IMG/VR virus record: IMGVR_UViG_3300045988_090117
Coordinates: 4,812-68,811 of that record
Reading direction: 5' to 3' (one strand)
DNA length: 64,000 bases
DNA from: a virus
The notes beneath the pieces are model-generated. The model was not told the DNA's origin. It searched no databases and worked only from the letters and a program-made list of their open reading frames with translations. This document shows positions 1-64,000 of the stretch, one piece after another. The position numbers and the translations under genes are program-made. Every line of letters begins with the position of its first letter. Within the stretch, counting starts at the first letter, position 1.

Positions 1-1727
1 AGTAGTATAAAGTGCGGTATATGGAATGCTCTGTTATCAGTAGCACTTGTTCTTGATAATTCATTTCCATCAATAGAGAAAACTAAGCTGCCATCTGTAT
101 TCCATTCCATAGCAAACTCATGCCAATCACCAGTTGGATAATTATCATACCATACACGTCCGCTTTCTTCTTTTTCGTTGAAGAACGTACCGCAAGTTAG
201 CTTGCCATTATAAAATTCCATTACGTCAAATTCACCACAATATGCCCACCATTCACCTAGTGTATCAGGGCTACCATTTTCTTTATATCCAAATTCAAAA
301 CTATCTCCTAAAGTCCAAAATGCTCCAAAAGAACCATTGTAATTACATGCTCTAACTCTAGCAACTATCTTACCATACATGAAAGCAAAATGACCTTTAG
401 AGATAATTGATGCAGATGTCCAAGAACCATCACTTGCTTTTTTACCTCTTAAAGCTAATATACCATTGTTAACTTCAGCATTTGTATTTGTATATTTTTG
501 AGTTTCATTATTTCTTACATAACCTAATTCATATGACCATTTATTTGAGTCTACACTACTACCTGAGAAATCATCGATTACATAAGCACCAGTAGAATCT
601 AATAATGAACTTGAACTTGAGCCATTTTCCTTCAATGTACCTGTAATAGCAGTACTTGCATCACCAGTAGCACATATTAATATTTTAGTTATATTTGCTG
701 GCACAGTAAACGTATATGATAACTCTTTATTTGACCAATCATCTGTGTTGCCTTCGACAAATGATACATAAGAATTTGATGAATTATAATAACAAACACA
801 TACATAATTAGCTTTATTAAGATTGATAGTATATGATTTACCAGCAGTTACACTTATATAATTTAATGTACTATAATATGCTCCATCTGTGGTATCTGCA
901 ATCACACCATCATTAAGTCTTTTATATTGAGTGAAAATCAATGCGTCTTTATTTACTAAAGTAACAGTAAATACATTACTTGTTTTAGTAGTACCTTTTG
1001 CAGTTGTCACTCTTATAGCCATTTGATAAGTTCCTGCATCACCCTTATTATCGTGTTTAAATCGATATCTTGTACCAGTGGATTCCACTTCGGTTGTTTT
1101 ATCGTAGAATGTATTTCCTCCATCCCATGAAACTTCGTGTTTTGTTACCGCTATATTTGTACTATATTCAATATAAAATTCAGTTTTTTCAGTTTGTGTT
1201 ATGTTTTCAATATTACTAATAGTTAGAGTTTCAGGTGTTACTGGAATTGCCTCAGTTGTAACAGTGATAGTAATGTTGCCAGTAACATTTGGTATATTAA
1301 TATTACTTCCTCTAATAACAGTATTACTTATATCAGTTCCACCCATTACAACACTAATATTTTTTACATTATAGCCTTCATTAGCGGCCACAATAGTTGA
1401 ATAACTAGAACCTTTTTTAATTGATTTAGTTGAGTTACTACTTGTTGCTTGATTTAAAGTGTATGTTATAGTGTAGTATGTATCGGTAGTTCCTCCTCCA
1501 CTCTCAGTATATACACATTTTAACTTACATTTATCATATGTACCATTATCCCAGTTACTAATATTAAAAACTGCACTAGACTTAGTAAAGGAAGTGGCAC
1601 TTATATAAGTACTACCTCCATCTTTACTAAGTAGAATGTCTGAGATATTAGTAACATCGGTTGTAAAATTCACGGTCAAAGTATCGCCGGATGTACTGGG
1701 ATTACTTGTTACAGTTATTGTTGCCAT
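1..1727 (-). CDS. Tail fibre / receptor-binding protein (3' end cut by window edge): Ig-like repeats plus a C-terminal GH16-type glucanase/lectin domain
   Basis: ATG at 1727 with GGAGGTG SD at 1733-1739. The frame stays open to nt 1, so it is absent from the ORF track. My translation of nt ~150-420 gives ..SKGHFAFMYGKIVARVRACNYNGSFGAFWTLG..YCGEFDVMEFYNGK.., which matches the GH16 ExDxxE catalytic pattern. Confidence 0.7.
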   Translation of the reverse strand, partial: MATITVTSNPSTSGDTLTVNFTTDVTNISDILLSKDGGSTYISATSFTKSSAVFNISNWDNGTYDKCKLKCVYTESGGGTTDTYYTITYTLNQATSSNSTKSIKKGSSYSTIVAANEGYNVKNISVVMGGTDISNTVIRGSNINIPNVTGNITITVTTEAIPVTPETLTISNIENITQTEKTEFYIEYSTNIAVTKHEVSWDGGNTFYDKTTEVESTGTRYRFKHDNKGDAGTYQMAIRVTTAKGTTKTSNVFTVTLVNKDALIFTQYKRLNDGVIADTTDGAYYSTLNYISVTAGKSYTINLNKANYVCVCYYNSSNSYVSFVEGNTDDWSNKELSYTFTVPANITKILICATGDASTAITGTLKENGSSSSSLLDSTGAYVIDDFSGSSVDSNKWSYELGYVRNNETQKYTNTNAEVNNGILALRGKKASDGSWTSASIISKGHFAFMYGKIVARVRACNYNGSFGAFWTLGDSFEFGYKENGSPDTLGEWWAYCGEFDVMEFYNGKLTCGTFFNEKEESGRVWYDNYPTGDWHEFAMEWNTDGSLVFSIDGNELSRTSATDNRAFHIPHFIL

Positions 1728-1741
1728 ATAAACACCTCCAT

Positions 1742-4700
1742 TTATTCACAAGTTGTTACTATACACTCTTTACTAAGTATTATAGTATATCCATCTTTAT
1801 TTTGAATTGATTCCTTAACTTCGTTTAACCCATCTATTGTTGCATAGGTATCACTAACAGTCATTTTGAATCCGTCTAAGGATTGTTCTAATTTTGCCTG
1901 TTTACTAGTTACTACTTTTACTTGTTCTGCCACTTGTTCTAGTGTTGGTGTTGTATAAGTAGTTGATGTAGGATTTTGCCATACTAATTTATATCTTAGC
2001 CATAAGTATTTATTTTCTGTTACAGCAGGCATACTCTCAACCCAACTACCTCCAGTTTGTGTTGTGTTACTAGTAGATAAATACCATTGTGGAGTTGAGT
2101 TCGTTAATGATTGTCCCTTATCACCAGGTTTACCATTATCACCTTTAAACTTACTCCATATGTAGTCAGCCTTGTTGTTACTTTCAGTAGCAGTCGTTTT
2201 GTTAGGAGCAATACCAATATACATTGTGCTATCTTTTGGAGTATCGTATAAACCAGTTCCATCAGCATTATCACTATATTTTATCCATGTATAATGAGTG
2301 ACCCCATCTTCACCTTTGATACCTTGTACGCCTTGATCCCCTTTATCTCCTTTTATCAAACTCCATACGTAGTCGGAAGGTTTATCACTTTCAGTTTGTG
2401 TAGTTTTGTTATAAGCAAGTCCAATATAAGTTTTTCCTGTTGGGTCATTACTAATACCTTCACCAGTTACACTATCAGCATATTTTATCCAAGTATAGTA
2501 GGTCTTACCATCTTCACCTTTAATTCCTTGTTCACCTTTAAATTTGCTCCATGTGTAATCAGTCTTGTTGTTGCTCTCAGTAGGTGTTGTTTTATTAACA
2601 CCAATTCCGATATATTTTGTTGTATCTTTTGGAGTATCATATAATCCTGTACCATCGGCATTATCACTGTATTTAATCCAAGTATAGTAAGTAGTACCGT
2701 CAGCACCAGTATCACCTTTTATACCAGTATCACCTTTCTCACCTTTTATTAGACTCCATGTATAATCAGTTTTATTAGTGCTTTCATTTTGTGTTTCTTT
2801 GTTATAGGCAAGACCAATATAAGGTTTACCAGTTGGATCATCGCTAATACCAGTTCCGTCAATACTATCTGCGTATTTTATCCATGTATAATATGTTTTA
2901 CCATCTTTTCCGGGAACACCTTGTAAACCTTGTTCACCTTTATCACCCTTAAACTTACTCCATATATAGTCAGCTTTGTTGGTGCTTTCAGTAGATGTTG
3001 GTTTATTTGGAGCGATCCCAATATACATTGTACTGGCTTTTGGTGTATCATATAGTCCTGTGCCATCTGAATTATCGCTGTATTTTATCCAAGTATAATA
3101 AGTTTTACCATCTTCACCTTTAACCCCCTGTACTCCGGTGTCTCCTTTTTCCCCTTTTATTAAGCTCCATGTGTAATCAGAAGGTGTATTACTTTCGGTA
3201 GATGTTTCTTTGTTGTAAGCAAAACCTATATAAATTTTACCAGTTGGATCATTACTAATTCCACTACCATCTATAGTGTCAGCATATCTAATCCATGTGT
3301 AATAAGTTTTACCGTCTGTTCCTGGTGTTCCTGGAACACCTTGTAGACCTTGGTCACCCTTATCACCTTTTGCTCCTTGCTCACCTTTTATCTTACTCCA
3401 TGTGTACGTAGTAACAGACTCACTATCTTTATTGTTTGTATCAGTATAAACTCCTATATAAGCTCCAGGAGTTTCACCTTTATTGACTGTAAAAGTTTTA
3501 CCTCCATCATCACTATATTTTATGTGTAGATAATAAGTTTTACCGTCTGTACCATTAGTTCCAGGTATACCTTGTTCACCTTGTTGACCTTCAAATCTAC
3601 TCCATGTATAAGCTTTATAATCAGTGCTATCAGTTGGATTATAATCAACATATGTACCTATATAAGTACTTGGAGTTTCACTCATTGGATTACCATTCGC
3701 ATTGGCACTATATTTTATATGAAAATATGTTGTCTTACCGTCTTTACCTGGTGTTCCTGGTGCTCCATCTTTACCAGGTGTACCATCTTTTCCTGGTGTA
3801 CCTGGTGTTCCAGGGATACCTTGCTCACCTTGCTCACCTTGTAAACCTTGTAGTCCTTGTGGACCCTGTTCACCTTGTGGACCTTGTGGCCCTTGAATAC
3901 CTTGCTCACCTTGTGGTCCTTGAATACCTTGTGAGCCTTGTTCACCTTTATCTCCTTTATCTCCCTTAGCACCTTGAATACATACTGGTGTTGAGTATGT
4001 TACACTACCATCACCTTGAGTGTATTTTATTCTTTGCCATATATATTTTCCACTTTCCCATTCAGGAGTAGTTTCTATCCAACTACCTCCAGTTTGAGTA
4101 GTATTACTTGTAGATACATAGTACTGAGATACAGTCTTTGTCAATGTTCCGTTAAAACTAGTTTCTAATTTTCCTATTGCAGTTGTATGTTTATTTACAG
4201 TATCTACAGTGCTATTATATTCATCTTTTAGTTGAGTAACAGTACCATCTGTTTTAGTGATAGTTGTATTACTAATTAATTGACTAATTTGACCTTGTGC
4301 TATACCTATATTAGTTGTATTGGTAGAGACCTGCTCAATAACACTACTTAAATCTCCGCCAATAGTTACATCTTTTATAGTTTCAACTGTCTTTTTAAGC
4401 TGATTGAATGATACATCTAATGTTTGATCAGTATCATTAAATTTTATTTGACTTGCTTTTATAGTATTAGTGTTATTATTGATACTACTGATAACACTAC
4501 TAATATCTAATTTACTACCACTTATATTGGCATTATCTGCTACTTTGCTATCAACTATTAATCCATCTTTTATCGCATCACTTGATTGAATACCATTCTG
4601 ATTAATAAGTTGACCTTTACCAGTTTCATCATATAATACAAAAGTAAAATTACCTTTAGCATCTTTTCCTATTTGAATACGTACATTACCTTTGCTATCT

Positions 4701-5671
4701 TTAAATTGTTGAAGATTACCTTGTAATAACATAGAGCCATCATCACTTTGAATATTTACATTGTTAGTATTAATTGTACCAGTATTGATTTTATTCGCAC
4801 TTACAGTATCTATCATGGCATCTTTTATAAGTGCGTCTGCTATAGTAACTTTACTAGCAGTAAGGTTTAATGATTGTATATTATCCATAGTAAGATGACC
4901 ACCAACTAATGTCTGTATTTCTGCCACTGTAGCTTTTAAGTTTGTTATAGTTGCATTAATGGCATCTAAATCACCGACTTTTAAGTTATCAATTTTAGCA
5001 TTTATAGCTGTAAAGTTATTTGTTGTAAGGTCTTTGAACTCACCATAATCTGCTTTTATCTTTTGTGCCTCTAACTCAACTACTTTTAATTTTGGAACGC
5101 TTTCTCCGTCTAATAATAGATTACCTTCATCATCTATATATAGCCATGGAGCCTTTCCATCTTTTGTAAGTGTTTCTAATAGTTCTTGTAAATTTTGTGG
5201 AATTTTAGTATCTGGGTCAGTTTCTAATACTTTAGTATCAGGGTCACCACATAAATCAGTTATTGTTTGTTTAGCAGTTTCCATATCATTAGTTGCGTCT
5301 TGTAGTTCTGCACTCATTGTTTCAGTCATTTCTTCTGTACTTAATGCCTGCATTAATACACCAACAATTCTATCCACAGCCTCGTTATAATCTTCTCCAG
5401 CCTGTTGAATATCTCCTATCTTAGCGTCCTCACATTCTTCATCTTCGATACCCTCAACTTGTACATCAATTCTATCTTGGTCATCTTCTACAGTGTCAGG
5501 TACTTCATAATACGTATCATCTTCTGTAGTATCGTCAGAAGCAGCTACAGTAGCTACTTCTGATTCCTCTGCAAATTCTTCCATATCCTCATCTAGTGTC
5601 GGCCATACAATCATCTCACCGTCATCATCATATATCGGTCTATCAACGTGTTCTCGTCCATCATCCATCAT
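1742..5671 (-). CDS. Collagen-like repeat tail fibre (1309 aa): acidic N-terminus, coiled-coil region, G-X-Y tract, eight tandem ~66-aa modules
   Basis: ORF track; AGGAGGG SD upstream of the ATG at 5671. It follows the tail lysin gene. Contains [13 protein letters not shown]...GKDGK collagen triplets and repeated [21 protein letters not shown] modules. Confidence 0.8.
2144..3730 (-). repeat. Eight tandem ~60-70-aa fibre modules separated by short G-X-Y linkers; the last six alternate between two subtypes
   Basis: Subtype A is [41 protein letters not shown]. Subtype B is TYYTWI.YAD...G.GIS.DPTGK.YIG.AYNK....ES....DY.WSLIKG. Both are read directly from the ORF translation. Confidence 0.85.
3731..3973 (-). 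repeat. Uninterrupted collagen-like G-X-Y tract (27 triplets)
   Basis: Translation reads [21 protein letters not shown] ... GTP GKD GKT. The triplet periodicity also generates the spurious + and - shadow ORFs at 3572-3972. Confidence 0.9.
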
Positions 5672-5682
5672 GTAAATCCCTC

Positions 5683-8600
5683 CTATCCTATCATAAATCT
5701 ACCTACAAATAATATATTCCTACTTGCAAGGCTTTTAACTTTTATCTTTCTAAATACACCGTTTGATAATCCATTAGTGCACTCAAGTGCCACATAATCA
5801 CCATCTTTATCTTTTTCTATTACTATGGCAGTATGTGATATCGCCATAAATTCACCATTATTCTTATCGTCAGAATCCATAAATATAATATCTCCAATTG
5901 CTAAATTCTTAAATGTTTCTAAGTCGGCTACATCTACTACCCAGTTTTTCTGTACAAAATATTTTCCTATGTTGGCTTCATTTCTAGTACTTGGAATCGC
6001 CCAGCTAACACTATTATTTCTATTATTATCAGTTTTCTTTTCATTTCCATATGGCGATTTTTCATAAGTCCAACCTGTTAATACGTAGTTAAGAAAACAA
6101 CTATCATCTATTTGATATTTATTATTGACCTTCCATTTACTGATATTTTCGGCTGGGTTTTTAAAGTCACAAGGAGTAGTGGCATTATAACTGAACTTAC
6201 TATTATTATTATAGTAACTATTAGCAATTTTAACTAGATCAGCTGAATATTTAAATAATGGTTGTGCATAATTACTACCTTTTTTCTTAGCTCCGACACT
6301 TCCTAAATATGCCTTGTCACTTATTGTAGTGTCTGGATTATAATACACAGATACAATATAAGTAGTATTTTCCTTTGGTAATAATACTCCATTCTTACAG
6401 TCCACACCTTCTAGGTATACTGTGTTAGGTTGTATTAGCTTGAATCCTTTTGCAGTAGTGAATACAATACGTGCATAGTAACTATCATTGTAATTAGTCG
6501 ATGAAGTTGATGGCACTCTAAATTGTAATTTTGTTAGTGGTTTATTGTAAGTATATACACGTTGACTATCTAACATTTTATTACTTGTAGCACTGTTACT
6601 CTCCCATTCTGCTCCTTCTCCAAAGTATAATATCTTTTCCTTATATTTCTTGTAGTAAGTCTGAGTAGATGCTTCATCCTTCATTCTATACCCGTCTGTA
6701 GTAAGACTACTAAGCCAGTAATATCTATCAGTGGTATCACACATATCCTTTGGTTTTCTTAAGAATATTACGTATTTTGTTTTATTGCAGTAATCCAACA
6801 TCATATTATTAAGTGAGTCTATTGCTTCATTCATTTGTTTGTAGTTGCCTGATTGAGAACTTCTTAAACGAGCTTCCTCACATACAAATATAGGTTTCTT
6901 TGGGTATTTAGTTAATAGTGCTTTTATGAGAGATATATAATCTTCCACAACGTTATCTACATTATCCCCTAGTGCAGGAACTCCAAATGCCAACATTACA
7001 TGACTGACAGTTTTAGGATATGGAGTTTTGTCTGTAACTCCATTTACTGTAATATTAGTAATAAGTTTTCCACCTTCTACAAAGTCTTTAGGAGCTGCAC
7101 TGTTAAGTCCTTTAAATGTAACTTCATAAGTTAGCCCGTCATCATCATCTACAATGTCTTTTGGGGGTGTTGGCTTAGTAGCTGATTGGTTTTTAACTTT
7201 GGCTTCCTTGTCCGCCCTTGCTAAGTCCCAAGGTCTAAGTATTATGCCATGTGTATACCAGTGAGTCATACTACCTCTTGAACTATATGTTATACTCATG
7301 TCTTCATATCTTATAGCTCTAGGCCATTTATAAGGTGCACTAGCATGAGCTATCATACGTTTACCATTTACTTTTCCGCAATATACTACTACGTGATGTG
7401 TGCCACCACTAGCATATTTAGAGGAACCTCCAGACTTTGATGCCCAACTAACGGTTACACTTGATGGAACTGTGGCATTACTTAGCATGATTAAGTCTCC
7501 AGGTAATAGTTCATTAATTGTTGTACTTGTTAGTTTCTTTAATGTATACCCACTGTATTTACAAGCACTTTTAACTAAAGTCCCATATGAACAGTTGGCT
7601 CCACCATATTTAGCAGTTACACTTCTAAGACCTGCATATAAATAAGCACATGAACTAAGAGAAGAACACACATAACAGTATGGATTTTTAATACCATTTA
7701 TAGTTCCACTTACTTTATGTCTTTTGCTATCATCGTAGATACAAGAGCCTGCATAGTAAGTAGCTTTTTTATACTTTTGATGTAAGTCACATATTTCTCT
7801 AGCCTTATTGACTATTTTCTTTCTTACATTTTCTGCAACGCCTTTTTTAGTAGTAGTGTTACCATCTATTTTCCATGTAGGAGCATTTTTAACACTGGCT
7901 GCTCTAGACATATCAGACTCAGTTGATACAGCAGTAGCTTCTGCACTTTTATTTGATGTACCTGGTTTTACTGCCCCATAACCCTTTTTATTACCTTTAC
8001 TATCAATACAGTATGGCAATTGACCGTCTACTACCTTATACCATCTAAGGTAACATTCAATATTAGTAGCAGTTCCGGCGTGTTTATTTTCTACATACCA
8101 TTTTCTACCACCGGCCCATGCAGCAGTACCTTTCTCTAATTCTTTGAAATATAAAGATTGTACTTTTGAACTTTGCACTGTATATCCATATTTATTGACC
8201 CAAGATAAACCATTTTTCATTGCAACGTATCTACATATCAATAAATCACATCCATATAGACCGAAGTTATAACCAACCAAGGCTGCAAATATGTTCCATT
8301 TAAAACGTTTTAATGATTTTCTAAGTTCATTACAACCAAACATTATCTGGTTACATATAGCTTTATCTACTTTTACTCCATTTATTATTTTAGTTCCACA
8401 AGATTTAGGTTTCATATTAGAGTAACTTGGTGTAAAGTATTCAACTTTACCATCTAAATATTCAATCTTTTGTTTTTTATTAAAATAAGCAGCTCTTTCG
8501 CATTGCATAAGACCGTATCCGCCGCCGCTATACTTAGTAGCATCATATGGGTTGGCACTAGACTCGGCATATATCATAGCATAAACTAGTTGTGGGTCAA

Positions 8601-10236
8601 GTCCAAACTTTTTACTATAATATTCAACTGGAGCGTATATTTTCCAATGATTAGATTTACTTCTCATATTTTTTAAATCGCTATATTTATCACTCCATTT
8701 ACCTAGTCCAAATCCTGCATAATAATCTACGGCTGCTTTGTATTGTTTTGCAGTTTTACTACTATCTTCTTTTTTATCAGGTTGTGGTTGAGTAGTAGGT
8801 GTTTTACCTTTTATTTCTCCACATTTGTATTTTATACAGTCATGAATTCTACTATCTCCTATCCATAATCCATTGTCTATTTTCTTTATATTTATTGCTC
8901 TATAATCTTCTGTGTCCTCACTTATTTTACTTGTATCATCTCCAGGTTTTACTGGGTCAGGTACTACTTTATCTGTATATTGCTTAATAAGTTTGTCTAT
9001 TAATTTTTTATCAATACCTAATTGATTTAGATAATTTCTAATAGCAAGTAAATCACTAGCGGTTAATTTACCATGTTTCTTTATAATGTCTACAACATCA
9101 TTAACTATGTCATCTTTATTTAAAGATTTCATTTTGCTACGTATTTCCTTGTAGTTACCTAGTGTTACACTGTTCTTAGTTCTATCTGTAAAACTAATTT
9201 CAAACTTTGTAATACGTGCCTCTAATTGAATTGGTGGGTTGAATTTTCTACTCACAACATAGTTAGTATCACCGACATCAATCTCCTCATAATCTCGTTC
9301 GGTCATATATACTGGTATCTCATAACTGAATTTAGTTTTATTTAATTCTTTTAGTTTTGTATATCCCTCATGAATTAACGTATATATATCTTCTGCATCA
9401 CTTTTATATTTCATTAATACATATTTACCACCATTATTCAGCATTTCATGTGCTTTTTCATCAAATATATAGTTCTGACCAATCGGTTTGTCGGTTGGGT
9501 CGCCTTGTTCTTTTTCCCATTTTACATCACTAATAGTAAGTCCATTTTTACCTACTGGAATAATACCGCTACAAAAATTTGTAATATCTCCAGTACGTTT
9601 CATACCATAACTATTTCTGTCACTCTCAAATCTTTTGTATCTTTTAGTTCCTCTCTCACCATTCGCAAAGCAGTCTACAAAGAAGTTAAATTTACCTCTT
9701 TTTATGTCTACTGGAACTGTTCTAAATTGCCATTCACATTCATATAATATTGAAGTCGCATTCTGTATGACTGAATATACACTAGTAACTTCTGTAGTCT
9801 CTACTCTAAAGGCTTCCTCATCTAATGAAGGACTTACATAACCAACTTTATAGTTAGTATCCATTAGTATAGTTTCCAATAATTTTGTCGCATTTCCGTC
9901 TGCCACAAATTTATCCACATAACTATTATATAATTCAATACCAATAAACTCTGCATAAACTGTAATAGTCACATCATCTATGTGCTCAATACTAGTGGTT
10001 TTCTTAATCTGCATAAGTTTAAAGTTATCTTGCCAATAAAATCCAATATAGTTACCTTCTAAAAATATTGGTTGGTCTTGATAACTTACTTTAAAGGAGG
10101 CAGTATAAGTCTCTGCCCCCGTTATAAGTTCACTAGTATAAGTGTCATCATACACTTTTATGTTATTGGTATTTGTGGTATTTATTAGTTTTAATAGTTT
10201 TTTCGTATTGTCAAATATATATAAGTTTTTAATCAT
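5683..10236 (-). CDS. Tail-associated lysin / tail tip protein (1517 aa) with a lytic transglycosylase domain and two NlpC/P60-like domains
   Basis: SLT-type motif AMIYAESSANPYD..GGGYGLMQ (about nt 8500-8600). NlpC/P60-like Cys/His region CSSLSSCAYLYAG...HHVVVYCG (about nt 7300-7700). A second papain-like region GDIIFMDSD..AISHTAIVIE lies at the C-terminus. The gene follows Dit. Confidence 0.75.
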   Translation of the reverse strand: MIKNLYIFDNTKKLLKLINTTNTNNIKVYDDTYTSELITGAETYTASFKVSYQDQPIFLEGNYIGFYWQDNFKLMQIKKTTSIEHIDDVTITVYAEFIGIELYNSYVDKFVADGNATKLLETILMDTNYKVGYVSPSLDEEAFRVETTEVTSVYSVIQNATSILYECEWQFRTVPVDIKRGKFNFFVDCFANGERGTKRYKRFESDRNSYGMKRTGDITNFCSGIIPVGKNGLTISDVKWEKEQGDPTDKPIGQNYIFDEKAHEMLNNGGKYVLMKYKSDAEDIYTLIHEGYTKLKELNKTKFSYEIPVYMTERDYEEIDVGDTNYVVSRKFNPPIQLEARITKFEISFTDRTKNSVTLGNYKEIRSKMKSLNKDDIVNDVVDIIKKHGKLTASDLLAIRNYLNQLGIDKKLIDKLIKQYTDKVVPDPVKPGDDTSKISEDTEDYRAINIKKIDNGLWIGDSRIHDCIKYKCGEIKGKTPTTQPQPDKKEDSSKTAKQYKAAVDYYAGFGLGKWSDKYSDLKNMRSKSNHWKIYAPVEYYSKKFGLDPQLVYAMIYAESSANPYDATKYSGGGYGLMQCERAAYFNKKQKIEYLDGKVEYFTPSYSNMKPKSCGTKIINGVKVDKAICNQIMFGCNELRKSLKRFKWNIFAALVGYNFGLYGCDLLICRYVAMKNGLSWVNKYGYTVQSSKVQSLYFKELEKGTAAWAGGRKWYVENKHAGTATNIECYLRWYKVVDGQLPYCIDSKGNKKGYGAVKPGTSNKSAEATAVSTESDMSRAASVKNAPTWKIDGNTTTKKGVAENVRKKIVNKAREICDLHQKYKKATYYAGSCIYDDSKRHKVSGTINGIKNPYCYVCSSLSSCAYLYAGLRSVTAKYGGANCSYGTLVKSACKYSGYTLKKLTSTTINELLPGDLIMLSNATVPSSVTVSWASKSGGSSKYASGGTHHVVVYCGKVNGKRMIAHASAPYKWPRAIRYEDMSITYSSRGSMTHWYTHGIILRPWDLARADKEAKVKNQSATKPTPPKDIVDDDDGLTYEVTFKGLNSAAPKDFVEGGKLITNITVNGVTDKTPYPKTVSHVMLAFGVPALGDNVDNVVEDYISLIKALLTKYPKKPIFVCEEARLRSSQSGNYKQMNEAIDSLNNMMLDYCNKTKYVIFLRKPKDMCDTTDRYYWLSSLTTDGYRMKDEASTQTYYKKYKEKILYFGEGAEWESNSATSNKMLDSQRVYTYNKPLTKLQFRVPSTSSTNYNDSYYARIVFTTAKGFKLIQPNTVYLEGVDCKNGVLLPKENTTYIVSVYYNPDTTISDKAYLGSVGAKKKGSNYAQPLFKYSADLVKIANSYYNNNSKFSYNATTPCDFKNPAENISKWKVNNKYQIDDSCFLNYVLTGWTYEKSPYGNEKKTDNNRNNSVSWAIPSTRNEANIGKYFVQKNWVVDVADLETFKNLAIGDIIFMDSDDKNNGEFMAISHTAIVIEKDKDGDYVALECTNGLSNGVFRKIKVKSLASRNILFVGRFMIG

Positions 10237-10247
10237 TTAAATACCTC

Positions 10248-12455
10248 CTATTCACTAGTTAAATTTAAATTCTCAGCTGGAGTACTTCTATCTTCATCTA
10301 CTACTCCTAACCATTTCTCTCTTATTAATACACCTAGACTCGCAGATGTATCATCACTAACTACCTGTAATGTTGTTTCACCTTCATTGACCCTAAAGTA
10401 TGAACTACCAATATCTACTAAATCATTTCTTAATTCATTATTAACATAACAATCACCATTTTCAAAATCTAAATCCACTTTATCGCCTGCTTTAAAGTAT
10501 TTTATATTAGAAATTTCTTCGCTCTCAGGATTAAGTTCATATACTCTTATATCACTAATACCGACTCCACAAGCATTTTCTAACGTATCTGCCATTGTTC
10601 CTAGATATATAGCTAAGTAACTTAATGGTTCGGTAGAGTATTCGCTACTACGTTTGTTATTAGCTGATACAGATTGTGTAAATGTCCCATCATCATTCTT
10701 TTGTACTTGAGCACTATACACATAATATTGTCCTGTCTTTTTTCGTGTTAATGTAAAATATGCATTGGCATCATTCCAACTACCATACTGACCACTCATA
10801 TAATGATTAGTAACAGTTTTACCGTCTGCATCAACTGTTTTGTCTGTCTTTTCCTTTGGATTATCATTACTTGTGATTAATATGGATTTTTTACTTACAC
10901 TTACCTCAGCTTGGTTATATTCAAAATATGGGTTAATGTCACCTAAATATAATCTAAATATTTGAGTACCATTTATATCGAAGCCATATACCTCAGCTAT
11001 TCCTGTCTTATGGTCTGCGTATGCAGGGTCATTTGTGTAATCTACACTCGTATCCATACCTGCTGCTCCTTTAAGGTTATCTACATTTATATATCCATAA
11101 TGATTTTTACCATTTTTATCTTTCCAAGGTTTATAAATTCTATAAAATTTTACTGTTTGTTTACTGTTATTAGAATCTGTATATGTGTATGTATACGTTC
11201 TTTGTATTATTCTAAGTACAGTACCATAAGGTATAGTACATTCCACTTTACTACCTAGGTCAGGCTTTGTATATACAACACAACTAGCTCCTGTTAGTGT
11301 TTTACTTGGTGTAAGCCACATATTAGCTACTGTAAATTCTTGCACAGTACTCTTTGAATTATCTTTTATTTTCTGAGTTAGGTATTTAGCGTATACATAA
11401 TATGTCTTTGTTTTGTATTTTATCTTTGCCCATCCATTTTGTATAGTAACCTCTGTTAATTTTGTTCCCTTTGGGATAATCCCCTTAGATGTGTAATTAG
11501 TTCCCGGTCCGGTTCTGTAATTAAGTCCATTGGCATTTACTTCGTAATATTTAGTCTTAGTACCAGAAACTACAGTTTCTTTTACTTTTTCTTGTTCACT
11601 AAGAAAGTTATTTGGATCACCATTTTTACCACTTGACCTACACTGCATTCTCACCATTACTTTAAAGTCATCTATGTTCTTACTTAATGCGATACGGGCA
11701 CAGGCACCCTTTATTTTTTCTGAGCTATTACCTAATTCACTAAGTATAAAACTTTCACCTCCAGATGATATAGTAAAAGAACCATCTGTGCCACGACCTG
11801 CATTAATATTAGCTCCGCTCTGAATTAAAGTTCCTACACTTGTACATGGGTCATGTAGTATTAATGTTTGTTCACTCTTTGTTGTGCTTAATTGTAGTTG
11901 TGGATAATCACCTACTAATATTTTTTCTCCAGTTTTATTATTTTGTACCTGTGCAAAATGTGCATCTGCTCCAAAGCCTATACTTACATATGGTAGAGTT
12001 GCTAATTCACCATTGTTCTCAACTACTACAGTCTGTTGGCCATCTTCGGCATTGTATGCCTGTACATTATCACTATAACTATATGGTGTATGACATATTA
12101 GTTCAATGTCAGCATACCCACTCATACTATTCTTTTTCTTTACTTTTAGTGCACCTTTCAGCATTCCATATATAGTGATATTCTCACAGAATTTTATTGG
12201 TACTTCTTGTTTAGTATTTAGTATATCATGTAAACATTGTACACGAGTTTTATAATCATCCTCAGTAGATCCTATTACTGCAAGTGATATAGGAATAGAG
12301 ATGGAGTCATATTTTGCTCCATCAAATATTTCTCCATCTCTACTAGATACATTTATAGTATCAATAGACTTCTCTGGTATATATGGTTTTTCTATACTAG
12401 TTACTATTGCTAAATCATTTATCTGATTGCCATTAAAATTAAAATAATTATACAT
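10248..12455 (-). CDS. Distal tail protein (Dit) with inserted SH3b-like domains
   Basis: Lies immediately after the tape measure. The likely start MYNYFNF at 12455 (SD GAGGTGAG) overlaps the TMP stop (ATGTATAA). The internal stretch GLNYRTGPGTNYTSKGIIPKGTKLTEV..GWAKIKY is SH3b-like. Confidence 0.65.
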   Translation of the reverse strand: MYNYFNFNGNQINDLAIVTSIEKPYIPEKSIDTINVSSRDGEIFDGAKYDSISIPISLAVIGSTEDDYKTRVQCLHDILNTKQEVPIKFCENITIYGMLKGALKVKKKNSMSGYADIELICHTPYSYSDNVQAYNAEDGQQTVVVENNGELATLPYVSIGFGADAHFAQVQNNKTGEKILVGDYPQLQLSTTKSEQTLILHDPCTSVGTLIQSGANINAGRGTDGSFTISSGGESFILSELGNSSEKIKGACARIALSKNIDDFKVMVRMQCRSSGKNGDPNNFLSEQEKVKETVVSGTKTKYYEVNANGLNYRTGPGTNYTSKGIIPKGTKLTEVTIQNGWAKIKYKTKTYYVYAKYLTQKIKDNSKSTVQEFTVANMWLTPSKTLTGASCVVYTKPDLGSKVECTIPYGTVLRIIQRTYTYTYTDSNNSKQTVKFYRIYKPWKDKNGKNHYGYINVDNLKGAAGMDTSVDYTNDPAYADHKTGIAEVYGFDINGTQIFRLYLGDINPYFEYNQAEVSVSKKSILITSNDNPKEKTDKTVDADGKTVTNHYMSGQYGSWNDANAYFTLTRKKTGQYYVYSAQVQKNDDGTFTQSVSANNKRSSEYSTEPLSYLAIYLGTMADTLENACGVGISDIRVYELNPESEEISNIKYFKAGDKVDLDFENGDCYVNNELRNDLVDIGSSYFRVNEGETTLQVVSDDTSASLGVLIREKWLGVVDEDRSTPAENLNLTSE

Positions 12456-15045
12456 AATCTCTCTCACCTCTAAATCTTTCTTTTTGGTCATTGTAGTAGT
12501 CATTGGTTTCTTGTACTGACTTAGCCACCTTTTGTCCCACCACTAATTTGTCCATAAGTATTGGAGTATTAGTATCTTGTAATGCCTTTTTATATTCTTT
12601 TCCCATTTCTTTATAGTCGAATTCTTGTTTACTATCTTGCATTGCTTGTGCCATACCTTTTATAGCATAAAGTAAATTACTATCAACTGTGTTTTCACTA
12701 TTTATATTAATACCTGCTGTACTCATATTAACTTTTCCTAGGAATTTATTTGTATCTATAGTCTCTACTAGACTACTAGCATAATCTTTAATAGCTTTTA
12801 TAGTTTTACCTGCATTCGCCTCAATACCAACAGTAACACCAGCCGGTATCATTTTCCCTACCATGTCTCTAAATACTGTTGATGGGGAATGTATACCCAA
12901 AGCATCTTTTGCAGCATTTAAGGCTCTACTTGCTATATTTTGCATTGTGCTAAATAAATTACCAGCCGCATTAGTAATACCAGTAATAATACCGTGTATG
13001 ATATTACTTCCTATAGTCACCATTCTTCCAGGTAAACTACTAATACCGTTTATAATATTATCTTTGAATCTTTGTGCAGCTTCTCTACCCTTTTGAGCAA
13101 AATTTGCGGCAAAAGATATTACTCTTGAAATTGTTGATACTAGGAAAGACCATACACGACCTGGTAATTGTCTAATAAATGTACTTACACCATTTAAGAA
13201 TCTACTACCAGCTTGTTGAGCTCTACTTGCCATTTGAACTACCCAACTTCCAACACGACTAATAGTATTTACTAGCCATGTCCATACTTTACCAGGTAAT
13301 TGTTGAATAAATGTAATGGCATTTTGTACAAATTTACTACCTGCTTCATAGGCCTTTTGAGCCATCTGTCCAACCCATAGTACCGCATAAGCTACTGCAT
13401 AACATAGCCAATACCAAATAGTTTCAGGTAAGTTACTGAACCAATTTCCTATATTACTTATCATTTCAGGCACAGTTTGAGTAAAGAAGTTTTTTAGTGA
13501 ATCTATCGCATTACTGGCTATAGTTTTTATATTCTCCCAAAGATTAATCCAAAACTCTTTGAATCCATCAATATTATTCCATGCCCATATAAAAGCAGCT
13601 ACAAGAGCCGCTATGGCTGCCACGACTAATACAATTGGATTAGCTAATAATACTGCCCATAGACTTTGTAATGCAGGTATTACAGTATCAACTATTATGG
13701 GTACAATTGTATCCAGTATAATAGATTTAAAAACTAAGAAAGATGTTCTTGCTACATTAAATGCAGTTTTTAATATTCCTATCGCCTGCTTCATTTTTAA
13801 AAATGCCTGAATACCTTTACCAATAACAAGTTGTATAGGTCCTACGGCTGCAAGTAATAGTGCCAGTGATACTATTACTTGTTTAATAGGCCCTGGTAAG
13901 TTCAAGAAGGCTTGAAGTAATTTTGTTAGCATACCTACTATCAATGATAGCGGCCCAGTTGTATTACCTATATCAAGTTGTACTGCCTCCCATGCACTAC
14001 TTAATTGTTTTAATGCTCCAGTTAAATCTGAGTTCATCATATCTGACATTTTCTTTGCAGTACCATTACTTTTTTCTAGTTCTTTTGTAAAGTTATCAAT
14101 ACTGTCTGCTCCTGTATTACAAAGTATACCCATACCCTTAATACTATCCGCAGTAAATGTTGTCATAAGAGCAGCCGTCTTCTGAGCATCTCCCATGCCT
14201 TCTGTTGCCTTATCTACATCTCGTATAATATCAGTCATACTTCTAAAGTTACCATTAGCATCTTGAACTTTTACAGATGTATTTCCTATTTGTATTGCTC
14301 CATTTTTCATCTTTTGAGTCATATCTCTTATGATTGCATTTAAGGCAGTACCACCTTCACTACCTTTTAAACCGGCATCTGCGAATTTACTAAGTATTGC
14401 AGTAGTTTCTTCCAAACTCAAGCCTGCATTATGCGCATTAACTGCACAGTTCTTAAATGCTTCACCTAACATCTCTGTTGTTGTATTTGAATTAGCTTGA
14501 GCATAAGATAACACGTCAGCCATACGTCCTGCCTGGTCGGCCTCTAACCCGAATGCAGTTAGGAAATCAGTTACCAAATCGGAAGCCTGTGCTAACTCCA
14601 TTCCAGATGCTGCCGCCAAATTAAGTACTCCGGGTAAACCTGCTGCCGATTGTTGAGCATCCCAACCCGCGAGTGCCATGTATCCTAACGCATCAGCTGC
14701 CTCACTTGCACTATATACAGTTGATGCACCCATTTGTTTTGCAGTGTCCTCTAATAATTTTAAGTCACTACCCGTAGCCCCAGATAATGCCTTAACTTTT
14801 GACATTGAATGCTCAAATGTCATTTGTGTCTTTACAACACTTGCCCCTAATGCCACCACTGGGGCAGTTACTCCGGCAGTAAGTGCAGCTCCTACACTAG
14901 ATAAACTTTCCCCTGTAGCCTTTAAGCCACTGAAACTATTTTGAGTTTGTTGTACTTGACTTACTGCTCTATTTAAGTTACTATTAAAATCACTCATTTC
15001 CAATTTTAGGTGAGCTATAATGCTCCCCAAATCTACACCAGCCAT
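12448..15045 (-). CDS. Tape measure protein
   Basis: About 865 aa, alanine/glycine-rich and helical with hydrophobic central segments. It lies between the chaperone pair and Dit. The likely start MAGVDLGS follows the SD AAAGGTGG. Confidence 0.85.
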   Translation of the reverse strand: MAGVDLGSIIAHLKLEMSDFNSNLNRAVSQVQQTQNSFSGLKATGESLSSVGAALTAGVTAPVVALGASVVKTQMTFEHSMSKVKALSGATGSDLKLLEDTAKQMGASTVYSASEAADALGYMALAGWDAQQSAAGLPGVLNLAAASGMELAQASDLVTDFLTAFGLEADQAGRMADVLSYAQANSNTTTEMLGEAFKNCAVNAHNAGLSLEETTAILSKFADAGLKGSEGGTALNAIIRDMTQKMKNGAIQIGNTSVKVQDANGNFRSMTDIIRDVDKATEGMGDAQKTAALMTTFTADSIKGMGILCNTGADSIDNFTKELEKSNGTAKKMSDMMNSDLTGALKQLSSAWEAVQLDIGNTTGPLSLIVGMLTKLLQAFLNLPGPIKQVIVSLALLLAAVGPIQLVIGKGIQAFLKMKQAIGILKTAFNVARTSFLVFKSIILDTIVPIIVDTVIPALQSLWAVLLANPIVLVVAAIAALVAAFIWAWNNIDGFKEFWINLWENIKTIASNAIDSLKNFFTQTVPEMISNIGNWFSNLPETIWYWLCYAVAYAVLWVGQMAQKAYEAGSKFVQNAITFIQQLPGKVWTWLVNTISRVGSWVVQMASRAQQAGSRFLNGVSTFIRQLPGRVWSFLVSTISRVISFAANFAQKGREAAQRFKDNIINGISSLPGRMVTIGSNIIHGIITGITNAAGNLFSTMQNIASRALNAAKDALGIHSPSTVFRDMVGKMIPAGVTVGIEANAGKTIKAIKDYASSLVETIDTNKFLGKVNMSTAGININSENTVDSNLLYAIKGMAQAMQDSKQEFDYKEMGKEYKKALQDTNTPILMDKLVVGQKVAKSVQETNDYYNDQKERFRGERDYV

Positions 15046-15066
15046 ATTATTCACCACCTTTATATA

Positions 15067-15099
15067 ATTAAAAAACAGTAGAACCTTCGTCCTACTGTT
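15067..15099 (-). terminator. Hairpin plus T-tract between the chaperone genes and the TMP gene (possible attenuator)
   Basis: Minus strand reads AACAGTAG-GACGAAGGTT-CTACTGTT followed by TTTTAATTAT. Confidence 0.4.
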
Positions 15100-15106
15100 A
15101 ATTTTA

Positions 15107-15367
15107 TTACCCTAATAGTAAATCTAAACCCGGATTTTTAGTTTTACTTTCTTTAATATCCTCTATAAACGTTGGTTTCTTTGTCTTGCCATCTTTATCA
15201 GGTTGCATCATATTATATAAATATGTTGCGGCCTCGTCTATACAATAACGACCATACACATCATCCTCATCTATACCTAATAAGTCACTAGGTCTGCATC
15301 CAAAGGTCTTAGCAGTGGATATAACATTTAATATCCTTCTACTTTGGAATAGAGGGTATGGCAGCAT
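15107..15367 (-). CDS. Tail assembly chaperone, downstream (T-like) frame
   Basis: Overlaps the 3' end of 15339..15737 in the +1 frame, at the position typical of G/GT pairs just upstream of the TMP gene. Confidence 0.5.
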   Translation of the reverse strand: MLPYPLFQSRRILNVISTAKTFGCRPSDLLGIDEDDVYGRYCIDEAATYLYNMMQPDKDGKTKKPTFIEDIKESKTKNPGLDLLLG

Positions 15368-15737
15368 TTACATTGCCTTGTGCTTCACCCATTATTTGCA
15401 TCTTTTGAGTATCCGTAATCACGTCCTTAATTTCTTCATATGTTGGCTCTACTAGACTTTGTTCACATACTAAATCTATTATTTCCATTATATCTTTTAT
15501 TTTATTATCATCTTGTTCAAATAGTTCCATTGATTGACCTTTGTTAGTTTGTTCAAATAGATCATTCACTGTACCTAAAAGATTATTTGGAAGTTTTCCA
15601 CTCATCATAAGATTTAATAGACTTGCTGGTTTTATTCTTACTGCTATTTTTTCTCCTGGCTCAAATCCATCAATCTCTATTATTCTAGTCGCCTTTTTTC
15701 TAAATTCTCTTGCACTTATTACTTTTAACTCACTCAT
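15339..15737 (-). CDS. Tail assembly chaperone (G-like)
   Basis: Acidic 132-aa protein between the major tail protein and TMP genes; SD GGAGGGAAA upstream. Confidence 0.6.
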   Translation of the reverse strand: MSELKVISAREFRKKATRIIEIDGFEPGEKIAVRIKPASLLNLMMSGKLPNNLLGTVNDLFEQTNKGQSMELFEQDDNKIKDIMEIIDLVCEQSLVEPTYEEIKDVITDTQKMQIMGEAQGNVNAAIPSIPK

Positions 15738-15763
15738 TGTATTTCCCTCCTATATACATTATA

Positions 15764-16333
15764 TTATTGTGCAGGGTCTTCTGGTAAAGTATCCACAAAT
15801 GTTATTTCTTTTATTGGTAGTTTTGCTTTAGTATTTTCTCTAGCTTTTATTTCAAATTCTGGAGCAAAGAATCCATCTCCTACTGTCATTGTAGGGAATT
15901 TACCTGTACATTTATTCAATGTAACCTTTGCGTAGTTAACAATTGAGTCTCCACTGTAGTTAGCAACATATAGGTCCAATTTAAATGGTTTTGCCACATT
16001 ACCCTCACTCATCATTGGAGTGGATAATTTTTTAGGACCAGATTCAGTTCCTTCTTCTACTTTATATCCAGCAACAAGACCTGCCATTGTATCATCAAAT
16101 TGATTATCTGTTAGTTTTATATCGTACCCATAAATTAAGTCCTCAGTTCTAACAACTGCTAAGATACTAACATCATTTCTTAATATATCTTCTTCACCTT
16201 CACTAAGCACCGGTTCTAATTCAGCCTTTTGTGCAGTTTTGATATGTGCTACAACTCCACTTGTTTTAGCTTCACCTGTAGTTGGGTCAAGCTCAGTTAT
16301 TACTGCCTTTTTAATATTATATAGTATAGCCAT
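15764..16333 (-). CDS. Major tail protein
   Basis: 189 aa with a strong SD (AGGAGGTAAG). Position is between the head-tail connectors and the chaperones. The N-terminus MAILYNIKKAVITELD is typical of phi13/TP901-like tail tube proteins. Confidence 0.7.
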   Translation of the reverse strand: MAILYNIKKAVITELDPTTGEAKTSGVVAHIKTAQKAELEPVLSEGEEDILRNDVSILAVVRTEDLIYGYDIKLTDNQFDDTMAGLVAGYKVEEGTESGPKKLSTPMMSEGNVAKPFKLDLYVANYSGDSIVNYAKVTLNKCTGKFPTMTVGDGFFAPEFEIKARENTKAKLPIKEITFVDTLPEDPAQ

Positions 16334-16347
16334 ATTATACTTACCTC

Positions 16348-16704
16348 CTATTCATTATCATCATAATTAAAAATTACTGGTGTTCTACAAGTTATAGAAC
16401 ACACATAACATCTTAAATCTTGGTCATACATATCGTCACTCATATCGTGAGTAATTTCAATACCAGCTAAATATAATGCTTTTCTGACCTTATTTCTTAA
16501 CGTATCTAATTGTAGAGGACTGTGTGGAGTATAGATATATATAATCCAGTTATCCCATCCACAAAGAGTATTATCAAAACTTTGGTTAGCACTTGTTCTC
16601 ATTATTATTGCAGTATCCTCTGTGATACGTGCGGGACGGTCATGTACTGGCACTGTTTTAATCACGTCTTTTATTACATTATATATATTAAGTCTCGCAC
16701 TCAA
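16348..16704 (-). CDS. Tail completion / tail terminator protein
   Basis: Assigned from synteny only (the gene preceding the major tail protein gene). Confidence 0.4.
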   Translation of the reverse strand: MSARLNIYNVIKDVIKTVPVHDRPARITEDTAIIMRTSANQSFDNTLCGWDNWIIYIYTPHSPLQLDTLRNKVRKALYLAGIEITHDMSDDMYDQDLRCYVCSITCRTPVIFNYDDNE

Positions 16705-16718
16705 TTTTTAACCCTCCT

Positions 16719-17069
16719 TTAAAACAAGTTACGTATCATGCCTTTAAAATTGTCTATCTCACTGTCTCTTGCTTTTTCTAATATCTGATATTTACCATCA
16801 AAGTCGGCTCTTGTTTCTAAGTAGTAACCATAGTAAACACCATGTTTAATACTAATATCTAAGTCGTTCTCAGTTACTTTATATTCACCTTTCAATTTAT
16901 TTTGTGCTGTCTTAGTTCTATTTGTCCAAGGGTGATTAGCTTTTGCGTATGTCTGCATATTCTTGCTAATAGTACTACCTACTACCTTTAACTCAGCCTG
17001 CATTGTTTTGTCAAAGTTTTTTATTTTGTCATTGAATTCTTTAGTATCGAATGTTATTGTATTAGCCAT
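16719..17069 (-). CDS. HK97 gp10-like head-tail joining protein
   Basis: Size and synteny; overlaps the upstream gene by 8 nt. Confidence 0.4.
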   Translation of the reverse strand: MANTITFDTKEFNDKIKNFDKTMQAELKVVGSTISKNMQTYAKANHPWTNRTKTAQNKLKGEYKVTENDLDISIKHGVYYGYYLETRADFDGKYQILEKARDSEIDNFKGMIRNLF

Positions 17070-17463
17070 CTAAATCAACCCTTTCCAATGAAACTTGGTA
17101 TAGTAGATTATAATGCACTACATCAATTATCTCCAGTACTTTGTAATAAGCATTTTCATGAACTATAAAGTCATCTTCTTGTAATGGAAAATCTTTTACA
17201 TATGTTGCATATAGTGTGGCATATGAGTAACCTTTTATAATACCTTGGTCATTATTAGTTATACTTTTACTTCTGCCACTGGAGCTGTTATCTATTACAC
17301 ATTGTAAGTCTTGTACATAAGACATTTCTTCTTTTAATACTTTACATCCCATTGCATCCACTTCATATATATCCCTATATATTGGTACTTGATAACCATA
17401 ATTATTTATGGCACTCTGTACCTTCTTAATTACTCCAGCCTGTATTGTTTGCCTATTGCTCAT
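17062..17463 (-). CDS. Head closure / head-tail adaptor protein
   Basis: Synteny and size (133 aa). Confidence 0.4.
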   Translation of the reverse strand: MSNRQTIQAGVIKKVQSAINNYGYQVPIYRDIYEVDAMGCKVLKEEMSYVQDLQCVIDNSSSGRSKSITNNDQGIIKGYSYATLYATYVKDFPLQEDDFIVHENAYYKVLEIIDVVHYNLLYQVSLERVDLDG

Positions 17464-17752
17464 CTACTCTACGGGGCACCTTTCCTGTTATGGAGGTTGC
17501 TTTGCCGCCGTTCATGTCTTTGTTGTATTGGTCTAAAAACATTTTGGCCATATTATTCCACATATCAGCACTATTTTTTATTTTAATAGCACCTATGGTA
17601 ATCTCGTCAGCACTTGCTTTAGCCAAACAACATATATAGGCCAATTGGTATATATTATCATACATAACCGCCATTGCCATTAGTTGTTCATCTGTAAATG
17701 TAGGATACTGGTCTTCCATTATTAATACTTTTAATTGGTCAATATTTACCAT
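17453..17752 (-). CDS. gp6-like head-tail connector (DNA packaging) protein
   Basis: First gene after the major capsid protein terminator; 99 aa and helical. Confidence 0.45.
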   Translation of the reverse strand: MVNIDQLKVLIMEDQYPTFTDEQLMAMAVMYDNIYQLAYICCLAKASADEITIGAIKIKNSADMWNNMAKMFLDQYNKDMNGGKATSITGKVPRRVDEQ

Positions 17753-17766
17753 GTAACCACCTCCTA

Positions 17767-17809
17767 TAAAAAAATTGGTTAGGCTAAGCCGTGTTAGCCT
17801 CGCCTAACC
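17767..17809 (-). terminator. Rho-independent terminator after the major capsid gene
   Basis: Minus strand reads GGTTAGGC..GCCTAACC, a GC-rich hairpin, followed by AATTTTTTTAT. Confidence 0.7.
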
Positions 17810-17842
17810 TGTATATATAAGGGAATACAATGAGCTATTTAA

Positions 17843-18943
17843 TTATGCACCTATTTCAGCTTTATCACTTACATCTATTACTGCACAATTGTCTATTGCT
17901 TCAAATGAAGGTATCATAACACATGATACAACAGTTACAACTTGCACTGGATGTTTTTCCTTGAATGTAGTAACAGTAGTACCATAAGCAGCTTGAGCAA
18001 CTTGTGCATCTGTTCCTGACATTAAGTCAGATGCTTCTGGTGTAGTACCATATACAGTATTACCAAGGTTTCCACTAGGCATTAATACAACTTTGTTATC
18101 TGGTATTAATGTTACTTGTTCTGTAGCATGAGCTAAACCTGTTCCATGATCTAATTTACCGAATTTTTTACTGTATACGTATATTGATACACCAGTTACT
18201 TGTTCTATGAATGCTTGCTTTTGTTGTTCACTTACAAAGTAATGCATTGTAGAATCATCTGGATACATCATTTTTTGAACTGTATCGCAATTTATCATAT
18301 TTAAGAATGTGTTTCTATTCATAACTGCTCTTGAAGGTCTTATACCTGTTTTTAATTCCATATCATCACATATGTCTATAAGGTCTCTAACTGGGTCAGC
18401 AGTAGTTTTACTTGCTGGCAACCATGCAGCTCTAACTGCTTTGTATAAGTTAGTCATACCATAATCATATACATAACGTGCTCTACCATCTGCACTAGCA
18501 ACATCTATTTTACCATCTACCATTAATTGACATCTCATTATCTCAGCTTGAACTCTAGCACCTTCTATTAATCTAGCAGCTTCATCAAATATTTTTCTAA
18601 TAAGTGGTAGTGCCACTGTATTATCAGGATGAGCTAATAATAAGTTTAATTGTTGTCTATCTTTTTCACCAATTCTCATTGCTTCTCTAAAGAATGCCAT
18701 TTCAGTAGCAACTGCTTCGAAGCCTTCTTTTTCTCTCATACGAGCTTTAACGTCGTATTCACTTGGTTGTAATGCTACTGGAAGTCCATTAGCACCTTTT
18801 AACCAGCTTATATCAGTTCCCATACTAGTTCTTGAAGGGAATAATGTTTCAGCAAAGTATGGTTCTTTATTTATAGGGTTTTCTTTCACATATGCAGCAA
18901 TTTCTTTTGCATTTATATAATCAAATAAGTTTACGTTTGCCAT
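17843..18943 (-). CDS. Major capsid protein (lambda gpE-like family)
   Basis: 366 aa with SD AGGAGGTG. It is preceded by decoration-like and scaffold genes. The N-terminus MANVNLFDYINAKEIAAYV..LFPSR resembles the Phage_cap_E type. Confidence 0.8.
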   Translation of the reverse strand: MANVNLFDYINAKEIAAYVKENPINKEPYFAETLFPSRTSMGTDISWLKGANGLPVALQPSEYDVKARMREKEGFEAVATEMAFFREAMRIGEKDRQQLNLLLAHPDNTVALPLIRKIFDEAARLIEGARVQAEIMRCQLMVDGKIDVASADGRARYVYDYGMTNLYKAVRAAWLPASKTTADPVRDLIDICDDMELKTGIRPSRAVMNRNTFLNMINCDTVQKMMYPDDSTMHYFVSEQQKQAFIEQVTGVSIYVYSKKFGKLDHGTGLAHATEQVTLIPDNKVVLMPSGNLGNTVYGTTPEASDLMSGTDAQVAQAAYGTTVTTFKEKHPVQVVTVVSCVMIPSFEAIDNCAVIDVSDKAEIGA

Positions 18944-18956
18944 TATCTCGCACCTC

Positions 18957-19364
18957 CTATTTATTTACCACGTGGATTAAAGTATTTTTAGTGTCTAAGT
19001 TATCAGCTCCAACTAGTCTATCTTTTCTTACGAAACCATGTACTAATACTGCCACGTTTATAGCCGCGTCAGTTTCATCGAAATCGTCTAATTTTATAGT
19101 ATTGAATACTATAGCGTTTCCAGTAGCAGCTGCAGTTGTTGAGCCGGCAGCAGCTTTAGTTACATTTCCCTTTTCATCGAATGCTATTACTGTTCCTTTT
19201 TTAAGTGTTTTTGCTCCCTCAAAATCATCATCAGCCACTGCCATTGCTTTTAAGTTAGCATAAGTTATTGTTCCCGGTAAATTTACATAATGGTCAGGGA
19301 ATGCTAATATTTCTTTTTCAGGTGCTAGTATTTTCTTACTTCTTAACTTTGGCATAAATGCCAC
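18957..19364 (-). CDS. Head decoration protein (gpD-like)
   Basis: 135 aa and Ala/Gly-rich, with ..AINVAVLVHGFV.. near the C-terminus. Lies between the scaffold and capsid genes. Confidence 0.55.
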   Translation of the reverse strand: MAFMPKLRSKKILAPEKEILAFPDHYVNLPGTITYANLKAMAVADDDFEGAKTLKKGTVIAFDEKGNVTKAAAGSTTAAATGNAIVFNTIKLDDFDETDAAINVAVLVHGFVRKDRLVGADNLDTKNTLIHVVNK

Positions 19365-19375
19365 CTCCTAATTTA

Positions 19376-20023
19376 TTATTTATTATTGTTACCAAAGAAA
19401 TAATTACTATCAACTTGTTGTGCTTGTTCACTACATTGTTTACCTAAAAGTGCACCGAAGTCACCTTCATGTGTAGTTTTACTACCAAAGGCATTTAGAT
19501 TACTTGGTTTTCCTGGAGAACCAAGATTTAAAAAACCCTTACCAGGTTGTGATTCCACATTATCAAATAGGTAGGCCTTGTCCTTTTGTAATGCAGCTAA
19601 CTGGTCAGTTAATCCTTCAACAGTGCCATCTTCTTTTAATACGACTTTTTCCATGTCTAGGAATTTCATTAAGTCGTTAACATCTTTTGGCTTAGCTTCT
19701 GCTAATTCCTTATTTATGGCAGTACTTAATTTTTCCTTTTTAGCAGCTTCCTCCATGCCGGCAATTTTTTCCTCTAAGGCTTTTACTTGTTTTTCTGCTT
19801 CTGTAGGGTCTTTTACTTGCTTTTGTAAGGACTCAATTTCCTCGTTAGCCTCTGCTAACTCCGCTATTTTGGCATCTAAACGGTTTTTAGGTACATATCT
19901 ATTATCCTTATCATCTATTAATATTTTGCATCCCTGCTCCTCTAGGGCTTTTGTTATAGCTAATTCCACTTCGGCAGCATTATCAAGTGCAGCTAAAAAT
20001 TCTCTTAATTTTCTTTTTGCCAT
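19376..20023 (-). CDS. Scaffolding protein
   Basis: Highly charged coiled-coil protein (AEANEEIESLQKQVKD...). The likely start MAKRKLREF follows the SD ACAGGAGGTAAG. Confidence 0.7.
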   Translation of the reverse strand: MAKRKLREFLAALDNAAEVELAITKALEEQGCKILIDDKDNRYVPKNRLDAKIAELAEANEEIESLQKQVKDPTEAEKQVKALEEKIAGMEEAAKKEKLSTAINKELAEAKPKDVNDLMKFLDMEKVVLKEDGTVEGLTDQLAALQKDKAYLFDNVESQPGKGFLNLGSPGKPSNLNAFGSKTTHEGDFGALLGKQCSEQAQQVDSNYFFGNNNK

Positions 20024-20177
20024 ACTTACCTCCTGTTTTACGTGCATCCACGATAATATACAATGTTTTTAAAAACAAAGAAAATCTTACCAATACAAGG
20101 TTTTATGGATATCCTAGAACCCTTTGTCATATCTATATATTAATTTTCTAGGAAAAATATTAACTAAAATTGGACAA

Positions 20178-20209
20178 TAAAAAACACCCAACTGTTAAGT
20201 TGAGTGTTT
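20178..20209 (-). terminator. Rho-independent terminator
   Basis: Minus strand reads AACACTCAACT-TAAC-AGTTGGGTGTT followed by TTTTTAT. Confidence 0.65.
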
Positions 20210-20215
20210 AATAAT

Positions 20216-20587
20216 TTATTTAGCTTGTTCTTCCTCAGGTGGATATTTCTTATCATATTCTTCCGGTGTTAGTGTTAGGTCGGGATTATCTAGTAATACC
20301 TGGTGCATCATCATTCCTATCCCGTCTATAACATTTTCAAAGTCATCATAGCTAAGTCCTAATACTTGTAAATCTATACCACGCTCAAACATCATTGCAT
20401 GAGCTAGTTCGTGATAAAATGTTTGTATTAAACTTTGGTCATCTTGTAGTGAAGGGTCTAGTTGTATTGTGTGTATATTTTTATCACATATTCCCAAACA
20501 CTGTCTACCATTCATTAGTATTGGTCTATCATTTATTTCCACTTTATAATATGCACTTCCAACTCTTACTTCTTCAGGTATTATCAT
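20216..20587 (-). CDS. Small HExxH (zinc metallopeptidase-like) protein
   Basis: Motif TFYHELAHAMMFERG; 123 aa. Confidence 0.5.
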   Translation of the reverse strand: MIIPEEVRVGSAYYKVEINDRPILMNGRQCLGICDKNIHTIQLDPSLQDDQSLIQTFYHELAHAMMFERGIDLQVLGLSYDDFENVIDGIGMMMHQVLLDNPDLTLTPEEYDKKYPPEEEQAK

Positions 20588-20599
20588 ATAAATCCCTCC

Positions 20600-20785
20600 C
20601 TATTTTATTATATCTTCATTTTTACCATCTGCATAAAATATTTCTCCATAAGTTTTATTGGTATTAATACATCTATCAATTATGTCTATTATCTCCTGCT
20701 CAGTAAGTCCTTCTACCTCCATTAATGGAAAGTATTGTTCAAATTTGTCTAAATAGTTTTGTAATTTTTCTCTCATTCTTATCAA
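20600..20785 (-). CDS. Hypothetical protein (61 aa)
   Basis: ORF with SD AAGGAG, directly downstream of the promoter motif at 20800-20828. Confidence 0.5.
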   Translation of the reverse strand: MIRMREKLQNYLDKFEQYFPLMEVEGLTEQEIIDIIDRCINTNKTYGEIFYADGKNEDIIK

Positions 20786-20799
20786 CTCCTTACATATAT

Positions 20800-20828
20800 A
20801 GTATAGTAAATCTTATCTATTTACTAAC
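20800..20828 (-). promoter_or_regulatory. Phage promoter motif GTTAGT-17-TATACT
   Basis: Minus strand reads GTTAGTAAATAGATAAGATTTACTATACT. Confidence 0.55.
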
Positions 20829-22729
20829 TACTTTTTAAATTGTTTTAATGTATCTTTTACTAGTTTATCATATGACTTCATCATCTCAGGGAAGTTGTCA
20901 TATAAGAATTTCCTTGTCTCTGGTTGTGTCATACTAGAACTAATTTCTGCCCATAGTTCACTAGATACTTCTATACAAGCTGACTCATATGCAGTAATAT
21001 TTCCATCTTGTCTACGTGTATAGTACTTAGCGTCATGACCCCATTTAGTCTTCACTGCCCCTGCCGACATCCCTCTAGCTGCATCTTGTAGTGCTATTGT
21101 ATGTACTTCATTAGCATGTAAGAAGTCAGCAAACTTACCGTTAACTAAAGGAGCAGGAGTATTATCTAAAGTCTTCTTGCCATGAAATTTTTCTTCTACC
21201 CATTTAGTTTTCCAATTATTCATATCTCGCTCAAAAGCTTGTGCTAATCCAGTAGGTTTAATGGCATTCTTCAATGTTATCCTAGCATACATAGGCTCAC
21301 TACCTCCGGAGAACTCATACATCCTAGGCTCATCGGGAGTACCTTGGTCATCTATTAAATGTCCCCATTCATGAAATAATACATTATATCTATATTTTTC
21401 CTCAAAGTATCTCAATCTTAAGTTCTTGTCATCACTTAAAGACATATGAATTTGTTTATCACTAGGTTGATAATAAGCACCGCCAGTTGAAGCTGTACGC
21501 TTGAATTCACCTACAGTTAAATATAAATCTTGTATTTCTTCGGGAGCTTGTTTTAATTTATCTAATACACCATCTACAGTGTATTTTTTATTTCTTGATT
21601 TTAATTCTGTATGTAGTGTTTGTTTCATTTCAACATATTTAGCTGCACGCTCTTCCTCAGTATAAATACCACGTTGTTTAACTGCTCTTTTCTTAGTAGT
21701 TTTAGGTTTAACGACTTTAGATTTAGCAGTACCTCCAAGTCCTTTATACTCAGGTATTTTATCCATAGCACCACTATTCTTCTCGCCATTCGCCCATGCT
21801 CTCATATCTTTAGCTATGTCTTCAGGAGTTGCTTTCTTACCATTTATCATCCATACTGGTTCTAGCCAACACGCTCCATTTGGGTGGTCAAGTGGTATAT
21901 CTTCTTTGTCTATTATAAATAGACGTCCATCCAGTGCGTTACATGCATCACAAGTTCTACCTGCCTCATGATTACTATGCCACTGTACTCCACCCATATA
22001 AGGATTAACTCTTTTAGTGTTGATTGTCTCTATCTGAGCTTGATGTGTGATTGTAGTTCGTGCTAATCTCAATGACTCATAGTCTAATCCGCCACTATAT
22101 TTTCTAGCATAACCACTACCTAGTTTTTCTCTTATCTTATTTCTACTCCATGTATGATGGCCACCCATAGCAAATTGTTTTAAGTTCTCAGCCATATCAG
22201 CAGCTCCCATACCTTCTGCCATACAACTAGCTACTGCATCTTCTATTTTTTCTCCGCTTTTACTAGTAGCATTCCATAACGTTTTATCTAAACCTTTTCT
22301 TCCTTCGTATAACTTCCCTTGTATTATTTGCTCTACAGTATCAGCATTAACAATATCAACTAGTTTATCCACTTGGTCTTTAATTTGTTTATAGCCATCT
22401 CCCATTAATAGCTGCATCATCTGTTTATTTATATCAGATAAATCTTTAGCAGCTTGGCTATTATATTTCATAACCACTTTTAGTAACTCATCATATATTT
22501 GTTGACTATATGCTGCCGTCAAATTCTTTACTGCTTTGTTATCTCCATAAGCATTTTTAATTCCTCTATTAATTGTATCCATATAAGCCTTTTTATAGAC
22601 TTGTATTATCTGTTGTTGTTGCTTTTTAGTTAGTTCTCTTGGTTTATTTCTCAACTGTTTATTTAATGTATCTAAATACTCTAGCCCGTTCTCCGATTGT
22701 GTATTGCTAGTAAATCTCGTCTTAGCCAT
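20828..22729 (-). CDS. Minor head protein, SPP1 gp7 / Mu F family, with a ~340-aa C-terminal extension carrying HExxH
   Basis: MuF signature WHSNHEAGRTCDACNALDGRLF..PLDHPNGAC. A basic linker KSKVVKPKTTKKRAVKQRG follows, then the motif LFHEWGHLID. The likely start MAKTRF follows the SD GGAGGTGGAGG. Confidence 0.75.
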   Translation of the reverse strand: MAKTRFTSNTQSENGLEYLDTLNKQLRNKPRELTKKQQQQIIQVYKKAYMDTINRGIKNAYGDNKAVKNLTAAYSQQIYDELLKVVMKYNSQAAKDLSDINKQMMQLLMGDGYKQIKDQVDKLVDIVNADTVEQIIQGKLYEGRKGLDKTLWNATSKSGEKIEDAVASCMAEGMGAADMAENLKQFAMGGHHTWSRNKIREKLGSGYARKYSGGLDYESLRLARTTITHQAQIETINTKRVNPYMGGVQWHSNHEAGRTCDACNALDGRLFIIDKEDIPLDHPNGACWLEPVWMINGKKATPEDIAKDMRAWANGEKNSGAMDKIPEYKGLGGTAKSKVVKPKTTKKRAVKQRGIYTEEERAAKYVEMKQTLHTELKSRNKKYTVDGVLDKLKQAPEEIQDLYLTVGEFKRTASTGGAYYQPSDKQIHMSLSDDKNLRLRYFEEKYRYNVLFHEWGHLIDDQGTPDEPRMYEFSGGSEPMYARITLKNAIKPTGLAQAFERDMNNWKTKWVEEKFHGKKTLDNTPAPLVNGKFADFLHANEVHTIALQDAARGMSAGAVKTKWGHDAKYYTRRQDGNITAYESACIEVSSELWAEISSSMTQPETRKFLYDNFPEMMKSYDKLVKDTLKQFKK

Positions 22730-22791
22730 ACCTCCACCTCCTATACAATTCATTCTATTAAAAAGGGAGGCTTAATTAACCTCCCTTAGTG

Positions 22792-23223
22792 CTACTTGAT
22801 ATATCCCTTGTATTTTTCTTTTAGTTGTTTACCTCTCTCAGCTATATCTCGTCTAAGTTCAGTTATTGTGTCTAAATAACTTTGTTCCTTCTTATTTGCT
22901 CTGTCCTGTATTTCTTGTGGTACAAAACCACGTATTTTAATCTGTTCATTTAGGTCATATCTATTCTTATATTGTATTTTAGTTAATTCCTCTAATAAAT
23001 CTTGTAGTTGTGACATCTCTCTACGTAGTTGGTTATCAGTTACTACAGTTACATATTGAGCACCACATCTACATTCAAACCCTCTAATAATTATACATCC
23101 TTTTAGTAGCATTAATTCCTTTTCTCTAGGATAAAACTCTCTACCACATTTATCACATTTAGCTTTAAATTTCAATTGTTTTTCCCCTCTACGTCCTTTA
23201 GTCCATCCACCTTGTTTACTCAT
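22792..23223 (-). CDS. Zinc-ribbon / coiled-coil protein
   Basis: CDKCG..(x)..CRCG cysteine pairs followed by a charged helical tail. Confidence 0.45.
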   Translation of the reverse strand: MSKQGGWTKGRRGEKQLKFKAKCDKCGREFYPREKELMLLKGCIIIRGFECRCGAQYVTVVTDNQLRREMSQLQDLLEELTKIQYKNRYDLNEQIKIRGFVPQEIQDRANKKEQSYLDTITELRRDIAERGKQLKEKYKGYIK

Positions 23224-23258
23224 ATCAATCAACCTCCCAAATTTTTTATTCTATATAT

Positions 23259-23287
23259 AGTATAGAAAATTATTCAGTTTTGCTAAT
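23259..23287 (-). promoter_or_regulatory. Phage promoter motif (variant -35 ATTAGC)-17-TATACT
   Basis: Minus strand reads ATTAGCAAAACTGAATAATTTTCTATACT; overlaps the 3' end of the portal gene. Confidence 0.45.
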
Positions 23288-24862
23288 TGATCCTTTAAAA
23301 TCGGTCATACTATTTTGAGTCATGTTGACTTTATCCATCTCATCTAGTATCTCGTCAAACTCTTTATCTGCTTCTTCAGCACTACCAAACTCTCTAATAT
23401 AACTTTGTTTACTACGTACATTAGCTTCTACTTCTTTTATTGCTATTGTCTTAGTATCAACTTCATCATCTGGAATTGGATAGTTATGATCTAAATCTAA
23501 GCTGACTTTATATTGCATAGCTTGATTGATAGATGGGTCATCTGGATATAAATTACTCTTTAGTACAATCTCCTCAATTAATTTTAATAGCCATATAATA
23601 GCTTCGTCCCATGCTGCCCACTTTTCTTCACAACGTGTAATAAGGTCATCATATAACATACGTAGAGCCTTACCACTGGCCACATTAACTAAACTCTCTG
23701 GTAGTGGTTGCTCCATACATTCATACATATCCTTTTTTAATCTCTCTAAATAAGCATCGGCAGCTCCTTGGAAAGTAAACTCACTACCAACCTTTTGTAT
23801 ACTAGCTTGTTTATAACTACCATTAGTGCTACCCATTCCTAAAGATGTATCAGTTTTAATATCTAATATTGACCCAGGTGCCACTACTATTCCCTCAATA
23901 GAAGCACTATCTGCATCTATAAATGCAGTCTGGTCAAACATTGCAAATCTAAGACTATCTCTATAATCACTAACAGTTTTGTTATAATCTTCCTGCATAT
24001 CCATAAGGTCCTTTACATCACTACGTCCTCTAATATCTCCTGTAAGCCCATCGTTGAATATAACTGTACAAGGTATGCAGCTTAATCCAGTATTCCATTC
24101 ACTACGTATTTCTACTTGTTGCATTTGTTGTTCGTCTTGTTGTTCTCCTGCAATACTACTATTAAGTACATTTGGTACTTCTGCATAAGCTATTGTATTA
24201 GTACCATCTACTACCATGTATGTACACCAACATTCTTCGCCTCTCATCTCATAGATCCATTTATGCCATCTCTGCTCGTTTTGTAGTTTGCCTACTGTGC
24301 TCTCATCTTGATAAGCTATCTGAACTTTAATTAGTTTATCACAGTCATTTGGGTCATATTCATATAAGAACTCAGGCATTGTATAAAATCTAAACTTTAT
24401 AGGTGCATTGTCTATAGGGTTGCCATAGTCATCTACATCTAACATTAAGGCTAATAAAACACGCTTACCTATAACACAGTCCATAAACGCCTTACTAAAT
24501 TTATTCCAAAACTTTCCATCCTCTAATATTTTTTCATATGCAATACGTTTATCGTCTACTAATGTAGGGTCTGTACCGTCTACACTCTTCACCACTATTG
24601 TAGGTGGCACACTTGTCATAAATCTACCTTGTTTTTTAAGTAGCTTCTTTGTTAAGTTTCTTATCTCTCTTGTTGGTCTATAATCTCTGTCTTTTACTGG
24701 CCATAGTTGTCCAGTTCCATCTTCTAAGTCGTCTTCTAATTGTTCAGGTCTACCTTCGTAGAATTCATAGTAGGTTTTTACTTGCTGCAATTCTTCTAAG
24801 AATCTTCTGTCTGTACTGTATAACCCTACTAAGGCTCTATCTATACTGTTATACAAACTCAT
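23270..24862 (-). CDS. Portal protein
   Basis: 530 aa, immediately after TerL; acidic C-terminus. Confidence 0.8.
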   Translation of the reverse strand: MSLYNSIDRALVGLYSTDRRFLEELQQVKTYYEFYEGRPEQLEDDLEDGTGQLWPVKDRDYRPTREIRNLTKKLLKKQGRFMTSVPPTIVVKSVDGTDPTLVDDKRIAYEKILEDGKFWNKFSKAFMDCVIGKRVLLALMLDVDDYGNPIDNAPIKFRFYTMPEFLYEYDPNDCDKLIKVQIAYQDESTVGKLQNEQRWHKWIYEMRGEECWCTYMVVDGTNTIAYAEVPNVLNSSIAGEQQDEQQMQQVEIRSEWNTGLSCIPCTVIFNDGLTGDIRGRSDVKDLMDMQEDYNKTVSDYRDSLRFAMFDQTAFIDADSASIEGIVVAPGSILDIKTDTSLGMGSTNGSYKQASIQKVGSEFTFQGAADAYLERLKKDMYECMEQPLPESLVNVASGKALRMLYDDLITRCEEKWAAWDEAIIWLLKLIEEIVLKSNLYPDDPSINQAMQYKVSLDLDHNYPIPDDEVDTKTIAIKEVEANVRSKQSYIREFGSAEEADKEFDEILDEMDKVNMTQNSMTDFKGSISKTE

Positions 24863-24878
24863 TTATATCATCCTCCTT

Positions 24879-26228
24879 TTAATATATGGCACCTTTACCA
24901 CTCAGTATTTTTAGTGCATCATCTAACGTTCTGTAATTAATACTATCTGTCATTACTGCATAACGTATTTTATCCATAGCATGGTCATTCATTTTTAGTA
25001 TTTCCTCCACGCCTTTGTCCAGTTTGTCTTCATCCCAACAATATGAACCAAACTCCTCTATATCACTTCTACAGCTTGGGTCTAGTGTAAATCTATCTTG
25101 ATTTAATAGATAACTCACTAGTTGAATTCCAAGCTCAACATTATTCTTAGCTGGTACTACTTTGATATTATGTCTTTGGAAGAACTTATTCTTCTTAACC
25201 TCTACTATCAGTGGAGCTGCACTCGGGTCAATTGTTATGTATTCTGGCATTACATTATTCTCCTGTATAAAAGCAATTAAGTCTGTCACGTACTCAGCAA
25301 CAGTCTTTTGTCCTTCTTTTCTACCATTATGATAGTAACTTGCTATTTGGTGATATCTCTTTGTAGGAGCATAGTATCCAAATATTCCAAAGGTAGTAGC
25401 ATTCTGAATACCAAAGTCAGCGCTAATAAATATTCTCGTCCAATTAAGACTTAGTCTCTTTGCATGTCTATCAGGGTCAAACATTGGATATATAACTCCA
25501 TCTGCCATAACCCACAGTCCTAAAATAAATCTCTTGTAGAATACCCCACTGTACATTGATTTATAACGTTCTATTACCTCTTGACTTAGACTTAAATTAT
25601 CTTCCATTGTAAAGTGTATATGTAATGCTTTTCTATCTGCACACTTTTGTATCCACTCTTGATTAAACCAGTGGAAAGGACTATGAGGGTTACAGTTGAA
25701 CCAAAACTTAGCACCTGTTACTGAGCAACGAGCAGTCGCTTGATTGACAAAAGACTGTGGCATTAATGCTACTTCATCAAAGAATACTCCTGCTAATGTT
25801 ATCCCTTGGATTAAATCTTGTGAACTCTCATCCTTTCCACCAAATATATAAAAGTAGTTTATTGCTTTTCTAATATTGCCATTCTTTGTCTTCCATGTTC
25901 TGCTAATAGTTAATAGGTTCTCACTTCTATTGTCATGTACCATATAGCCTCTACTCATTAACATTTGTTTTAATGGCTGAACTACGTTTCTTCTACAAGA
26001 TGCTATTGTCTTACCACACAATGCAAAGTTCATTCCATTGTATCTCTCTGTAGCCCAGTTTACGTAGCTGAAACTCATACAGACTGTCTTACCACTACGT
26101 ACTGCCCCATCACATATCAATGCAGTGTTGTTTTTATATCTAGGATCTAGCCACCATGATAGTACTTGTATCTGTTTTGCACTAAATGGTTTCCATCCAA
26201 AAGGTACTACCTTATTAATCTTGCTCAT
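24879..26228 (-). CDS. terL: Terminase large subunit
   Basis: Walker A CDGAVRSGKT, Walker B-like GVFFDE, and a C-terminal nuclease region. Overlaps TerS by 14 nt. Confidence 0.85.
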   Translation of the reverse strand: MSKINKVVPFGWKPFSAKQIQVLSWWLDPRYKNNTALICDGAVRSGKTVCMSFSYVNWATERYNGMNFALCGKTIASCRRNVVQPLKQMLMSRGYMVHDNRSENLLTISRTWKTKNGNIRKAINYFYIFGGKDESSQDLIQGITLAGVFFDEVALMPQSFVNQATARCSVTGAKFWFNCNPHSPFHWFNQEWIQKCADRKALHIHFTMEDNLSLSQEVIERYKSMYSGVFYKRFILGLWVMADGVIYPMFDPDRHAKRLSLNWTRIFISADFGIQNATTFGIFGYYAPTKRYHQIASYYHNGRKEGQKTVAEYVTDLIAFIQENNVMPEYITIDPSAAPLIVEVKKNKFFQRHNIKVVPAKNNVELGIQLVSYLLNQDRFTLDPSCRSDIEEFGSYCWDEDKLDKGVEEILKMNDHAMDKIRYAVMTDSINYRTLDDALKILSGKGAIY

Positions 26229-26778
26229 CTACATCACCTTCATTGATACGTTTTAAAGAGTCAGCTAATATTGCTACGAAGTCATCTTGTACGCTTTCAT
26301 CACCACCAAGTCCTGCAATAGCTCTTTTAAGTTCCATTTGTTCATATTTCATTTTAAGTTCCATTGCTTCTTTAAATGGAATAGTACCAGTACACTCATC
26401 TAAGAATGTCTTAATAGCTACCATATTCTGTATTGCCTGAGCTAATTTAAAATGAGATATCTTTCCTTCCTTGTCTAATATACTACTACTGTTATCTACC
26501 ATTGATTGTTCCCATAGACATAGTAGTTTATAGCCTGCTTGGTAATATCTATCTACTAATTCTTTATTAGCATCTACATACACTGCTTGGCACTTATCTA
26601 ATGCTAATTGTTTTGTTGCTTTTCTTTTCTCCGCCCAACCTTCACTATGTATTAATTTACTTAATGTGCTATTACTGATATTCCATTTATCACACAATTG
26701 TTTATGGGTCATATTAGCACAATAATCAAGGAATAATTGGTCAATCTCATCTCCTGTTAGTTTTGCTTTTCTAGCCAT
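26215..26778 (-). CDS. terS: Terminase small subunit
   Basis: N-terminal HTH-like stretch THKQLCDKWNISNSTLSKLI; position upstream of TerL. Confidence 0.6.
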   Translation of the reverse strand: MARKAKLTGDEIDQLFLDYCANMTHKQLCDKWNISNSTLSKLIHSEGWAEKRKATKQLALDKCQAVYVDANKELVDRYYQAGYKLLCLWEQSMVDNSSSILDKEGKISHFKLAQAIQNMVAIKTFLDECTGTIPFKEAMELKMKYEQMELKRAIAGLGGDESVQDDFVAILADSLKRINEGDVDEQD

Positions 26779-26786
26779 CTAATCAC

Positions 26787-27095
26787 CTACTTTCTAAAAT
26801 GTTTTGGAGTATTATGGTAATGGCTCAATTCTACCTCCCCATCTATTCTCCTTTGTATTTGCTCTCTATATTTCTTACTATTACTTAATCTTACTAGGCT
26901 AACTAAAAAGTACTTGTTTACCTTCTTAGGTATCTTATTGTTTATTATGCAGTCAACTAAATACATTGCTTGTTTATAACTGTGTATGTGTGTATGTCCT
27001 TCATCCCACTCCTTCTTTGTATTATACACTACAAATTCATCATGTTCCTCTCTTTGAAATACTACCATATATTTTTTAGCAAATACTTTTTTCAT
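26787..27095 (-). CDS. Hypothetical protein, first gene of the late block
   Basis: ORF; the likely start MKKVFAKKY follows the SD AGGAGG. Confidence 0.45.
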   Translation of the reverse strand: MKKVFAKKYMVVFQREEHDEFVVYNTKKEWDEGHTHIHSYKQAMYLVDCIINNKIPKKVNKYFLVSLVRLSNSKKYREQIQRRIDGEVELSHYHNTPKHFRK

Positions 27096-27234
27096 ATGGA
27101 CCATCCTCCTATCACAAATTTATATTAGTTATTATCACTAATTATTAATGCAAGAATTAGTAATTTAAGACTTATTTTAGTACAATTAAAAGTTATTTGG
27201 GACTTAATTATATAGGTTTATTGTGTTATTTATA

Positions 27235-27270
27235 TTAAAAAAGAGTGATTAATGTACTATTAACCACTCT
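27235..27270 (-). terminator. Rho-independent terminator separating the early/middle and late blocks
   Basis: Minus strand reads AGAGTGGTTAAT-AGTAC-ATTAATCACTCT followed by TTTTTTAAT. Confidence 0.7.
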
Positions 27271-27299
27271 ATTTGATTGTTATTTAGTTGTATTTCTTA

Positions 27300-27851
27300 T
27301 TATTTATCCTCCATCTTTTCATATTTATCTATCATTACATTTAATAAGTCATCCATACTAACTCCTACTTGTTTTGCTTCTTTTTTAAGTTGTTTCATTT
27401 CTTCATTAGTCATTATATGGTCATTCATTATTGGCCACCATTTATCTACTAATTCATTAGTTGCATATATTTCCCATGTTAATTTATCCATATCTATTCC
27501 TAATCCTCCTTTTATTATATCATTTACAGTTATTTCTTCCGCCGCCACTTTTGGCTCCTCTTGTGGAGCTGCTATATGTTGTACTGTAGTTGATGTATCA
27601 CTAGTATATTTATGATTACATTCTATAGCTACTTTAGTTGTTTGAGCTATTGTCTCTATCATGTCAAACTTAGCATTTAATGTATTAGCACCTAGTTTTA
27701 ATTCACTTTTATATTTATCCACAATAGCATTCACTACTGTAGATTGTAATGCAGTTAGTTCAAATAATAGATCTTGTAATTCACCTTTTACTAATGCTCC
27801 TCTTTCCACTATTTGTACTCCATCTTTAGTATCCACTGTTATTTTAATCAT
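27300..27851 (-). CDS. Hypothetical protein (183 aa)
   Basis: ORF track; SD GGAGGGC upstream. Confidence 0.5.
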   Translation of the reverse strand: MIKITVDTKDGVQIVERGALVKGELQDLLFELTALQSTVVNAIVDKYKSELKLGANTLNAKFDMIETIAQTTKVAIECNHKYTSDTSTTVQHIAAPQEEPKVAAEEITVNDIIKGGLGIDMDKLTWEIYATNELVDKWWPIMNDHIMTNEEMKQLKKEAKQVGVSMDDLLNVMIDKYEKMEDK

Positions 27852-27863
27852 ATATAGCCCTCC

Positions 27864-28064
27864 TTAATTATTTAAATTATTTTTTACTTGTTGTGCAAAT
27901 TCGTCTATAAAATCATTTATATGCTCTTTATCTAAATTATCCCTTTCTACTAATGTCATTATTATACTTATTGTGGCATTTAATAATTGCTCCAATACAT
28001 CTTTTACTTCTCCTTTAACTCTTGTTTGTACAGTTCCGTTTTTAGTTCTTTTTACTTCAATCAT
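27864..28064 (-). CDS. Hypothetical protein
   Basis: ORF; the likely start MIEVKRTKNG follows the SD GAGGAGGAG. Confidence 0.45.
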   Translation of the reverse strand: MIEVKRTKNGTVQTRVKGEVKDVLEQLLNATISIIMTLVERDNLDKEHINDFIDEFAQQVKNNLNN

Positions 28065-28065
28065 A

Positions 28066-28224
28066 TTATTTCTCCTCCTCATTTTTAATATCAATAAAAT
28101 ATTTAGTTGTATCTAAATTACTTAAACTTAGTAATATGTATTTTAAATCTTCTATTGTAGAATGTCTATATATAAAACAATTCATGCCATTCTCTTTATT
28201 TACTACTCTTACTGTATACTTCAC
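28066..28224 (-). CDS. Small hypothetical protein (52 aa, GTG start), below the ORF-track size cut-off
   Basis: My translation is (M)KYTVRVVNKENGMNCFIYRHSTIEDLKYILLSLSNLDTTKYFIDIKNEEEK. SD AAGGAGG lies 7 nt upstream. The TAGTG start overlaps the upstream stop. Confidence 0.35.
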   Translation of the reverse strand: MKYTVRVVNKENGMNCFIYRHSTIEDLKYILLSLSNLDTTKYFIDIKNEEEK

Positions 28225-28457
28225 TATTTAGCCTCCTTACTATTTAGTTCTTTTTCCATTGCCTCTACAGCCTCTTTAATATGTTGTACTGCTGCGAAGT
28301 CTGAGTAGTCCTTTAAGACTACATCTCTGTAGCCCATTAGTAGGGCTACTAATTCATATTGAGATATTAATGGTTCTTGATGTGGTGTTACTTTCATCTT
28401 TACAAACGCTTGAACCTTTCCATTAATTGGTTTTAATTTACTCTTTACTTTTAACAT
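28224..28457 (-). CDS. Hypothetical protein (77 aa)
   Basis: ORF with SD GGGAGGTAC, downstream of the promoter motif at 28499-28527. Confidence 0.5.
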   Translation of the reverse strand: MLKVKSKLKPINGKVQAFVKMKVTPHQEPLISQYELVALLMGYRDVVLKDYSDFAAVQHIKEAVEAMEKELNSKEAK

Positions 28458-28498
28458 ATTGTACCTCCCGTTATTTTCTTCATTTATCTTACATATAT

Positions 28499-28527
28499 AG
28501 TATAGAAATAATGCTCTATTTACTAAG
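28499..28527 (-). promoter_or_regulatory. Phage promoter motif (CTTAGT)-17-TATACT
   Basis: Minus strand reads CTTAGTAAATAGAGCATTATTTCTATACT. Confidence 0.5.
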
Positions 28528-28534
28528 TAGATAT

Positions 28535-29149
28535 TTAATTATTTTCTATTGTTTCACTTGGAGATTCCTCAACATCGTTGTCTGTATTAGTTGTATCTTC
28601 AGGGTCTATACAGCTATCATGTACGTCCTTATTAGGATAATCTTCGTCTTCATCATAATATTGTTGGTGTTTTTCTTGTTCTTCTTTTTTATGTTCGTAT
28701 TCAGGTGTATAGTTACCATATTCATCATTTATTTGAGTACCATCTTCATCATAGCAAATAGGATATTTACCTTGTTGTTCTTGTTGTTCTTGGTCTTCTT
28801 GTTCATGTATTTTTTCTTGTTTCTTAGCTTCATCTTCTAGATGTCCACCATTTTTCTTAATTAATCCTTTTTCTTGCATTTCGTCGTCGGTCATTTCGTC
28901 TTCGTCTTTAGGTTGTTCTTTTGTAGTTTGTTCTTTTTTAGTTGTGCCACTATCTTTTGTAGTTTGTTGTTTTTGCTCTATTTGTTTTGCTTCTTCTTTA
29001 GTTACTTTTTCTCTTTTAACATTACCTTGGTCGTCCACGTATTTAATTGTTACTGTGTCGTCTTTATCGTTGTTATTGCTATTACATCCAACCATTAAAC
29101 TTGCACTTAAAATACCAGCTAATCCTAAACTCATTAATTTTTTCATCAT
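28535..29149 (-). CDS. Secreted lipoprotein, very Q/E/D/K-rich
   Basis: Start MMKKLMSLGLAGILSASLMVGC gives a signal peptide with an LMVG|C lipobox. SD GGAGGT lies 8 nt upstream. Confidence 0.7.
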   Translation of the reverse strand: MMKKLMSLGLAGILSASLMVGCNSNNNDKDDTVTIKYVDDQGNVKREKVTKEEAKQIEQKQQTTKDSGTTKKEQTTKEQPKDEDEMTDDEMQEKGLIKKNGGHLEDEAKKQEKIHEQEDQEQQEQQGKYPICYDEDGTQINDEYGNYTPEYEHKKEEQEKHQQYYDEDEDYPNKDVHDSCIDPEDTTNTDNDVEESPSETIENN

Positions 29150-29150
29150 A

Positions 29151-29417
29151 TTACTTACCTCCATTTATACTTTTTATTTTTTTAGTACTATATTGTGATT
29201 CACTTGTTTTGTAAGCAGTTAAAAAATTGTTATCTTTGTCTACTATTATTGTAGTCAAGTTCATTGTGTATATTAAATTGTTGCTTTGTTTACCAGTTAC
29301 TACATCTTTGATGCCAGTTTCTAATGCTTCTAATATCTTAGATTTGTTAAGGCCATGCTTTTGATAACTATGAAGTAATTCCATCTTACCAAATTTTATA
29401 TCTAACATTTTACTCAA
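29151..29417 (-). CDS. Hypothetical protein (88 aa)
   Basis: ORF track. Confidence 0.45.
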   Translation of the reverse strand: MSKMLDIKFGKMELLHSYQKHGLNKSKILEALETGIKDVVTGKQSNNLIYTMNLTTIIVDKDNNFLTAYKTSESQYSTKKIKSINGGK

Positions 29418-29436
29418 CCCCTTTTATAGGGAGCTA

Positions 29437-29775
29437 CTATCTAGTAGCTCTATTTATTTGGTTCCAAGTTTCTCCAAATACATCTTCTCCAACTTTACTA
29501 ATCCAAAATGTTCTAAATGGTTTGTAGCTATTTTCTAACCAATTATTTATTCTGTTACAATCTTTACTGTCATATACTCTTTGACATTCATTAACCATTG
29601 TATATATTTCTTGTTCTAATCTTCTCATGTCCCCCAATTGTTGTCTTAGTTCAACGTTTTCTAATCTTAGGCTTTTTAATGCTTCCATGTTTTGTTGTTT
29701 TTTAGCTTCTCTTATTTGAGCTTCCACTTTAAATATTCTTCCTTCTATTTGGTTTGTCTTTAACATACTATCCAA
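29437..29775 (-). CDS. Hypothetical coiled-coil protein (112 aa)
   Basis: ORF with SD AAAGGAG; first gene after the sigma-A-type promoter at 29811-29839. Confidence 0.5.
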   Translation of the reverse strand: MDSMLKTNQIEGRIFKVEAQIREAKKQQNMEALKSLRLENVELRQQLGDMRRLEQEIYTMVNECQRVYDSKDCNRINNWLENSYKPFRTFWISKVGEDVFGETWNQINRATR

Positions 29776-29810
29776 CTCCTTTTTCTCTTTTCTTATCTTT
29801 TATTAACTTA

Positions 29811-29839
29811 ATTATACTACCTCCTATATAATTAATCAA
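29811..29839 (-). promoter_or_regulatory. Canonical sigma-A-type promoter TTGATT-17-TATAAT
   Basis: Minus strand reads TTGATTAATTATATAGGAGGTAGTATAAT, with -35 at 29839-29834 and -10 at 29816-29811. Near-identical to the copies at 52130 and 62295. Confidence 0.65.
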
Positions 29840-29849
29840 GTGTTTTTTG

Positions 29850-29888
29850 AAAAAAAATAAAAAAAAAATCCCACATTTTTATGTGGGA
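29850..29888 (-). terminator. Strong rho-independent terminator
   Basis: Minus strand reads TCCCACAT-AAAA-ATGTGGGA followed by T10AT8. Confidence 0.8.
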
Positions 29889-29907
29889 CTGTATTTATAT
29901 ACATCTT

Positions 29908-30039
29908 TTACACCGCCATAAGTACTAAAAGAAATCCTAATATTATCATTCCCATACCTAATAGTATTTCGCCACACATTAACTCTATTATTCCTATTCC
30001 TATATCTATACCAGCTATAATAAGGGTAGTTTTATCCAT
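29908..30039 (-). CDS. Small hydrophobic membrane peptide (43 aa), not in the ORF track
   Basis: My translation is MDKTTLIIAGIDIGIGIIELMCGEILLGMGMIILGFLLVLMAV; SD GGAGGAATG upstream. Confidence 0.45.
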   Translation of the reverse strand: MDKTTLIIAGIDIGIGIIELMCGEILLGMGMIILGFLLVLMAV

Positions 30040-30052
30040 TTTACATTCCTCC

Positions 30053-30559
30053 TTATTGATTTTTATATTCTCTTTCAACTAACCATAACAAGCAATAATT
30101 TGCTAAGTCCAATATCGTATCATCAATTTTTTCATCTTTTACTTTTTGTTCCGGTGCATTTGGATTACATAATGTCATTAATCTATTGTATTTGTCTGTA
30201 ATTCTTACTAAGAATGATACACAACCGAACTTCTCATAAGTATCTGCTACACTATTTCCATAGTCATTGTTCTTAGCTTTATAAGTTTCAGCTAAATTAT
30301 TTAGTAAGTAATCGTATATAGTTTGTCTATCTATTTTAGTTTGGTTTACTGTTAGTGCCGGTTCTAACATATCTTTATTCCATACATAAGGGTTATTATC
30401 ATTTGCTAAATAGTAATCACCCTCTCCATCTATATATTCTATAATATCAATTGTTCCTCTAAATGGTAACATGTCATTTATAACATTACATCCCCCATAT
30501 TTTTCACCTTCTTGTATACTATCTTTTATTTTAACAACATCACCTATTTTATATTCCAT
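30053..30559 (-). CDS. DUF1599-like (nucleotide-modification-associated) domain protein with an SH3-like N-terminus
   Basis: C-terminal pattern KNNDYGNSVADTYEKFG..FLVRITDKYNRLMTL. The likely start is MEYKIGDVVKIKD. Confidence 0.45.
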   Translation of the reverse strand: MEYKIGDVVKIKDSIQEGEKYGGCNVINDMLPFRGTIDIIEYIDGEGDYYLANDNNPYVWNKDMLEPALTVNQTKIDRQTIYDYLLNNLAETYKAKNNDYGNSVADTYEKFGCVSFLVRITDKYNRLMTLCNPNAPEQKVKDEKIDDTILDLANYCLLWLVEREYKNQ

Positions 30560-30589
30560 ACTATTTCCCTCCATATTATTTTTTTTTCA

Positions 30590-31075
30590 TTATCTAACTA
30601 CAACTAATGTACCGATACGTTTCAGCAAATCCTCTTGATTATTAGTTAACTCACCACTAAATACTACAACTGCACTTGGAAAAGGTGCCGAATCTTTACT
30701 GCCACCAAATTTTAATCTACCTTTTATAAAACATATACCTTTAGCATTTGGGAATATTATATTTTGCCATACTCTCGTATCTGGTCTAGCAGGGATTAAA
30801 CATACAATTGTAGCACCCTTTAAACTTTCTTTTGCAGCCTTCTCTATCCACTTAACCTGTTCTCTCCCATATGGTGGATTCATCCAACATATATTATCGC
30901 TCCAGCTTTGTGCCAATCCATCTATTTCTGGAGTAAAATACTTATCGCACTTAGCCGTTTCAGGAACTGCGCATACATCCAATGTAAAACTAAACACGCT
31001 ATTTAAATTATCAAAGAACTCCTTCGGTGTTTCCCATGTTTGGCCCTTACTACTAAATAAACTTTTATTAATCAT
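30590..31075 (-). CDS. dam: DNA N6-adenine methyltransferase (small phage Dam type)
   Basis: TPKEFFD..FTLDVCA..CWMNPPYG gives an NPPY catalytic motif in the phage Dam (T1-like) arrangement. Confidence 0.7.
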   Translation of the reverse strand: MINKSLFSSKGQTWETPKEFFDNLNSVFSFTLDVCAVPETAKCDKYFTPEIDGLAQSWSDNICWMNPPYGREQVKWIEKAAKESLKGATIVCLIPARPDTRVWQNIIFPNAKGICFIKGRLKFGGSKDSAPFPSAVVVFSGELTNNQEDLLKRIGTLVVVR

Positions 31076-31076
31076 A

Positions 31077-31265
31077 CTATTTTTTCTCCTTTAAATAATT
31101 ATCTAAGAATTGACATAAATTAATTTTATTTCTATCCTTATACACAATACAGTCAAAACATAAATGACAAAATTCACATTGTCTATGCTCTTTTAATCTT
31201 TCAATGTTGCAGGGTGCTAAGACCCTGCTCTCTATTTGTTCATTAGTGTAATAATATTCGTCCAT
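31077..31265 (-). CDS. Small Cys-rich protein (62 aa)
   Basis: Contains CNIERLKEHRQCEFCHLCFDC. Confidence 0.4.
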   Translation of the reverse strand: MDEYYYTNEQIESRVLAPCNIERLKEHRQCEFCHLCFDCIVYKDRNKINLCQFLDNYLKEKK

Positions 31266-31444
31266 TATTTACCCTCCTCAATAACTTCAACTTCCTCATC
31301 ATTTATACATTTCTCATGTTTTCCATCAAAATAATACTCACATTCTTTAAATTCTTTTGGCATACCTTTACATCTATCTTCACATTCTTTTTCACATTCA
31401 AAACAACAAACAGTCCCAAAGGGATTCCCAAATTTACAAGCCAT
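31265..31444 (-). CDS. Small Cys-rich protein (59 aa), not in the ORF track
   Basis: My translation is MACKFGNPFGTVCCFECEKECEDRCKGMPKEFKECEYYFDGKHEKCINDEEVEVIEEGK. The TAATG overlaps the next start. Confidence 0.4.
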   Translation of the reverse strand: MACKFGNPFGTVCCFECEKECEDRCKGMPKEFKECEYYFDGKHEKCINDEEVEVIEEGK

Positions 31445-31445
31445 A

Positions 31446-31598
31446 TTATTTCCCCTCCGTATAAGTTAAATACGCACATCCAGCTGTTGTTACTCCTAGT
31501 ATTGCTAAACTTATTGGTAAACTAAATCCAGCTATACCTAACATTAAAGTCACACCTCCTATAGTAGCTAAGTTTGCAACTGTTGTATTATTCATCAT
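31446..31598 (-). CDS. Small membrane peptide (50 aa), not in the ORF track
   Basis: My translation is MMNNTTVANLATIGGVTLMLGIAGFSLPISLAILGVTTAGCAYLTYTEGK; SD GGAGGAAG upstream. Confidence 0.4.
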   Translation of the reverse strand: MMNNTTVANLATIGGVTLMLGIAGFSLPISLAILGVTTAGCAYLTYTEGK

Positions 31599-31794
31599 TT
31601 CTTCCTCCTTTTTCTAATATATATTGCATATATGCTAATCTACAATCAGATGTCTCATACTGAGCTAGAGGACAATCTTTACATCCTCTAACTTTTTCAT
31701 CATATATACTATCACAAAATAATTTTACTCTATCAGTTAGATCAGCTATTAACTCTCTATCACTTTTACTTTTTCTTCGGCTCATACAATCCAC
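31588..31794 (-). CDS. Small Cys-rich protein (68 aa)
   Basis: ORF track; contains C..GCKDCP..C. Confidence 0.4.
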   Translation of the reverse strand: MDCMSRRKSKSDRELIADLTDRVKLFCDSIYDEKVRGCKDCPLAQYETSDCRLAYMQYILEKGGRNDE

Positions 31795-32458
31795 ACCCTT
31801 TCATTTCTGGACAATAACCTAACTTCTTACATTGAGATACTAATAACTCTTTATATCTTGGCTCAACTGCTACTACTTCTTTTACCATTAGTGATACTAA
31901 ATAAAATATTGGTATTTCTGCTCTATTACATAATCTTACATTCGCTAAATGTATAAGACCTTCAATGTTTACTGCAAAACTACAAGCACTTGCTATTCCT
32001 ATTGGTACAAAAGTTCTTGCTATCTCGTTTGCACGTTCTTTACTAACTCCTGTCTGTTTCATTTTTTCAACTGTTAATTGATAACAAGTTGCTGCATATT
32101 CTTCAGTAAAATAATGGTCTCTAACTAGTAGAGGGTTTTTTCTTATTTCTGGGGCTGCATATACGTCCATTTTACCTTTTGTTACATATCTTAAACTTTG
32201 TACATTTTTTACTACTCCTACTTCATGTCTTACTAGTTGGTCAATTGTAAAACGTGGTATTCTTTGTAAATCAAATACAAAATATAAATGTCTACTACCA
32301 CTTAAATGTCCACTCTTTAAACAATGTAGTCCTACTTTTTCCGCTTGTTCTTTTGGTGTATCATAACATACACAAGCAAATTCTCCATGTTTCTTAATAA
32401 ACTGTGATACTTCATCTTTATTAACAAGTGTTACTTTAAAATCTCTCTCTCCAAACAT
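31766..32458 (-). CDS. thyX: Flavin-dependent thymidylate synthase ThyX
   Basis: ThyX signature LVRHEVGVVKNVQSLRYV (RHR..S..SQRY-like) and the SGH.SGSRH region. Confidence 0.75.
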   Translation of the reverse strand: MFGERDFKVTLVNKDEVSQFIKKHGEFACVCYDTPKEQAEKVGLHCLKSGHLSGSRHLYFVFDLQRIPRFTIDQLVRHEVGVVKNVQSLRYVTKGKMDVYAAPEIRKNPLLVRDHYFTEEYAATCYQLTVEKMKQTGVSKERANEIARTFVPIGIASACSFAVNIEGLIHLANVRLCNRAEIPIFYLVSLMVKEVVAVEPRYKELLVSQCKKLGYCPEMKGCGLYEPKKK

Positions 32459-32712
32459 TATCTAGTTACCTCCTCATATTCTTCTTTTGTTATATTAACA
32501 ACATCACCACATCTAACACATCTTACAAAGTAATGTGTTGGTACTAATAACATTAATATAGCTAATATAAAACATATTGGAGCACCTATCCATCCTATTA
32601 TTGGAATCCACATCATACAACCTCCTATTAGGAAGAATATAAAACTATAACTACCCCTGCCCATCTTACAATACTCTACATCACCGTTACATTTTTTACA
32701 TCTTCTTCTCAT
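32458..32712 (-). CDS. LITAF-like membrane zinc-ribbon protein
   Basis: CKKC..(hydrophobic ~35 aa)..CVRCG: two CxxC knuckles split by a membrane-inserting stretch. Confidence 0.45.
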   Translation of the reverse strand: MRRRCKKCNGDVEYCKMGRGSYSFIFFLIGGCMMWIPIIGWIGAPICFILAILMLLVPTHYFVRCVRCGDVVNITKEEYEEVTR

Positions 32713-32962
32713 ACCACTTTACCTCCTTTAAACTTTTCTTAATATCTTTTTCTAGTTTATTTAATGTATCTAATGTAGTTTTTAGATCTTTTAATTCTGT
32801 CTGTAATATACCCAATCTTAAACAGTCAACTAATGCCTTTTCTAATGTCGGATAATATCTTTCTTTTGTTGTATATGTGCCAACCTTAGTCTTATAAGTT
32901 TGAATTAATACATAATTTTTATCCTTATCAGTAGTAATTTCAAATTCTTTGTTTATTTTCAT
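32696..32962 (-). CDS. Hypothetical protein
   Basis: ORF; the likely start MKINKEF follows the SD AAGGAG. Downstream of the promoter motif at 32984-33012. Confidence 0.45.
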   Translation of the reverse strand: MKINKEFEITTDKDKNYVLIQTYKTKVGTYTTKERYYPTLEKALVDCLRLGILQTELKDLKTTLDTLNKLEKDIKKSLKEVKWYEKKM

Positions 32963-32983
32963 TACTATCATCTCCTTGTATAT

Positions 32984-33012
32984 AGTATAGAAAAATTTAC
33001 CATTTTGCTAAC
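32984..33012 (-). promoter_or_regulatory. Phage promoter motif GTTAGC-17-TATACT
   Basis: Minus strand reads GTTAGCAAAATGGTAAATTTTTCTATACT. Confidence 0.55.
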
Positions 33013-33907
33013 AACAACTTAAAATTTCTATTATTAAACTATAACAAGCTACTACACCATCGTATTTACCAGTTTTAATCCCCTTGTCATACTTTTGTAT
33101 CAAACGTAGTGCAGTAAGTAATTTAGCAGGCTCTATACGGTTATAACGTAGTATATTATTACATATCCAACTATTAACACCTGTTATTTTAGCTATATCT
33201 TTTTCTCCTCGATACCCTTCTACTAATACACATTTATGTAACTGAGAGTATATGGCGTATATAATACCCATTACATTATTTTTATCTTCTAGTAGTTGAT
33301 CTAATAGTCTAAATGTTAATTGTTCATCTTTTTGCATTACTGCATCCGCTAGGTGAAATACAGTTACTTCTTCTTTTGTTGGTATATACTCATCTACTAT
33401 CTTTTTATTCAGCTCTTTTATTCCTGCTCTCTTGAATATATCAAGATAATTATTTATTGTATTTAAGTCATTATTACACGCTTCAATGAAATATTGTTTA
33501 TTACTCACACTACAGTCCATATTGACCACATTTAATAATTGTTTTGTTGTCATATGATTGAATTCTACTACACAATCATTTAAGTCCTTTATAAATTTCT
33601 TACACTTATTCGGTGTTGTAACTTGTATCACCAATACAGCATTTCTAATTTTACTGCTTATACTGGCCCACGTTTTCTCACTCTTGATAAAATCCATATC
33701 ATCTCTAACTACATATACTGCAAATTTACCACTTATTAGTTTACTTGTTATTTTGTTATATATATCTGCCACTCTATCTATACGCACTATATTACCCATT
33801 TGTTTTAAGTATATATTTTGCAGCTCAATTTCTTCTCCAGTAAAAATATAAAAGGGAAGTAAATTACCTTCCCTTATTTGCCCCTGTAAGTCTAATAAAC
33901 CTAACAT
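33008..33907 (-). CDS. Clamp-loader delta-like subunit (HolA-like)
   Basis: 299 aa from MLGLLDLQGQIREGNLLPFYIFTGEEIEL (SD AGGAGGAAT). Lies next to the delta-prime-like and gamma/tau-like genes. Confidence 0.45.
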   Translation of the reverse strand: MLGLLDLQGQIREGNLLPFYIFTGEEIELQNIYLKQMGNIVRIDRVADIYNKITSKLISGKFAVYVVRDDMDFIKSEKTWASISSKIRNAVLVIQVTTPNKCKKFIKDLNDCVVEFNHMTTKQLLNVVNMDCSVSNKQYFIEACNNDLNTINNYLDIFKRAGIKELNKKIVDEYIPTKEEVTVFHLADAVMQKDEQLTFRLLDQLLEDKNNVMGIIYAIYSQLHKCVLVEGYRGEKDIAKITGVNSWICNNILRYNRIEPAKLLTALRLIQKYDKGIKTGKYDGVVACYSLIIEILSCC

Positions 33908-34065
33908 AATTTTATTCCTCCTACTATTTGTACTAAGTACCATATTGCTATTGAAATTACTATTGCACTCATACCGTCAATGTCTCTATCTCCTATTGTT
34001 TGTGTTATCCAATCAATTACAATGCTCATCGCCATTATTAAACACATAAAATTAAATATTACCAT
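33901..34065 (-). CDS. Small membrane protein (54 aa), not in the ORF track
   Basis: My translation is MVIFNFMCLIMAMSIVIDWITQTIGDRDIDGMSAIVISIAIWYLVQIVGGIKLC; SD GGGAGGAAA upstream. Confidence 0.35.
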   Translation of the reverse strand: MVIFNFMCLIMAMSIVIDWITQTIGDRDIDGMSAIVISIAIWYLVQIVGGIKLC

Positions 34066-34066
34066 A

Positions 34067-34390
34067 CTATTTTCCTCCCTTTTGTTTTTTTCTTTTTACT
34101 CCATGTTTCTTGATATCTTGTTTTTCCCTTTGGTTGTGTTCTTGTTTCATATATAATATATTATTTAATGTTATTTTACTAAATTCATCTACAAATAATT
34201 TTTTATTTTTCTTACTTATGATAATTCCATTCTCATCTTCATTGATAGCACATACAGTTTCAAAATGTCTAGTGGCAAATCCACGCACATATTTCTCCTC
34301 ACTATACCATGCAAAACAATCTTTATAGGCTTCTGCAAATTGTTTGGCAAATTTCTTAATTTCTCTAGCATCATTTTTTAGTGGTAACAT
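34067..34390 (-). CDS. Hypothetical protein with a basic C-terminal tail
   Basis: ORF track; ends ..KKHGVKRKKQKGGK. Confidence 0.45.
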   Translation of the reverse strand: MLPLKNDAREIKKFAKQFAEAYKDCFAWYSEEKYVRGFATRHFETVCAINEDENGIIISKKNKKLFVDEFSKITLNNILYMKQEHNQREKQDIKKHGVKRKKQKGGK

Positions 34391-34391
34391 A

Positions 34392-35195
34392 TTATTTCCC
34401 CCTTAAAGTTCTAATATTTAATACAAATATATCGAATATCAACTGTTTATTTGCTCCTCTTATTCTTAAGTCTCTTAATGCTAAACTAGTATACTCTATC
34501 ATCTTATAGTCAACATAACTACTGTGTTTCTGCTCATCTATTACTACTTGTTTAAATAGTTCTAAAAATAGTTCCACTGGATAGCCATCATTCTCTTTGA
34601 ATCCTATTGGATTACATATCTTAAAAGCATTGCCAGTACTGACCTTCAATATATTGTTGTATACCTTTAATGCATACTGATACATATTTATGAAATCCTT
34701 ATTTACATATTCCAACATTTGCCCCGGTGTTGTGGCTACCTTACATAGTATATCCCTTGGCACTTCACCCAGATCGTATAAATCAAATACATCATTTAGC
34801 TCGTGTACACTGTAATTATCCATTATTAGCAGTTTGGCTCTACTACGTATTGTTGCTAATAAGTTATCTATATTTCTTACTCCAATCATTATGTAGCCTT
34901 TACTAGGTGGCTCCTCAGCTAATTTAAGTAATGCATTTTGTGCTGGTATAGATAACTCATCTCCCTTTATATAAAATAATGTCGGTGTAGATATGGCAGT
35001 GCAGTCCTCTATTAACTGTCTAATACCTTCGATATTATTATCTACTAATACATAATTGTAATGGTTATTATTGGCTATTTGTTTACTCATTAGGTGTTTC
35101 CCAGAACCCCTATCACCCCACAAGATAAAAAAGTGGGGTATAGGTTGACCATCCAACTTAGCTTGTAATTTACATTGTCCTATTATTTTAGACAT
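34392..35195 (-). CDS. holB: Clamp-loader delta-prime-like AAA+ subunit
   Basis: Degenerate P-loop GDRGSGKH, plus NALLKLAEEPP and ATIRSRA (sensor) motifs. Confidence 0.65.
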   Translation of the reverse strand: MSKIIGQCKLQAKLDGQPIPHFFILWGDRGSGKHLMSKQIANNNHYNYVLVDNNIEGIRQLIEDCTAISTPTLFYIKGDELSIPAQNALLKLAEEPPSKGYIMIGVRNIDNLLATIRSRAKLLIMDNYSVHELNDVFDLYDLGEVPRDILCKVATTPGQMLEYVNKDFINMYQYALKVYNNILKVSTGNAFKICNPIGFKENDGYPVELFLELFKQVVIDEQKHSSYVDYKMIEYTSLALRDLRIRGANKQLIFDIFVLNIRTLRGK

Positions 35196-36196
35196 AAGAG
35201 TATCAACTCGCTTTCAATCAAATTTTTAGGATTCTGCTCATATTTTATCTTGTCCAATAAATTATTTACTCCGTCTAATATATCTACTAAGTCGTACTTT
35301 GAAGTATTAGTTGCTATATGGATACATTGTCTCATCATATCAGTTGGTATCATTGTTAACTCTTTATTTCTTGTGATGTTCAATTTACATAAATCTAATA
35401 CAAATTTATTTAAATCTTTTACAAATAGTTTTAAGTCCTTGCCGTCTCTGTATATCTTATCTATTATTTGTATTGGCTCATCTGGTTGTTGATCTATGAT
35501 ACCCTGTACTATACCTAATAGATGTTCATAATTAGTAATTCCTAAGCAATCTAATACTGCTTGTAATGTAATTTCAGTTGTGTAACCTAATACTGTATCT
35601 AATTTCATTATGGCATCTCTCATACCCCCGTCAGCTAATTTTGCAATATATTCTATTGCCTCTACGTTGTATGTTAGTATACCTTCCTGTTTTAGTATAT
35701 ACTCTAATCTATTTACTATATCGAATTGTGGTATACGTTTAAAGTCAAAACGTTGTAGTCTACTTAATATAGTTGCGGGTATTTTATGTGGATCTGTGGT
35801 GCATAATATAAATATTACTCCTTTAGGTGGTTCCTCTAATACTTTTAATAGGGCATTAAATGCACCAATACTTAACATATGAACTTCATCAATTATATAT
35901 ACCTTATACTTACTATCCAGGCTCTTCATTCTACAGTCATCAATTATACTACGTATATTATCAACACCATTATTACTGGCTCCATCTATCTCAATTGGTT
36001 TTCCTTTACCACCATTTACCTCGTTTGCAAAGATTCTAGCACTGGTAGTTTTTCCAGTTCCTGCACTGCCACAGAATAAATACGCTTGTTTTATCTCTCC
36101 AGTTTCCAATTGGTTAGTTAATACCTTTTTTATATTGTCCTGACATACAACATCACTAAATGTTCTTGGTCTGTATTTAGTTGCTAATGCTTCCAT
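35183..36196 (-). CDS. dnaX: Clamp-loader gamma/tau-like ATPase
   Basis: KYRPRTFSDVVCQ, GSAGTGKTT, IIDEVHML, ALLKVLEEPP and TILSRLQRF motifs. Confidence 0.85.
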   Translation of the reverse strand: MEALATKYRPRTFSDVVCQDNIKKVLTNQLETGEIKQAYLFCGSAGTGKTTSARIFANEVNGGKGKPIEIDGASNNGVDNIRSIIDDCRMKSLDSKYKVYIIDEVHMLSIGAFNALLKVLEEPPKGVIFILCTTDPHKIPATILSRLQRFDFKRIPQFDIVNRLEYILKQEGILTYNVEAIEYIAKLADGGMRDAIMKLDTVLGYTTEITLQAVLDCLGITNYEHLLGIVQGIIDQQPDEPIQIIDKIYRDGKDLKLFVKDLNKFVLDLCKLNITRNKELTMIPTDMMRQCIHIATNTSKYDLVDILDGVNNLLDKIKYEQNPKNLIESELILLCLK

Positions 36197-36197
36197 A

Positions 36198-36863
36198 TTA
36201 TATCAACTCCTCACAAATATTTACTATATGTTCACATAATAGCCCAGGTATTCTACTTCTTTCCTTAGCATCCTTTAATCCCTGTGTACCTGTTTTACTT
36301 CTTCTAGGAGCTCGTTCGTGGCATGGAGCCCCATTTTTACACATAGGTTTAAAATGAGGATCAGGATAGTTAGTCCATATATCAGTTGGTTTCATTCTTT
36401 TGTCCCCACATTGACAATATGTAACGGTATATCTTGGTAGTTCTTGCATAAAATTCATTTTTCTCATTCCGCCTCTAGGATTCTCTATGAAGTAAATCAT
36501 ATTAGGATTAATTTGTAATAACTCTTTTATTATATTTAACATATGTGTATTTACTTTATCGCAAAATTTAGCATAATCACTCTTAGGAGCTAAATTTCCA
36601 TTAGCTTCTTTTATCCTATGATGAGATATTGCAGCTATACTATATGATGTACAATCAGGTGATGCCCATACTACATCGGGGACACCAAATCTTTCTATAA
36701 TATCGTTAACTGTTATTGTCCCTATATCGGTGTACCAATTAATATCGGGGTGTTGTTTATCCCACTCTATAGAAAAAGTATTATGCCCTCTAGCTTCAAA
36801 CGCTTTACTTATACTTCTTGTACCTGCAAATAATTCTAAAATCTTTAATTGTTTTTTACCCAT
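36198..36863 (-). CDS. Short C5-cytosine DNA methyltransferase-like protein (221 aa)
   Basis: Motif I LELFAGTRS, motif IV-like ASPDCTSYS and motif VI-like FIENPRGG. It is unusually short and has D-C rather than P-C at the catalytic Cys. Confidence 0.5.
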   Translation of the reverse strand: MGKKQLKILELFAGTRSISKAFEARGHNTFSIEWDKQHPDINWYTDIGTITVNDIIERFGVPDVVWASPDCTSYSIAAISHHRIKEANGNLAPKSDYAKFCDKVNTHMLNIIKELLQINPNMIYFIENPRGGMRKMNFMQELPRYTVTYCQCGDKRMKPTDIWTNYPDPHFKPMCKNGAPCHERAPRRSKTGTQGLKDAKERSRIPGLLCEHIVNICEELI

Positions 36864-37195
36864 TATAATTCCTCCTTTAATTTTTCTATGTAATCCTTAA
36901 GGTCTTGTAAGGGTATCACTGCATATTCTTCCCCTACTTTTCCAAAGTCAAATACTAATGCAGTATAAGGTCTATGCATTGCTAATGATTGTTGTTGTAG
37001 TTTTGTCAGCCATTCCTTTTTTATTGTGAACTGTGTTGCAGGTTGCATTTTAGTCTTACATTCCACTAAATAGAAGTTATCAACTAACACATCACCTTTT
37101 TTAGTATGGCCTGCTCCACTATTTGGTGTAACTTCTCCATCCAAGTAATTTGCTACATATTGTTCTTGTTCATCACTTTTACTTCTTGTACTCAT
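36863..37195 (-). CDS. PD-(D/E)XK nuclease, putative Holliday-junction resolvase
   Basis: GDVLVDNFYLVECKTK gives a D..E.K core. The likely start MSTRSKSD follows the SD GGGAGGTG. Confidence 0.5.
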   Translation of the reverse strand: MSTRSKSDEQEQYVANYLDGEVTPNSGAGHTKKGDVLVDNFYLVECKTKMQPATQFTIKKEWLTKLQQQSLAMHRPYTALVFDFGKVGEEYAVIPLQDLKDYIEKLKEEL

Positions 37196-37209
37196 AAAAG
37201 AACACCTCC

Positions 37210-37725
37210 CTAAATATAAATCCAATGAAATCCTTTATACAATGTATTATTTTTACAAGCTATACAAACACCCGATGTAGTACCATTGCACCATTTACTC
37301 GCCTCCGTTAATGTGTCAAACATGCAATTAAGTTCTACACATAATACTGCTCTAGCCCTAGGATTACCTTTTCCCTGTTTAATTTCACTATCACGCTTAT
37401 TTCTACTACCATAACTATTATTATATTTTCGTGTACACCATTCTAAATTTTTATAATAGTTATTTGTTTTGTCTTCATCTTTGTGGTTAACTTCTGGTAA
37501 ATTGTCTGGATTGGGAATAAATGCTTGTGCAACTAATCTATGTACATAATATGAATGTTGAATGCTTTTATGAGATAATCTAACAAGCATATACCCATCA
37601 GTTGTTTTACTTCCTTTAAAATATTTCCATCGTTTAAATCCATATATTAACCCTATACGAGTTACTCCATATAAATGTTCATAATGTTTAATAAATTTTG
37701 GTTTATAAATTAATGGTATATTCAT
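37210..37725 (-). CDS. Free-standing HNH homing endonuclease
   Basis: YVHRLVAQAF..PEVNHKDEDKTNNYYKNLEW (HNH_3-like) with a NUMOD-like C-terminus. Preceded by its own promoter motif. Confidence 0.7.
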   Translation of the reverse strand: MNIPLIYKPKFIKHYEHLYGVTRIGLIYGFKRWKYFKGSKTTDGYMLVRLSHKSIQHSYYVHRLVAQAFIPNPDNLPEVNHKDEDKTNNYYKNLEWCTRKYNNSYGSRNKRDSEIKQGKGNPRARAVLCVELNCMFDTLTEASKWCNGTTSGVCIACKNNTLYKGFHWIYI

Positions 37726-37744
37726 ATTAAAACCTCCTATATAT

Positions 37745-37773
37745 AGTATAGGAGGTATCTCTTATTCGCTAAC
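37745..37773 (-). promoter_or_regulatory. Phage promoter motif GTTAGC-17-TATACT
   Basis: Minus strand reads GTTAGCGAATAAGAGATACCTCCTATACT; lies upstream of the HNH gene. Confidence 0.5.
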
Positions 37774-38388
37774 TTGGGCTTTAACTTTTTTAAAAAAATC
37801 TTTTACTACTCTTGATACATAAGCAGGTGATACACTGTACTGATATGCTATGTATGTACCTTTTATGCCACAGAGATAGTCAGCTATTATAGCACGTTGT
37901 TTGTCATTCTTCACGTTCTTTAGTTCTTCTCTAATAATCTCTTTTAACTCACGTACTAAAGCACTAAGCTCTACATCTTCTTTACTTTTCAAATAATTCT
38001 CTAATGAAGTGTATCTAATATGGCCATGATGTTTGAGTTGTATGTATCCATCTATAGATAATATCTTATATATATTTTGTTCACCATCTGTAGTATATCT
38101 ATTATGTTTGTCTATTCTATTTCTGTACTGTCTTAATTCTCTTTTTATTGAAGGATATGCAAAAGTTGTGAATAGTGTGCCATATGAAGGGTCATAATGG
38201 TCTACACACTTCATTATACACTGCCATGCGACCTGGTACATCTCATCTCTATCATTATATAATTTATATGGTTTTAATAGGGAATATACCATATTGTTTA
38301 TGTACTGTGGCAATTCATTTATCGCCTCCTTATCTCCATTTTTATACCTCATAACAATTTCCTGGCACTTATTTCCATTATTACTCAT
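37762..38388 (-). CDS. Phage sigma-70-family factor (regions 2 and 4)
   Basis: Region 2-like YQVAWQCIMKCVDHYDPSYGTLFTTFAYPSIKRELRQY. Region 4 HTH is YIAYQYSVSPAYVSRVV. Confidence 0.7.
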   Translation of the reverse strand: MSNNGNKCQEIVMRYKNGDKEAINELPQYINNMVYSLLKPYKLYNDRDEMYQVAWQCIMKCVDHYDPSYGTLFTTFAYPSIKRELRQYRNRIDKHNRYTTDGEQNIYKILSIDGYIQLKHHGHIRYTSLENYLKSKEDVELSALVRELKEIIREELKNVKNDKQRAIIADYLCGIKGTYIAYQYSVSPAYVSRVVKDFFKKVKAQVSE

Positions 38389-39547
38389 CTAACATCACCT
38401 CATTAAGTCTGACTAATAATTCATATACTACTTCCTCATGTCCATGTAAATAATTTAAAAATCTAGTCATACCTTGGAAGTTTAGTTCATTACCTTCTTT
38501 ATCTAATACTATATTTCCTTGCTCATCTATTACTCTATACCAAGAACCTGCTTGTTGTACTATTTTATAAAACATGCAAACATTTATCATGTCATATAAA
38601 GTATCTACACCCTCTAAATATTTAAGTGTGTAGTAACCTAGTCGTCTATTTGGTTTACATACTTTTGTTTTTATAATCTCCATGCCAACTCTATTGCCGG
38701 CTGGATTTTCAGCTTTACTGCTAAGTTCCTTGTTATTCTCATCCAATAAAGTATCTTTTCTAAATCTAATTCTTAAACTGCAAGCATGCTTAAATCCCTT
38801 TCCACCAGGTGTGCTTATAGTATTATACATGCTACTTAAGTCCTCACGTATTTGATTAATTCCTATAAAGGCACATTGATTAACTGTTAAATGAGGTAAA
38901 ATTTTACTACAAAAGATAGTTAAAGGTTGTGATATTCCCCCATAGGCTTTCTTCTCCATACTCTCATCAAATATCTGTTGTGGCACTAAGCATGGTATAC
39001 TGTCTAATACACATAAACCTACATTACCTGTACTAATTAATTCAATTATTATTTGTAGCACCTGTTCTGCAGTCTGTTCTTGTGGTCTTACTAATATCAT
39101 TTTCTCTGTATCTACGCCTAATAACTTAGCCCATTCAGTATCCAAAGTTTGTTCTGTGTCTACATATAGTACTAATTTTTCACCCTTCTCCTGCACTTTA
39201 TCTAATTCTGCACTTAATTTTGTAAGTTCCTTTTGTGCTTGTTTTGTATTACTCTGTTGTAATAGTTCGATTTGTTGTGTCAATTCACCAACTTTTTTAT
39301 CATAAACCTCTTGAAATTTCTTTTGCGCATTACCACAAATATCAAGAGCAGAGGTTGTTTTTCCTCCACCTTCACCCCCAAAGAACTCAGTTATTTTTCC
39401 AATGGGAACTCCACCATAAGTCATGTAGTTTGCCATTGGTGAACTAAATGGTATTTTATCAACTTCTATTATGTCAGTTCCTTGTTGTATTATATCAGCA
39501 CCAAATTTTTTATTTAGTGCAGCCATTTTTAGATCAATCTCCCTCAT
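38381..39547 (-). CDS. recA: RecA-like recombinase with a ~45-aa coiled-coil insertion after the P-loop
   Basis: FGGEGGGKTT (Walker A) and LVLYVDTEQTLD (the AFIDAEHALD equivalent). The likely start MREIDLKMAALNKKFG follows the SD AAGGAG. Confidence 0.75.
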   Translation of the reverse strand: MREIDLKMAALNKKFGADIIQQGTDIIEVDKIPFSSPMANYMTYGGVPIGKITEFFGGEGGGKTTSALDICGNAQKKFQEVYDKKVGELTQQIELLQQSNTKQAQKELTKLSAELDKVQEKGEKLVLYVDTEQTLDTEWAKLLGVDTEKMILVRPQEQTAEQVLQIIIELISTGNVGLCVLDSIPCLVPQQIFDESMEKKAYGGISQPLTIFCSKILPHLTVNQCAFIGINQIREDLSSMYNTISTPGGKGFKHACSLRIRFRKDTLLDENNKELSSKAENPAGNRVGMEIIKTKVCKPNRRLGYYTLKYLEGVDTLYDMINVCMFYKIVQQAGSWYRVIDEQGNIVLDKEGNELNFQGMTRFLNYLHGHEEVVYELLVRLNEVMLDE

Positions 39548-39560
39548 CAAATACATCTCC

Positions 39561-39776
39561 TTATTTAAATAAATTTCTAAATATTGCCTCCAATACATTA
39601 ACAACTATACTATTACCAGCCAGTTTGTATTGTTGTGTGTTGCTTATCCCTGCTTGTTGTATCTTGTCTATTTCACTTATAGCAACAACTTCATACGGTA
39701 CATCTATATTCCTCAATGCTATAGATTGTGATCCTATTCCTGCGAATGCTTCAAATACTTTAAGTCTACTCATCAA
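39561..39776 (-). CDS. 71-aa mini-Dcm: C5-methyltransferase motif I joined directly to motif X
   Basis: KVFEAFAGIGSQS (motif I) ... QQYKLAGNSIVVNVLEAIF (motif X). No PCQ or ENV motifs. Intact ORF in operon context. Confidence 0.55.
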   Translation of the reverse strand: MMSRLKVFEAFAGIGSQSIALRNIDVPYEVVAISEIDKIQQAGISNTQQYKLAGNSIVVNVLEAIFRNLFK

Positions 39777-39803
39777 ATCACTCCTTTATTTTATTCTATA
39801 TAT

Positions 39804-39832
39804 AGTATAGAAAAAGTGGGTGATTTACTAAC
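39804..39832 (-). promoter_or_regulatory. Phage promoter motif GTTAGT-17-TATACT
   Basis: Minus strand reads GTTAGTAAATCACCCACTTTTTCTATACT. Confidence 0.55.
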
Positions 39833-39840
39833 CACCCACT
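39815..39840 (-). terminator. Terminator hairpin whose loop is the -35 element of the next promoter
   Basis: Minus strand reads AGTGGGTG-GTTAGTAAAT-CACCCACT followed by TTTTTC. Confidence 0.55.
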
Positions 39841-39845
39841 CTGTT

Positions 39846-40304
39846 TTATTTCCCTGTAGTACCATATGACCCTCTATCTTCATTGCCTAATATATCAACT
39901 TCGTCTATATCTAAAGGAGTACTCTTTTTAACACTTATTTGTACTAATCTATCACCCTTTTTAAAGGCTCCATATCTAGTACTATAAAACATTGCTAACC
40001 ATTCATCATTATCACCACAATACGTATCATCTACTAATCCCATGCTATTAGTTAGTAGTAGACCAGTATGCTTAAAAGTACTACTACGAGGTAATATATA
40101 TCCCTCGTAGCCTTTTCCCATGTCCATTGAAAATCCTAAATGTACTACTACTATATCCCCTGGGGCAAACCTTACTATATTACTAGAAGGTTCTACACCA
40201 TTTACATTAGCAGTACGTACATAACAATCATACCAATTACCATTATTACTTTGTGGTGCTTTACCACCTTCAAATACTCTTACTTTTACTTTTTTATTAG
40301 CCAT
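39846..40304 (-). CDS. dut: dUTPase
   Basis: PRSSTFKHTGLLLTNSMGLVDDTYCGDNDEW (dUTPase motifs 2-3) and C-terminal DRGSYGTTGK (motif 5). Confidence 0.75.
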   Translation of the reverse strand: MANKKVKVRVFEGGKAPQSNNGNWYDCYVRTANVNGVEPSSNIVRFAPGDIVVVHLGFSMDMGKGYEGYILPRSSTFKHTGLLLTNSMGLVDDTYCGDNDEWLAMFYSTRYGAFKKGDRLVQISVKKSTPLDIDEVDILGNEDRGSYGTTGK

Positions 40305-40813
40305 TAATATTCCCTCCCATTCGCTAACATATTATTTCTTGTTACATTGAATTCATTAAGTCTTAAGTTCATTAATTTCTTCAAGCTACTGTGTAGCATA
40401 TCTGCTATATCTAATTTCTTCTCACATTGTTTATATACTCTTATATATATGTCCTCGATAAATTGTTCTTCCTCTACCATTAATTGTGCATCACTTGTTT
40501 TAGCCGCTACTGTATTCTCATCACTATGCATATAGGCTGTATTAAAACGTGTTTTCTTTTGAGTCTTAGCTGCATCAACTCTAACTCCTAGTACCTGCAT
40601 TTTATCTATTAGTTCATACATTAACACTGGTAATAATGCTATATACTTCTCCAAGTCATCATTACTTAATGTAGATGTATTTTGCAATAGATCCTTTACC
40701 TCGTAGATGCAATCATCTAATGTACTTGTATATTTTTCACTAATGGTTAAGGCGGTATTAACTACGTCAGTACATTGTTTATTAAACTCTTTTATAAGAT
40801 CTAATTTACTCAT
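40304..40813 (-). CDS. Hypothetical helical protein
   Basis: ORF; the likely start is MSKLDLIKEF. Confidence 0.45.
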   Translation of the reverse strand: MSKLDLIKEFNKQCTDVVNTALTISEKYTSTLDDCIYEVKDLLQNTSTLSNDDLEKYIALLPVLMYELIDKMQVLGVRVDAAKTQKKTRFNTAYMHSDENTVAAKTSDAQLMVEEEQFIEDIYIRVYKQCEKKLDIADMLHSSLKKLMNLRLNEFNVTRNNMLANGREY

Positions 40814-41291
40814 TATCTGCACACTCCTTTAATTGTGCCATTAAAAATAATCTACTATCAAAAGTTTGTTTATTCAAAGTAAAATTGATCCTTTGATACG
40901 TAACCGGTAATTTGGAAATAGCTACTATAATCTCACAATCATCTACAGTTAAACTTTGTCTATTATTTTGCATTGTTCTTTTTATAGTACTCCATGGTAT
41001 CATATATACTTGTTTATGCTCTCTGAACTCTACTACTACCATTGGATTACAACCTTGTATATGGCTATAAAAGTCTAACTGTTCCTTTTGATTATCTGTT
41101 ATGTTACTAAAATCAAATCTACTACCTTTTACACTTTTTAACTCAAATAAATACTGATATGGATATTTGTAGTAGATAAAATCACAGGGGTTTTTTACCC
41201 CTGCATACCCATTAGTGGTATCATATAATCTTACCAATTCTTTTCCGACACCCTTCTTAAAGTTATTCTCAAATTTCTTACCATAGTTCAT
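40806..41291 (-). CDS. recU: RecU-type Holliday-junction resolvase
   Basis: GKKFENNF..NPCDFIYY..YLFELKS. The likely start MNYGKKF follows the SD GGGAGG and overlaps the upstream gene. Confidence 0.65.
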   Translation of the reverse strand: MNYGKKFENNFKKGVGKELVRLYDTTNGYAGVKNPCDFIYYKYPYQYLFELKSVKGSRFDFSNITDNQKEQLDFYSHIQGCNPMVVVEFREHKQVYMIPWSTIKRTMQNNRQSLTVDDCEIIVAISKLPVTYQRINFTLNKQTFDSRLFLMAQLKECADNE

Positions 41292-42057
41292 TGGCATCCT
41301 CCCTAGCACAAGTATTCTTATAGTTACAATAGTTACATTTAGGTTCCTTTGGTGGCACCACATCAAATTTTACACAGTCATTCACATACTGAATAGTATC
41401 CTCTATATTATCAATCATCTCTTGTGGAACTTCAAATAAATAACCCTTTTTACTGCAATTGTCTCTATTTTCATAAATAAATATTACTTTTGGAACTCCT
41501 ATGCACATAGAATAGCAAGCCACTTGTAGTTTGTGCGCTTGATGTGGTTGATCATGTGAGTTGTATTTATGGGTACTTTCAGTTTTAATCTCTATTATAT
41601 AATACTCACCTTTGTACTGCACCAACCCATCACACATAAATCTCATATTATATTTCTTACTAAATAATTTAGTCTCATTGCCTTCTTGAGATACCACCTC
41701 AGGGTCAGTAGTTCCTTGTGAGTGAAAATACTCAGCTACATTAATCCATTTACAATTATTAGTGTATTTTGCCATTTGTTGTATATAATCTTGTATTGTC
41801 GCATGTCGGTCAGTTCCACTCTCACAGATGCCGATTAAATTTAGACCACTACTTTGTTCATCTGGTTGAGCTCCTATCATTTGATAATATAGACCTCTTT
41901 TACATCCAGCTATCCCACTAGGTTTATAAGACCTAGTTGGAATATAATCACTCTCATTTTCCTTCTCTATTGTGTATATTAAGTCGTGCACAAATTGTTG
42001 TGCTATCTCATTACTCTTTTCAGCTCTAACCATTTTAGCTATTTTATTTAACTTCAT
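41278..42057 (-). CDS. Cas4/RecB-like PD-(D/E)XK exonuclease with an Fe-S cysteine cluster
   Basis: N-terminal GCKRGLYY, core DGLV..YYIIEIKT, QVACY, and C-terminal CNYCNYKNTC. Confidence 0.75.
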   Translation of the reverse strand: MKLNKIAKMVRAEKSNEIAQQFVHDLIYTIEKENESDYIPTRSYKPSGIAGCKRGLYYQMIGAQPDEQSSGLNLIGICESGTDRHATIQDYIQQMAKYTNNCKWINVAEYFHSQGTTDPEVVSQEGNETKLFSKKYNMRFMCDGLVQYKGEYYIIEIKTESTHKYNSHDQPHQAHKLQVACYSMCIGVPKVIFIYENRDNCSKKGYLFEVPQEMIDNIEDTIQYVNDCVKFDVVPPKEPKCNYCNYKNTCAREDANELW

Positions 42058-42069
42058 ATAAGCACCCCC

Positions 42070-43128
42070 CTATTCTTCGTCGGCAGTTGCCAACATCATT
42101 ATACTATCCATAGTACATAGCTTAATAGTTTCATCTGTACCGAATTGTATTGTAACATTCGGTTCTTCTACTGCACTGAATAAGTCCTTTAAATAAACCC
42201 CATTTACGCTTATCATAAATGGTTCTGGTAAATCTATCCCTTTAGTATATTCAATCACCTCTACGGACTTGCTAGAGGTTGCTATGGTCATATTACTGTC
42301 ACTAAATACTAAATCTATAATACCTTTATCGTATAAGCCTAGGAATAAATTTAATCTGTCCACTGCTTGTAGAACTTCTTTAACATTTACTTCACAAGTA
42401 TGTGGATATTCACTATTTAATAGTGGTATTACATTTGGATATTCAGATGCTCCTTCTTGTAATGCTCCTGTAATAGTTACATTTTGTCCTACTGCTCTTA
42501 ATAATGTACAATCCTTATTTACTGTAAATATTACTTTCTCTGTATCTATAGATTGTAATAAGGTTGCTAAAGTTGGAGGTATTAATAATTCCATGTCATC
42601 CAAATACTCACCATCCAACTCAGTACTATATACTTTTATGGCATCAGCAGTAATAATTTGATTATCTCGTAGTAAGTAACTATACAATACACCGTCATTA
42701 GGTGATGCACTTTTGGCTTTTGCACCATCAACTATTGCATTACTCAAAGTTGTATATGTTATCATAAACTCTTTATCAGCATCTATATCTAAAGTCGGAT
42801 AAACTTCATCACTAACTATTTCTACTTTATATGTACCATTGCCCTTTACCTCTAAATAATTGTCCATTAGTTTAAGTCCTACTGTATCCTTAGTGGTTTT
42901 ATTTATCAACTTGCTAAATTGATCGGCTTTTACTATAACTGACATATCTTCATCACATTTCATTGGATGATTAATTGTTATGAAGTTAACTCCATCTGTA
43001 GCTCTAAGAGATATACCCTCAACACTAAAATCTAATTCATAATAATTAGTTATTTCTAATAATTTAGAAGGCTTACATCTACTTGCTGCACTTAACATAT
43101 TCTTTAATATACTTGTATCTAATTTCAT
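42070..43128 (-). CDS. dnaN: DNA sliding clamp (DnaN/beta-like)
   Basis: 352 aa with the pattern L..ML..A......LLEITNYYEL....GISLRATDG typical of beta clamps. Confidence 0.6.
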   Translation of the reverse strand: MKLDTSILKNMLSAASRCKPSKLLEITNYYELDFSVEGISLRATDGVNFITINHPMKCDEDMSVIVKADQFSKLINKTTKDTVGLKLMDNYLEVKGNGTYKVEIVSDEVYPTLDIDADKEFMITYTTLSNAIVDGAKAKSASPNDGVLYSYLLRDNQIITADAIKVYSTELDGEYLDDMELLIPPTLATLLQSIDTEKVIFTVNKDCTLLRAVGQNVTITGALQEGASEYPNVIPLLNSEYPHTCEVNVKEVLQAVDRLNLFLGLYDKGIIDLVFSDSNMTIATSSKSVEVIEYTKGIDLPEPFMISVNGVYLKDLFSAVEEPNVTIQFGTDETIKLCTMDSIMMLATADEE

Positions 43129-43144
43129 TATAAAACAACTCCTT

Positions 43145-43984
43145 TTAAAATAATTTTTTCTGTTTCTTAGATGTGTTATTTTCCACGATTACTTTATCAT
43201 CCACATCATTCAATTTGTTATTTCCTATTCTATTGCTAGCTATGTTGAAATATTTTTCATCTTTTTCAATCCCGATGAAATCTCTATTAATATTTAAACA
43301 AGCAACGCCAGTTGAACCACTACCCATTGTAAAATCCAATACTAGTTCACCTTCTCTGGTATATGTTTTTATGAGATATTCAAGTAGTGCTACTGGTTTT
43401 TGTGTTGGATGTACTCTTTTAGAATTAGCGCACTCTGTTGCTTGTGTGGAAATATTTATGATGTTTTTAGGATAACGTTCAGTTCCTTTTTTATTTTTTT
43501 CCGTTTTATAAAATTCTTCACTTTTTATTCCACTGAACAAATCAGTTTGTTTAATGGTTGGTTTCTCCTTAGTCAAATCTCTTTTGTTGTCTACAGTAAG
43601 TATAGGATAATAGTTTACTCGTTCCCCATTTCCAGTAAAAACTAATATTTCTTCCTCTACCTTAAGGGGTTGATATTTTGCGACTAATATATTTCCTGCA
43701 CTACTTTTATTCCATATCCATTGGTGTTTAAAATGTTTTATATTACTATAAATCAAACTTGTTGTAAAAGGCTGTGAGCCAAATAATATTATACCTCCAT
43801 TAGGTTTTATTAATTTGTTTAAGCTGCACCACATTTCATCTAAGGGTATAATAGAATCCCATTTGCAGCTAGTAGTGCCATATGGTGGGTCGGTTATTAT
43901 GGCATCTACCTTTACTCCAGCTGCAATTAATTTGTCCATAATTTCCAGACAATCCCCATTGTATAATTTATAACTCACATACAT
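43145..43984 (-). CDS. Beta-class DNA methyltransferase (N6A/N4C, DPPY), paralogue 1
   Basis: DAIITDPPYGTT near the N-terminus, and HPTQKPVALLEYLIK, DFTMGSGSTGVAC near the C-terminus. The track start (TTG at 44011) is probably too long; an ATG at 43984 follows the SD AAAGGAGGG. Confidence 0.8.
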   Translation of the reverse strand: MYVSYKLYNGDCLEIMDKLIAAGVKVDAIITDPPYGTTSCKWDSIIPLDEMWCSLNKLIKPNGGIILFGSQPFTTSLIYSNIKHFKHQWIWNKSSAGNILVAKYQPLKVEEEILVFTGNGERVNYYPILTVDNKRDLTKEKPTIKQTDLFSGIKSEEFYKTEKNKKGTERYPKNIINISTQATECANSKRVHPTQKPVALLEYLIKTYTREGELVLDFTMGSGSTGVACLNINRDFIGIEKDEKYFNIASNRIGNNKLNDVDDKVIVENNTSKKQKKLF

Positions 43985-44015
43985 CCCTCCTTTATTTTTT
44001 CTTCCATACAATTAT

Positions 44016-44044
44016 AGTATAGAAAAAACCCGGTATTTACTAAC
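44016..44044 (-). promoter_or_regulatory. Phage promoter motif GTTAGT-17-TATACT
   Basis: Minus strand reads GTTAGTAAATACCGGGTTTTTTCTATACT. Confidence 0.55.
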
Positions 44045-44049
44045 CGGGT
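44028..44049 (-). terminator. Terminator hairpin with the -35 element of the next promoter in its loop
   Basis: Minus strand reads ACCCGGT-TAGTAAAT-ACCGGGT followed by TTTTTTC. Confidence 0.5.
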
Positions 44050-44060
44050 CTTCAATATTT

Positions 44061-44768
44061 TTATATTTCTATTCCTTCTCCATACCATCTATATGTACAT
44101 TCTATATCAGTCTTCATTGGTATTTCAAATTTTCCGTCTACTACGTGTACCATAATGTACTCTAATATATCTCTCACCTCTTTGGCATTCTCTTTTGGAC
44201 ATACTCCCAATACTTCATCATGCACCGGTATGATTAATTTATATCCCAACTCTTGTAGTCTTTTATTGTCATGAATTCTTATCATTGCTATCTTTGTCAT
44301 GTCGGCTGCACTACCTTGAATTATACTGTTAACACATTGTCTTTGAGCGTCGGCTATATATCCACCATTATCCACTAATTTATATCCCTCATCCTTGGCC
44401 ATTTGTTTTATTTTTTCTTTTGCCTCCTTACCAAAGGCTCTATTCATTAATTTAAGATATTTGAAGTAAACCTCATCGCTCACCTCTGTAGTGGACCCAC
44501 CAGTAAAATCTAATGGATTAAAGGTATCAGCTAAATTAGGGTTTTCCACTGTTATCTCTATTGGATCTAGTTGCATATTTGGTAATCTTCTTTTTCTACC
44601 CCATGCAGTCTCTACAAAACCATACTCTCTTGCATTCTCTTGAGCAAATTCTACAAACTCTTTTACTCTTGGAAATTGTTTATAAAAGTCATTTATAACC
44701 TGTTGTGCTTCCTCTTTACTGATATTCATCTGCTCGGCTATACTTGTTACACCTCTACCATACATAAT
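44061..44768 (-). CDS. polA: Family A DNA polymerase, exon 3
   Basis: Begins IMYGRGVTSIAEQ (completing motif B, K..LLGIMYG) and contains VHDEV (motif C). The junction follows the intron-terminal G at 44769. Confidence 0.8.
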   Translation of the reverse strand: MMYGRGVTSIAEQMNISKEEAQQVINDFYKQFPRVKEFVEFAQENAREYGFVETAWGRKRRLPNMQLDPIEITVENPNLADTFNPLDFTGGSTTEVSDEVYFKYLKLMNRAFGKEAKEKIKQMAKDEGYKLVDNGGYIADAQRQCVNSIIQGSAADMTKIAMIRIHDNKRLQELGYKLIIPVHDEVLGVCPKENAKEVRDILEYIMVHVVDGKFEIPMKTDIECTYRWYGEGIEI

Positions 44769-45823
44769 CAGTTTATACCGCCCCTTTCGGGGTACTTTAA
44801 CACTTGTTATGCCAAGTCGGCTTAGACTATATCATCCCTCTTACGAGGGGAGCGCTTCGTATATCGTACCAATAGATACACTACTCCATAAAGGATAGTC
44901 GTTACACTTCTTCCCAATGGTAGCCGTATGCTCTTATATTTCTTTTCATACTCTCTTTTATTTGAGTATTACAACTTTGTGACGTTTTAGTTTTACATAA
45001 ACCTTGTGCAACTAACCATTTCCATGCCTCAGTATAACTACTAAATGTTTTATCAAGTTCTATAAGTTTTACCGGTTTACGACATTTACTTATTCTACCA
45101 GTATTACATTTACTTATAATATCTTTTGTTTCTTGTGTATGGTGTTTACCATAAAATGCATTATCTTTACCAGTATATTTACCTTGTCTAGCTTTACTTA
45201 GCGCTAATTTATGTTCCGGTGATTTTGCTACTCCTTTTAACTTAGATGCTCTTTGTTGTATGAAAAGTTGTCTATCAGTATCAGATAATGTACTCCAAAA
45301 TTGTCTACTGGCTTGAGACATTTTTAGTTTATCTTCATCCGTATGTTTATAACCAGGTACGCCAGCTCCACCTGGAGTCATATTATAACCATCTTTATAA
45401 CTATTAAATATTGATATATAATATACTTCTCTCTCATTTAATTTGTCTATTGAGCATTCCTCTAATAAATACATATGAAATTTATCAACACCATATTTAA
45501 GTAGTGCATTATGAAAATGTGTACCGTTATTTATATCAGAACTAGTATGTTCATACCATCTTTGTTTTAATGATGTACTTGTTTGTCCTACATATACTTT
45601 ATGATTAATATCGTCAATTACAATATAAATATATCCCATAATCTCACCCCCTTCACGGCTATCATTGTTGGTTAGCACGGTCTAACCATATGAGATATAA
45701 AATTATATTGGTTTATATATAATATTATAGCACACTTAGGCTTTAACCGTTAGCATAAAATAAAAAATTTTATACACCCCTGGTAGGGTTCACTTTCTTT
45801 TATTTGGGCTATACTTGTGGTTT
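44769..45823 (-). mobile_element. Group I intron 2 of polA (1055 nt) carrying a GIY-YIG endonuclease ORF
   Basis: The upstream exon ends in U (GGT at 45826-45824) and the intron ends in G (44769). GC-rich structured ends include a CCCCGAAAGGGG tetraloop hairpin and GATATAGTCTAAGCC, which resembles the group I S element. Confidence 0.75.
44902..45639 (-). CDS. GIY-YIG homing endonuclease (intron-encoded)
   Basis: MGYIYIVIDDINHKVYVGQT...N..Y gives a GIY-YIG core. NUMOD-like repeats (HK.ALSKA.QGK) follow. SD GAAGGGGGTGAG upstream. Confidence 0.8.
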   Translation of the reverse strand: MGYIYIVIDDINHKVYVGQTSTSLKQRWYEHTSSDINNGTHFHNALLKYGVDKFHMYLLEECSIDKLNEREVYYISIFNSYKDGYNMTPGGAGVPGYKHTDEDKLKMSQASRQFWSTLSDTDRQLFIQQRASKLKGVAKSPEHKLALSKARQGKYTGKDNAFYGKHHTQETKDIISKCNTGRISKCRKPVKLIELDKTFSSYTEAWKWLVAQGLCKTKTSQSCNTQIKESMKRNIRAYGYHWEEV

Positions 45824-46153
45824 ACCCAATAATATAGGCTTAACGGAGCTTCTACGTTGTTTTCCTTCTGGGTTAACTGTACCGTCAGGTCTAAACTCCT
45901 TACATTCTTCATATGGTTGATTGTACAATTTACTTGCTATCGTGGCATATAGGTCCTTTCCATCTAAATACGCTTGTATCATATGTTTATCGCCACTCAT
46001 ATGTGCTAAACATCTCGGCTCCTGCTGCGAAAAATCTCCACCTATTATTACATTGCCTTCTCCTGCAATAAACATTTGTCTTATATCATGTCCAGCATCT
46101 ATTACAGTCCCATCACTTAATTTCTTTGTTTTACTGGGTATATTTTGTAAATT
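45824..46153 (-). CDS. polA: Family A DNA polymerase, exon 2
   Basis: NLQNIPSK...GGDFSQQEPRCLAH (motif A, DYSQIELR-like) ...QRRSSVKPILLG. 330 nt, in frame with exons 1 and 3. Confidence 0.8.
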
Positions 46154-46882
46154 CACATTGTTAGCGTAGAGGCTCTTTATCCTCTACCTCTTATGGTTCG
46201 TATTCCCATAAGGTCAGACTATATCTCAAACTTATAAAAAGCGACCTGTCTCTTTATCTCGACGATTATTTAAATCGGTACTATGATATTTTTCTTGATG
46301 TTCTGCACGTGTAGTCAAAACTAAATTTTCTATTCGATTATCCAACTTATTCCCATTCTTATGGTGAACTATCTCATCCGATGTTAACTTACGTCCTAAA
46401 TAATCTTCCATAACTTTACGATGTACAAAATATCTATTATTCAACTCTGAAACAACTAAATAACCATCGTATAAATAAACACGTGGTTTTCGTCCTTCTC
46501 CACGTCTTTTAAGTTGTAATCGACTAGCTTTATGCAGAATACTACCCTCACTGCGATTTAAATATTCACTACATTGTTTAAGTCCTAATTTCTCATAATT
46601 TTTAACAAGCCATTCTAATTCCGTTTTTGTCCATTGTTTTCTCATATACATTACCTCCTCCATTTACATAATAGTAACATATATGGAATATTTTGTAAAC
46701 ACTTTTTATAAGTCCAGGGGCGCTCGTGGATGGGTTATTGGTGTGCTCCTCACCATCTAGTCGTTAGACTTTCACGGTACATTTTTACACTTCCCGTGCT
46801 TAGTACGGTATTAGCATCGCAGCCTTCACCGTTTCACCCCTGTATGCATCTATCATATCACTATGATAGCGCCCAATTATTT
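46154..46882 (-). mobile_element. Group I intron 1 of polA (729 nt) carrying an HNH endonuclease ORF
   Basis: Exon 1 ends ..AAT CCT (U at 46883) and the intron ends GTG (G at 46154). A GC-rich core at 46664-46882 and GATATAGTCTGACC near the 3' end resemble the group I S element. Confidence 0.75.
46232..46663 (-). CDS. HNH homing endonuclease (intron-encoded)
   Basis: [34 protein letters not shown]. The probable start MRKQW at 46645 follows the SD GGAGGAGG. Confidence 0.8.
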
Positions 46883-48199
46883 AGGATTACTACTACTAAA
46901 ACGTCCTGTCTTTGCGCCATACTGGTTGAAGTTCGCGTGTAACTTACCAGTTCTTTTGCTTATATGGTCAGGAATGGCATCAATATAAGTACTTAATAGT
47001 TTACTCATACCTCTATACTCTAATATACTATTCACTAATGGGTGGTTTAATTGTTTCAGTTGTTCTTCTCCCACGCTACGTTGACCTTTTGGTGGCTCTA
47101 ATTTTAAGACATCATAGAATAATATTACTAACTGTTGATTACTTCCTATATTAATTTTCACATCTCCAAATTCACTTATTTTGCCATACTTGTCTGGATG
47201 CTTAACTCGTAGGTCATTAAATGCGCCCTGCTTATCCAGCTTCTCTACTTCGGTATTAAATTCATTAAGAGCATTATCCATATACGTAGTATATCGTTGT
47301 TTTAACTCTTGAGCTAAGTTTGTATCTATATCTACTCCTTGTGCCTCCATATCGAATACTACTTCTATTAATGGCATTTCTATATTCCTGAATACATCTG
47401 CCACCCTTTCAAGTCCTTTTTTATAACAGTATTTTCCATCTCTGTCCAAATACTCACGTTGAAATTCATATAATTCAAAAGTCATTATAGGGTCAAAGGC
47501 TGCGTACATATAGCCAACATCTGGAGGTATTTTATTGAACTCAATGCCATTAAATAATTCACCAAATTTACCTACCTCAGCACTTTCACCAGTACAATAC
47601 TTTTGCCATAATACTTTTAAGCCATGTGGTTCATTTTCATTAAGTAAATACCCTCCAATTAATGTGTCCCAGTATGGTACTATTTTTACTCCTACCATCC
47701 AATATAATATATGCATATCGAACTTAGCGTTATGTAGCACAAATCTAATATTATTATCTGACCAAGATTGTATTAATTTCCTAACTACTTCAATAGATAC
47801 ATTACTTTGTAATTCCGTATTTGTCATATAACTTATATGTCCTACTGGAATATAAATACCTTTTTCATATGGTGTATAAAGACATATACCAGCTACTTTT
47901 CCGTCTATTCTATCAAGTCCGTTTGTCTCAGTATCTAGTGCTACTATGCCATTGGCTACTACTTTTTTATCGAACTGTTTTAACCTATCTTCACTAGTTA
48001 CTAATTCCATTCTATCTAGTCTATCAGCAAATATTTTAGTAGACATCATCTTTGCATATTCTACTTTATCCTTCATTGTCTTAGGTACTATTGATGTTAC
48101 TGGCGCTCTTTTATTTTTCTTTTTACTCAACACTTCTAACGCTTTTTTATTCGCCTCTTTGTTATTACAACGACTAAATGTATCTTTAAACAAACTCAT
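46883..48199 (-). CDS. polA: Family A DNA polymerase, exon 1 (3'-5' exonuclease domain plus N-terminal polymerase domain)
   Basis: Exo motifs VALDTETNGLD and LHNAKFDMHIL. Ends ..GAKTGRFSSSNP, which continues as NLQNIP in exon 2. Confidence 0.85.
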
Positions 48200-48211
48200 T
48201 ATATCCCTCCT

Positions 48212-48244
48212 ATAAAAAATACCAGGTAATTACTACCTGGTATT
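48212..48244 (-). terminator. Hairpin plus T-tract between the SSB-like gene and polA (leaky terminator/attenuator)
   Basis: Minus strand reads AATACCAGGTA-GTAAT-TACCTGGTATT followed by TTTTTAT, then the polA SD AGGAGGGAT. Confidence 0.5.
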
Positions 48245-48264
48245 CACTTGTTATTTATTTGTTA

Positions 48265-48948
48265 TTAAAATTCATCATCTACAACTCTACGTCTTCTGCT
48301 CTCCCTTCTTGGTGTTTCATCACGTCTACTTGGAGCAGGTTCATTATCAGTATGAGCTTTATTTCCGCCCCAGTCATATATACCATCTACTACATCTATC
48401 ATGTCAGCTTTACTCATCTTTGTCACATAAGTTCCTTCTATATCGACCTTTTCAGGGAAGTCATCTAAACATTTACCATCTTTTTCTAATGCAAACATTT
48501 CATAAGTAGTATTAGTATCACCTTTTTTTCCTTTTCTCTCAATCTCGATAGGACGCTCAACTAAGCTACCGTATCTATTCAAGAAACTTACTATTTTACC
48601 TACAAAGTTTTTACCTCTCTCCCAAACTTTAAGTTTACCATCTGTCTCATCATATAACTGTAGGAATAGTTTTTCTTGTGTTCTATATCCAGCTTTACAT
48701 AATGGACAATCATCTTTATGAACATGACCATCTTCATCAACTGCATTACAACTTATATATTTTCTTACCTTTTTACCATTAATTTCAACTTCTATTTGGT
48801 GGACTAAATAGAAGTCCATATCTTCACCGTTTGGATCTTCATATAACATTCTTACTTGTGCTATATCTCCATCATCTTTTAATGTGAAGTATTCACTTGT
48901 ACCTACACTTGTAAATTTACCTGCATCTTTAATATTTATTTTAGCCAT
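48265..48948 (-). CDS. Putative single-stranded DNA-binding protein
   Basis: Lies upstream of polA. Has a possible Zn site H.H..DCPLC, and a basic R-rich stretch ending in the acidic tip VVDDEF, as in SSB C-termini. Confidence 0.45.
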   Translation of the reverse strand: MAKINIKDAGKFTSVGTSEYFTLKDDGDIAQVRMLYEDPNGEDMDFYLVHQIEVEINGKKVRKYISCNAVDEDGHVHKDDCPLCKAGYRTQEKLFLQLYDETDGKLKVWERGKNFVGKIVSFLNRYGSLVERPIEIERKGKKGDTNTTYEMFALEKDGKCLDDFPEKVDIEGTYVTKMSKADMIDVVDGIYDWGGNKAHTDNEPAPSRRDETPRRESRRRRVVDDEF

Positions 48949-48986
48949 TTAAAACCAACTCCTTTATTTTTATTTATTACATATAT

Positions 48987-49015
48987 AGTATAGAAAACTT
49001 TTAAAGTTTACTAAC
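48987..49015 (-). promoter_or_regulatory. Phage promoter motif GTTAGT-17-TATACT
   Basis: Minus strand reads GTTAGTAAACTTTAAAAGTTTTCTATACT. Confidence 0.55.
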
Positions 49016-49030
49016 CTACTTTTATATTTT

Positions 49031-49070
49031 TTTTCAAATAAAAAGATAGGTCATTTTACTGACCTATCCT
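49031..49070 (-). terminator. Rho-independent terminator
   Basis: Minus strand reads GGATAGGTCA-GTAAAA-TGACCTATC followed by TTTTTATTT. Confidence 0.65.
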
Positions 49071-49074
49071 TTTT

Positions 49075-49152
49075 TTATTTATAATATAATTTATAAAACA
49101 TTAACATTGACATTCTTAGTCTTGTTATACTCTTAAACATTTGTTCATTCAT
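49075..49152 (-). CDS. 25-aa micro-ORF in an isolated transcription unit
   Basis: MNEQMFKSITRLRMSMLMFYKLYYK with SD AAAGGAG. Flanked by a degenerate promoter motif (49186-49191) and the terminator at 49031-49070. Confidence 0.25.
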   Translation of the reverse strand: MNEQMFKSITRLRMSMLMFYKLYYK

Positions 49153-49263
49153 ATAATCATCTCCTTTATTTTCTATTCTATATATAGAATAGAAAACTTT
49201 TAAATAAAATATTTGTGATTAAATTCTAATCTACGGTACATTAATACCATTTTATCACCCTTC

Positions 49264-51414
49264 CTAACTACAACGACTCCATCCACATTCAGGACAACTA
49301 TTACATCCTCCAGTGAAGTTTAATTTATATCCACATTCAGGACAAGTGCTTACAGTAACTTCCTCTTGGTTAACTTCCGCTGTACTCATCTCAATATGGT
49401 CTGTGATATATCTTTGGTTTAGTTCTAATAGTGCTTTCCCTATAGCACTTGGACAACACTTACCTGAACTAGTATCACCTTTTACAGCATTTCTAACAGT
49501 ATAAGAAGGACAAGCTGGCACACTATTTAATTGATCTACTATCTCTTGTACAGATGCTCCTTTTTTACCAGCTAATGATATTAATCTACTAAGTCCTACC
49601 ATAAAACTATTGCATCCACCTGTGCTACCTTTGTCTAAGAATATATGGCATAAATTACCAGTTTTCTTATGGAAGTATACTGACATCCATAAGCTGCCAC
49701 ATCCAGTAGTTAATTGAGTACCATATGCTACACAATTATCAATTGAAGTATCACATAATGGTATGTGTATTGGATCTTCTTTTGGTTGTTCTTTTGGTTT
49801 ATCTACTACTAATATTCCTTCCTTCTTACATCCAGCTCTATACACTGTCAATCCTTTACATCCTTCCTCCCATGCGGCTTGATATAAATCTCTTATAGTT
49901 TCAACACTAGTATCATTAGTTACATTTACTGTACTACTTATACTAGCATCAATATATCTTTGCCATCTAGCTTGTATTGTAACTCTATCGAATGGATCTA
50001 TATTCTGAGCAGTGGCTATGTTGCCCACTTCTTCTTCTGAAATTAACTCCATATCAATCATCTTTTGTATTATTGGAGTATATACATTGTAATATACATC
50101 TTCTCCATGTAGGGATTCAGTTTTTCTTGTATAGTGTGTAGCAAATATCGGTTCTACGCCACCACTAACTCCTAACATTGTACTAATACTTCCAGTTGGT
50201 GCAATAGTAAATAATTGGCTATTTCTAAGACCATATTGTTTTATTAGTTCGATAGTATTACCTTCAATAACATTATGGTTTCTTAATACGGATATAAAAT
50301 CACTTGATAATAATAATTTTGTATCACATTGTGGAAAACATTCAGTTTCCTTAGCTAATAAGGCACTCTCTTTAAGTCCTGTGTTAACCAATGTACTACC
50401 AACTGTGTGGATTATATCAAGAGCACGTGCTGAATCATATTGACAACTCATTTTTAATAGCATATCTGCAAATCCCATTATGCCAAGTCCTATTTGTCGC
50501 CAATCACGTACACTTTTTCTTTGTTCTTCCAATGGATGTAATTCTAATCCTTCATCTAATACATTATTTAAGGCTCTTATAGCTATTCTTACTGCACTTT
50601 TGAACTCAGGGATATTAAATGCAGCTTGTGGAGTAAATGGGTTTTCTACAAATTCACTTAAGTTTAATGCACCTAATAAACAGCTACCACCTGCGGGAAG
50701 TGGCTCCTCGGCGCAGGGATTAACTCCCGCATACTCAAAGTTATCAAAGTTATTTAAAAGATTATAACTCTTTATTGTATCCCAGTATAACATTCCTGGC
50801 TCAGCCCAATCATAATTATTTTGAGCAATGTGATCTAGTATATCTCCTCTATTTGCCATGTCCTCATCACTCATTTGTACTGAGATATTACATTTTTCTA
50901 GTTTGTTATCTAGTTTAGCGTCGATAAAATCATGTACGTCAGGGTGACTACTATCTATACTAATCATTAATGCACCGCGGCGGCCATTCTGTCCAATAAC
51001 TCTTGCAGTCTGTTCCAAAACATCCATAAATGATACAGCTCCACTAGTTGTAAGGGATGCATTGTGTACTTCTGCTCCTTTTGGTCTTAATGTACTGATA
51101 TTCACGCCGCAGCCTCCTCCATAGCTAAATGTACGGGCTAACTTCATTGCGGCTGTATATATACCTTCGATACTATCTTCTGGTGGTTCTATTACATAAC
51201 AGTTACTGTAAGTAACTCCTCTATCTGTAATACCTCTATTACTAAGTATTCTACCACCAAATAAGAACTTCTTATCTACTATTAATTGTGCTACTTGTTT
51301 ATCTCCACCTGATACTCTATCTAGCCATTGGTCAAAACTTTCATCATTACGTTGATATTTTTTCTTCCAAATATCTTCTCCTAGCTCACTTAATTTCCAA
51401 TCTTTTAAATCCAT
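49264..51414 (-). CDS. nrdJ: Class II (B12-dependent) ribonucleotide reductase
   Basis: Single 716-aa chain with NPCAEEPLPAGGSC (NPCxE active-site loop) and a C-terminal zinc ribbon CPECG..CNSCPECG. No NrdB-like partner gene was seen. Confidence 0.7.
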   Translation of the reverse strand: MDLKDWKLSELGEDIWKKKYQRNDESFDQWLDRVSGGDKQVAQLIVDKKFLFGGRILSNRGITDRGVTYSNCYVIEPPEDSIEGIYTAAMKLARTFSYGGGCGVNISTLRPKGAEVHNASLTTSGAVSFMDVLEQTARVIGQNGRRGALMISIDSSHPDVHDFIDAKLDNKLEKCNISVQMSDEDMANRGDILDHIAQNNYDWAEPGMLYWDTIKSYNLLNNFDNFEYAGVNPCAEEPLPAGGSCLLGALNLSEFVENPFTPQAAFNIPEFKSAVRIAIRALNNVLDEGLELHPLEEQRKSVRDWRQIGLGIMGFADMLLKMSCQYDSARALDIIHTVGSTLVNTGLKESALLAKETECFPQCDTKLLLSSDFISVLRNHNVIEGNTIELIKQYGLRNSQLFTIAPTGSISTMLGVSGGVEPIFATHYTRKTESLHGEDVYYNVYTPIIQKMIDMELISEEEVGNIATAQNIDPFDRVTIQARWQRYIDASISSTVNVTNDTSVETIRDLYQAAWEEGCKGLTVYRAGCKKEGILVVDKPKEQPKEDPIHIPLCDTSIDNCVAYGTQLTTGCGSLWMSVYFHKKTGNLCHIFLDKGSTGGCNSFMVGLSRLISLAGKKGASVQEIVDQLNSVPACPSYTVRNAVKGDTSSGKCCPSAIGKALLELNQRYITDHIEMSTAEVNQEEVTVSTCPECGYKLNFTGGCNSCPECGWSRCS

Positions 51415-51453
51415 ACAACTGCCTCCTTTATATTTATAAGTCTTACTATATAT

Positions 51454-51482
51454 AGTATAGTAAGACTTTATTTTTTACTAAC
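51454..51482 (-). promoter_or_regulatory. Phage promoter motif GTTAGT-17-TATACT (upstream of nrdJ)
   Basis: Minus strand reads GTTAGTAAAAAATAAAGTCTTACTATACT. The -10 is embedded in a 13-bp perfect inverted repeat (51438-51468). Confidence 0.55.
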
Positions 51483-52080
51483 TCAATAAATAATTTAATT
51501 TCTTTTGAAGTGCACGTCTAATTCCAACAACACCTGCAGTACTAACTCCAATTTCCCTTGCCATGTGAGATTGTTGTAAGTCACACATATGGTCAAGTGC
51601 TACCATACAGTATTGTAATTGTTTTTCAGATAAATCTTCCTTATGTACTAAGTCAGATAATTCAACTTTGTCATACTCATCTTCAACACTTGCTTCCTCC
51701 CATCTATCTTCAGTTGTTTCATAACAACTCATTGGAGTACATTGGTCACCGTTGTTGGCTTTACGTTTATTACTCGCATTACTTTGTGTTAGAGTTCTAA
51801 GAGCATTCTTGATATAAACACATATCATAGAAGTAAGTTTACCACTAGTACTCTTTTCAGCATCAAAGTTTTCAAAACATTTCCATATTTGTTCTAATAT
51901 AACACTTGTAACTTCATCATCACTTACACCAACATATTTTTTACTCACTTGATAGAATAAACTTTTATTTGTTTCAAATACATATGCAATAACTTCATCA
52001 TGAAAACCTGCTTGATAATCTTTTATTAATTCCTCATCAGTGTGTTTTAAACCATAAACTTTTACAACATCGTTAAACAT
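51478..52080 (-). CDS. Phage sigma-70-family factor (ECF-like size)
   Basis: Region 2-like DEVTSVILEQIWKCFENFD and region 4 HTH MAREIGVSTAGVVGIRRALQKKL. Directly downstream of the sigma-A-type promoter at 52130-52158. Confidence 0.6.
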   Translation of the reverse strand: MFNDVVKVYGLKHTDEELIKDYQAGFHDEVIAYVFETNKSLFYQVSKKYVGVSDDEVTSVILEQIWKCFENFDAEKSTSGKLTSMICVYIKNALRTLTQSNASNKRKANNGDQCTPMSCYETTEDRWEEASVEDEYDKVELSDLVHKEDLSEKQLQYCMVALDHMCDLQQSHMAREIGVSTAGVVGIRRALQKKLNYLLS

Positions 52081-52129
52081 ACATCATTCCCCCTGAACTG
52101 TATTTTTTTATTTACTTTCTATATTTATA

Positions 52130-52158
52130 ATTATATAAAGGTTTATATAATTAATCAA
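52130..52158 (-). promoter_or_regulatory. Canonical sigma-A-type promoter TTGATT-17-TATAAT
   Basis: Minus strand reads TTGATTAATTATATAAACCTTTATATAAT, with -35 at 52158-52153 and -10 at 52135-52130. Confidence 0.65.
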
Positions 52159-52165
52159 CACTTTT

Positions 52166-53164
52166 TTATAAATTTATTGAAGAAATTTCTAATTTATCAA
52201 ATTCAGTGTCTAAATCGTTGATGTCTCTACTATCTAAATAGTTTACTTTACTCAATAACTTAGTCTTTCCTAAATGATGTAATAATTTTCTACTACCATT
52301 CTTGCCAGCTTCGTCTGGGTCTAGTGCTATTATATAATGTCTTATAGGTAATTTATTCAACATAGAATACTGATTTCCTCCTCCAGTACCAAATATACAT
52401 ATAGCGGGATGACCTAACTTCCAAAGAGTTAACATATTAAATGGAGATTCCACTATATATACTGGTTGTTTATATAACTTTAGTCTCAGTACCTCACTTG
52501 CACCTAATAAATAATCAGTTTTATTTACGCCACTTGGTATATAGTAAGTTTTACCCACTATACTTCTACGTTGTATCCATTTTACCTCACCTTTTAAGTT
52601 TGCTACTGGTATAGTTATGCAGTCATCTCTACGGTCATATCCAATATCAAACTGTTCAATAATGTCGTCGGTCAAACCTCTACTATACATATAACCAACA
52701 GTGTATCTATAAGCCTCTAGGACGTCATAGGGGACGGTCGGTAGCTCCTCTTGAGTAATTCTTCGTCTACTTAAATTTAACTCCACCTTACGGGTTTTAA
52801 GAGTTAGACCTGTATTATATTGAGCCTTAATCCATTTATTCCCAAATACTCCGCCATCGTTATAGCCAAAGCAAGAACTAATAAAACTTATCAGTGACGC
52901 AGTATAACCACAAGTAAAACAATGTACTGTGCCAGGCTCTATTATTTTACTCCCTTGATATTTTGGAACAATAGAAACCCCACAAGAGGGCTTTCGTTCA
53001 TGTCCATCTTTATGTACTGGACAAGTTATCATGATGTTATCTCCTGTGGGTTTTATATCATTCAATAAAAATATTCCATTACTCATCAAACTACCTTTTA
53101 AATCAATTAATAACTGTTGATACGTTGTATCAAGTTCCATGCCATTTACATTAATCATCTTCAC
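52166..53164 (-). CDS. dnaG: DNA primase (DnaG-like: zinc finger plus TOPRIM)
   Basis: CPVHKDGHERKPSC...HCFTCG zinc finger; YIVESPFNMLTLW and IIALDPDEAG (TOPRIM). Confidence 0.75.
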   Translation of the reverse strand: MKMINVNGMELDTTYQQLLIDLKGSLMSNGIFLLNDIKPTGDNIMITCPVHKDGHERKPSCGVSIVPKYQGSKIIEPGTVHCFTCGYTASLISFISSCFGYNDGGVFGNKWIKAQYNTGLTLKTRKVELNLSRRRITQEELPTVPYDVLEAYRYTVGYMYSRGLTDDIIEQFDIGYDRRDDCITIPVANLKGEVKWIQRRSIVGKTYYIPSGVNKTDYLLGASEVLRLKLYKQPVYIVESPFNMLTLWKLGHPAICIFGTGGGNQYSMLNKLPIRHYIIALDPDEAGKNGSRKLLHHLGKTKLLSKVNYLDSRDINDLDTEFDKLEISSINL

Positions 53165-53310
53165 ATAACTCCCATCTACTATGGTCTTCTATCCACTCAT
53201 CTAGGCACTCAGTACTGCAAAACTTAAGTTCCTTATAACTACAATAATCAGGTAATTCTAAAACTATATAATCATAGTCTAATTTTTCTTCACAATGTTC
53301 ACATCTCATA
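53151..53310 (-). pseudogene. Small CxxC...FCSxxC zinc-ribbon ORF interrupted by a +1 frame change at 53280
   Basis: ATG at 53310 (SD ACAGGAGGG) gives MRCEHCEEKLRL*. The +1 frame from 53279 reads DYDYIVLELPDYCSYKELKFCSTECLDEWIEDHSRWELCEDD* and has no start codon of its own. Confidence 0.4.
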
Positions 53311-53467
53311 ATTATCCCTCCTGTATTTTATATAATAAATCAAATAGTGGGTCTAGGTGCTCAAATACTAAATCACCTTCATCCACTGCTTTATTTATCA
53401 GCCATTTTAATTCTCGTACTAAATCTTTTTCTATTTCCATTTCTCTTATTTTTCTACCAGTTAACAT
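53300..53467 (-). CDS. Small hypothetical protein (55 aa), not in the ORF track
   Basis: My translation is MLTGRKIREMEIEKDLVRELKWLINKAVDEGDLVFEHLDPLFVYYIKYRRDNYEM; SD AAAGGAG upstream. Confidence 0.4.
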
Positions 53468-53488
53468 ATAATCAACTCCTTTAAATAT

Positions 53489-53517
53489 ATTATATTAAAT
53501 TTATTAAAATTACTAAC
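53489..53517 (-). promoter_or_regulatory. Phage promoter motif GTTAGT-17-TATAAT
   Basis: Minus strand reads GTTAGTAATTTTAATAAATTTAATATAAT. Confidence 0.5.
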
Positions 53518-53526
53518 TAACAAATT

Positions 53527-53625
53527 AAAAAAATAAAAACCCCTGACACTGTCCGCTCCAATGCCAGGGTAAAAAAAGGGGAGTTATATTATGAGTAGAA
53601 GAATGTGCCTCCACATTTCCTCTAC
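53527..53625 (-). ncRNA. Candidate small RNA A (~97 nt): promoter motif, 5' hairpin, AUAUAACUCCCC, terminator
   Basis: Starts ~7 nt after the TATACT at 53637-53632. 5' hairpin is GUAGAGGAAAUGUG-GAGG-CACAUUCUUCUAC. Terminator is CCCUGGCA..UGUCAGGG plus U5AU7; it contains a G-U pair, which on the plus strand would be an A-C mismatch. No ORF with usable SD spacing. Confidence 0.4.
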
Positions 53626-53631
53626 ATATAT

Positions 53632-53660
53632 AGTATAGAAAAAAATGCCATTTTACTAAC
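53632..53660 (-). promoter_or_regulatory. Phage promoter motif GTTAGT-17-TATACT (drives candidate sRNA A)
   Basis: Minus strand reads GTTAGTAAAATGGCATTTTTTTCTATACT. Confidence 0.55.
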
Positions 53661-54955
53661 TAAAAAACATCAGTAACATCAATTATTTTATTATTATTTC
53701 TAAGTGGTAATTGTGGCTCAATCTCAGCTCCATCTTCCAATTGTTCAGTCACAAATGAGAAAATACCGTTGTCTATGTCCCACACATATAATAATTGCTT
53801 ATTATTTTCTCCATATCTATTCTTAGTTATTTTAAGACTCAATCCCGCTTTAGTCTGCACAAGAGATATAACCCTACTACTATTCTGAGCAATACCATCA
53901 CTCTCACCTATATCTGCTAGTTCGGGATTCTCAGGTTTGTCGATATCAGCTTTATTTCTATTTGCTTGTGCATCTACTATAATTGGGATGCTGAATTCTA
54001 TACTGATATTAAATAAATCTTGAGCAATATGTGTGTACTGAGTTCTTGTTTGGTCTCCCTTTCCTCGTCTCTCATCTTCCATTAATGATATTTGGTCTAT
54101 GCCAACTATGTCTGGTTTATACTCTTTTATAAGTGCTCTTAGTTTACTAACTGTTAACATTTTACCTCCAAAGTCTACTGGTGTTACTACTATATATGGA
54201 GGTAATTCTTTATTAGTTTCCAGATCATTAATGTATTGCTTATAATCTCCATCTGCTATTGTACCTCTCATTAATTGAGAGTTTGTGTAGTTCATACCTA
54301 ATGTATCATTTCTATATGCCACTTGTAATACACCCATCTCACCACTGTAATGGAGTACTTTTTTATATTGTCTATTTGCCTCTGTTAGAAACTTTTGTAA
54401 CAGCCAAGATTTACCTTGGTTTACTCTACCAACTATAGTTACTAGTTCTTCACCTGGTAGCCATCCATTAAGTATCTTGTCTAATTCAGGTAAGCCACTA
54501 CCAATTCCTAACATACCACCTTTAGCACGTTTATTCTCTAAGTCCTTTATTTTCTCATCAACCATATTGTTAATATTTACTCCATTACTCTGAACAGTTT
54601 GGTCAAGTAAACGTTGTGCCCTTGTGACTATATGTTGTAAGCCATCAAAAGCATTCTGTTCTAATACATCACCACTAGCTTGAAATAGTGCCACTCCTTG
54701 GTCAAATAGATAGTTTTCTTTTAGATTATAGATAATATATTTTAGTGGCTCTAATACTTCAACAACATCAAAGTCAGGAAATTTTCCCATGAATGTTTCC
54801 CAGTCAGGTACTTTTCCATAAGTTCTAAAGTGAGTACATATAAAATCAAACTCATCTTGATAGTCTTTAAAATACTCTTTTGTTATCCCTTGACTCGTAT
54901 ACGCATCTAAATTATTATTATTTAATATATCATTAATTGCTTGTAGTTGTACCAT
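53660..54955 (-). CDS. dnaB: Replicative DNA helicase (DnaB family)
   Basis: GIGSGLPELDKILNGWLPGEELVTIVGRVNQGKSWLL (Walker A), DIVGIDQISLM and QANR motifs. Confidence 0.85.
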   Translation of the reverse strand: MVQLQAINDILNNNNLDAYTSQGITKEYFKDYQDEFDFICTHFRTYGKVPDWETFMGKFPDFDVVEVLEPLKYIIYNLKENYLFDQGVALFQASGDVLEQNAFDGLQHIVTRAQRLLDQTVQSNGVNINNMVDEKIKDLENKRAKGGMLGIGSGLPELDKILNGWLPGEELVTIVGRVNQGKSWLLQKFLTEANRQYKKVLHYSGEMGVLQVAYRNDTLGMNYTNSQLMRGTIADGDYKQYINDLETNKELPPYIVVTPVDFGGKMLTVSKLRALIKEYKPDIVGIDQISLMEDERRGKGDQTRTQYTHIAQDLFNISIEFSIPIIVDAQANRNKADIDKPENPELADIGESDGIAQNSSRVISLVQTKAGLSLKITKNRYGENNKQLLYVWDIDNGIFSFVTEQLEDGAEIEPQLPLRNNNKIIDVTDVF

Positions 54956-55668
54956 TATATTCTCACCCCTTTTGGTTTCCTTTGTGGCTTGTTAATAAAT
55001 TCTACTATTGTACTTGTATCTAATATTCTACTCGCCAACCTACCACCAATATTATCATCTAACTGTTCATCAATAACATTACTAGTAAATATATTAGCTT
55101 TATTATTTACTATACGTGGGTTAATAAGACTAAATAATATTTGGTGGTCATATTCTTTTAACTTAGTTACTCCTATGTCGTCCCAAATTACAAGATCTAC
55201 TGTTGGTATTAATTTTTCCATTTCTTCTAGTCTCAAGTCAGGTCGTTTTATGGCATTTCTTTTAGCCATTAAGAACTCATCTACATTGATGAATAGACCT
55301 CTACAACGTGTGCCATTGCCATTCCAAATATTACTAAAATATTTACTCATTAACTTTATTGCCCACGTAGTTTTACCATTACCAAAATATGGGCTATATA
55401 AATATAAGTTACATCCATCTTGTACAAATTCATTGATATTATTCTTTACACCATTAAGATACTCGTACTTTTTAAGATCATCACCCGCACTCAACTTCAA
55501 GTCCTCAGGTTGCTGCTTATTCGGTGGAATATTTGCCAAGTTAACCAAATAATAATATTGAAAATATACACTACAACTACAATTGCAGTCCTTTGTATTA
55601 TACATAGGACAGTTAGTCCTAAACCAACATTTATCTTTATTAAATTTAAATTCTTTTACATCATACAT
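54955..55668 (-). CDS. DnaC/IstB-like AAA+ helicase loader with a Cys-rich N-terminus
   Basis: LYLYSPYFGNGKTTWAI (Walker A), LVIWDDIG (Walker B), and N-terminal CWFRTNCP..CNCSC. Confidence 0.6.
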   Translation of the reverse strand: MYDVKEFKFNKDKCWFRTNCPMYNTKDCNCSCSVYFQYYYLVNLANIPPNKQQPEDLKLSAGDDLKKYEYLNGVKNNINEFVQDGCNLYLYSPYFGNGKTTWAIKLMSKYFSNIWNGNGTRCRGLFINVDEFLMAKRNAIKRPDLRLEEMEKLIPTVDLVIWDDIGVTKLKEYDHQILFSLINPRIVNNKANIFTSNVIDEQLDDNIGGRLASRILDTSTIVEFINKPQRKPKGVRI

Positions 55669-55691
55669 ACTAAAAACCTCCCTTTATTTAT

Positions 55692-55720
55692 AGTATAGTA
55701 AAAAATCTACTTTTACTAAC
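55692..55720 (-). promoter_or_regulatory. Phage promoter motif GTTAGT-17-TATACT
   Basis: Minus strand reads GTTAGTAAAAGTAGATTTTTTACTATACT. Confidence 0.55.
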
Positions 55721-55723
55721 AAG

Positions 55724-55821
55724 AAAAAACCCCCGATACCAAAGGGGGGGGGTAGATATCGGGGTAAAAAATAAATATTAAGGGGTTATATATGTAAGGG
55801 GCTGAATACCATATTCCTTAC
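55724..55821 (-). ncRNA. Candidate small RNA B (~98 nt), paralogue of A
   Basis: Starts after the TATACT at 55833-55828. 5' hairpin is GUAAGG..CCUUAC, followed by AUAUAACCCCUU. Terminator is CCCCGAUAUC-(loop containing C9)-GGUAUCGGGG plus U6. The U-G wobble is only possible in the minus-strand RNA. Confidence 0.4.
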
Positions 55822-55827
55822 ATATAT

Positions 55828-55856
55828 AGTATAGAAAAAATCCCCATTTTGCTAAC
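55828..55856 (-). promoter_or_regulatory. Phage promoter motif GTTAGC-17-TATACT (drives candidate sRNA B)
   Basis: Minus strand reads GTTAGCAAAATGGGGATTTTTTCTATACT. Confidence 0.55.
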
Positions 55857-55858
55857 TA

Positions 55859-56614
55859 CTAAAATAATTTTCTTTGTCTACTAATCGTCTCTAATCTATC
55901 TTTAGTTATATTAAAATATTTTTTATCTAACTCAATTCCGATAAACCTTCTATTTAAATTCAAACAAGCCACTCCGGTACTACCTGAACCCATTGTAAAG
56001 TCAAGAATTACATCACCTTCATTTGTATATGTTTTAACTAAATATTCAAGCAATGCGACTGGCTTTTGTGTTGGATGATATCTATTTTTAACATCTCTAT
56101 TAAATTTAATAATTGAAACAGGGTATCTTTTGCCATCATTCTTAGATATATAGCCATCAATCGTCCCTACGCCTCTATATACACCACGCACACGAGGTCT
56201 TTTTACTACATATGGTTCCCCCTCTGTAAATTGTGGATTATATGTGGGTAACTTTTTATAAAACACCAATATATTCTCATGTTTCTTTAGTGGCATTCTT
56301 TTAGCATTAAGCCCACCTGTTCCCTGTTCTTTTTCCCATATCCATTCATATCTAAGCATCTCTAAATTACTAACTCCAAGAACTTTATCAAATGGAGTTT
56401 GAGCAAATAAACATATAACTGCATTATCTTTTATTAATTTATTTAGTCTCTCCCACATACCATCTAATGGGATTATTGAATCCCATTTACAGGCAGTTGT
56501 CCCGTATGGGGGATCTGTAATTATAGCATCGACTTTTACACCCCCCTTAATCAACTTATCCATTATTTCCAGGCAATCACCATTATATAATTTATAGTTT
56601 TCATTATTATTCAT
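55859..56614 (-). CDS. Beta-class DNA methyltransferase (DPPY), paralogue 2
   Basis: DAIITDPPYGTTACKWDSIIPLD, HPTQKPVALLEYLVK and DFTMGSGSTGVAC. The ends are near-identical to 43145..43984 while the central ~100 aa differ. Confidence 0.8.
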   Translation of the reverse strand: MNNNENYKLYNGDCLEIMDKLIKGGVKVDAIITDPPYGTTACKWDSIIPLDGMWERLNKLIKDNAVICLFAQTPFDKVLGVSNLEMLRYEWIWEKEQGTGGLNAKRMPLKKHENILVFYKKLPTYNPQFTEGEPYVVKRPRVRGVYRGVGTIDGYISKNDGKRYPVSIIKFNRDVKNRYHPTQKPVALLEYLVKTYTNEGDVILDFTMGSGSTGVACLNLNRRFIGIELDKKYFNITKDRLETISRQRKLF

Positions 56615-56648
56615 ACAGACTCATCTCCTTATTTTTATTTACAAATAA

Positions 56649-56677
56649 AGTATATAAAAATGTAAAAATTTGCTAAC
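56649..56677 (-). promoter_or_regulatory. Phage promoter motif GTTAGC-17-TATACT
   Basis: Minus strand reads GTTAGCAAATTTTTACATTTTTATATACT. Confidence 0.5.
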
Positions 56678-56701
56678 TAAAATAAAAAAAACTCTTGAAT
56701 G

Positions 56702-57520
56702 TTATCTAAATCTTTTGTTTCTAGTAGAAACTTTATCATCTACTATTTCTCTTTTACATCTCCATTTTTCAAATTTTTTAATTTCATCTTTATCACCAAT
56801 ATATTTTTTCTTTAATGCTGCTATAGTGTTCCCCATAAAATGTTCCTCATCTTCCATCATATATAACTCTACCCATTTTTCGGCAGTTTCTTTTATATCT
56901 AAATATAATTGCCAAGGGTATTTATTGTCTGTATCCATAAATAAGTTAAATAATGGTTGTTTCATGTATATTTTTTTCAAACCACCTTTATAAGAAGCTA
57001 TTTGAGCCATGACTTTACTTAAAGCTATACATTTTTTACTATCACCTATTATTTCATAAAAATCATATGTTTCATGTGCTTCTTGTCGTCTAAATGATAA
57101 TAACTGTTCTTTTAAATGTTCTGCTACTATAAATTTCTCACAATCAACAAAGTATTTTCTTAATTCCTTACTTATTCGTTTTGTTTCTTTATTTACTCTA
57201 GGTTTAGCTCCTATTGTCATCACTATTTCATTCGCTATATCCAATGATATAAAATAATCTGTGTGTGGTCGACCTCCAGTACTTTTTCGTTTTAAAACGA
57301 TAAAGTCTATTCCTTCTTCAGCATCTATTTCTTTTAATACCTTTGGCATCCAATCAGCAAAATGTGTAGTAGTTTTATTTAATCGTATACCCTTAAATAA
57401 TTCAAAACCATCAATTCCTAATAACGGTTTCCCTTCTGTACCTAAATATTCTACATCTTCATATATAGGTACTATTTCACTTAGTGCGAAGTCTTTAATA
57501 CGCCATTTTTTATTTCTCAT
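56702..57520 (-). CDS. AntA/KilAC-like antirepressor-family DNA-binding protein
   Basis: STGGRPHTDYFISLDIANEIVM matches the AntA/AntB core pattern. The likely start MRNKKW follows the SD GAGGAG. Confidence 0.45.
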   Translation of the reverse strand: MRNKKWRIKDFALSEIVPIYEDVEYLGTEGKPLLGIDGFELFKGIRLNKTTTHFADWMPKVLKEIDAEEGIDFIVLKRKSTGGRPHTDYFISLDIANEIVMTIGAKPRVNKETKRISKELRKYFVDCEKFIVAEHLKEQLLSFRRQEAHETYDFYEIIGDSKKCIALSKVMAQIASYKGGLKKIYMKQPLFNLFMDTDNKYPWQLYLDIKETAEKWVELYMMEDEEHFMGNTIAALKKKYIGDKDEIKKFEKWRCKREIVDDKVSTRNKRFR

Positions 57521-57559
57521 GTTCCCCATCTCCTCAAATTTTATTTATCCTACACATAT

Positions 57560-57588
57560 AGTATATAAAAATGTTAAAATTTGCTAAC
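57560..57588 (-). promoter_or_regulatory. Phage promoter motif GTTAGC-17-TATACT
   Basis: Minus strand reads GTTAGCAAATTTTAACATTTTTATATACT. Confidence 0.5.
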
Positions 57589-57599
57589 TAAAATAAATA

Positions 57600-57775
57600 A
57601 AAAAAAATTCCAGTGGGTTACCAAGCCACTGGAATGTATATGGGGATTGTTAATAATTTCTTATTAGTTGGTTATATGAAGTTAATCACCTACTCTCTTA
57701 TTATACACTATTGGGTCATATAAGAAAATAATAAAAATTAAAATAATATAAAAATAATTTAATAAAATAAGTTAC
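57600..57775 (-). ncRNA. Candidate non-coding RNA C (~175 nt)
   Basis: The promoter motif at 57782-57810 is followed by ~140 nt of AT-rich sequence with no SD or ORF. Then come AAUCCCCAUAUA and the terminator AUUCCAGUGG-..-CCACUGGAAU plus U9. Confidence 0.35.
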
Positions 57776-57781
57776 ATATAT

Positions 57782-57810
57782 AATATAGAAATTTTGGTCA
57801 ATTTACTAAC
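57782..57810 (-). promoter_or_regulatory. Phage promoter motif GTTAGT-17-TATATT (drives candidate ncRNA C)
   Basis: Minus strand reads GTTAGTAAATTGACCAAAATTTCTATATT. Confidence 0.5.
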
Positions 57811-57812
57811 TA

Positions 57813-58508
57813 CTAAAATAATTTTTTCTGTCTATTATTCAACTTAACATTTTCAAGTCGTTCTTTAGATATATTAAAGTAATTTTCATTTAATTCAATT
57901 CCTATGAATCTTCTATTAGTATTTAAACAAGCAACACCTGTGCTGCCACTACCCATAAATGAGTCTAAAATTAAGTCATTTTCATTTGTTGATTGTTTTA
58001 TAAAGATCTCTAATAAATCAACAGGTTTTTGTGTTGGATGCAATTTATTTCCAGTTCTTTTAGCTTGTATGACATCTGGTAATCTTTTACCGTTTCTTAA
58101 TCTTCGTCCTTTATGTCCAAATAATATAAATTCATGCTTAGGGGCATATGATCCCTTTAAATCGCCCATAGATATATTATTCTTTTCCCATACTATTATA
58201 TTTTTTAATGTGAAGTATTTTTCAAATGCAATTTTAAATTTATCTATATGATGCCAACTACAAAAGCAATATATATGAGTATTATCTTTTAACAATTTAT
58301 CACATTTTTGAAAATATTCATCTAAAAATGATAAATCATCATCATTACTAATTTGCTTATATTTTTCTTTTCTACGATTACTTTTAAACTCCATACCATA
58401 GGGTGGATCGGATATTACTGCATCCACTTTTACTCCATCTTTAATTAATTTATCCATAATTTCTAAGCAGTCACCTTGATATAATTTATACCTTTCATTA
58501 TTATTCAT
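57813..58508 (-). CDS. Beta-class DNA methyltransferase (DPPY), paralogue 3
   Basis: DAVISDPPYGMEF, HPTQKPVDLLEIFIK and DSFMGSGSTGVAC. Confidence 0.8.
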   Translation of the reverse strand: MNNNERYKLYQGDCLEIMDKLIKDGVKVDAVISDPPYGMEFKSNRRKEKYKQISNDDDLSFLDEYFQKCDKLLKDNTHIYCFCSWHHIDKFKIAFEKYFTLKNIIVWEKNNISMGDLKGSYAPKHEFILFGHKGRRLRNGKRLPDVIQAKRTGNKLHPTQKPVDLLEIFIKQSTNENDLILDSFMGSGSTGVACLNTNRRFIGIELNENYFNISKERLENVKLNNRQKKLF

Positions 58509-58529
58509 AAAAACTCATCTCCCCTTCAT

Positions 58530-58769
58530 TTAAATAGAATATGAAACATTTTTAATATCATTAGAATATGTTAAATAGGCCACAAAGTTATAACCAGCTA
58601 TTTTCTGACTAATATAATTATCCTTTCCCTGTACAGTGAAAAATGTCTTAATCTCCACTATATCTTCTAAATAATTTAGTTTAAAACATACCCAAATAGG
58701 AAAACCTTGTCGTTTTCCATATTTAGCTATTTCCTCTTGTCGTTTCTTAGTTAATTCTATATCATTCAT
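58530..58769 (-). CDS. Hypothetical protein (79 aa)
   Basis: ORF track; SD GAGGTGAG upstream. Confidence 0.45.
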   Translation of the reverse strand: MNDIELTKKRQEEIAKYGKRQGFPIWVCFKLNYLEDIVEIKTFFTVQGKDNYISQKIAGYNFVAYLTYSNDIKNVSYSI

Positions 58770-58779
58770 AATCTCACCT

Positions 58780-59049
58780 CTAATAAAATAATCTTATTTC
58801 TTCTTTATCTAATTTTATTACATAGATATCAGCATTGATGATAAATTTATTTCTAGTGCCACCCTTTTTAAGTGGTTCTCTAAAATTGTTATTTTTAATA
58901 TGTGTTCTAATGCAACTATTAAAACTTTTTAACTGAGTAGCATTAAGTCTATAACAACTATGTTTTATACTATTAATAATGTGTCTAATATCATTGCATA
59001 AATAATAGTTGTCTGGAGTCACCACCAAATAATTATTAGTACTTATCAT
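58780..59049 (-). CDS. Hypothetical protein (89 aa)
   Basis: The likely start MISTNNYLVV follows the SD AAAGGAGG. The longer track ORF would run through the leader hairpin. Confidence 0.45.
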   Translation of the reverse strand: MISTNNYLVVTPDNYYLCNDIRHIINSIKHSCYRLNATQLKSFNSCIRTHIKNNNFREPLKKGGTRNKFIINADIYVIKLDKEEIRLFY

Positions 59050-59076
59050 AATATTCCTCCTTTTTAGTTGAAAAGA

Positions 59077-59099
59077 ATTATGCAACTTTGTTGCATAAT
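59077..59099 (-). terminator. Perfect 10-bp leader hairpin (possible attenuator)
   Basis: Minus strand reads ATTATGCAAC-AAA-GTTGCATAAT followed by TCTTTTC. Lies between the promoter at 59161-59189 and the start at 59049. Confidence 0.3.
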
Positions 59100-59160
59100 A
59101 ATGTCCCACCGACCGATTCTTTATTTATTTTCAGTCTAACTAATTTTATTATCTAAATAT

Positions 59161-59189
59161 AATATAGGAAAAATCGCCGTTTTACTAAC
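59161..59189 (-). promoter_or_regulatory. Phage promoter motif GTTAGT-17-TATATT
   Basis: Minus strand reads GTTAGTAAAACGGCGATTTTTCCTATATT. Confidence 0.5.
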
Positions 59190-59243
59190 TACAAATTTAA
59201 AAAAGTTAAAAAAATTTTCACCTTAAAAAAGGTTTTTTTATAT

Positions 59244-59272
59244 AGTATAGAAATTTTTCCCGTTTTACTAAC
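59244..59272 (-). promoter_or_regulatory. Phage promoter motif GTTAGT-17-TATACT
   Basis: Minus strand reads GTTAGTAAAACGGGAAAAATTTCTATACT; in tandem with the copy 83 nt downstream. Confidence 0.5.
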
Positions 59273-59280
59273 TTATATAT

Positions 59281-59307
59281 AAAAAAAATAGAAGGATTAA
59301 ATCCTTC
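59281..59307 (-). terminator. Rho-independent terminator
   Basis: Minus strand reads GAAGGAT-TTA-ATCCTTC followed by TATTTTTTTT. The stop codon of 59297..59656 lies in the loop. Confidence 0.55.
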
Positions 59308-59656
59308 TATTAGTTGTGTTGTGTTTATAATCATTTTCAACTTGATAACTAGCACGATTACTACGTGGCATTGGTTGATTGACATAGTTTTCCATTTTAT
59401 TACTGAATAGAGTTTGTGGTCTAATATACATTTCCATATTAGTTCCACCCCATTCAGCTATTTTTACATCAATAACATATTTAAAATCTTCTAATGTATA
59501 ACCTTCTTTTAGTCGAGCTGAGATGTATTTAACAGTATTTTTAGCATCATATTTATATTTAGTTCCTGCTCTATTATTTAAATAGTCTACAATTTCTTCT
59601 ATTAATTTAGTTTGTACAGTTGGTACTTTATTAACATTAAATCCAGGAAGTGCCAT
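59297..59656 (-). CDS. Phage conserved C-terminal domain protein (Phg_2220_C / DnaD-like)
   Basis: YLNNRAGTKYKYDAKNTVKYISARLKEGYTLEDFKYVID.K...W.......YIRPQTLF. Confidence 0.5.
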   Translation of the reverse strand: MALPGFNVNKVPTVQTKLIEEIVDYLNNRAGTKYKYDAKNTVKYISARLKEGYTLEDFKYVIDVKIAEWGGTNMEMYIRPQTLFSNKMENYVNQPMPRSNRASYQVENDYKHNTTNRRI

Positions 59657-60039
59657 TATTTCACCTTCTTTACTCTTAAAGTTTTATATTGTTTCTCTCT
59701 ATAAGCTGGAGCTATGTCATCTGTACTTATTATCCCACCATACATTAATTCTTCTAATTTATCCTCATCTACAGTATAAGTTTTAATTAGACAGTCCATT
59801 ATTTCAGGTTTTTCTTGTGCCATATTTAGTAATATCTGAATAAGTGTATCATCATCTAATTCACTCTTAGTATTAGTAGTATAAGAAACTTTTATGCCAC
59901 CATATTCTCCTTTAGTAATACCCTGTTCATCTAACATAGTTTTAGTGTCTTTAATCAGGTTGTTTTCAATCTCTTTATTCTTTTTATTGATATCTTTTAT
60001 CTCAGCTAAGTCACTCAATAAAACCCCTAATTCCTTCAT
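59656..60039 (-). CDS. Hypothetical protein (127 aa)
   Basis: ORF track; SD AAGGAGGC upstream. Confidence 0.45.
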   Translation of the reverse strand: MKELGVLLSDLAEIKDINKKNKEIENNLIKDTKTMLDEQGITKGEYGGIKVSYTTNTKSELDDDTLIQILLNMAQEKPEIMDCLIKTYTVDEDKLEELMYGGIISTDDIAPAYREKQYKTLRVKKVK

Positions 60040-60112
60040 TTTTTAGCCTCCTTAAGTAATTAATCTATGAACCCCATAAAACCTATTATAGGTAGGTCAT
60101 ATCACTATATAT

Positions 60113-60141
60113 AGTATAGAATTTATCTATTATTTACTAAG
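60113..60141 (-). promoter_or_regulatory. Phage promoter motif (CTTAGT)-17-TATACT
   Basis: Minus strand reads CTTAGTAAATAATAGATAAATTCTATACT; overlaps the 3' end of the HTH gene. Confidence 0.45.
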
Positions 60142-60401
60142 TTGCCGTTGTACTTATCACTAACAGTTTTCATAGTGCCTCTTTTGTTTGTTTTCATAAA
60201 TTCTTGGAAAGCATCAATGTCATGTGCTGCAAAATATTTAGCATGTTGTTGACCTAGTGTTATGTATTCAGGTAATCTACGTTGTTCTGTTGGTAACATT
60301 TGTTCGTACTCATACCATCTTAGTATGGTAGCTTTAGTTCTACCAATAATGGCTCCAATCTCAGTAAGACTATAATACATATTTCCATCTATCATTTTCA
60401 T
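60123..60401 (-). CDS. MerR/excisionase-like HTH DNA-binding protein
   Basis: YYSLTEIGAIIGRTKATILRWYEY. Confidence 0.5.
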   Translation of the reverse strand: MKMIDGNMYYSLTEIGAIIGRTKATILRWYEYEQMLPTEQRRLPEYITLGQQHAKYFAAHDIDAFQEFMKTNKRGTMKTVSDKYNGNLVNNR

Positions 60402-60403
60402 AG

Positions 60404-61696
60404 TTATCCCTCCATTATATCCATAAATAATTTTTTATTATCCACTACCTCACTTGATAGTGCTTGTTTACTTTTTACTATATTATGTACTTTTTCGTCT
60501 ATAGTATCCTTGCACATAAGAGTGATAATATTAACTGTACCCTTTGTTCCTATCCTGTGGCATCTGTCCTCAGCCTGTTGTTTATCGGCACTACTCCACG
60601 GCTCATCCAGGAAGATTACAGTATTAGCTTCATTGAGAGTAAACCCTGTACCCAGACAGCCGATTGTACCTAATATAACATGACAATCAGCGTTTTCTTT
60701 GAACTCCCTTAGTACTTCATCCTTGTTCTTGACCTCAGACGTTATACAAGCTGGATTGTACTTTTGTAGTAGTTTGGCGGCAGGTTCAATCACTTTTGCC
60801 CAGTTACTAAAAATGATAACTTTACCTCCATTGTTAACTACTTCCTCAACTAATTCTTGCATACGTTTATATTTGACATTGTTTACTTTATGTGTGGTCA
60901 GAATATCTGGATTACCAGTAACTTGTCGTAAACGTGTTAGGGCGGTTAATGGATTTGGCAGTAAAAGTATCTTATCAATGTTCTCTTGTATAGTCTGTTC
61001 TACTTCTTTATATATTCTAGTCTGACCATTATCCATCTCCAGTAATTCATTAGTATAAATTTTAGGCGGTAGATCTAATACATCCTCTTTTCTACGTCTT
61101 AACATATATTTGTCCAATCTACTTTGTAATTCATCCAGATGTTTATAGCCAACAATCTGATAACCACCAAATCCACCCATAATACAGTAATGGTTTTTAA
61201 ACTGGGTTAAACTGTGGTTCTCAACTTCTAGCCATTTTAATACATTGTACAGGTCTATAGCAGCATTCATTATTGGTGTTCCTGTAAGCGCCAACTTGTA
61301 ATAAGAACAACAACAATGAATGGCTTTTCCTTGCATACTCGTGGAGTTTTTACATTTATGTATCTCGTCTATAATGGTCATACCTATTACACCACACGTA
61401 CAAAGTATTTTTATGTATTCTTGTATTTTAGTATCTCGTAGTGTTTCAATATTAGTAACTAGGAAAAATTCATCATGTTTATTTTGTAAATCTAATAATC
61501 TATCATGTACACTACCAATTTTACCATCCTTAAATCCTAATATATGAGCGTGTTCATTAGTATGTACCGCTACCTCATTTACCCAGTTCCACTTCAATTC
61601 ATTGACTCCACATACTATGAGGCAATGTTTCATTTGTCCTTTTTTACTTACTGCAATGTCCAAGGCTTGCTTTGTTTTGCCTGAGTCCCTGCTCAT
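60404..61696 (-). CDS. SNF2-family helicase, C-terminal frame (from mid Walker A)
   Basis: ..SGKTKQALD (rest of GxGKT), IIDEIHKCKN (DEAH-like), LALTGTPIMN, and helicase C motifs LGTIGCLGTGFTLNEANTVIFLDEPWS..QAEDRCHRIG. Confidence 0.75.
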   Translation of the reverse strand: MSRDSGKTKQALDIAVSKKGQMKHCLIVCGVNELKWNWVNEVAVHTNEHAHILGFKDGKIGSVHDRLLDLQNKHDEFFLVTNIETLRDTKIQEYIKILCTCGVIGMTIIDEIHKCKNSTSMQGKAIHCCCSYYKLALTGTPIMNAAIDLYNVLKWLEVENHSLTQFKNHYCIMGGFGGYQIVGYKHLDELQSRLDKYMLRRRKEDVLDLPPKIYTNELLEMDNGQTRIYKEVEQTIQENIDKILLLPNPLTALTRLRQVTGNPDILTTHKVNNVKYKRMQELVEEVVNNGGKVIIFSNWAKVIEPAAKLLQKYNPACITSEVKNKDEVLREFKENADCHVILGTIGCLGTGFTLNEANTVIFLDEPWSSADKQQAEDRCHRIGTKGTVNIITLMCKDTIDEKVHNIVKSKQALSSEVVDNKKLFMDIMEG

Positions 61697-62048
61697 CCGC
61701 GAGTAGAAATTTAGTATGATCTTTGGAGTATAGAAAACTGTCCATTTGGTAACTATAGGGTGTAGTTTTACTTTTATATTCTCCTAATGGTTTATCATAG
61801 TTGTCCAGTAACTTTAGATAATTCTCAAATTCTTTGGGTATTTTACCAACTATATCAATATTACAATCCCTGCATTTATCTAATATAGTCTTAAATGCCC
61901 CTTTTGGAAGTTCCCACATATTATTATTTTTATGATAGTAACAGTTGAATGATTTAATAATATTTAAATATTCCAACTCATCACCGACCATTTTCACAAA
62001 TAGAGAACTACCTCTAAATTTTATACCTTTGTCTATTTTTATTCTCAT
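61644..62048 (-). CDS. SNF2-family helicase, N-terminal frame (ends inside Walker A)
   Basis: ..PYSYQMDSFLYS..FLLADEQGL then an out-of-frame tail RQNKASLGHCSK*. The +1 frame continues GKTKQ. Confidence 0.7.
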   Translation of the reverse strand: MRIKIDKGIKFRGSSLFVKMVGDELEYLNIIKSFNCYYHKNNNMWELPKGAFKTILDKCRDCNIDIVGKIPKEFENYLKLLDNYDKPLGEYKSKTTPYSYQMDSFLYSKDHTKFLLADEQGLRQNKASLGHCSK

Positions 62049-62071
62049 TTTATCCCTCCAATTGTTGTAGG

Positions 62072-62260
62072 TTAGTGTCTTGTATATTCCTTATACATTC
62101 TAAACCAACCTTGAATTAGTGACGTAGGATATATAGCACTAATTCCATCTTCATTAATTAATACAATAGAATCACCACAAGCATATCCTACTGTGTATAT
62201 TTTATTACTTATAATATGAATTAATTTATCCCCTTCTCTACATTCTGCACTTGTTCTCAT
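62072..62260 (-). CDS. Hypothetical protein, first early gene
   Basis: ORF; the likely start MRTSAECREG follows the SD AAGGGAG. About 35 nt downstream of the -10 at 62295-62300. Confidence 0.45.
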   Translation of the reverse strand: MRTSAECREGDKLIHIISNKIYTVGYACGDSIVLINEDGISAIYPTSLIQGWFRMYKEYTRH

Positions 62261-62294
62261 TAATACCAACTCCCTTTATCTTTTTATTAACATA

Positions 62295-62323
62295 ATTATA
62301 ACACTACTTACATAATTAATCAA
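62295..62323 (-). promoter_or_regulatory. Canonical sigma-A-type promoter TTGATT-17-TATAAT
   Basis: Minus strand reads TTGATTAATTATGTAAGTAGTGTTATAAT, with -35 at 62323-62318 and -10 at 62300-62295. Confidence 0.65.
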
Positions 62324-62330
62324 CTATTCT

Positions 62331-62375
62331 AAATAAAAAAATAAAAAAAAATTCCTACACATATTATGTAGGAAT
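62331..62375 (-). terminator. Strong rho-independent terminator after the endolysin gene
   Basis: Minus strand reads ATTCCTACA-TAATATG-TGTAGGAAT followed by T9AT7. Confidence 0.8.
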
Positions 62376-62384
62376 TTTATTTAT

Positions 62385-63260
62385 CTATACATATCTAACA
62401 AATTCTAAATATTTTTTATTTACCCAATAACCGGCTTTGCCTTTGCACCAAGTACCTCCATCAACTTCTTTTTCTTCTATTATTGTTATGGCTACACCTT
62501 TATTTATAACATCCACTACAGGATATTTTACGCCAGCACCTTTTCTACAATTAAGTCCGTCAGTGGTACAACGTGCTATATATTGTTTAAATTCTTTAGG
62601 TTTTTCCTCTTTAGGTTCTTCCTTTTTACCTTCTACATAATTCTTAACATCTTTAATGAAGTGACTGAAGCCATCTGGAGAACATCCATATCCCCAGAAT
62701 GCAGTACCTGGACAAGTTTTAGCACTTCTACTACTATCATATTTTCCTAAATAAGTTCCTCCAGCAGTAAACCAACAATGTGGTCTTATATGAGAAGTGT
62801 TAACTGGGATATCAAATCTCTTACACAACTCACCATAAAGATATATTACTGCCTTCTTTTGTGCAGATGTCATTTTATCGTGGCCTTTATCAAAACAACC
62901 ATATATTTCTATACATATAGCATTTGTGTTCCATTTTCTAATTCCTATTGGAGTAGAATTAAGATTTCTTCCTGTAGTGATTTTGCCGTCTGGGAATACA
63001 TTGAAGTGCTGAGCTATAAAATGTCCATGCCCGTCACTATCATGCCATGTAGATTTTCCATAACTATCTAATGATTGAGTTCTGCCAAAATGTGGCTCTG
63101 AAAATACTTTTTTATCTGTCTTTTCCCAAGTACTGTAGTTAGGTAAGTCCATATGATGTACTTGTAGTTTTGTTATTGTTCTAGTTACCTTTTGTTTATT
63201 AAGCCAATTTTTTACATCTTTAGCATTTTCTAAAAGTGTAAATCCATTTTGAGTTTTCAT
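62385..63260 (-). CDS. Endolysin: N-acetylmuramoyl-L-alanine amidase (Amidase_2/PGRP-like) plus a C-terminal SH3b domain
   Basis: LQVHHMD.., HF.AQHFNVFPDGKITTGR, NTNAICIEIYG. C-terminus is YIARCTTDGLNCRKGAGVKYPVVDVINKGVAITI..GGTWCKG..GYWVNKKYL. Confidence 0.75.
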   Translation of the reverse strand: MKTQNGFTLLENAKDVKNWLNKQKVTRTITKLQVHHMDLPNYSTWEKTDKKVFSEPHFGRTQSLDSYGKSTWHDSDGHGHFIAQHFNVFPDGKITTGRNLNSTPIGIRKWNTNAICIEIYGCFDKGHDKMTSAQKKAVIYLYGELCKRFDIPVNTSHIRPHCWFTAGGTYLGKYDSSRSAKTCPGTAFWGYGCSPDGFSHFIKDVKNYVEGKKEEPKEEKPKEFKQYIARCTTDGLNCRKGAGVKYPVVDVINKGVAITIIEEKEVDGGTWCKGKAGYWVNKKYLEFVRYV

Positions 63261-63349
63261 TATTTTACCACCTCGTTTATAAATTATAACTCATATCAAC
63301 ACCCTAAAGTATTAGTATGAGTTTATTTGCATGTCATATTTATTTTTTT

Positions 63350-64000
63350 TTATTCAGCTTTAGGTACAAATGTTTTACTAACTCCATTTATAGTTACAAC
63401 TAATTCACCAGCTTCATTAAAGGATAGTTGAGGTAAACTAGTAACTTTATCATCTACATATTTTTTAGTAGCTGGATTATAATTTTCTGTTGGTGCATAT
63501 TCTTGTGTATTTCCTATTTTTAAATATCCATATAAACCTTTTTCTAGTGTTTTAGTACTTTTAGTATATGTGTATCTATTTGTGCCACCTAATATAAGTA
63601 TAAATGAAGTATCAGTATTTCTTGCACACAATATAAAATCATCTCTAGTCATAGCACCACCAACAAGGGCTATTTCTGTTTCGCTACTATCTTCATTTGT
63701 ATAAATAAATGAGAATCCATATACATTAGCATATTTATTTGGTACAAAGTATTTTTTATATGTTCCCATATTATTACAATTAACATATATACGTTTATTA
63801 GTTTCATCAATTCTTAATATAGGTAGTTGTTCAAGTAATATATTATCATCAACATATTTCTTAGTAACTAGGTCTTTATCTTCAGTAGGTGTACCTTCTT
63901 GAGATAATTTACCTGCATACCAAGCATTACCTTGCCAGTCTAAAGTGTGTGCATTTGACCTTTTAGCATCACCAGCACCATTACCTACTATATGAGCATA
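63350..64000 (-). CDS. Tail-fibre-like structural protein (5' end beyond the window)
   Basis: The frame is open from 64000. My translation is YAHIVGNGAGDAKRSNAHTLDWQGNAWYAGKLSQEGTPTEDKDLVTKKYVDDNIL..., joining the track ORF, which has a second ..PATKKYVDDKVTS motif. Confidence 0.55.
   Translation of the reverse strand, partial: YAHIVGNGAGDAKRSNAHTLDWQGNAWYAGKLSQEGTPTEDKDLVTKKYVDDNILLEQLPILRIDETNKRIYVNCNNMGTYKKYFVPNKYANVYGFSFIYTNEDSSETEIALVGGAMTRDDFILCARNTDTSFILILGGTNRYTYTKSTKTLEKGLYGYLKIGNTQEYAPTENYNPATKKYVDDKVTSLPQLSFNEAGELVVTINGVSKTFVPKAE

What the first reader, a model, noticed from the sequence alone, without database searches (positions are those of the whole stretch)
55721..55856. Candidate small RNA B: a paralogue of A with the same architecture and a C9 homopolymer in the terminator loop
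Aligned from the -10 box, A and B share TATACTATATATGTA, a 5' hairpin (here GUAAGG..CCUUAC), the block AUAUAAC(U)CCCCUU and UUUUUUACCC leading into the terminator. The hairpin sequences themselves differ, so structure rather than sequence is conserved. The unit lies between a methyltransferase gene and the DnaC-like gene and is followed at once by another promoter (55692-55720). The terminator stem CCCCGAUAUC/GGUAUCGGGG has a U-G wobble that is only possible in the minus-strand RNA. Its loop carries nine consecutive C (G9 on the plus strand, 55744-55752). That run is conspicuous in such AT-rich DNA and is a potential slippage-prone tract. The only ORF is 8 codons (MVFSPLHI) with SD spacing of ~2 nt.
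Basis: partly seen in the sequence, partly recalled or inferred. Interest (0 to 1): 0.75.

Follow-up and report, generated by a model that had tools for sequence, protein, structure and literature searches.

The report
Phage small RNA with C-rich motifs
An uncultivated human-gut phage carries a self-contained ~98-nt non-coding RNA gene (own promoter, 5' hairpin, three CCCCUU motifs, own terminator) just upstream of its helicase-loader gene; it is conserved in related phages and is built like the C-rich small RNAs that Gram-positive bacteria use to block ribosome-binding sites.

Summary
55721-55856 (minus strand) holds a copy of the phage's own promoter consensus, a 5' hairpin that starts at the predicted +1, about 29 unpaired G-free bases, and a terminator whose 14-nt loop carries C9. 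A second promoter for the DnaC-like gene follows at once.

One correction: TATACTATATATGTA is the general phage promoter (about 12 copies), so it is not evidence that A and B are related. They are still related. A covariance model built from B homologues alone finds A at E 2.5e-4.

B and A sit at the same positions in about 30 human-gut phage contigs. They are also present in a relative whose helicase is only 72% identical. There the stems are entirely different, but the loop UACCCCCUUU and the unpaired ACCCCUU are kept. Every stem substitution preserves pairing on this strand, and no ORF is conserved.

B holds 3 of the 5 CCCCUU hexamers on the 64-kb sense strand. This is the LhrC/RsaE design: redundant C-rich motifs that pair with Shine-Dalgarno sequences. 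B matches no Rfam family.

No target could be identified, and expression is untested. C9 is one length variant (C4-C9) of a conserved C-rich loop.

Verdict: a new member of a known kind, of moderate interest.

The parts
55828..55856 (-). Promoter P1 of the B unit: -35 (G)TTAGCA at 55855-55850 and -10 TATACT at 55833-55828. The conserved extension ATATATGTA runs to 55819. It starts 3 nt after the methyltransferase stop codon (55861-55859).
   Evidence: It matches the phage promoter consensus GTTAG(T/C)AAA-N13-TTTTTCTATACTATATATGTA, found about 12 times in front of genes. It is conserved in all relatives.
55724..55821 (-). Predicted sRNA B transcript, about 98 nt, from the G of GUA (predicted +1, 7 nt after the -10) to the end of the U tract.
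   Evidence: Fold; homologue alignment; covariance model. The transcription start and 3' end are inferred, not measured.
55794..55821 (-). 5'-terminal hairpin. GUAAGG (55821-55816) pairs with CCUUAC (55799-55794). The loop is variable. CCCCUU motif no. 1 lies at 55801-55796, on the 3' side.
   Evidence: All 6 pairs are kept in 16 variants; 2 pairs vary only G-C to G-U. In A and in L148 the helix sequence differs but the helix is kept (5 of 6 pairs with changes on both sides).
55765..55793 (-). Unpaired, G-free region AUAUAUAACCCCUUAAUAUUUAUUUUUUA, with CCCCUU motif no. 2 at 55785-55780. This is the candidate seed.
   Evidence: (mean pairwise identity 0.845, against 0.75 at DnaC codon position 3). 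AAC(C)CCUUA is kept in all relatives, and ACACCCCUUUUU in L148.
55724..55764 (-). Intrinsic terminator. Stem CCCCGAUAUC (55764-55755) pairs with GGUAUCGGGG (55740-55731). The 14-nt loop is UACCCCCCCCCUUU (55754-55741). G plus U6 follows at 55730-55724.
   Evidence: All 10 pairs are kept, with one compensatory pair (C-G to U-A in 8 variants) and two pairs that vary only by wobble. The stem is entirely different in L148, yet the loop UACCCCCUUUU is conserved.
55744..55752 (-). C9 run (G9 on the plus strand) in the terminator loop, including CCCCUU motif no. 3 (55747-55742). The run length differs among relatives.
   Evidence: Run lengths: C9 in the window; C8 in L003 and L136; C6 in most; C5 in L008, L011, L012, L015 and L148; C4 in L013 and L144; CCCCGC in L017. 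It is the only C-run of 6 or more on the sense strand of the window.
55692..55720 (-). Promoter P2 for the DnaC-like/DnaB operon (-35 GTTAGTAAA at 55720-55712, -10 TATACT at 55697-55692). It starts right after the terminator's U tract.
   Evidence: mean pairwise identity 0.876. The DnaC-like ATG is at 55668.
53530..53660 (-). Paralogue A: promoter (-35 at 53660-53652, -10 at 53637-53632) and an sRNA of about 96 nt (53625->53530). It has a 5' hairpin, the unpaired CUCAUAAUAUAACUCCCCUUUUUUUA, and a terminator at 53569-53541 with the invariant loop GGAGCGGAC.
   Evidence: It lies immediately downstream of the DnaB helicase gene, so A and B flank the loader-helicase operon.
53660..55668 (-). The flanked operon: DnaC-like loader (54955-55668) and DnaB-type helicase (53660-54955). 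This is context and a possible target, not part of the RNA.
   Evidence: Pfam hits IstB_IS21/Bac_DnaA and DnaB_C. The helicase SD is AAAAGGGGUGAG, one of only 5 translation start regions with AAGGGG.

Best explanation
B is a free-standing gene for a non-coding RNA of about 98 nt in an uncultivated ~70-kb Firmicutes-type phage from the human gut.

A standard phage promoter starts transcription at GUA. The first 28 nt fold at once into a 5'-terminal hairpin, which is inferred to protect the RNA from 5'-end-dependent decay. A strong intrinsic terminator ends the RNA 3 nt before the next promoter's -35 element.

The functional surface is proposed to be three copies of CCCCUU: one on the 3' side of the 5' hairpin, one in the 29-nt unpaired G-free stretch, and one in the unusually large terminator loop. 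These would pair with G-rich Shine-Dalgarno regions (AAGGGG) of phage or host mRNAs and block translation initiation. This is how the redundant CUCCC..UUUU motifs of LhrC and the C-rich motifs of RsaE/RoxS work.

A is a sibling with one such motif (CUCCCCUUUU). B and A bracket the helicase-loader/helicase operon.

Shown: the gene architecture, its conservation, structural covariation, the absence of coding potential, and the motif enrichment.
Inferred: transcription, RNA stability, base-pairing as the mode of action, and the identity of the targets.
For: Promoter family.

Fold.

Synteny: B and A are at the same positions in 17 IMG/VR contigs and about 15 gut-metagenome contigs.

Structure within the B family: 255 of 255 stem cells are paired, against 55% or less when the partners are slid. 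There is one compensatory pair and four pairs that change only by wobble, which is possible only on this strand.

Structure across B, A and L148: 431 of 431 cells are paired, and 13 of 16 pairs show changes on both sides (this alignment was fitted to the model).

Distant relative: L148 (helicase 72% identical) has a different promoter variant and entirely different stems. It keeps the +1 hairpin, the unpaired ACACCCCUUUUU, and the terminator loop UUACCCCCUUUU (38.1 bits, E 3e-4).

Rate of change: the RNA body diverges almost as fast as codon position 3 (0.80-0.845 against 0.75 mean pairwise identity). The preserved helices and motifs are therefore not simply a result of short divergence time.

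Coding: no ORF is conserved on either strand.

Motif enrichment: 3 of the 5 CCCCUU on the 64-kb sense strand are in B, one more is in A, and about 1.2 are expected in the whole window.

Precedent: LhrC has CUCCC..UUUU in loop A, in the single-stranded stretch and in the terminator loop, and all three bind the SD of lapB (PMC4132741).

Fold stability: the MFE structure takes 41% of the ensemble and equals the centroid, so no competing antiterminator fold is evident.
Against: - There is no expression data.
- No target stands out. B and A pair about equally well with many phage translation start regions. The adjacent downstream ones rank only 42nd-62nd of 77. The helicase start region ranks 15th for B and 10th for A of 80.
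- The host is unknown, so host targets could not be examined.
- Primary-sequence constraint on the unpaired region is modest (0.845).
- CCCCUU motif no. 1 is partly buried in the stem.
- In some relatives the motifs are degenerate (CCCUU, CUCCUU, or CCCCCAGG in the loop).
- Terminators and promoters are conserved for their own sake, so part of the covariation would be expected even without a trans-acting function.
- Similar promoter-short RNA-terminator-promoter units exist nearby (C, and a roughly 30-nt unit D). This hints that the arrangement itself may matter, or may arise easily by recombination between promoter copies.
Confidence: 0.55

Rival explanations
1. Transcription-unit boundary with no RNA function. 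The terminator exists to stop the upstream methyltransferase transcript, and P1 is a spare or recombination-derived copy of the highly repeated promoter. The short RNA would then be a by-product, for example the empty slot of a variable gene cassette.
For: The promoter consensus is repeated about 14 times and gene content around it is mosaic. L009, for example, has an extra gene with its own promoter between the helicase gene and A. A minimal promoter -> ~30 nt -> weak hairpin+U7 -> promoter unit exists at about 59272-59205. The B body evolves nearly as fast as codon position 3.
Against: The 5' hairpin has no role in a boundary, yet it is kept with pairing-preserving changes, and with a new sequence in A and in L148. 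The loop UACCCCCUUU and the unpaired ACCCCUU survive complete replacement of the terminator stem in L148. A loop of 9-14 nt is larger than terminators usually carry (my own knowledge) and should not be conserved for termination alone. The CCCCUU enrichment is extreme. No relative has a gene in the slot.
Confidence: 0.17
2. Cis-acting control unit. Transcription from P1 normally stops at the terminator, as lambda pR' makes 6S RNA up to tR'. A phage antiterminator or RNA-binding protein that recognises the conserved loop or C-rich stretch lets RNA polymerase read through into the loader-helicase operon at a certain stage.
For: Promoter-short RNA-terminator units sit directly upstream of genes at three or four places (A, B, C, D). 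Each unit's terminator loop motif is conserved while its stem changes: B UACCCCCUUU, A GAGCGG, C YUGGUAA. That pattern would also suit protein recognition.
Against: A full consensus promoter (P2) follows the terminator immediately, so the operon does not depend on read-through. No alternative antiterminator fold is evident. A lies downstream of the operon's last gene. No antiterminator gene was identified; only some of the window's ORFs were scanned.
Confidence: 0.1
3. Protein- or defence-directed decoy RNA. The abundant C/U-rich RNA titrates a host RNA-binding protein or ribonuclease, or imitates a host RNA (for example a host C-rich sRNA or an antitoxin RNA), rather than pairing with mRNAs.
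For: The conserved single-stranded C/U-rich motifs and conserved loops could equally be protein-binding sites. No specific mRNA target emerged.
Against: There are no tandem repeats or other features of known decoys such as ToxI-like arrays or CRISPR-repeat mimics (sequence inspection; Rfam finds nothing). The motif is the exact complement of a Shine-Dalgarno core, for which base-pairing is the established mechanism (PMC4132741).
Confidence: 0.1
4. mRNA for a micro-peptide (MVFSPLHI on the minus strand, or a small ORF on the plus strand).
For: An AUG at position 10 of the RNA, preceded by AAGGA, is present in the window and in many relatives.
Against: The ORF is 8, 31, more than 33, 1 or 0 codons long in close relatives. 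Its frame is not kept, the AUG is absent in L008/L010, and it is AUG-UAA in L148. The SD spacing is only 2 nt. The plus-strand ORF is AUG-UAA.
Confidence: 0.02

Closest known systems
LhrC1-5 sibling sRNAs of Listeria monocytogenes (Rfam LhrC; Sievers et al. 2014, PMC4132741)
   Same: About 100 nt. [quoted passage not shown] The same CU-rich motif (CUCCC..UUUU) is repeated in the first hairpin, in the single-stranded stretch and in the terminator loop. G-poor. Several sibling copies per genome. Acts by pairing with the SD of target mRNAs.
   Different: No detectable sequence or structure homology (no Rfam hit even at E<=10). B is phage-encoded rather than chromosomal. It is driven by a phage promoter rather than by LisRK. 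Its motif is CCCCUU with a homopolymeric C-run of variable length. Its targets are unknown.
RsaE/RoxS of Staphylococcus/Bacillus and the UCCC-motif sRNAs of low-GC Gram-positives (Geissmann et al. 2009, PMC2790875)
   Same: Duplicated C-rich motifs (CCCCUUUG-like) in unpaired regions and loops, complementary to G-rich SDs. Hfq-independent design with a terminator.
   Different: Not a member (no covariance-model match). Different overall fold. Phage origin. No known metabolic regulon.
Lambda PreS/LPR1 and other phage-encoded trans-acting sRNAs (bioRxiv 10.1101/2024.10.31.621285; review PMC12197685)
   Same: A small RNA encoded by a phage and linked to replication. PreS acts on host dnaN; B and A bracket the phage loader-helicase operon.
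   Different: PreS was found in a Gram-negative, Hfq-based system and activates translation. There is no sequence relation. For B the link to replication is positional only. The one lead is a co-variation between A's seed and the helicase SD.
Lambda pR'-6S RNA-tR' unit (Q antitermination)
   Same: A promoter followed by a short terminated transcript directly upstream of genes.
   Different: In lambda the downstream genes depend on read-through. Here a full promoter follows the terminator, and no Q-like factor or site was identified.
Phage antisense/immunity RNAs (P1/P7 c4, P22 sar, lambda oop)
   Same: Small phage RNAs that occlude ribosome-binding sites.
   Different: Those RNAs are cis-encoded or processed from the operon they control and are perfectly complementary to their targets. 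B has no perfectly complementary partner in the window.

Membership tests
Stand-alone bacterial/phage sRNA gene (generic kind) | Own promoter | tested here: met
   Full match to the phage promoter consensus (-35 TTAGCA, 16 nt, -10 TATACT plus ATATATGTA). The consensus has about 12 copies in front of genes, against 2.5 chance matches expected. Promoter activity itself was not measured.
Stand-alone bacterial/phage sRNA gene (generic kind) | Own intrinsic terminator on the same strand | tested here: met
   10-bp G+C-rich stem followed by G and U6. There is no U tract on the opposite strand.
Stand-alone bacterial/phage sRNA gene (generic kind) | No conserved ORF | tested here: met
   ORF length and frame vary (8, 31, 1 or 0 codons), and the AUG is absent in some relatives.
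Stand-alone bacterial/phage sRNA gene (generic kind) | Structure conserved through compensatory or strand-specific changes | tested here: met
   100% paired, 1 compensatory pair and 4 wobble-only pairs; 13 of 16 pairs with changes on both sides once A and L148 are included (model-fitted alignment). The L148 stems are entirely different.
Stand-alone bacterial/phage sRNA gene (generic kind) | A discrete stable transcript is detected | not testable with these tools
   No transcriptome data are available for this uncultivated phage.
C-rich (UCCC-type) anti-Shine-Dalgarno sRNAs of low-GC Gram-positives | C-rich motif(s) exposed in loops or unpaired regions | tested here: met
   CCCCUU at 55801, 55785 and 55747 (hairpin 3' side, unpaired stretch, terminator loop). 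These are 3 of the 5 occurrences in 64 kb. The motifs are kept in relatives and in L148.
C-rich (UCCC-type) anti-Shine-Dalgarno sRNAs of low-GC Gram-positives | Demonstrable pairing with the SD of a specific target mRNA | tested here: inconclusive
   Predicted duplexes form with many start regions and none is an outlier. Five phage start regions carry AAGGGG. A's seed co-varies once with the helicase SD, but B's does not.
LhrC (Rfam) | Match to the family covariance model | tested here: not met
   No hit at gathering score and none at E<=10 on the 251-nt region.
RsaE/RoxS (Rfam) | Match to the family covariance model | tested here: not met
   No hit.
Riboswitch or attenuator leader | An alternative antiterminator fold, with the downstream gene dependent on read-through | tested here: not met
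   The MFE structure equals the centroid and takes 41% of the ensemble. An independent consensus promoter lies between the terminator and the gene.
Deletion scar or pseudogene | Homologues carry a longer intact ORF at the same place | tested here: not met
   About 21 distinct B variants and about 14 A variants were examined, and none has such an ORF.
Phase-variable homopolymer (contingency tract) | Tract length polymorphic between or within populations | tested here: inconclusive
   Length differs between contigs, C4 to C9. Read-level heterogeneity could not be tested. The tract lies in an RNA loop, not in a coding frame or a promoter spacer.

The most novel reading that the evidence does not exclude
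B, A and probably a third unit C form a phage-borne set of sibling anti-Shine-Dalgarno sRNAs. The phage would use them to time or balance translation of its own replication proteins (the helicase SD AAAAGGGG is a candidate) and/or to silence host mRNAs with G-rich ribosome-binding sites. The indel-prone C-run in the terminator loop would act as an evolvable seed whose length retunes the target range. This would be the first UCCC-type regulatory RNA system described in a phage of Gram-positive bacteria.
Probability: 0.2. Interest if true: 0.7.

Novelty: new member of a known kind. Interest (0 to 1): 0.5.

Why it matters
In the library searched here, the described phage-encoded regulatory RNAs come mostly from E. 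coli and Salmonella (pro)phages (review PMC12197685). For lytic or uncultivated phages of Gram-positive gut bacteria I found almost nothing. A 2025 Listeria-phage transcriptome paper argued against sRNAs in that phage because it saw no terminators and no UCCC motifs (PMC12282133).

Here both hallmarks are present, conserved and duplicated in a clade of human-gut phages. If the RNAs are expressed, they give a compact, testable example of a phage using the Firmicutes C-rich anti-SD strategy. They also give a ready covariance model for finding more such genes in gut viromes.

The practical value is modest until a host and a target are known.

Tried and rejected
1. The sRNA's unpaired region as an antisense copy of the start region of the gene just downstream. 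Its reverse complement reads SD-spacer-AUG, which suggested this. Rejected: the DnaC-like start region and the start region downstream of A rank 42nd-62nd of 77 in cofold energy.

2. Genome-wide and per-relative duplex scans for a conserved target. Recurrent hits are ordinary start regions (primase, RNR and others), and none is specific.

3. A small plus-strand ORF behind the apparent SD+ATG. It is 15 aa in A but AUG-UAA in B and in most relatives. Rejected.

4. Known RNA families. Rfam gave nothing at gathering score on the whole window. At E<=10 on both loci it gave only sub-threshold matches to unrelated terminator-bearing sRNAs.

5. GenBank phages. There is no nucleotide match. The nearest helicases (about 43%) are in Bacillus phage Flasso and Clostridium phage phiCTP1. 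phiCTP1 has gaps of 180-200 nt at the equivalent places but no recognisable A/B units.

6. Motif-pattern scan of IMG/VR for B-like cores outside the clade. The six extra hits were chance matches.

7. Host identification. A promoter-pattern scan of GTDB genomes gave 31 single chance hits, none with the bipartite promoter. tBLASTn with the endolysin and the portal protein was uninformative.

8. More relatives of the distant L148 lineage. Its promoter pattern and its helicase found only the same 17 contigs, or contigs for which the replication module is not held.

9. A weak model hit in L054 lies antisense to that phage's genes, so it is taken as chance.

Full report
WHAT THE WINDOW IS

The window is a 32% G+C phage genome segment with every gene on the minus strand. 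Around the finding lie:
- an N6/N4 DNA methyltransferase (55859-56614);
- a DnaC/IstB-like loader (54955-55668);
- a DnaB-type helicase (53660-54955);
- a Toprim primase-like gene, and a class of ribonucleotide reductase.

There is no nucleotide match in GenBank phages. The nearest helicases (about 43%) are in Bacillus phage Flasso and Clostridium phage phiCTP1. The portal protein is 38% identical to that of Streptococcus phage Dp-1. Close relatives are 17 IMG/VR contigs and a further set of roughly 70-kb contigs from human-gut metagenomes. The host is unknown.

THE OBSERVATION

The exact coordinates are in the parts list.

The RNA predicted from the G of GUA to the U tract (55821->55724, 98 nt) folds as follows:
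- a 5'-terminal hairpin, GUAAGG/CCUUAC;
- 29 unpaired, G-free nucleotides;
- a 10-bp terminator hairpin with a 14-nt loop, UAC9UUU.

The fold energy is -25.4 kcal/mol (z = -2.06). The MFE structure equals the centroid and takes 41% of the ensemble. A (53625->53530) has the same layout at -34.6 kcal/mol (z = -4.2).

One correction. The shared block TATACTATATATGTA is the phage's general promoter. It occurs 5 times exactly and about 8 more times with 1-2 mismatches, against 2.5 expected. Nearly all copies have a GTTAG(T/C)AAA -35 element 13 nt upstream and a gene just downstream. It therefore shows that B has a genuine promoter. It does not show that A and B are related.

ARE A AND B PARALOGUES?

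Yes, on three lines of evidence, none of which uses the upstream promoter.
- The RNA bodies align better than 2000 of 2000 dinucleotide shuffles (z = 4.0). The unpaired block alone is not significant (173 of 2000).
- The two terminator stems can be aligned, with compensatory differences at 5 of 10 pairs.
- A covariance model built only from 16 B homologues finds A in the window at 38.6 bits, E 2.5e-4. It finds nothing else above noise.

CONSERVATION AND STRUCTURE

B and A occupy the same positions in every relative that covers the region. B lies before the DnaC-like gene and A lies after the helicase gene. About 21 distinct B sequences and about 14 distinct A sequences were recovered.

Within the B family, all 255 stem cells form standard pairs. 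When the 3' partners are slid by 1-3 columns, 55% or fewer do. One pair shows a full compensatory change (C-G to U-A in 8 variants). Four pairs change only G-C/A-U to G-U, which is pairing-neutral only in the minus-strand RNA.

The RNA body is not simply too young to have diverged. Mean pairwise identity is 0.80 for the hairpins and 0.845 for the unpaired stretch. DnaC codon position 3 is at 0.75, and positions 1 and 2 are at 0.94-0.98.

The most informative relative is L148, a 3.9-kb gut contig whose helicase is 72% identical. It uses a different promoter variant (GTTAACA-N-TATATATTATATGTA). In front of its DnaC-like gene it still carries, in order:
- a promoter;
- GUAAU/AUUAC hairpin at +1;
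- the unpaired AUACAUAAUACACCCCUUUUU;
- a terminator, CUCUUGUAGGU/ACCUACAAGAG, with loop UUACCCCCUUUU and U8;
- the next promoter.

The stem shares essentially nothing with the window's CCCCGAUAUC/GGUAUCGGGG. The C-rich loop and the unpaired ACCCCUU are nevertheless retained (model hit 38.1 bits, E 3e-4).

L148 also has the A equivalent after its helicase gene. The stems are different, the loop keeps GAGCGG, and the seed is UUUCUCCUUUUU.

With A and L148 included, 431 of 431 cells pair and 13 of 16 pairs show changes on both sides. That alignment was fitted to the model, which favours the structure.

NOT CODING

The sense AUG at position 10 yields 8 aa in the window. It yields 31 aa in L001, more than 33 aa running through the terminator in L003, L011 and L012, and 1 codon in L007. 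There is no AUG in L008/L010, and L148 has AUG-UAA. The apparent SD+AUG on the opposite strand is followed directly by UAA.

THE C-RICH MOTIFS

On the 64-kb sense strand (12% C), CCCCUU occurs five times, with about 1.2 expected. Three occurrences are in B: 55801 on the 3' side of the 5' hairpin, 55785 in the unpaired stretch, and 55747 in the terminator loop. One is in A (53581) and one is elsewhere. C9 is the only C-run of 6 or more on that strand.

In relatives the three sites persist as CCCCUU, CUCCUU or CCCUU. The terminator loop always holds at least four consecutive C, but the run length differs:
- C9 in the window;
- C8 in two contigs;
- C6 in most;
- C5 and C4 in others;
- CCCCGC in one.

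What is conserved is a C-rich loop. Its length is indel-prone, as expected for a homopolymer. There is no evidence of a switch.

A loop of 9-14 nt is larger than terminators usually carry (my own knowledge), which also points to a function for the loop itself.

MECHANISM

[quoted passage not shown] It is the layout established experimentally for the multicopy sRNA LhrC of Listeria. There CUCCC..UUUU sits in loop A, in the single-stranded stretch and in the terminator loop, and each copy can bind the Shine-Dalgarno region of lapB mRNA (PMC4132741).

More generally it fits the UCCC-motif sRNAs of low-GC Gram-positives such as RsaE, RNAIII, SprD and FsrA (PMC2790875; discussion in PMC4132741).

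I therefore infer that B, and A through its CUCCCCUUUU, act by pairing with G-rich SD regions. This step is inferred, not shown.

Target searches gave no specific answer.
- Duplex and cofold scans over the whole sense strand, over about 80 start regions, and within each relative's own locus return many ordinary start regions with similar energies.
- My first idea was that each RNA is antisense to the start region of the gene immediately downstream. This is rejected (ranks 42-62 of 77).
- Five phage start regions carry the exact complement AAGGGG: helicase 54955, methyltransferase 58508, a homing endonuclease at 45639, and the genes at 34390 and 29408.

One lead concerns the helicase SD (AAAAGGGGUGAG, and AAGGGGGAGG in L148).
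- In L011-L013 and L015 this SD is AAGAGAGG. In the L011-L015 group the A seed has changed from CUCCCCUUUU to CUCCCUUUCUUUU.
- Cognate duplexes are better than swapped ones by 2.0 and 5.6 kcal/mol.
- This is a single lineage event, and L014 is an exception.
- B's motifs do not follow this change, so it says nothing firm about B.

RIVAL EXPLANATIONS

A pure operon-boundary or recombination relic is the strongest rival. It is helped by the mosaic, promoter-flanked gene cassettes and by a minimal promoter-30 nt-hairpin-promoter unit near 59272-59205. It does not explain the conserved +1 hairpin. It also does not explain the motif retention through complete stem replacement, or the motif enrichment.

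A lambda pR'-6S-tR'-like antitermination unit, or a protein-recognised terminator, would fit the unit-specific conserved loops. It is undercut by the full promoter that follows each terminator and by the absence of an alternative fold.

A micro-peptide is excluded by the ORF comparison.

A decoy for a protein cannot be excluded.

COMPARISON AND NOVELTY

B matches no Rfam family, either at gathering score or at E<=10. It is therefore not a member of LhrC or RsaE, but it works like them on present evidence.

The phage-encoded sRNAs listed in the review I consulted come mostly from enterobacterial (pro)phages (PMC12197685). Lambda PreS/LPR1, which acts on host dnaN, is the nearest functional theme (bioRxiv 10.1101/2024.10.31.621285).

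I file B as a new member of a known kind. Interest is moderate (0.5). It is a clean, conserved, model-ready phage sRNA family, but it has no host, no expression data and no target.

Noticed in passing
window 57600-57790 (-): A third promoter -> non-coding RNA -> terminator -> promoter unit ('C', about 175 nt), directly upstream of the AntA-like gene. Its 5' part is extremely A+T-rich. It is followed by CAUAUAACCAAC and AACAAUCCCCAUAUA, then the terminator UUCCAGUGG-CUUGGUAAC-CCACUGGAA and a run of U. It is conserved in all relatives with covarying stems (for example CCCAACGG/CCGUUGGG and UUCCGGUGG/CCACCGGAA) and an almost invariant loop, YUGGUAA. A shorter equivalent is in L148 (711-788). The B model does not detect it.
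   Followed up: partly
window ~59205-59272 (-): A minimal unit ('D'). A consensus promoter (-35 at 59272, -10 at 59249-59244) is followed by only about 30 nt, AAAAAAACCUUUUUUAAGGUGAAAAUUUUUUU (a 5-bp hairpin plus U7). The next promoter follows (-35 at 59189-59181). It may be a decayed or empty cassette, and it bears on the 'boundary relic' rival.
   Followed up: no
window 44061-48199 (-): The family-A DNA polymerase gene is in three pieces (46877-48199, 45809-46156, 44061-44765). Two insertions separate them, each with an endonuclease ORF: HNH at 46232-46663 and a homing endonuclease at 44902-45639. Both are flanked by G+C-rich, structured-looking RNA (46664-46876, 45679-45808, 44766-44901). 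These look like two self-splicing introns, yet Rfam reports no intron family even at E<=0.1.
   Followed up: partly
window 51478-52080 (-): A 200-aa protein with a weak match to phage RNA polymerase sigma factors (phrog_351, E 6e-8; no Pfam hit). It could explain the phage-specific promoter consensus GTTAG(T/C)AAA-N13-TTTTTCTATACTATATATGTA. Its own SD is G-rich (CAGGGGGAAUG).
   Followed up: partly
window 62295-62323 and ~29820-29850 (-): Two promoters of a different, canonical sigma-A type. They share TTGATTAATTAT..N..TATAAT followed by GTTAATAAAAGATAAG. The phage therefore seems to have two promoter classes, possibly host-dependent early promoters and phage-specific ones.
   Followed up: no
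window 54958-54975 (-) and loci L011-L015, 3960-4000: The helicase SD AAAAGGGG lies inside the last codons of the DnaC-like gene. It changes to AAGAGAGG in L011-L013 and L015. In the L011-L015 group A's seed changes from CUCCCCUUUU to CUCCCUUUCUUUU. Cognate pairs are predicted to be 2-5.6 kcal/mol more stable than swapped ones. L014 is an exception.
   Followed up: partly
window ~59085-59165 (-): The 5' UTR downstream of the promoter at about 59166 contains AAUCGGUCGGUGG followed by a hairpin, AUUAUGCA-ACAAAG-UUGCAUAAU, just before the SD. Both are conserved, with small changes, in the relatives. This may be a cis-regulatory leader.
   Followed up: no
locus L009, 5294-6200: One relative carries an extra gene of about 880 bp between the helicase gene and A. 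This illustrates cassette-like gain and loss at the repeated promoters.
   Followed up: no
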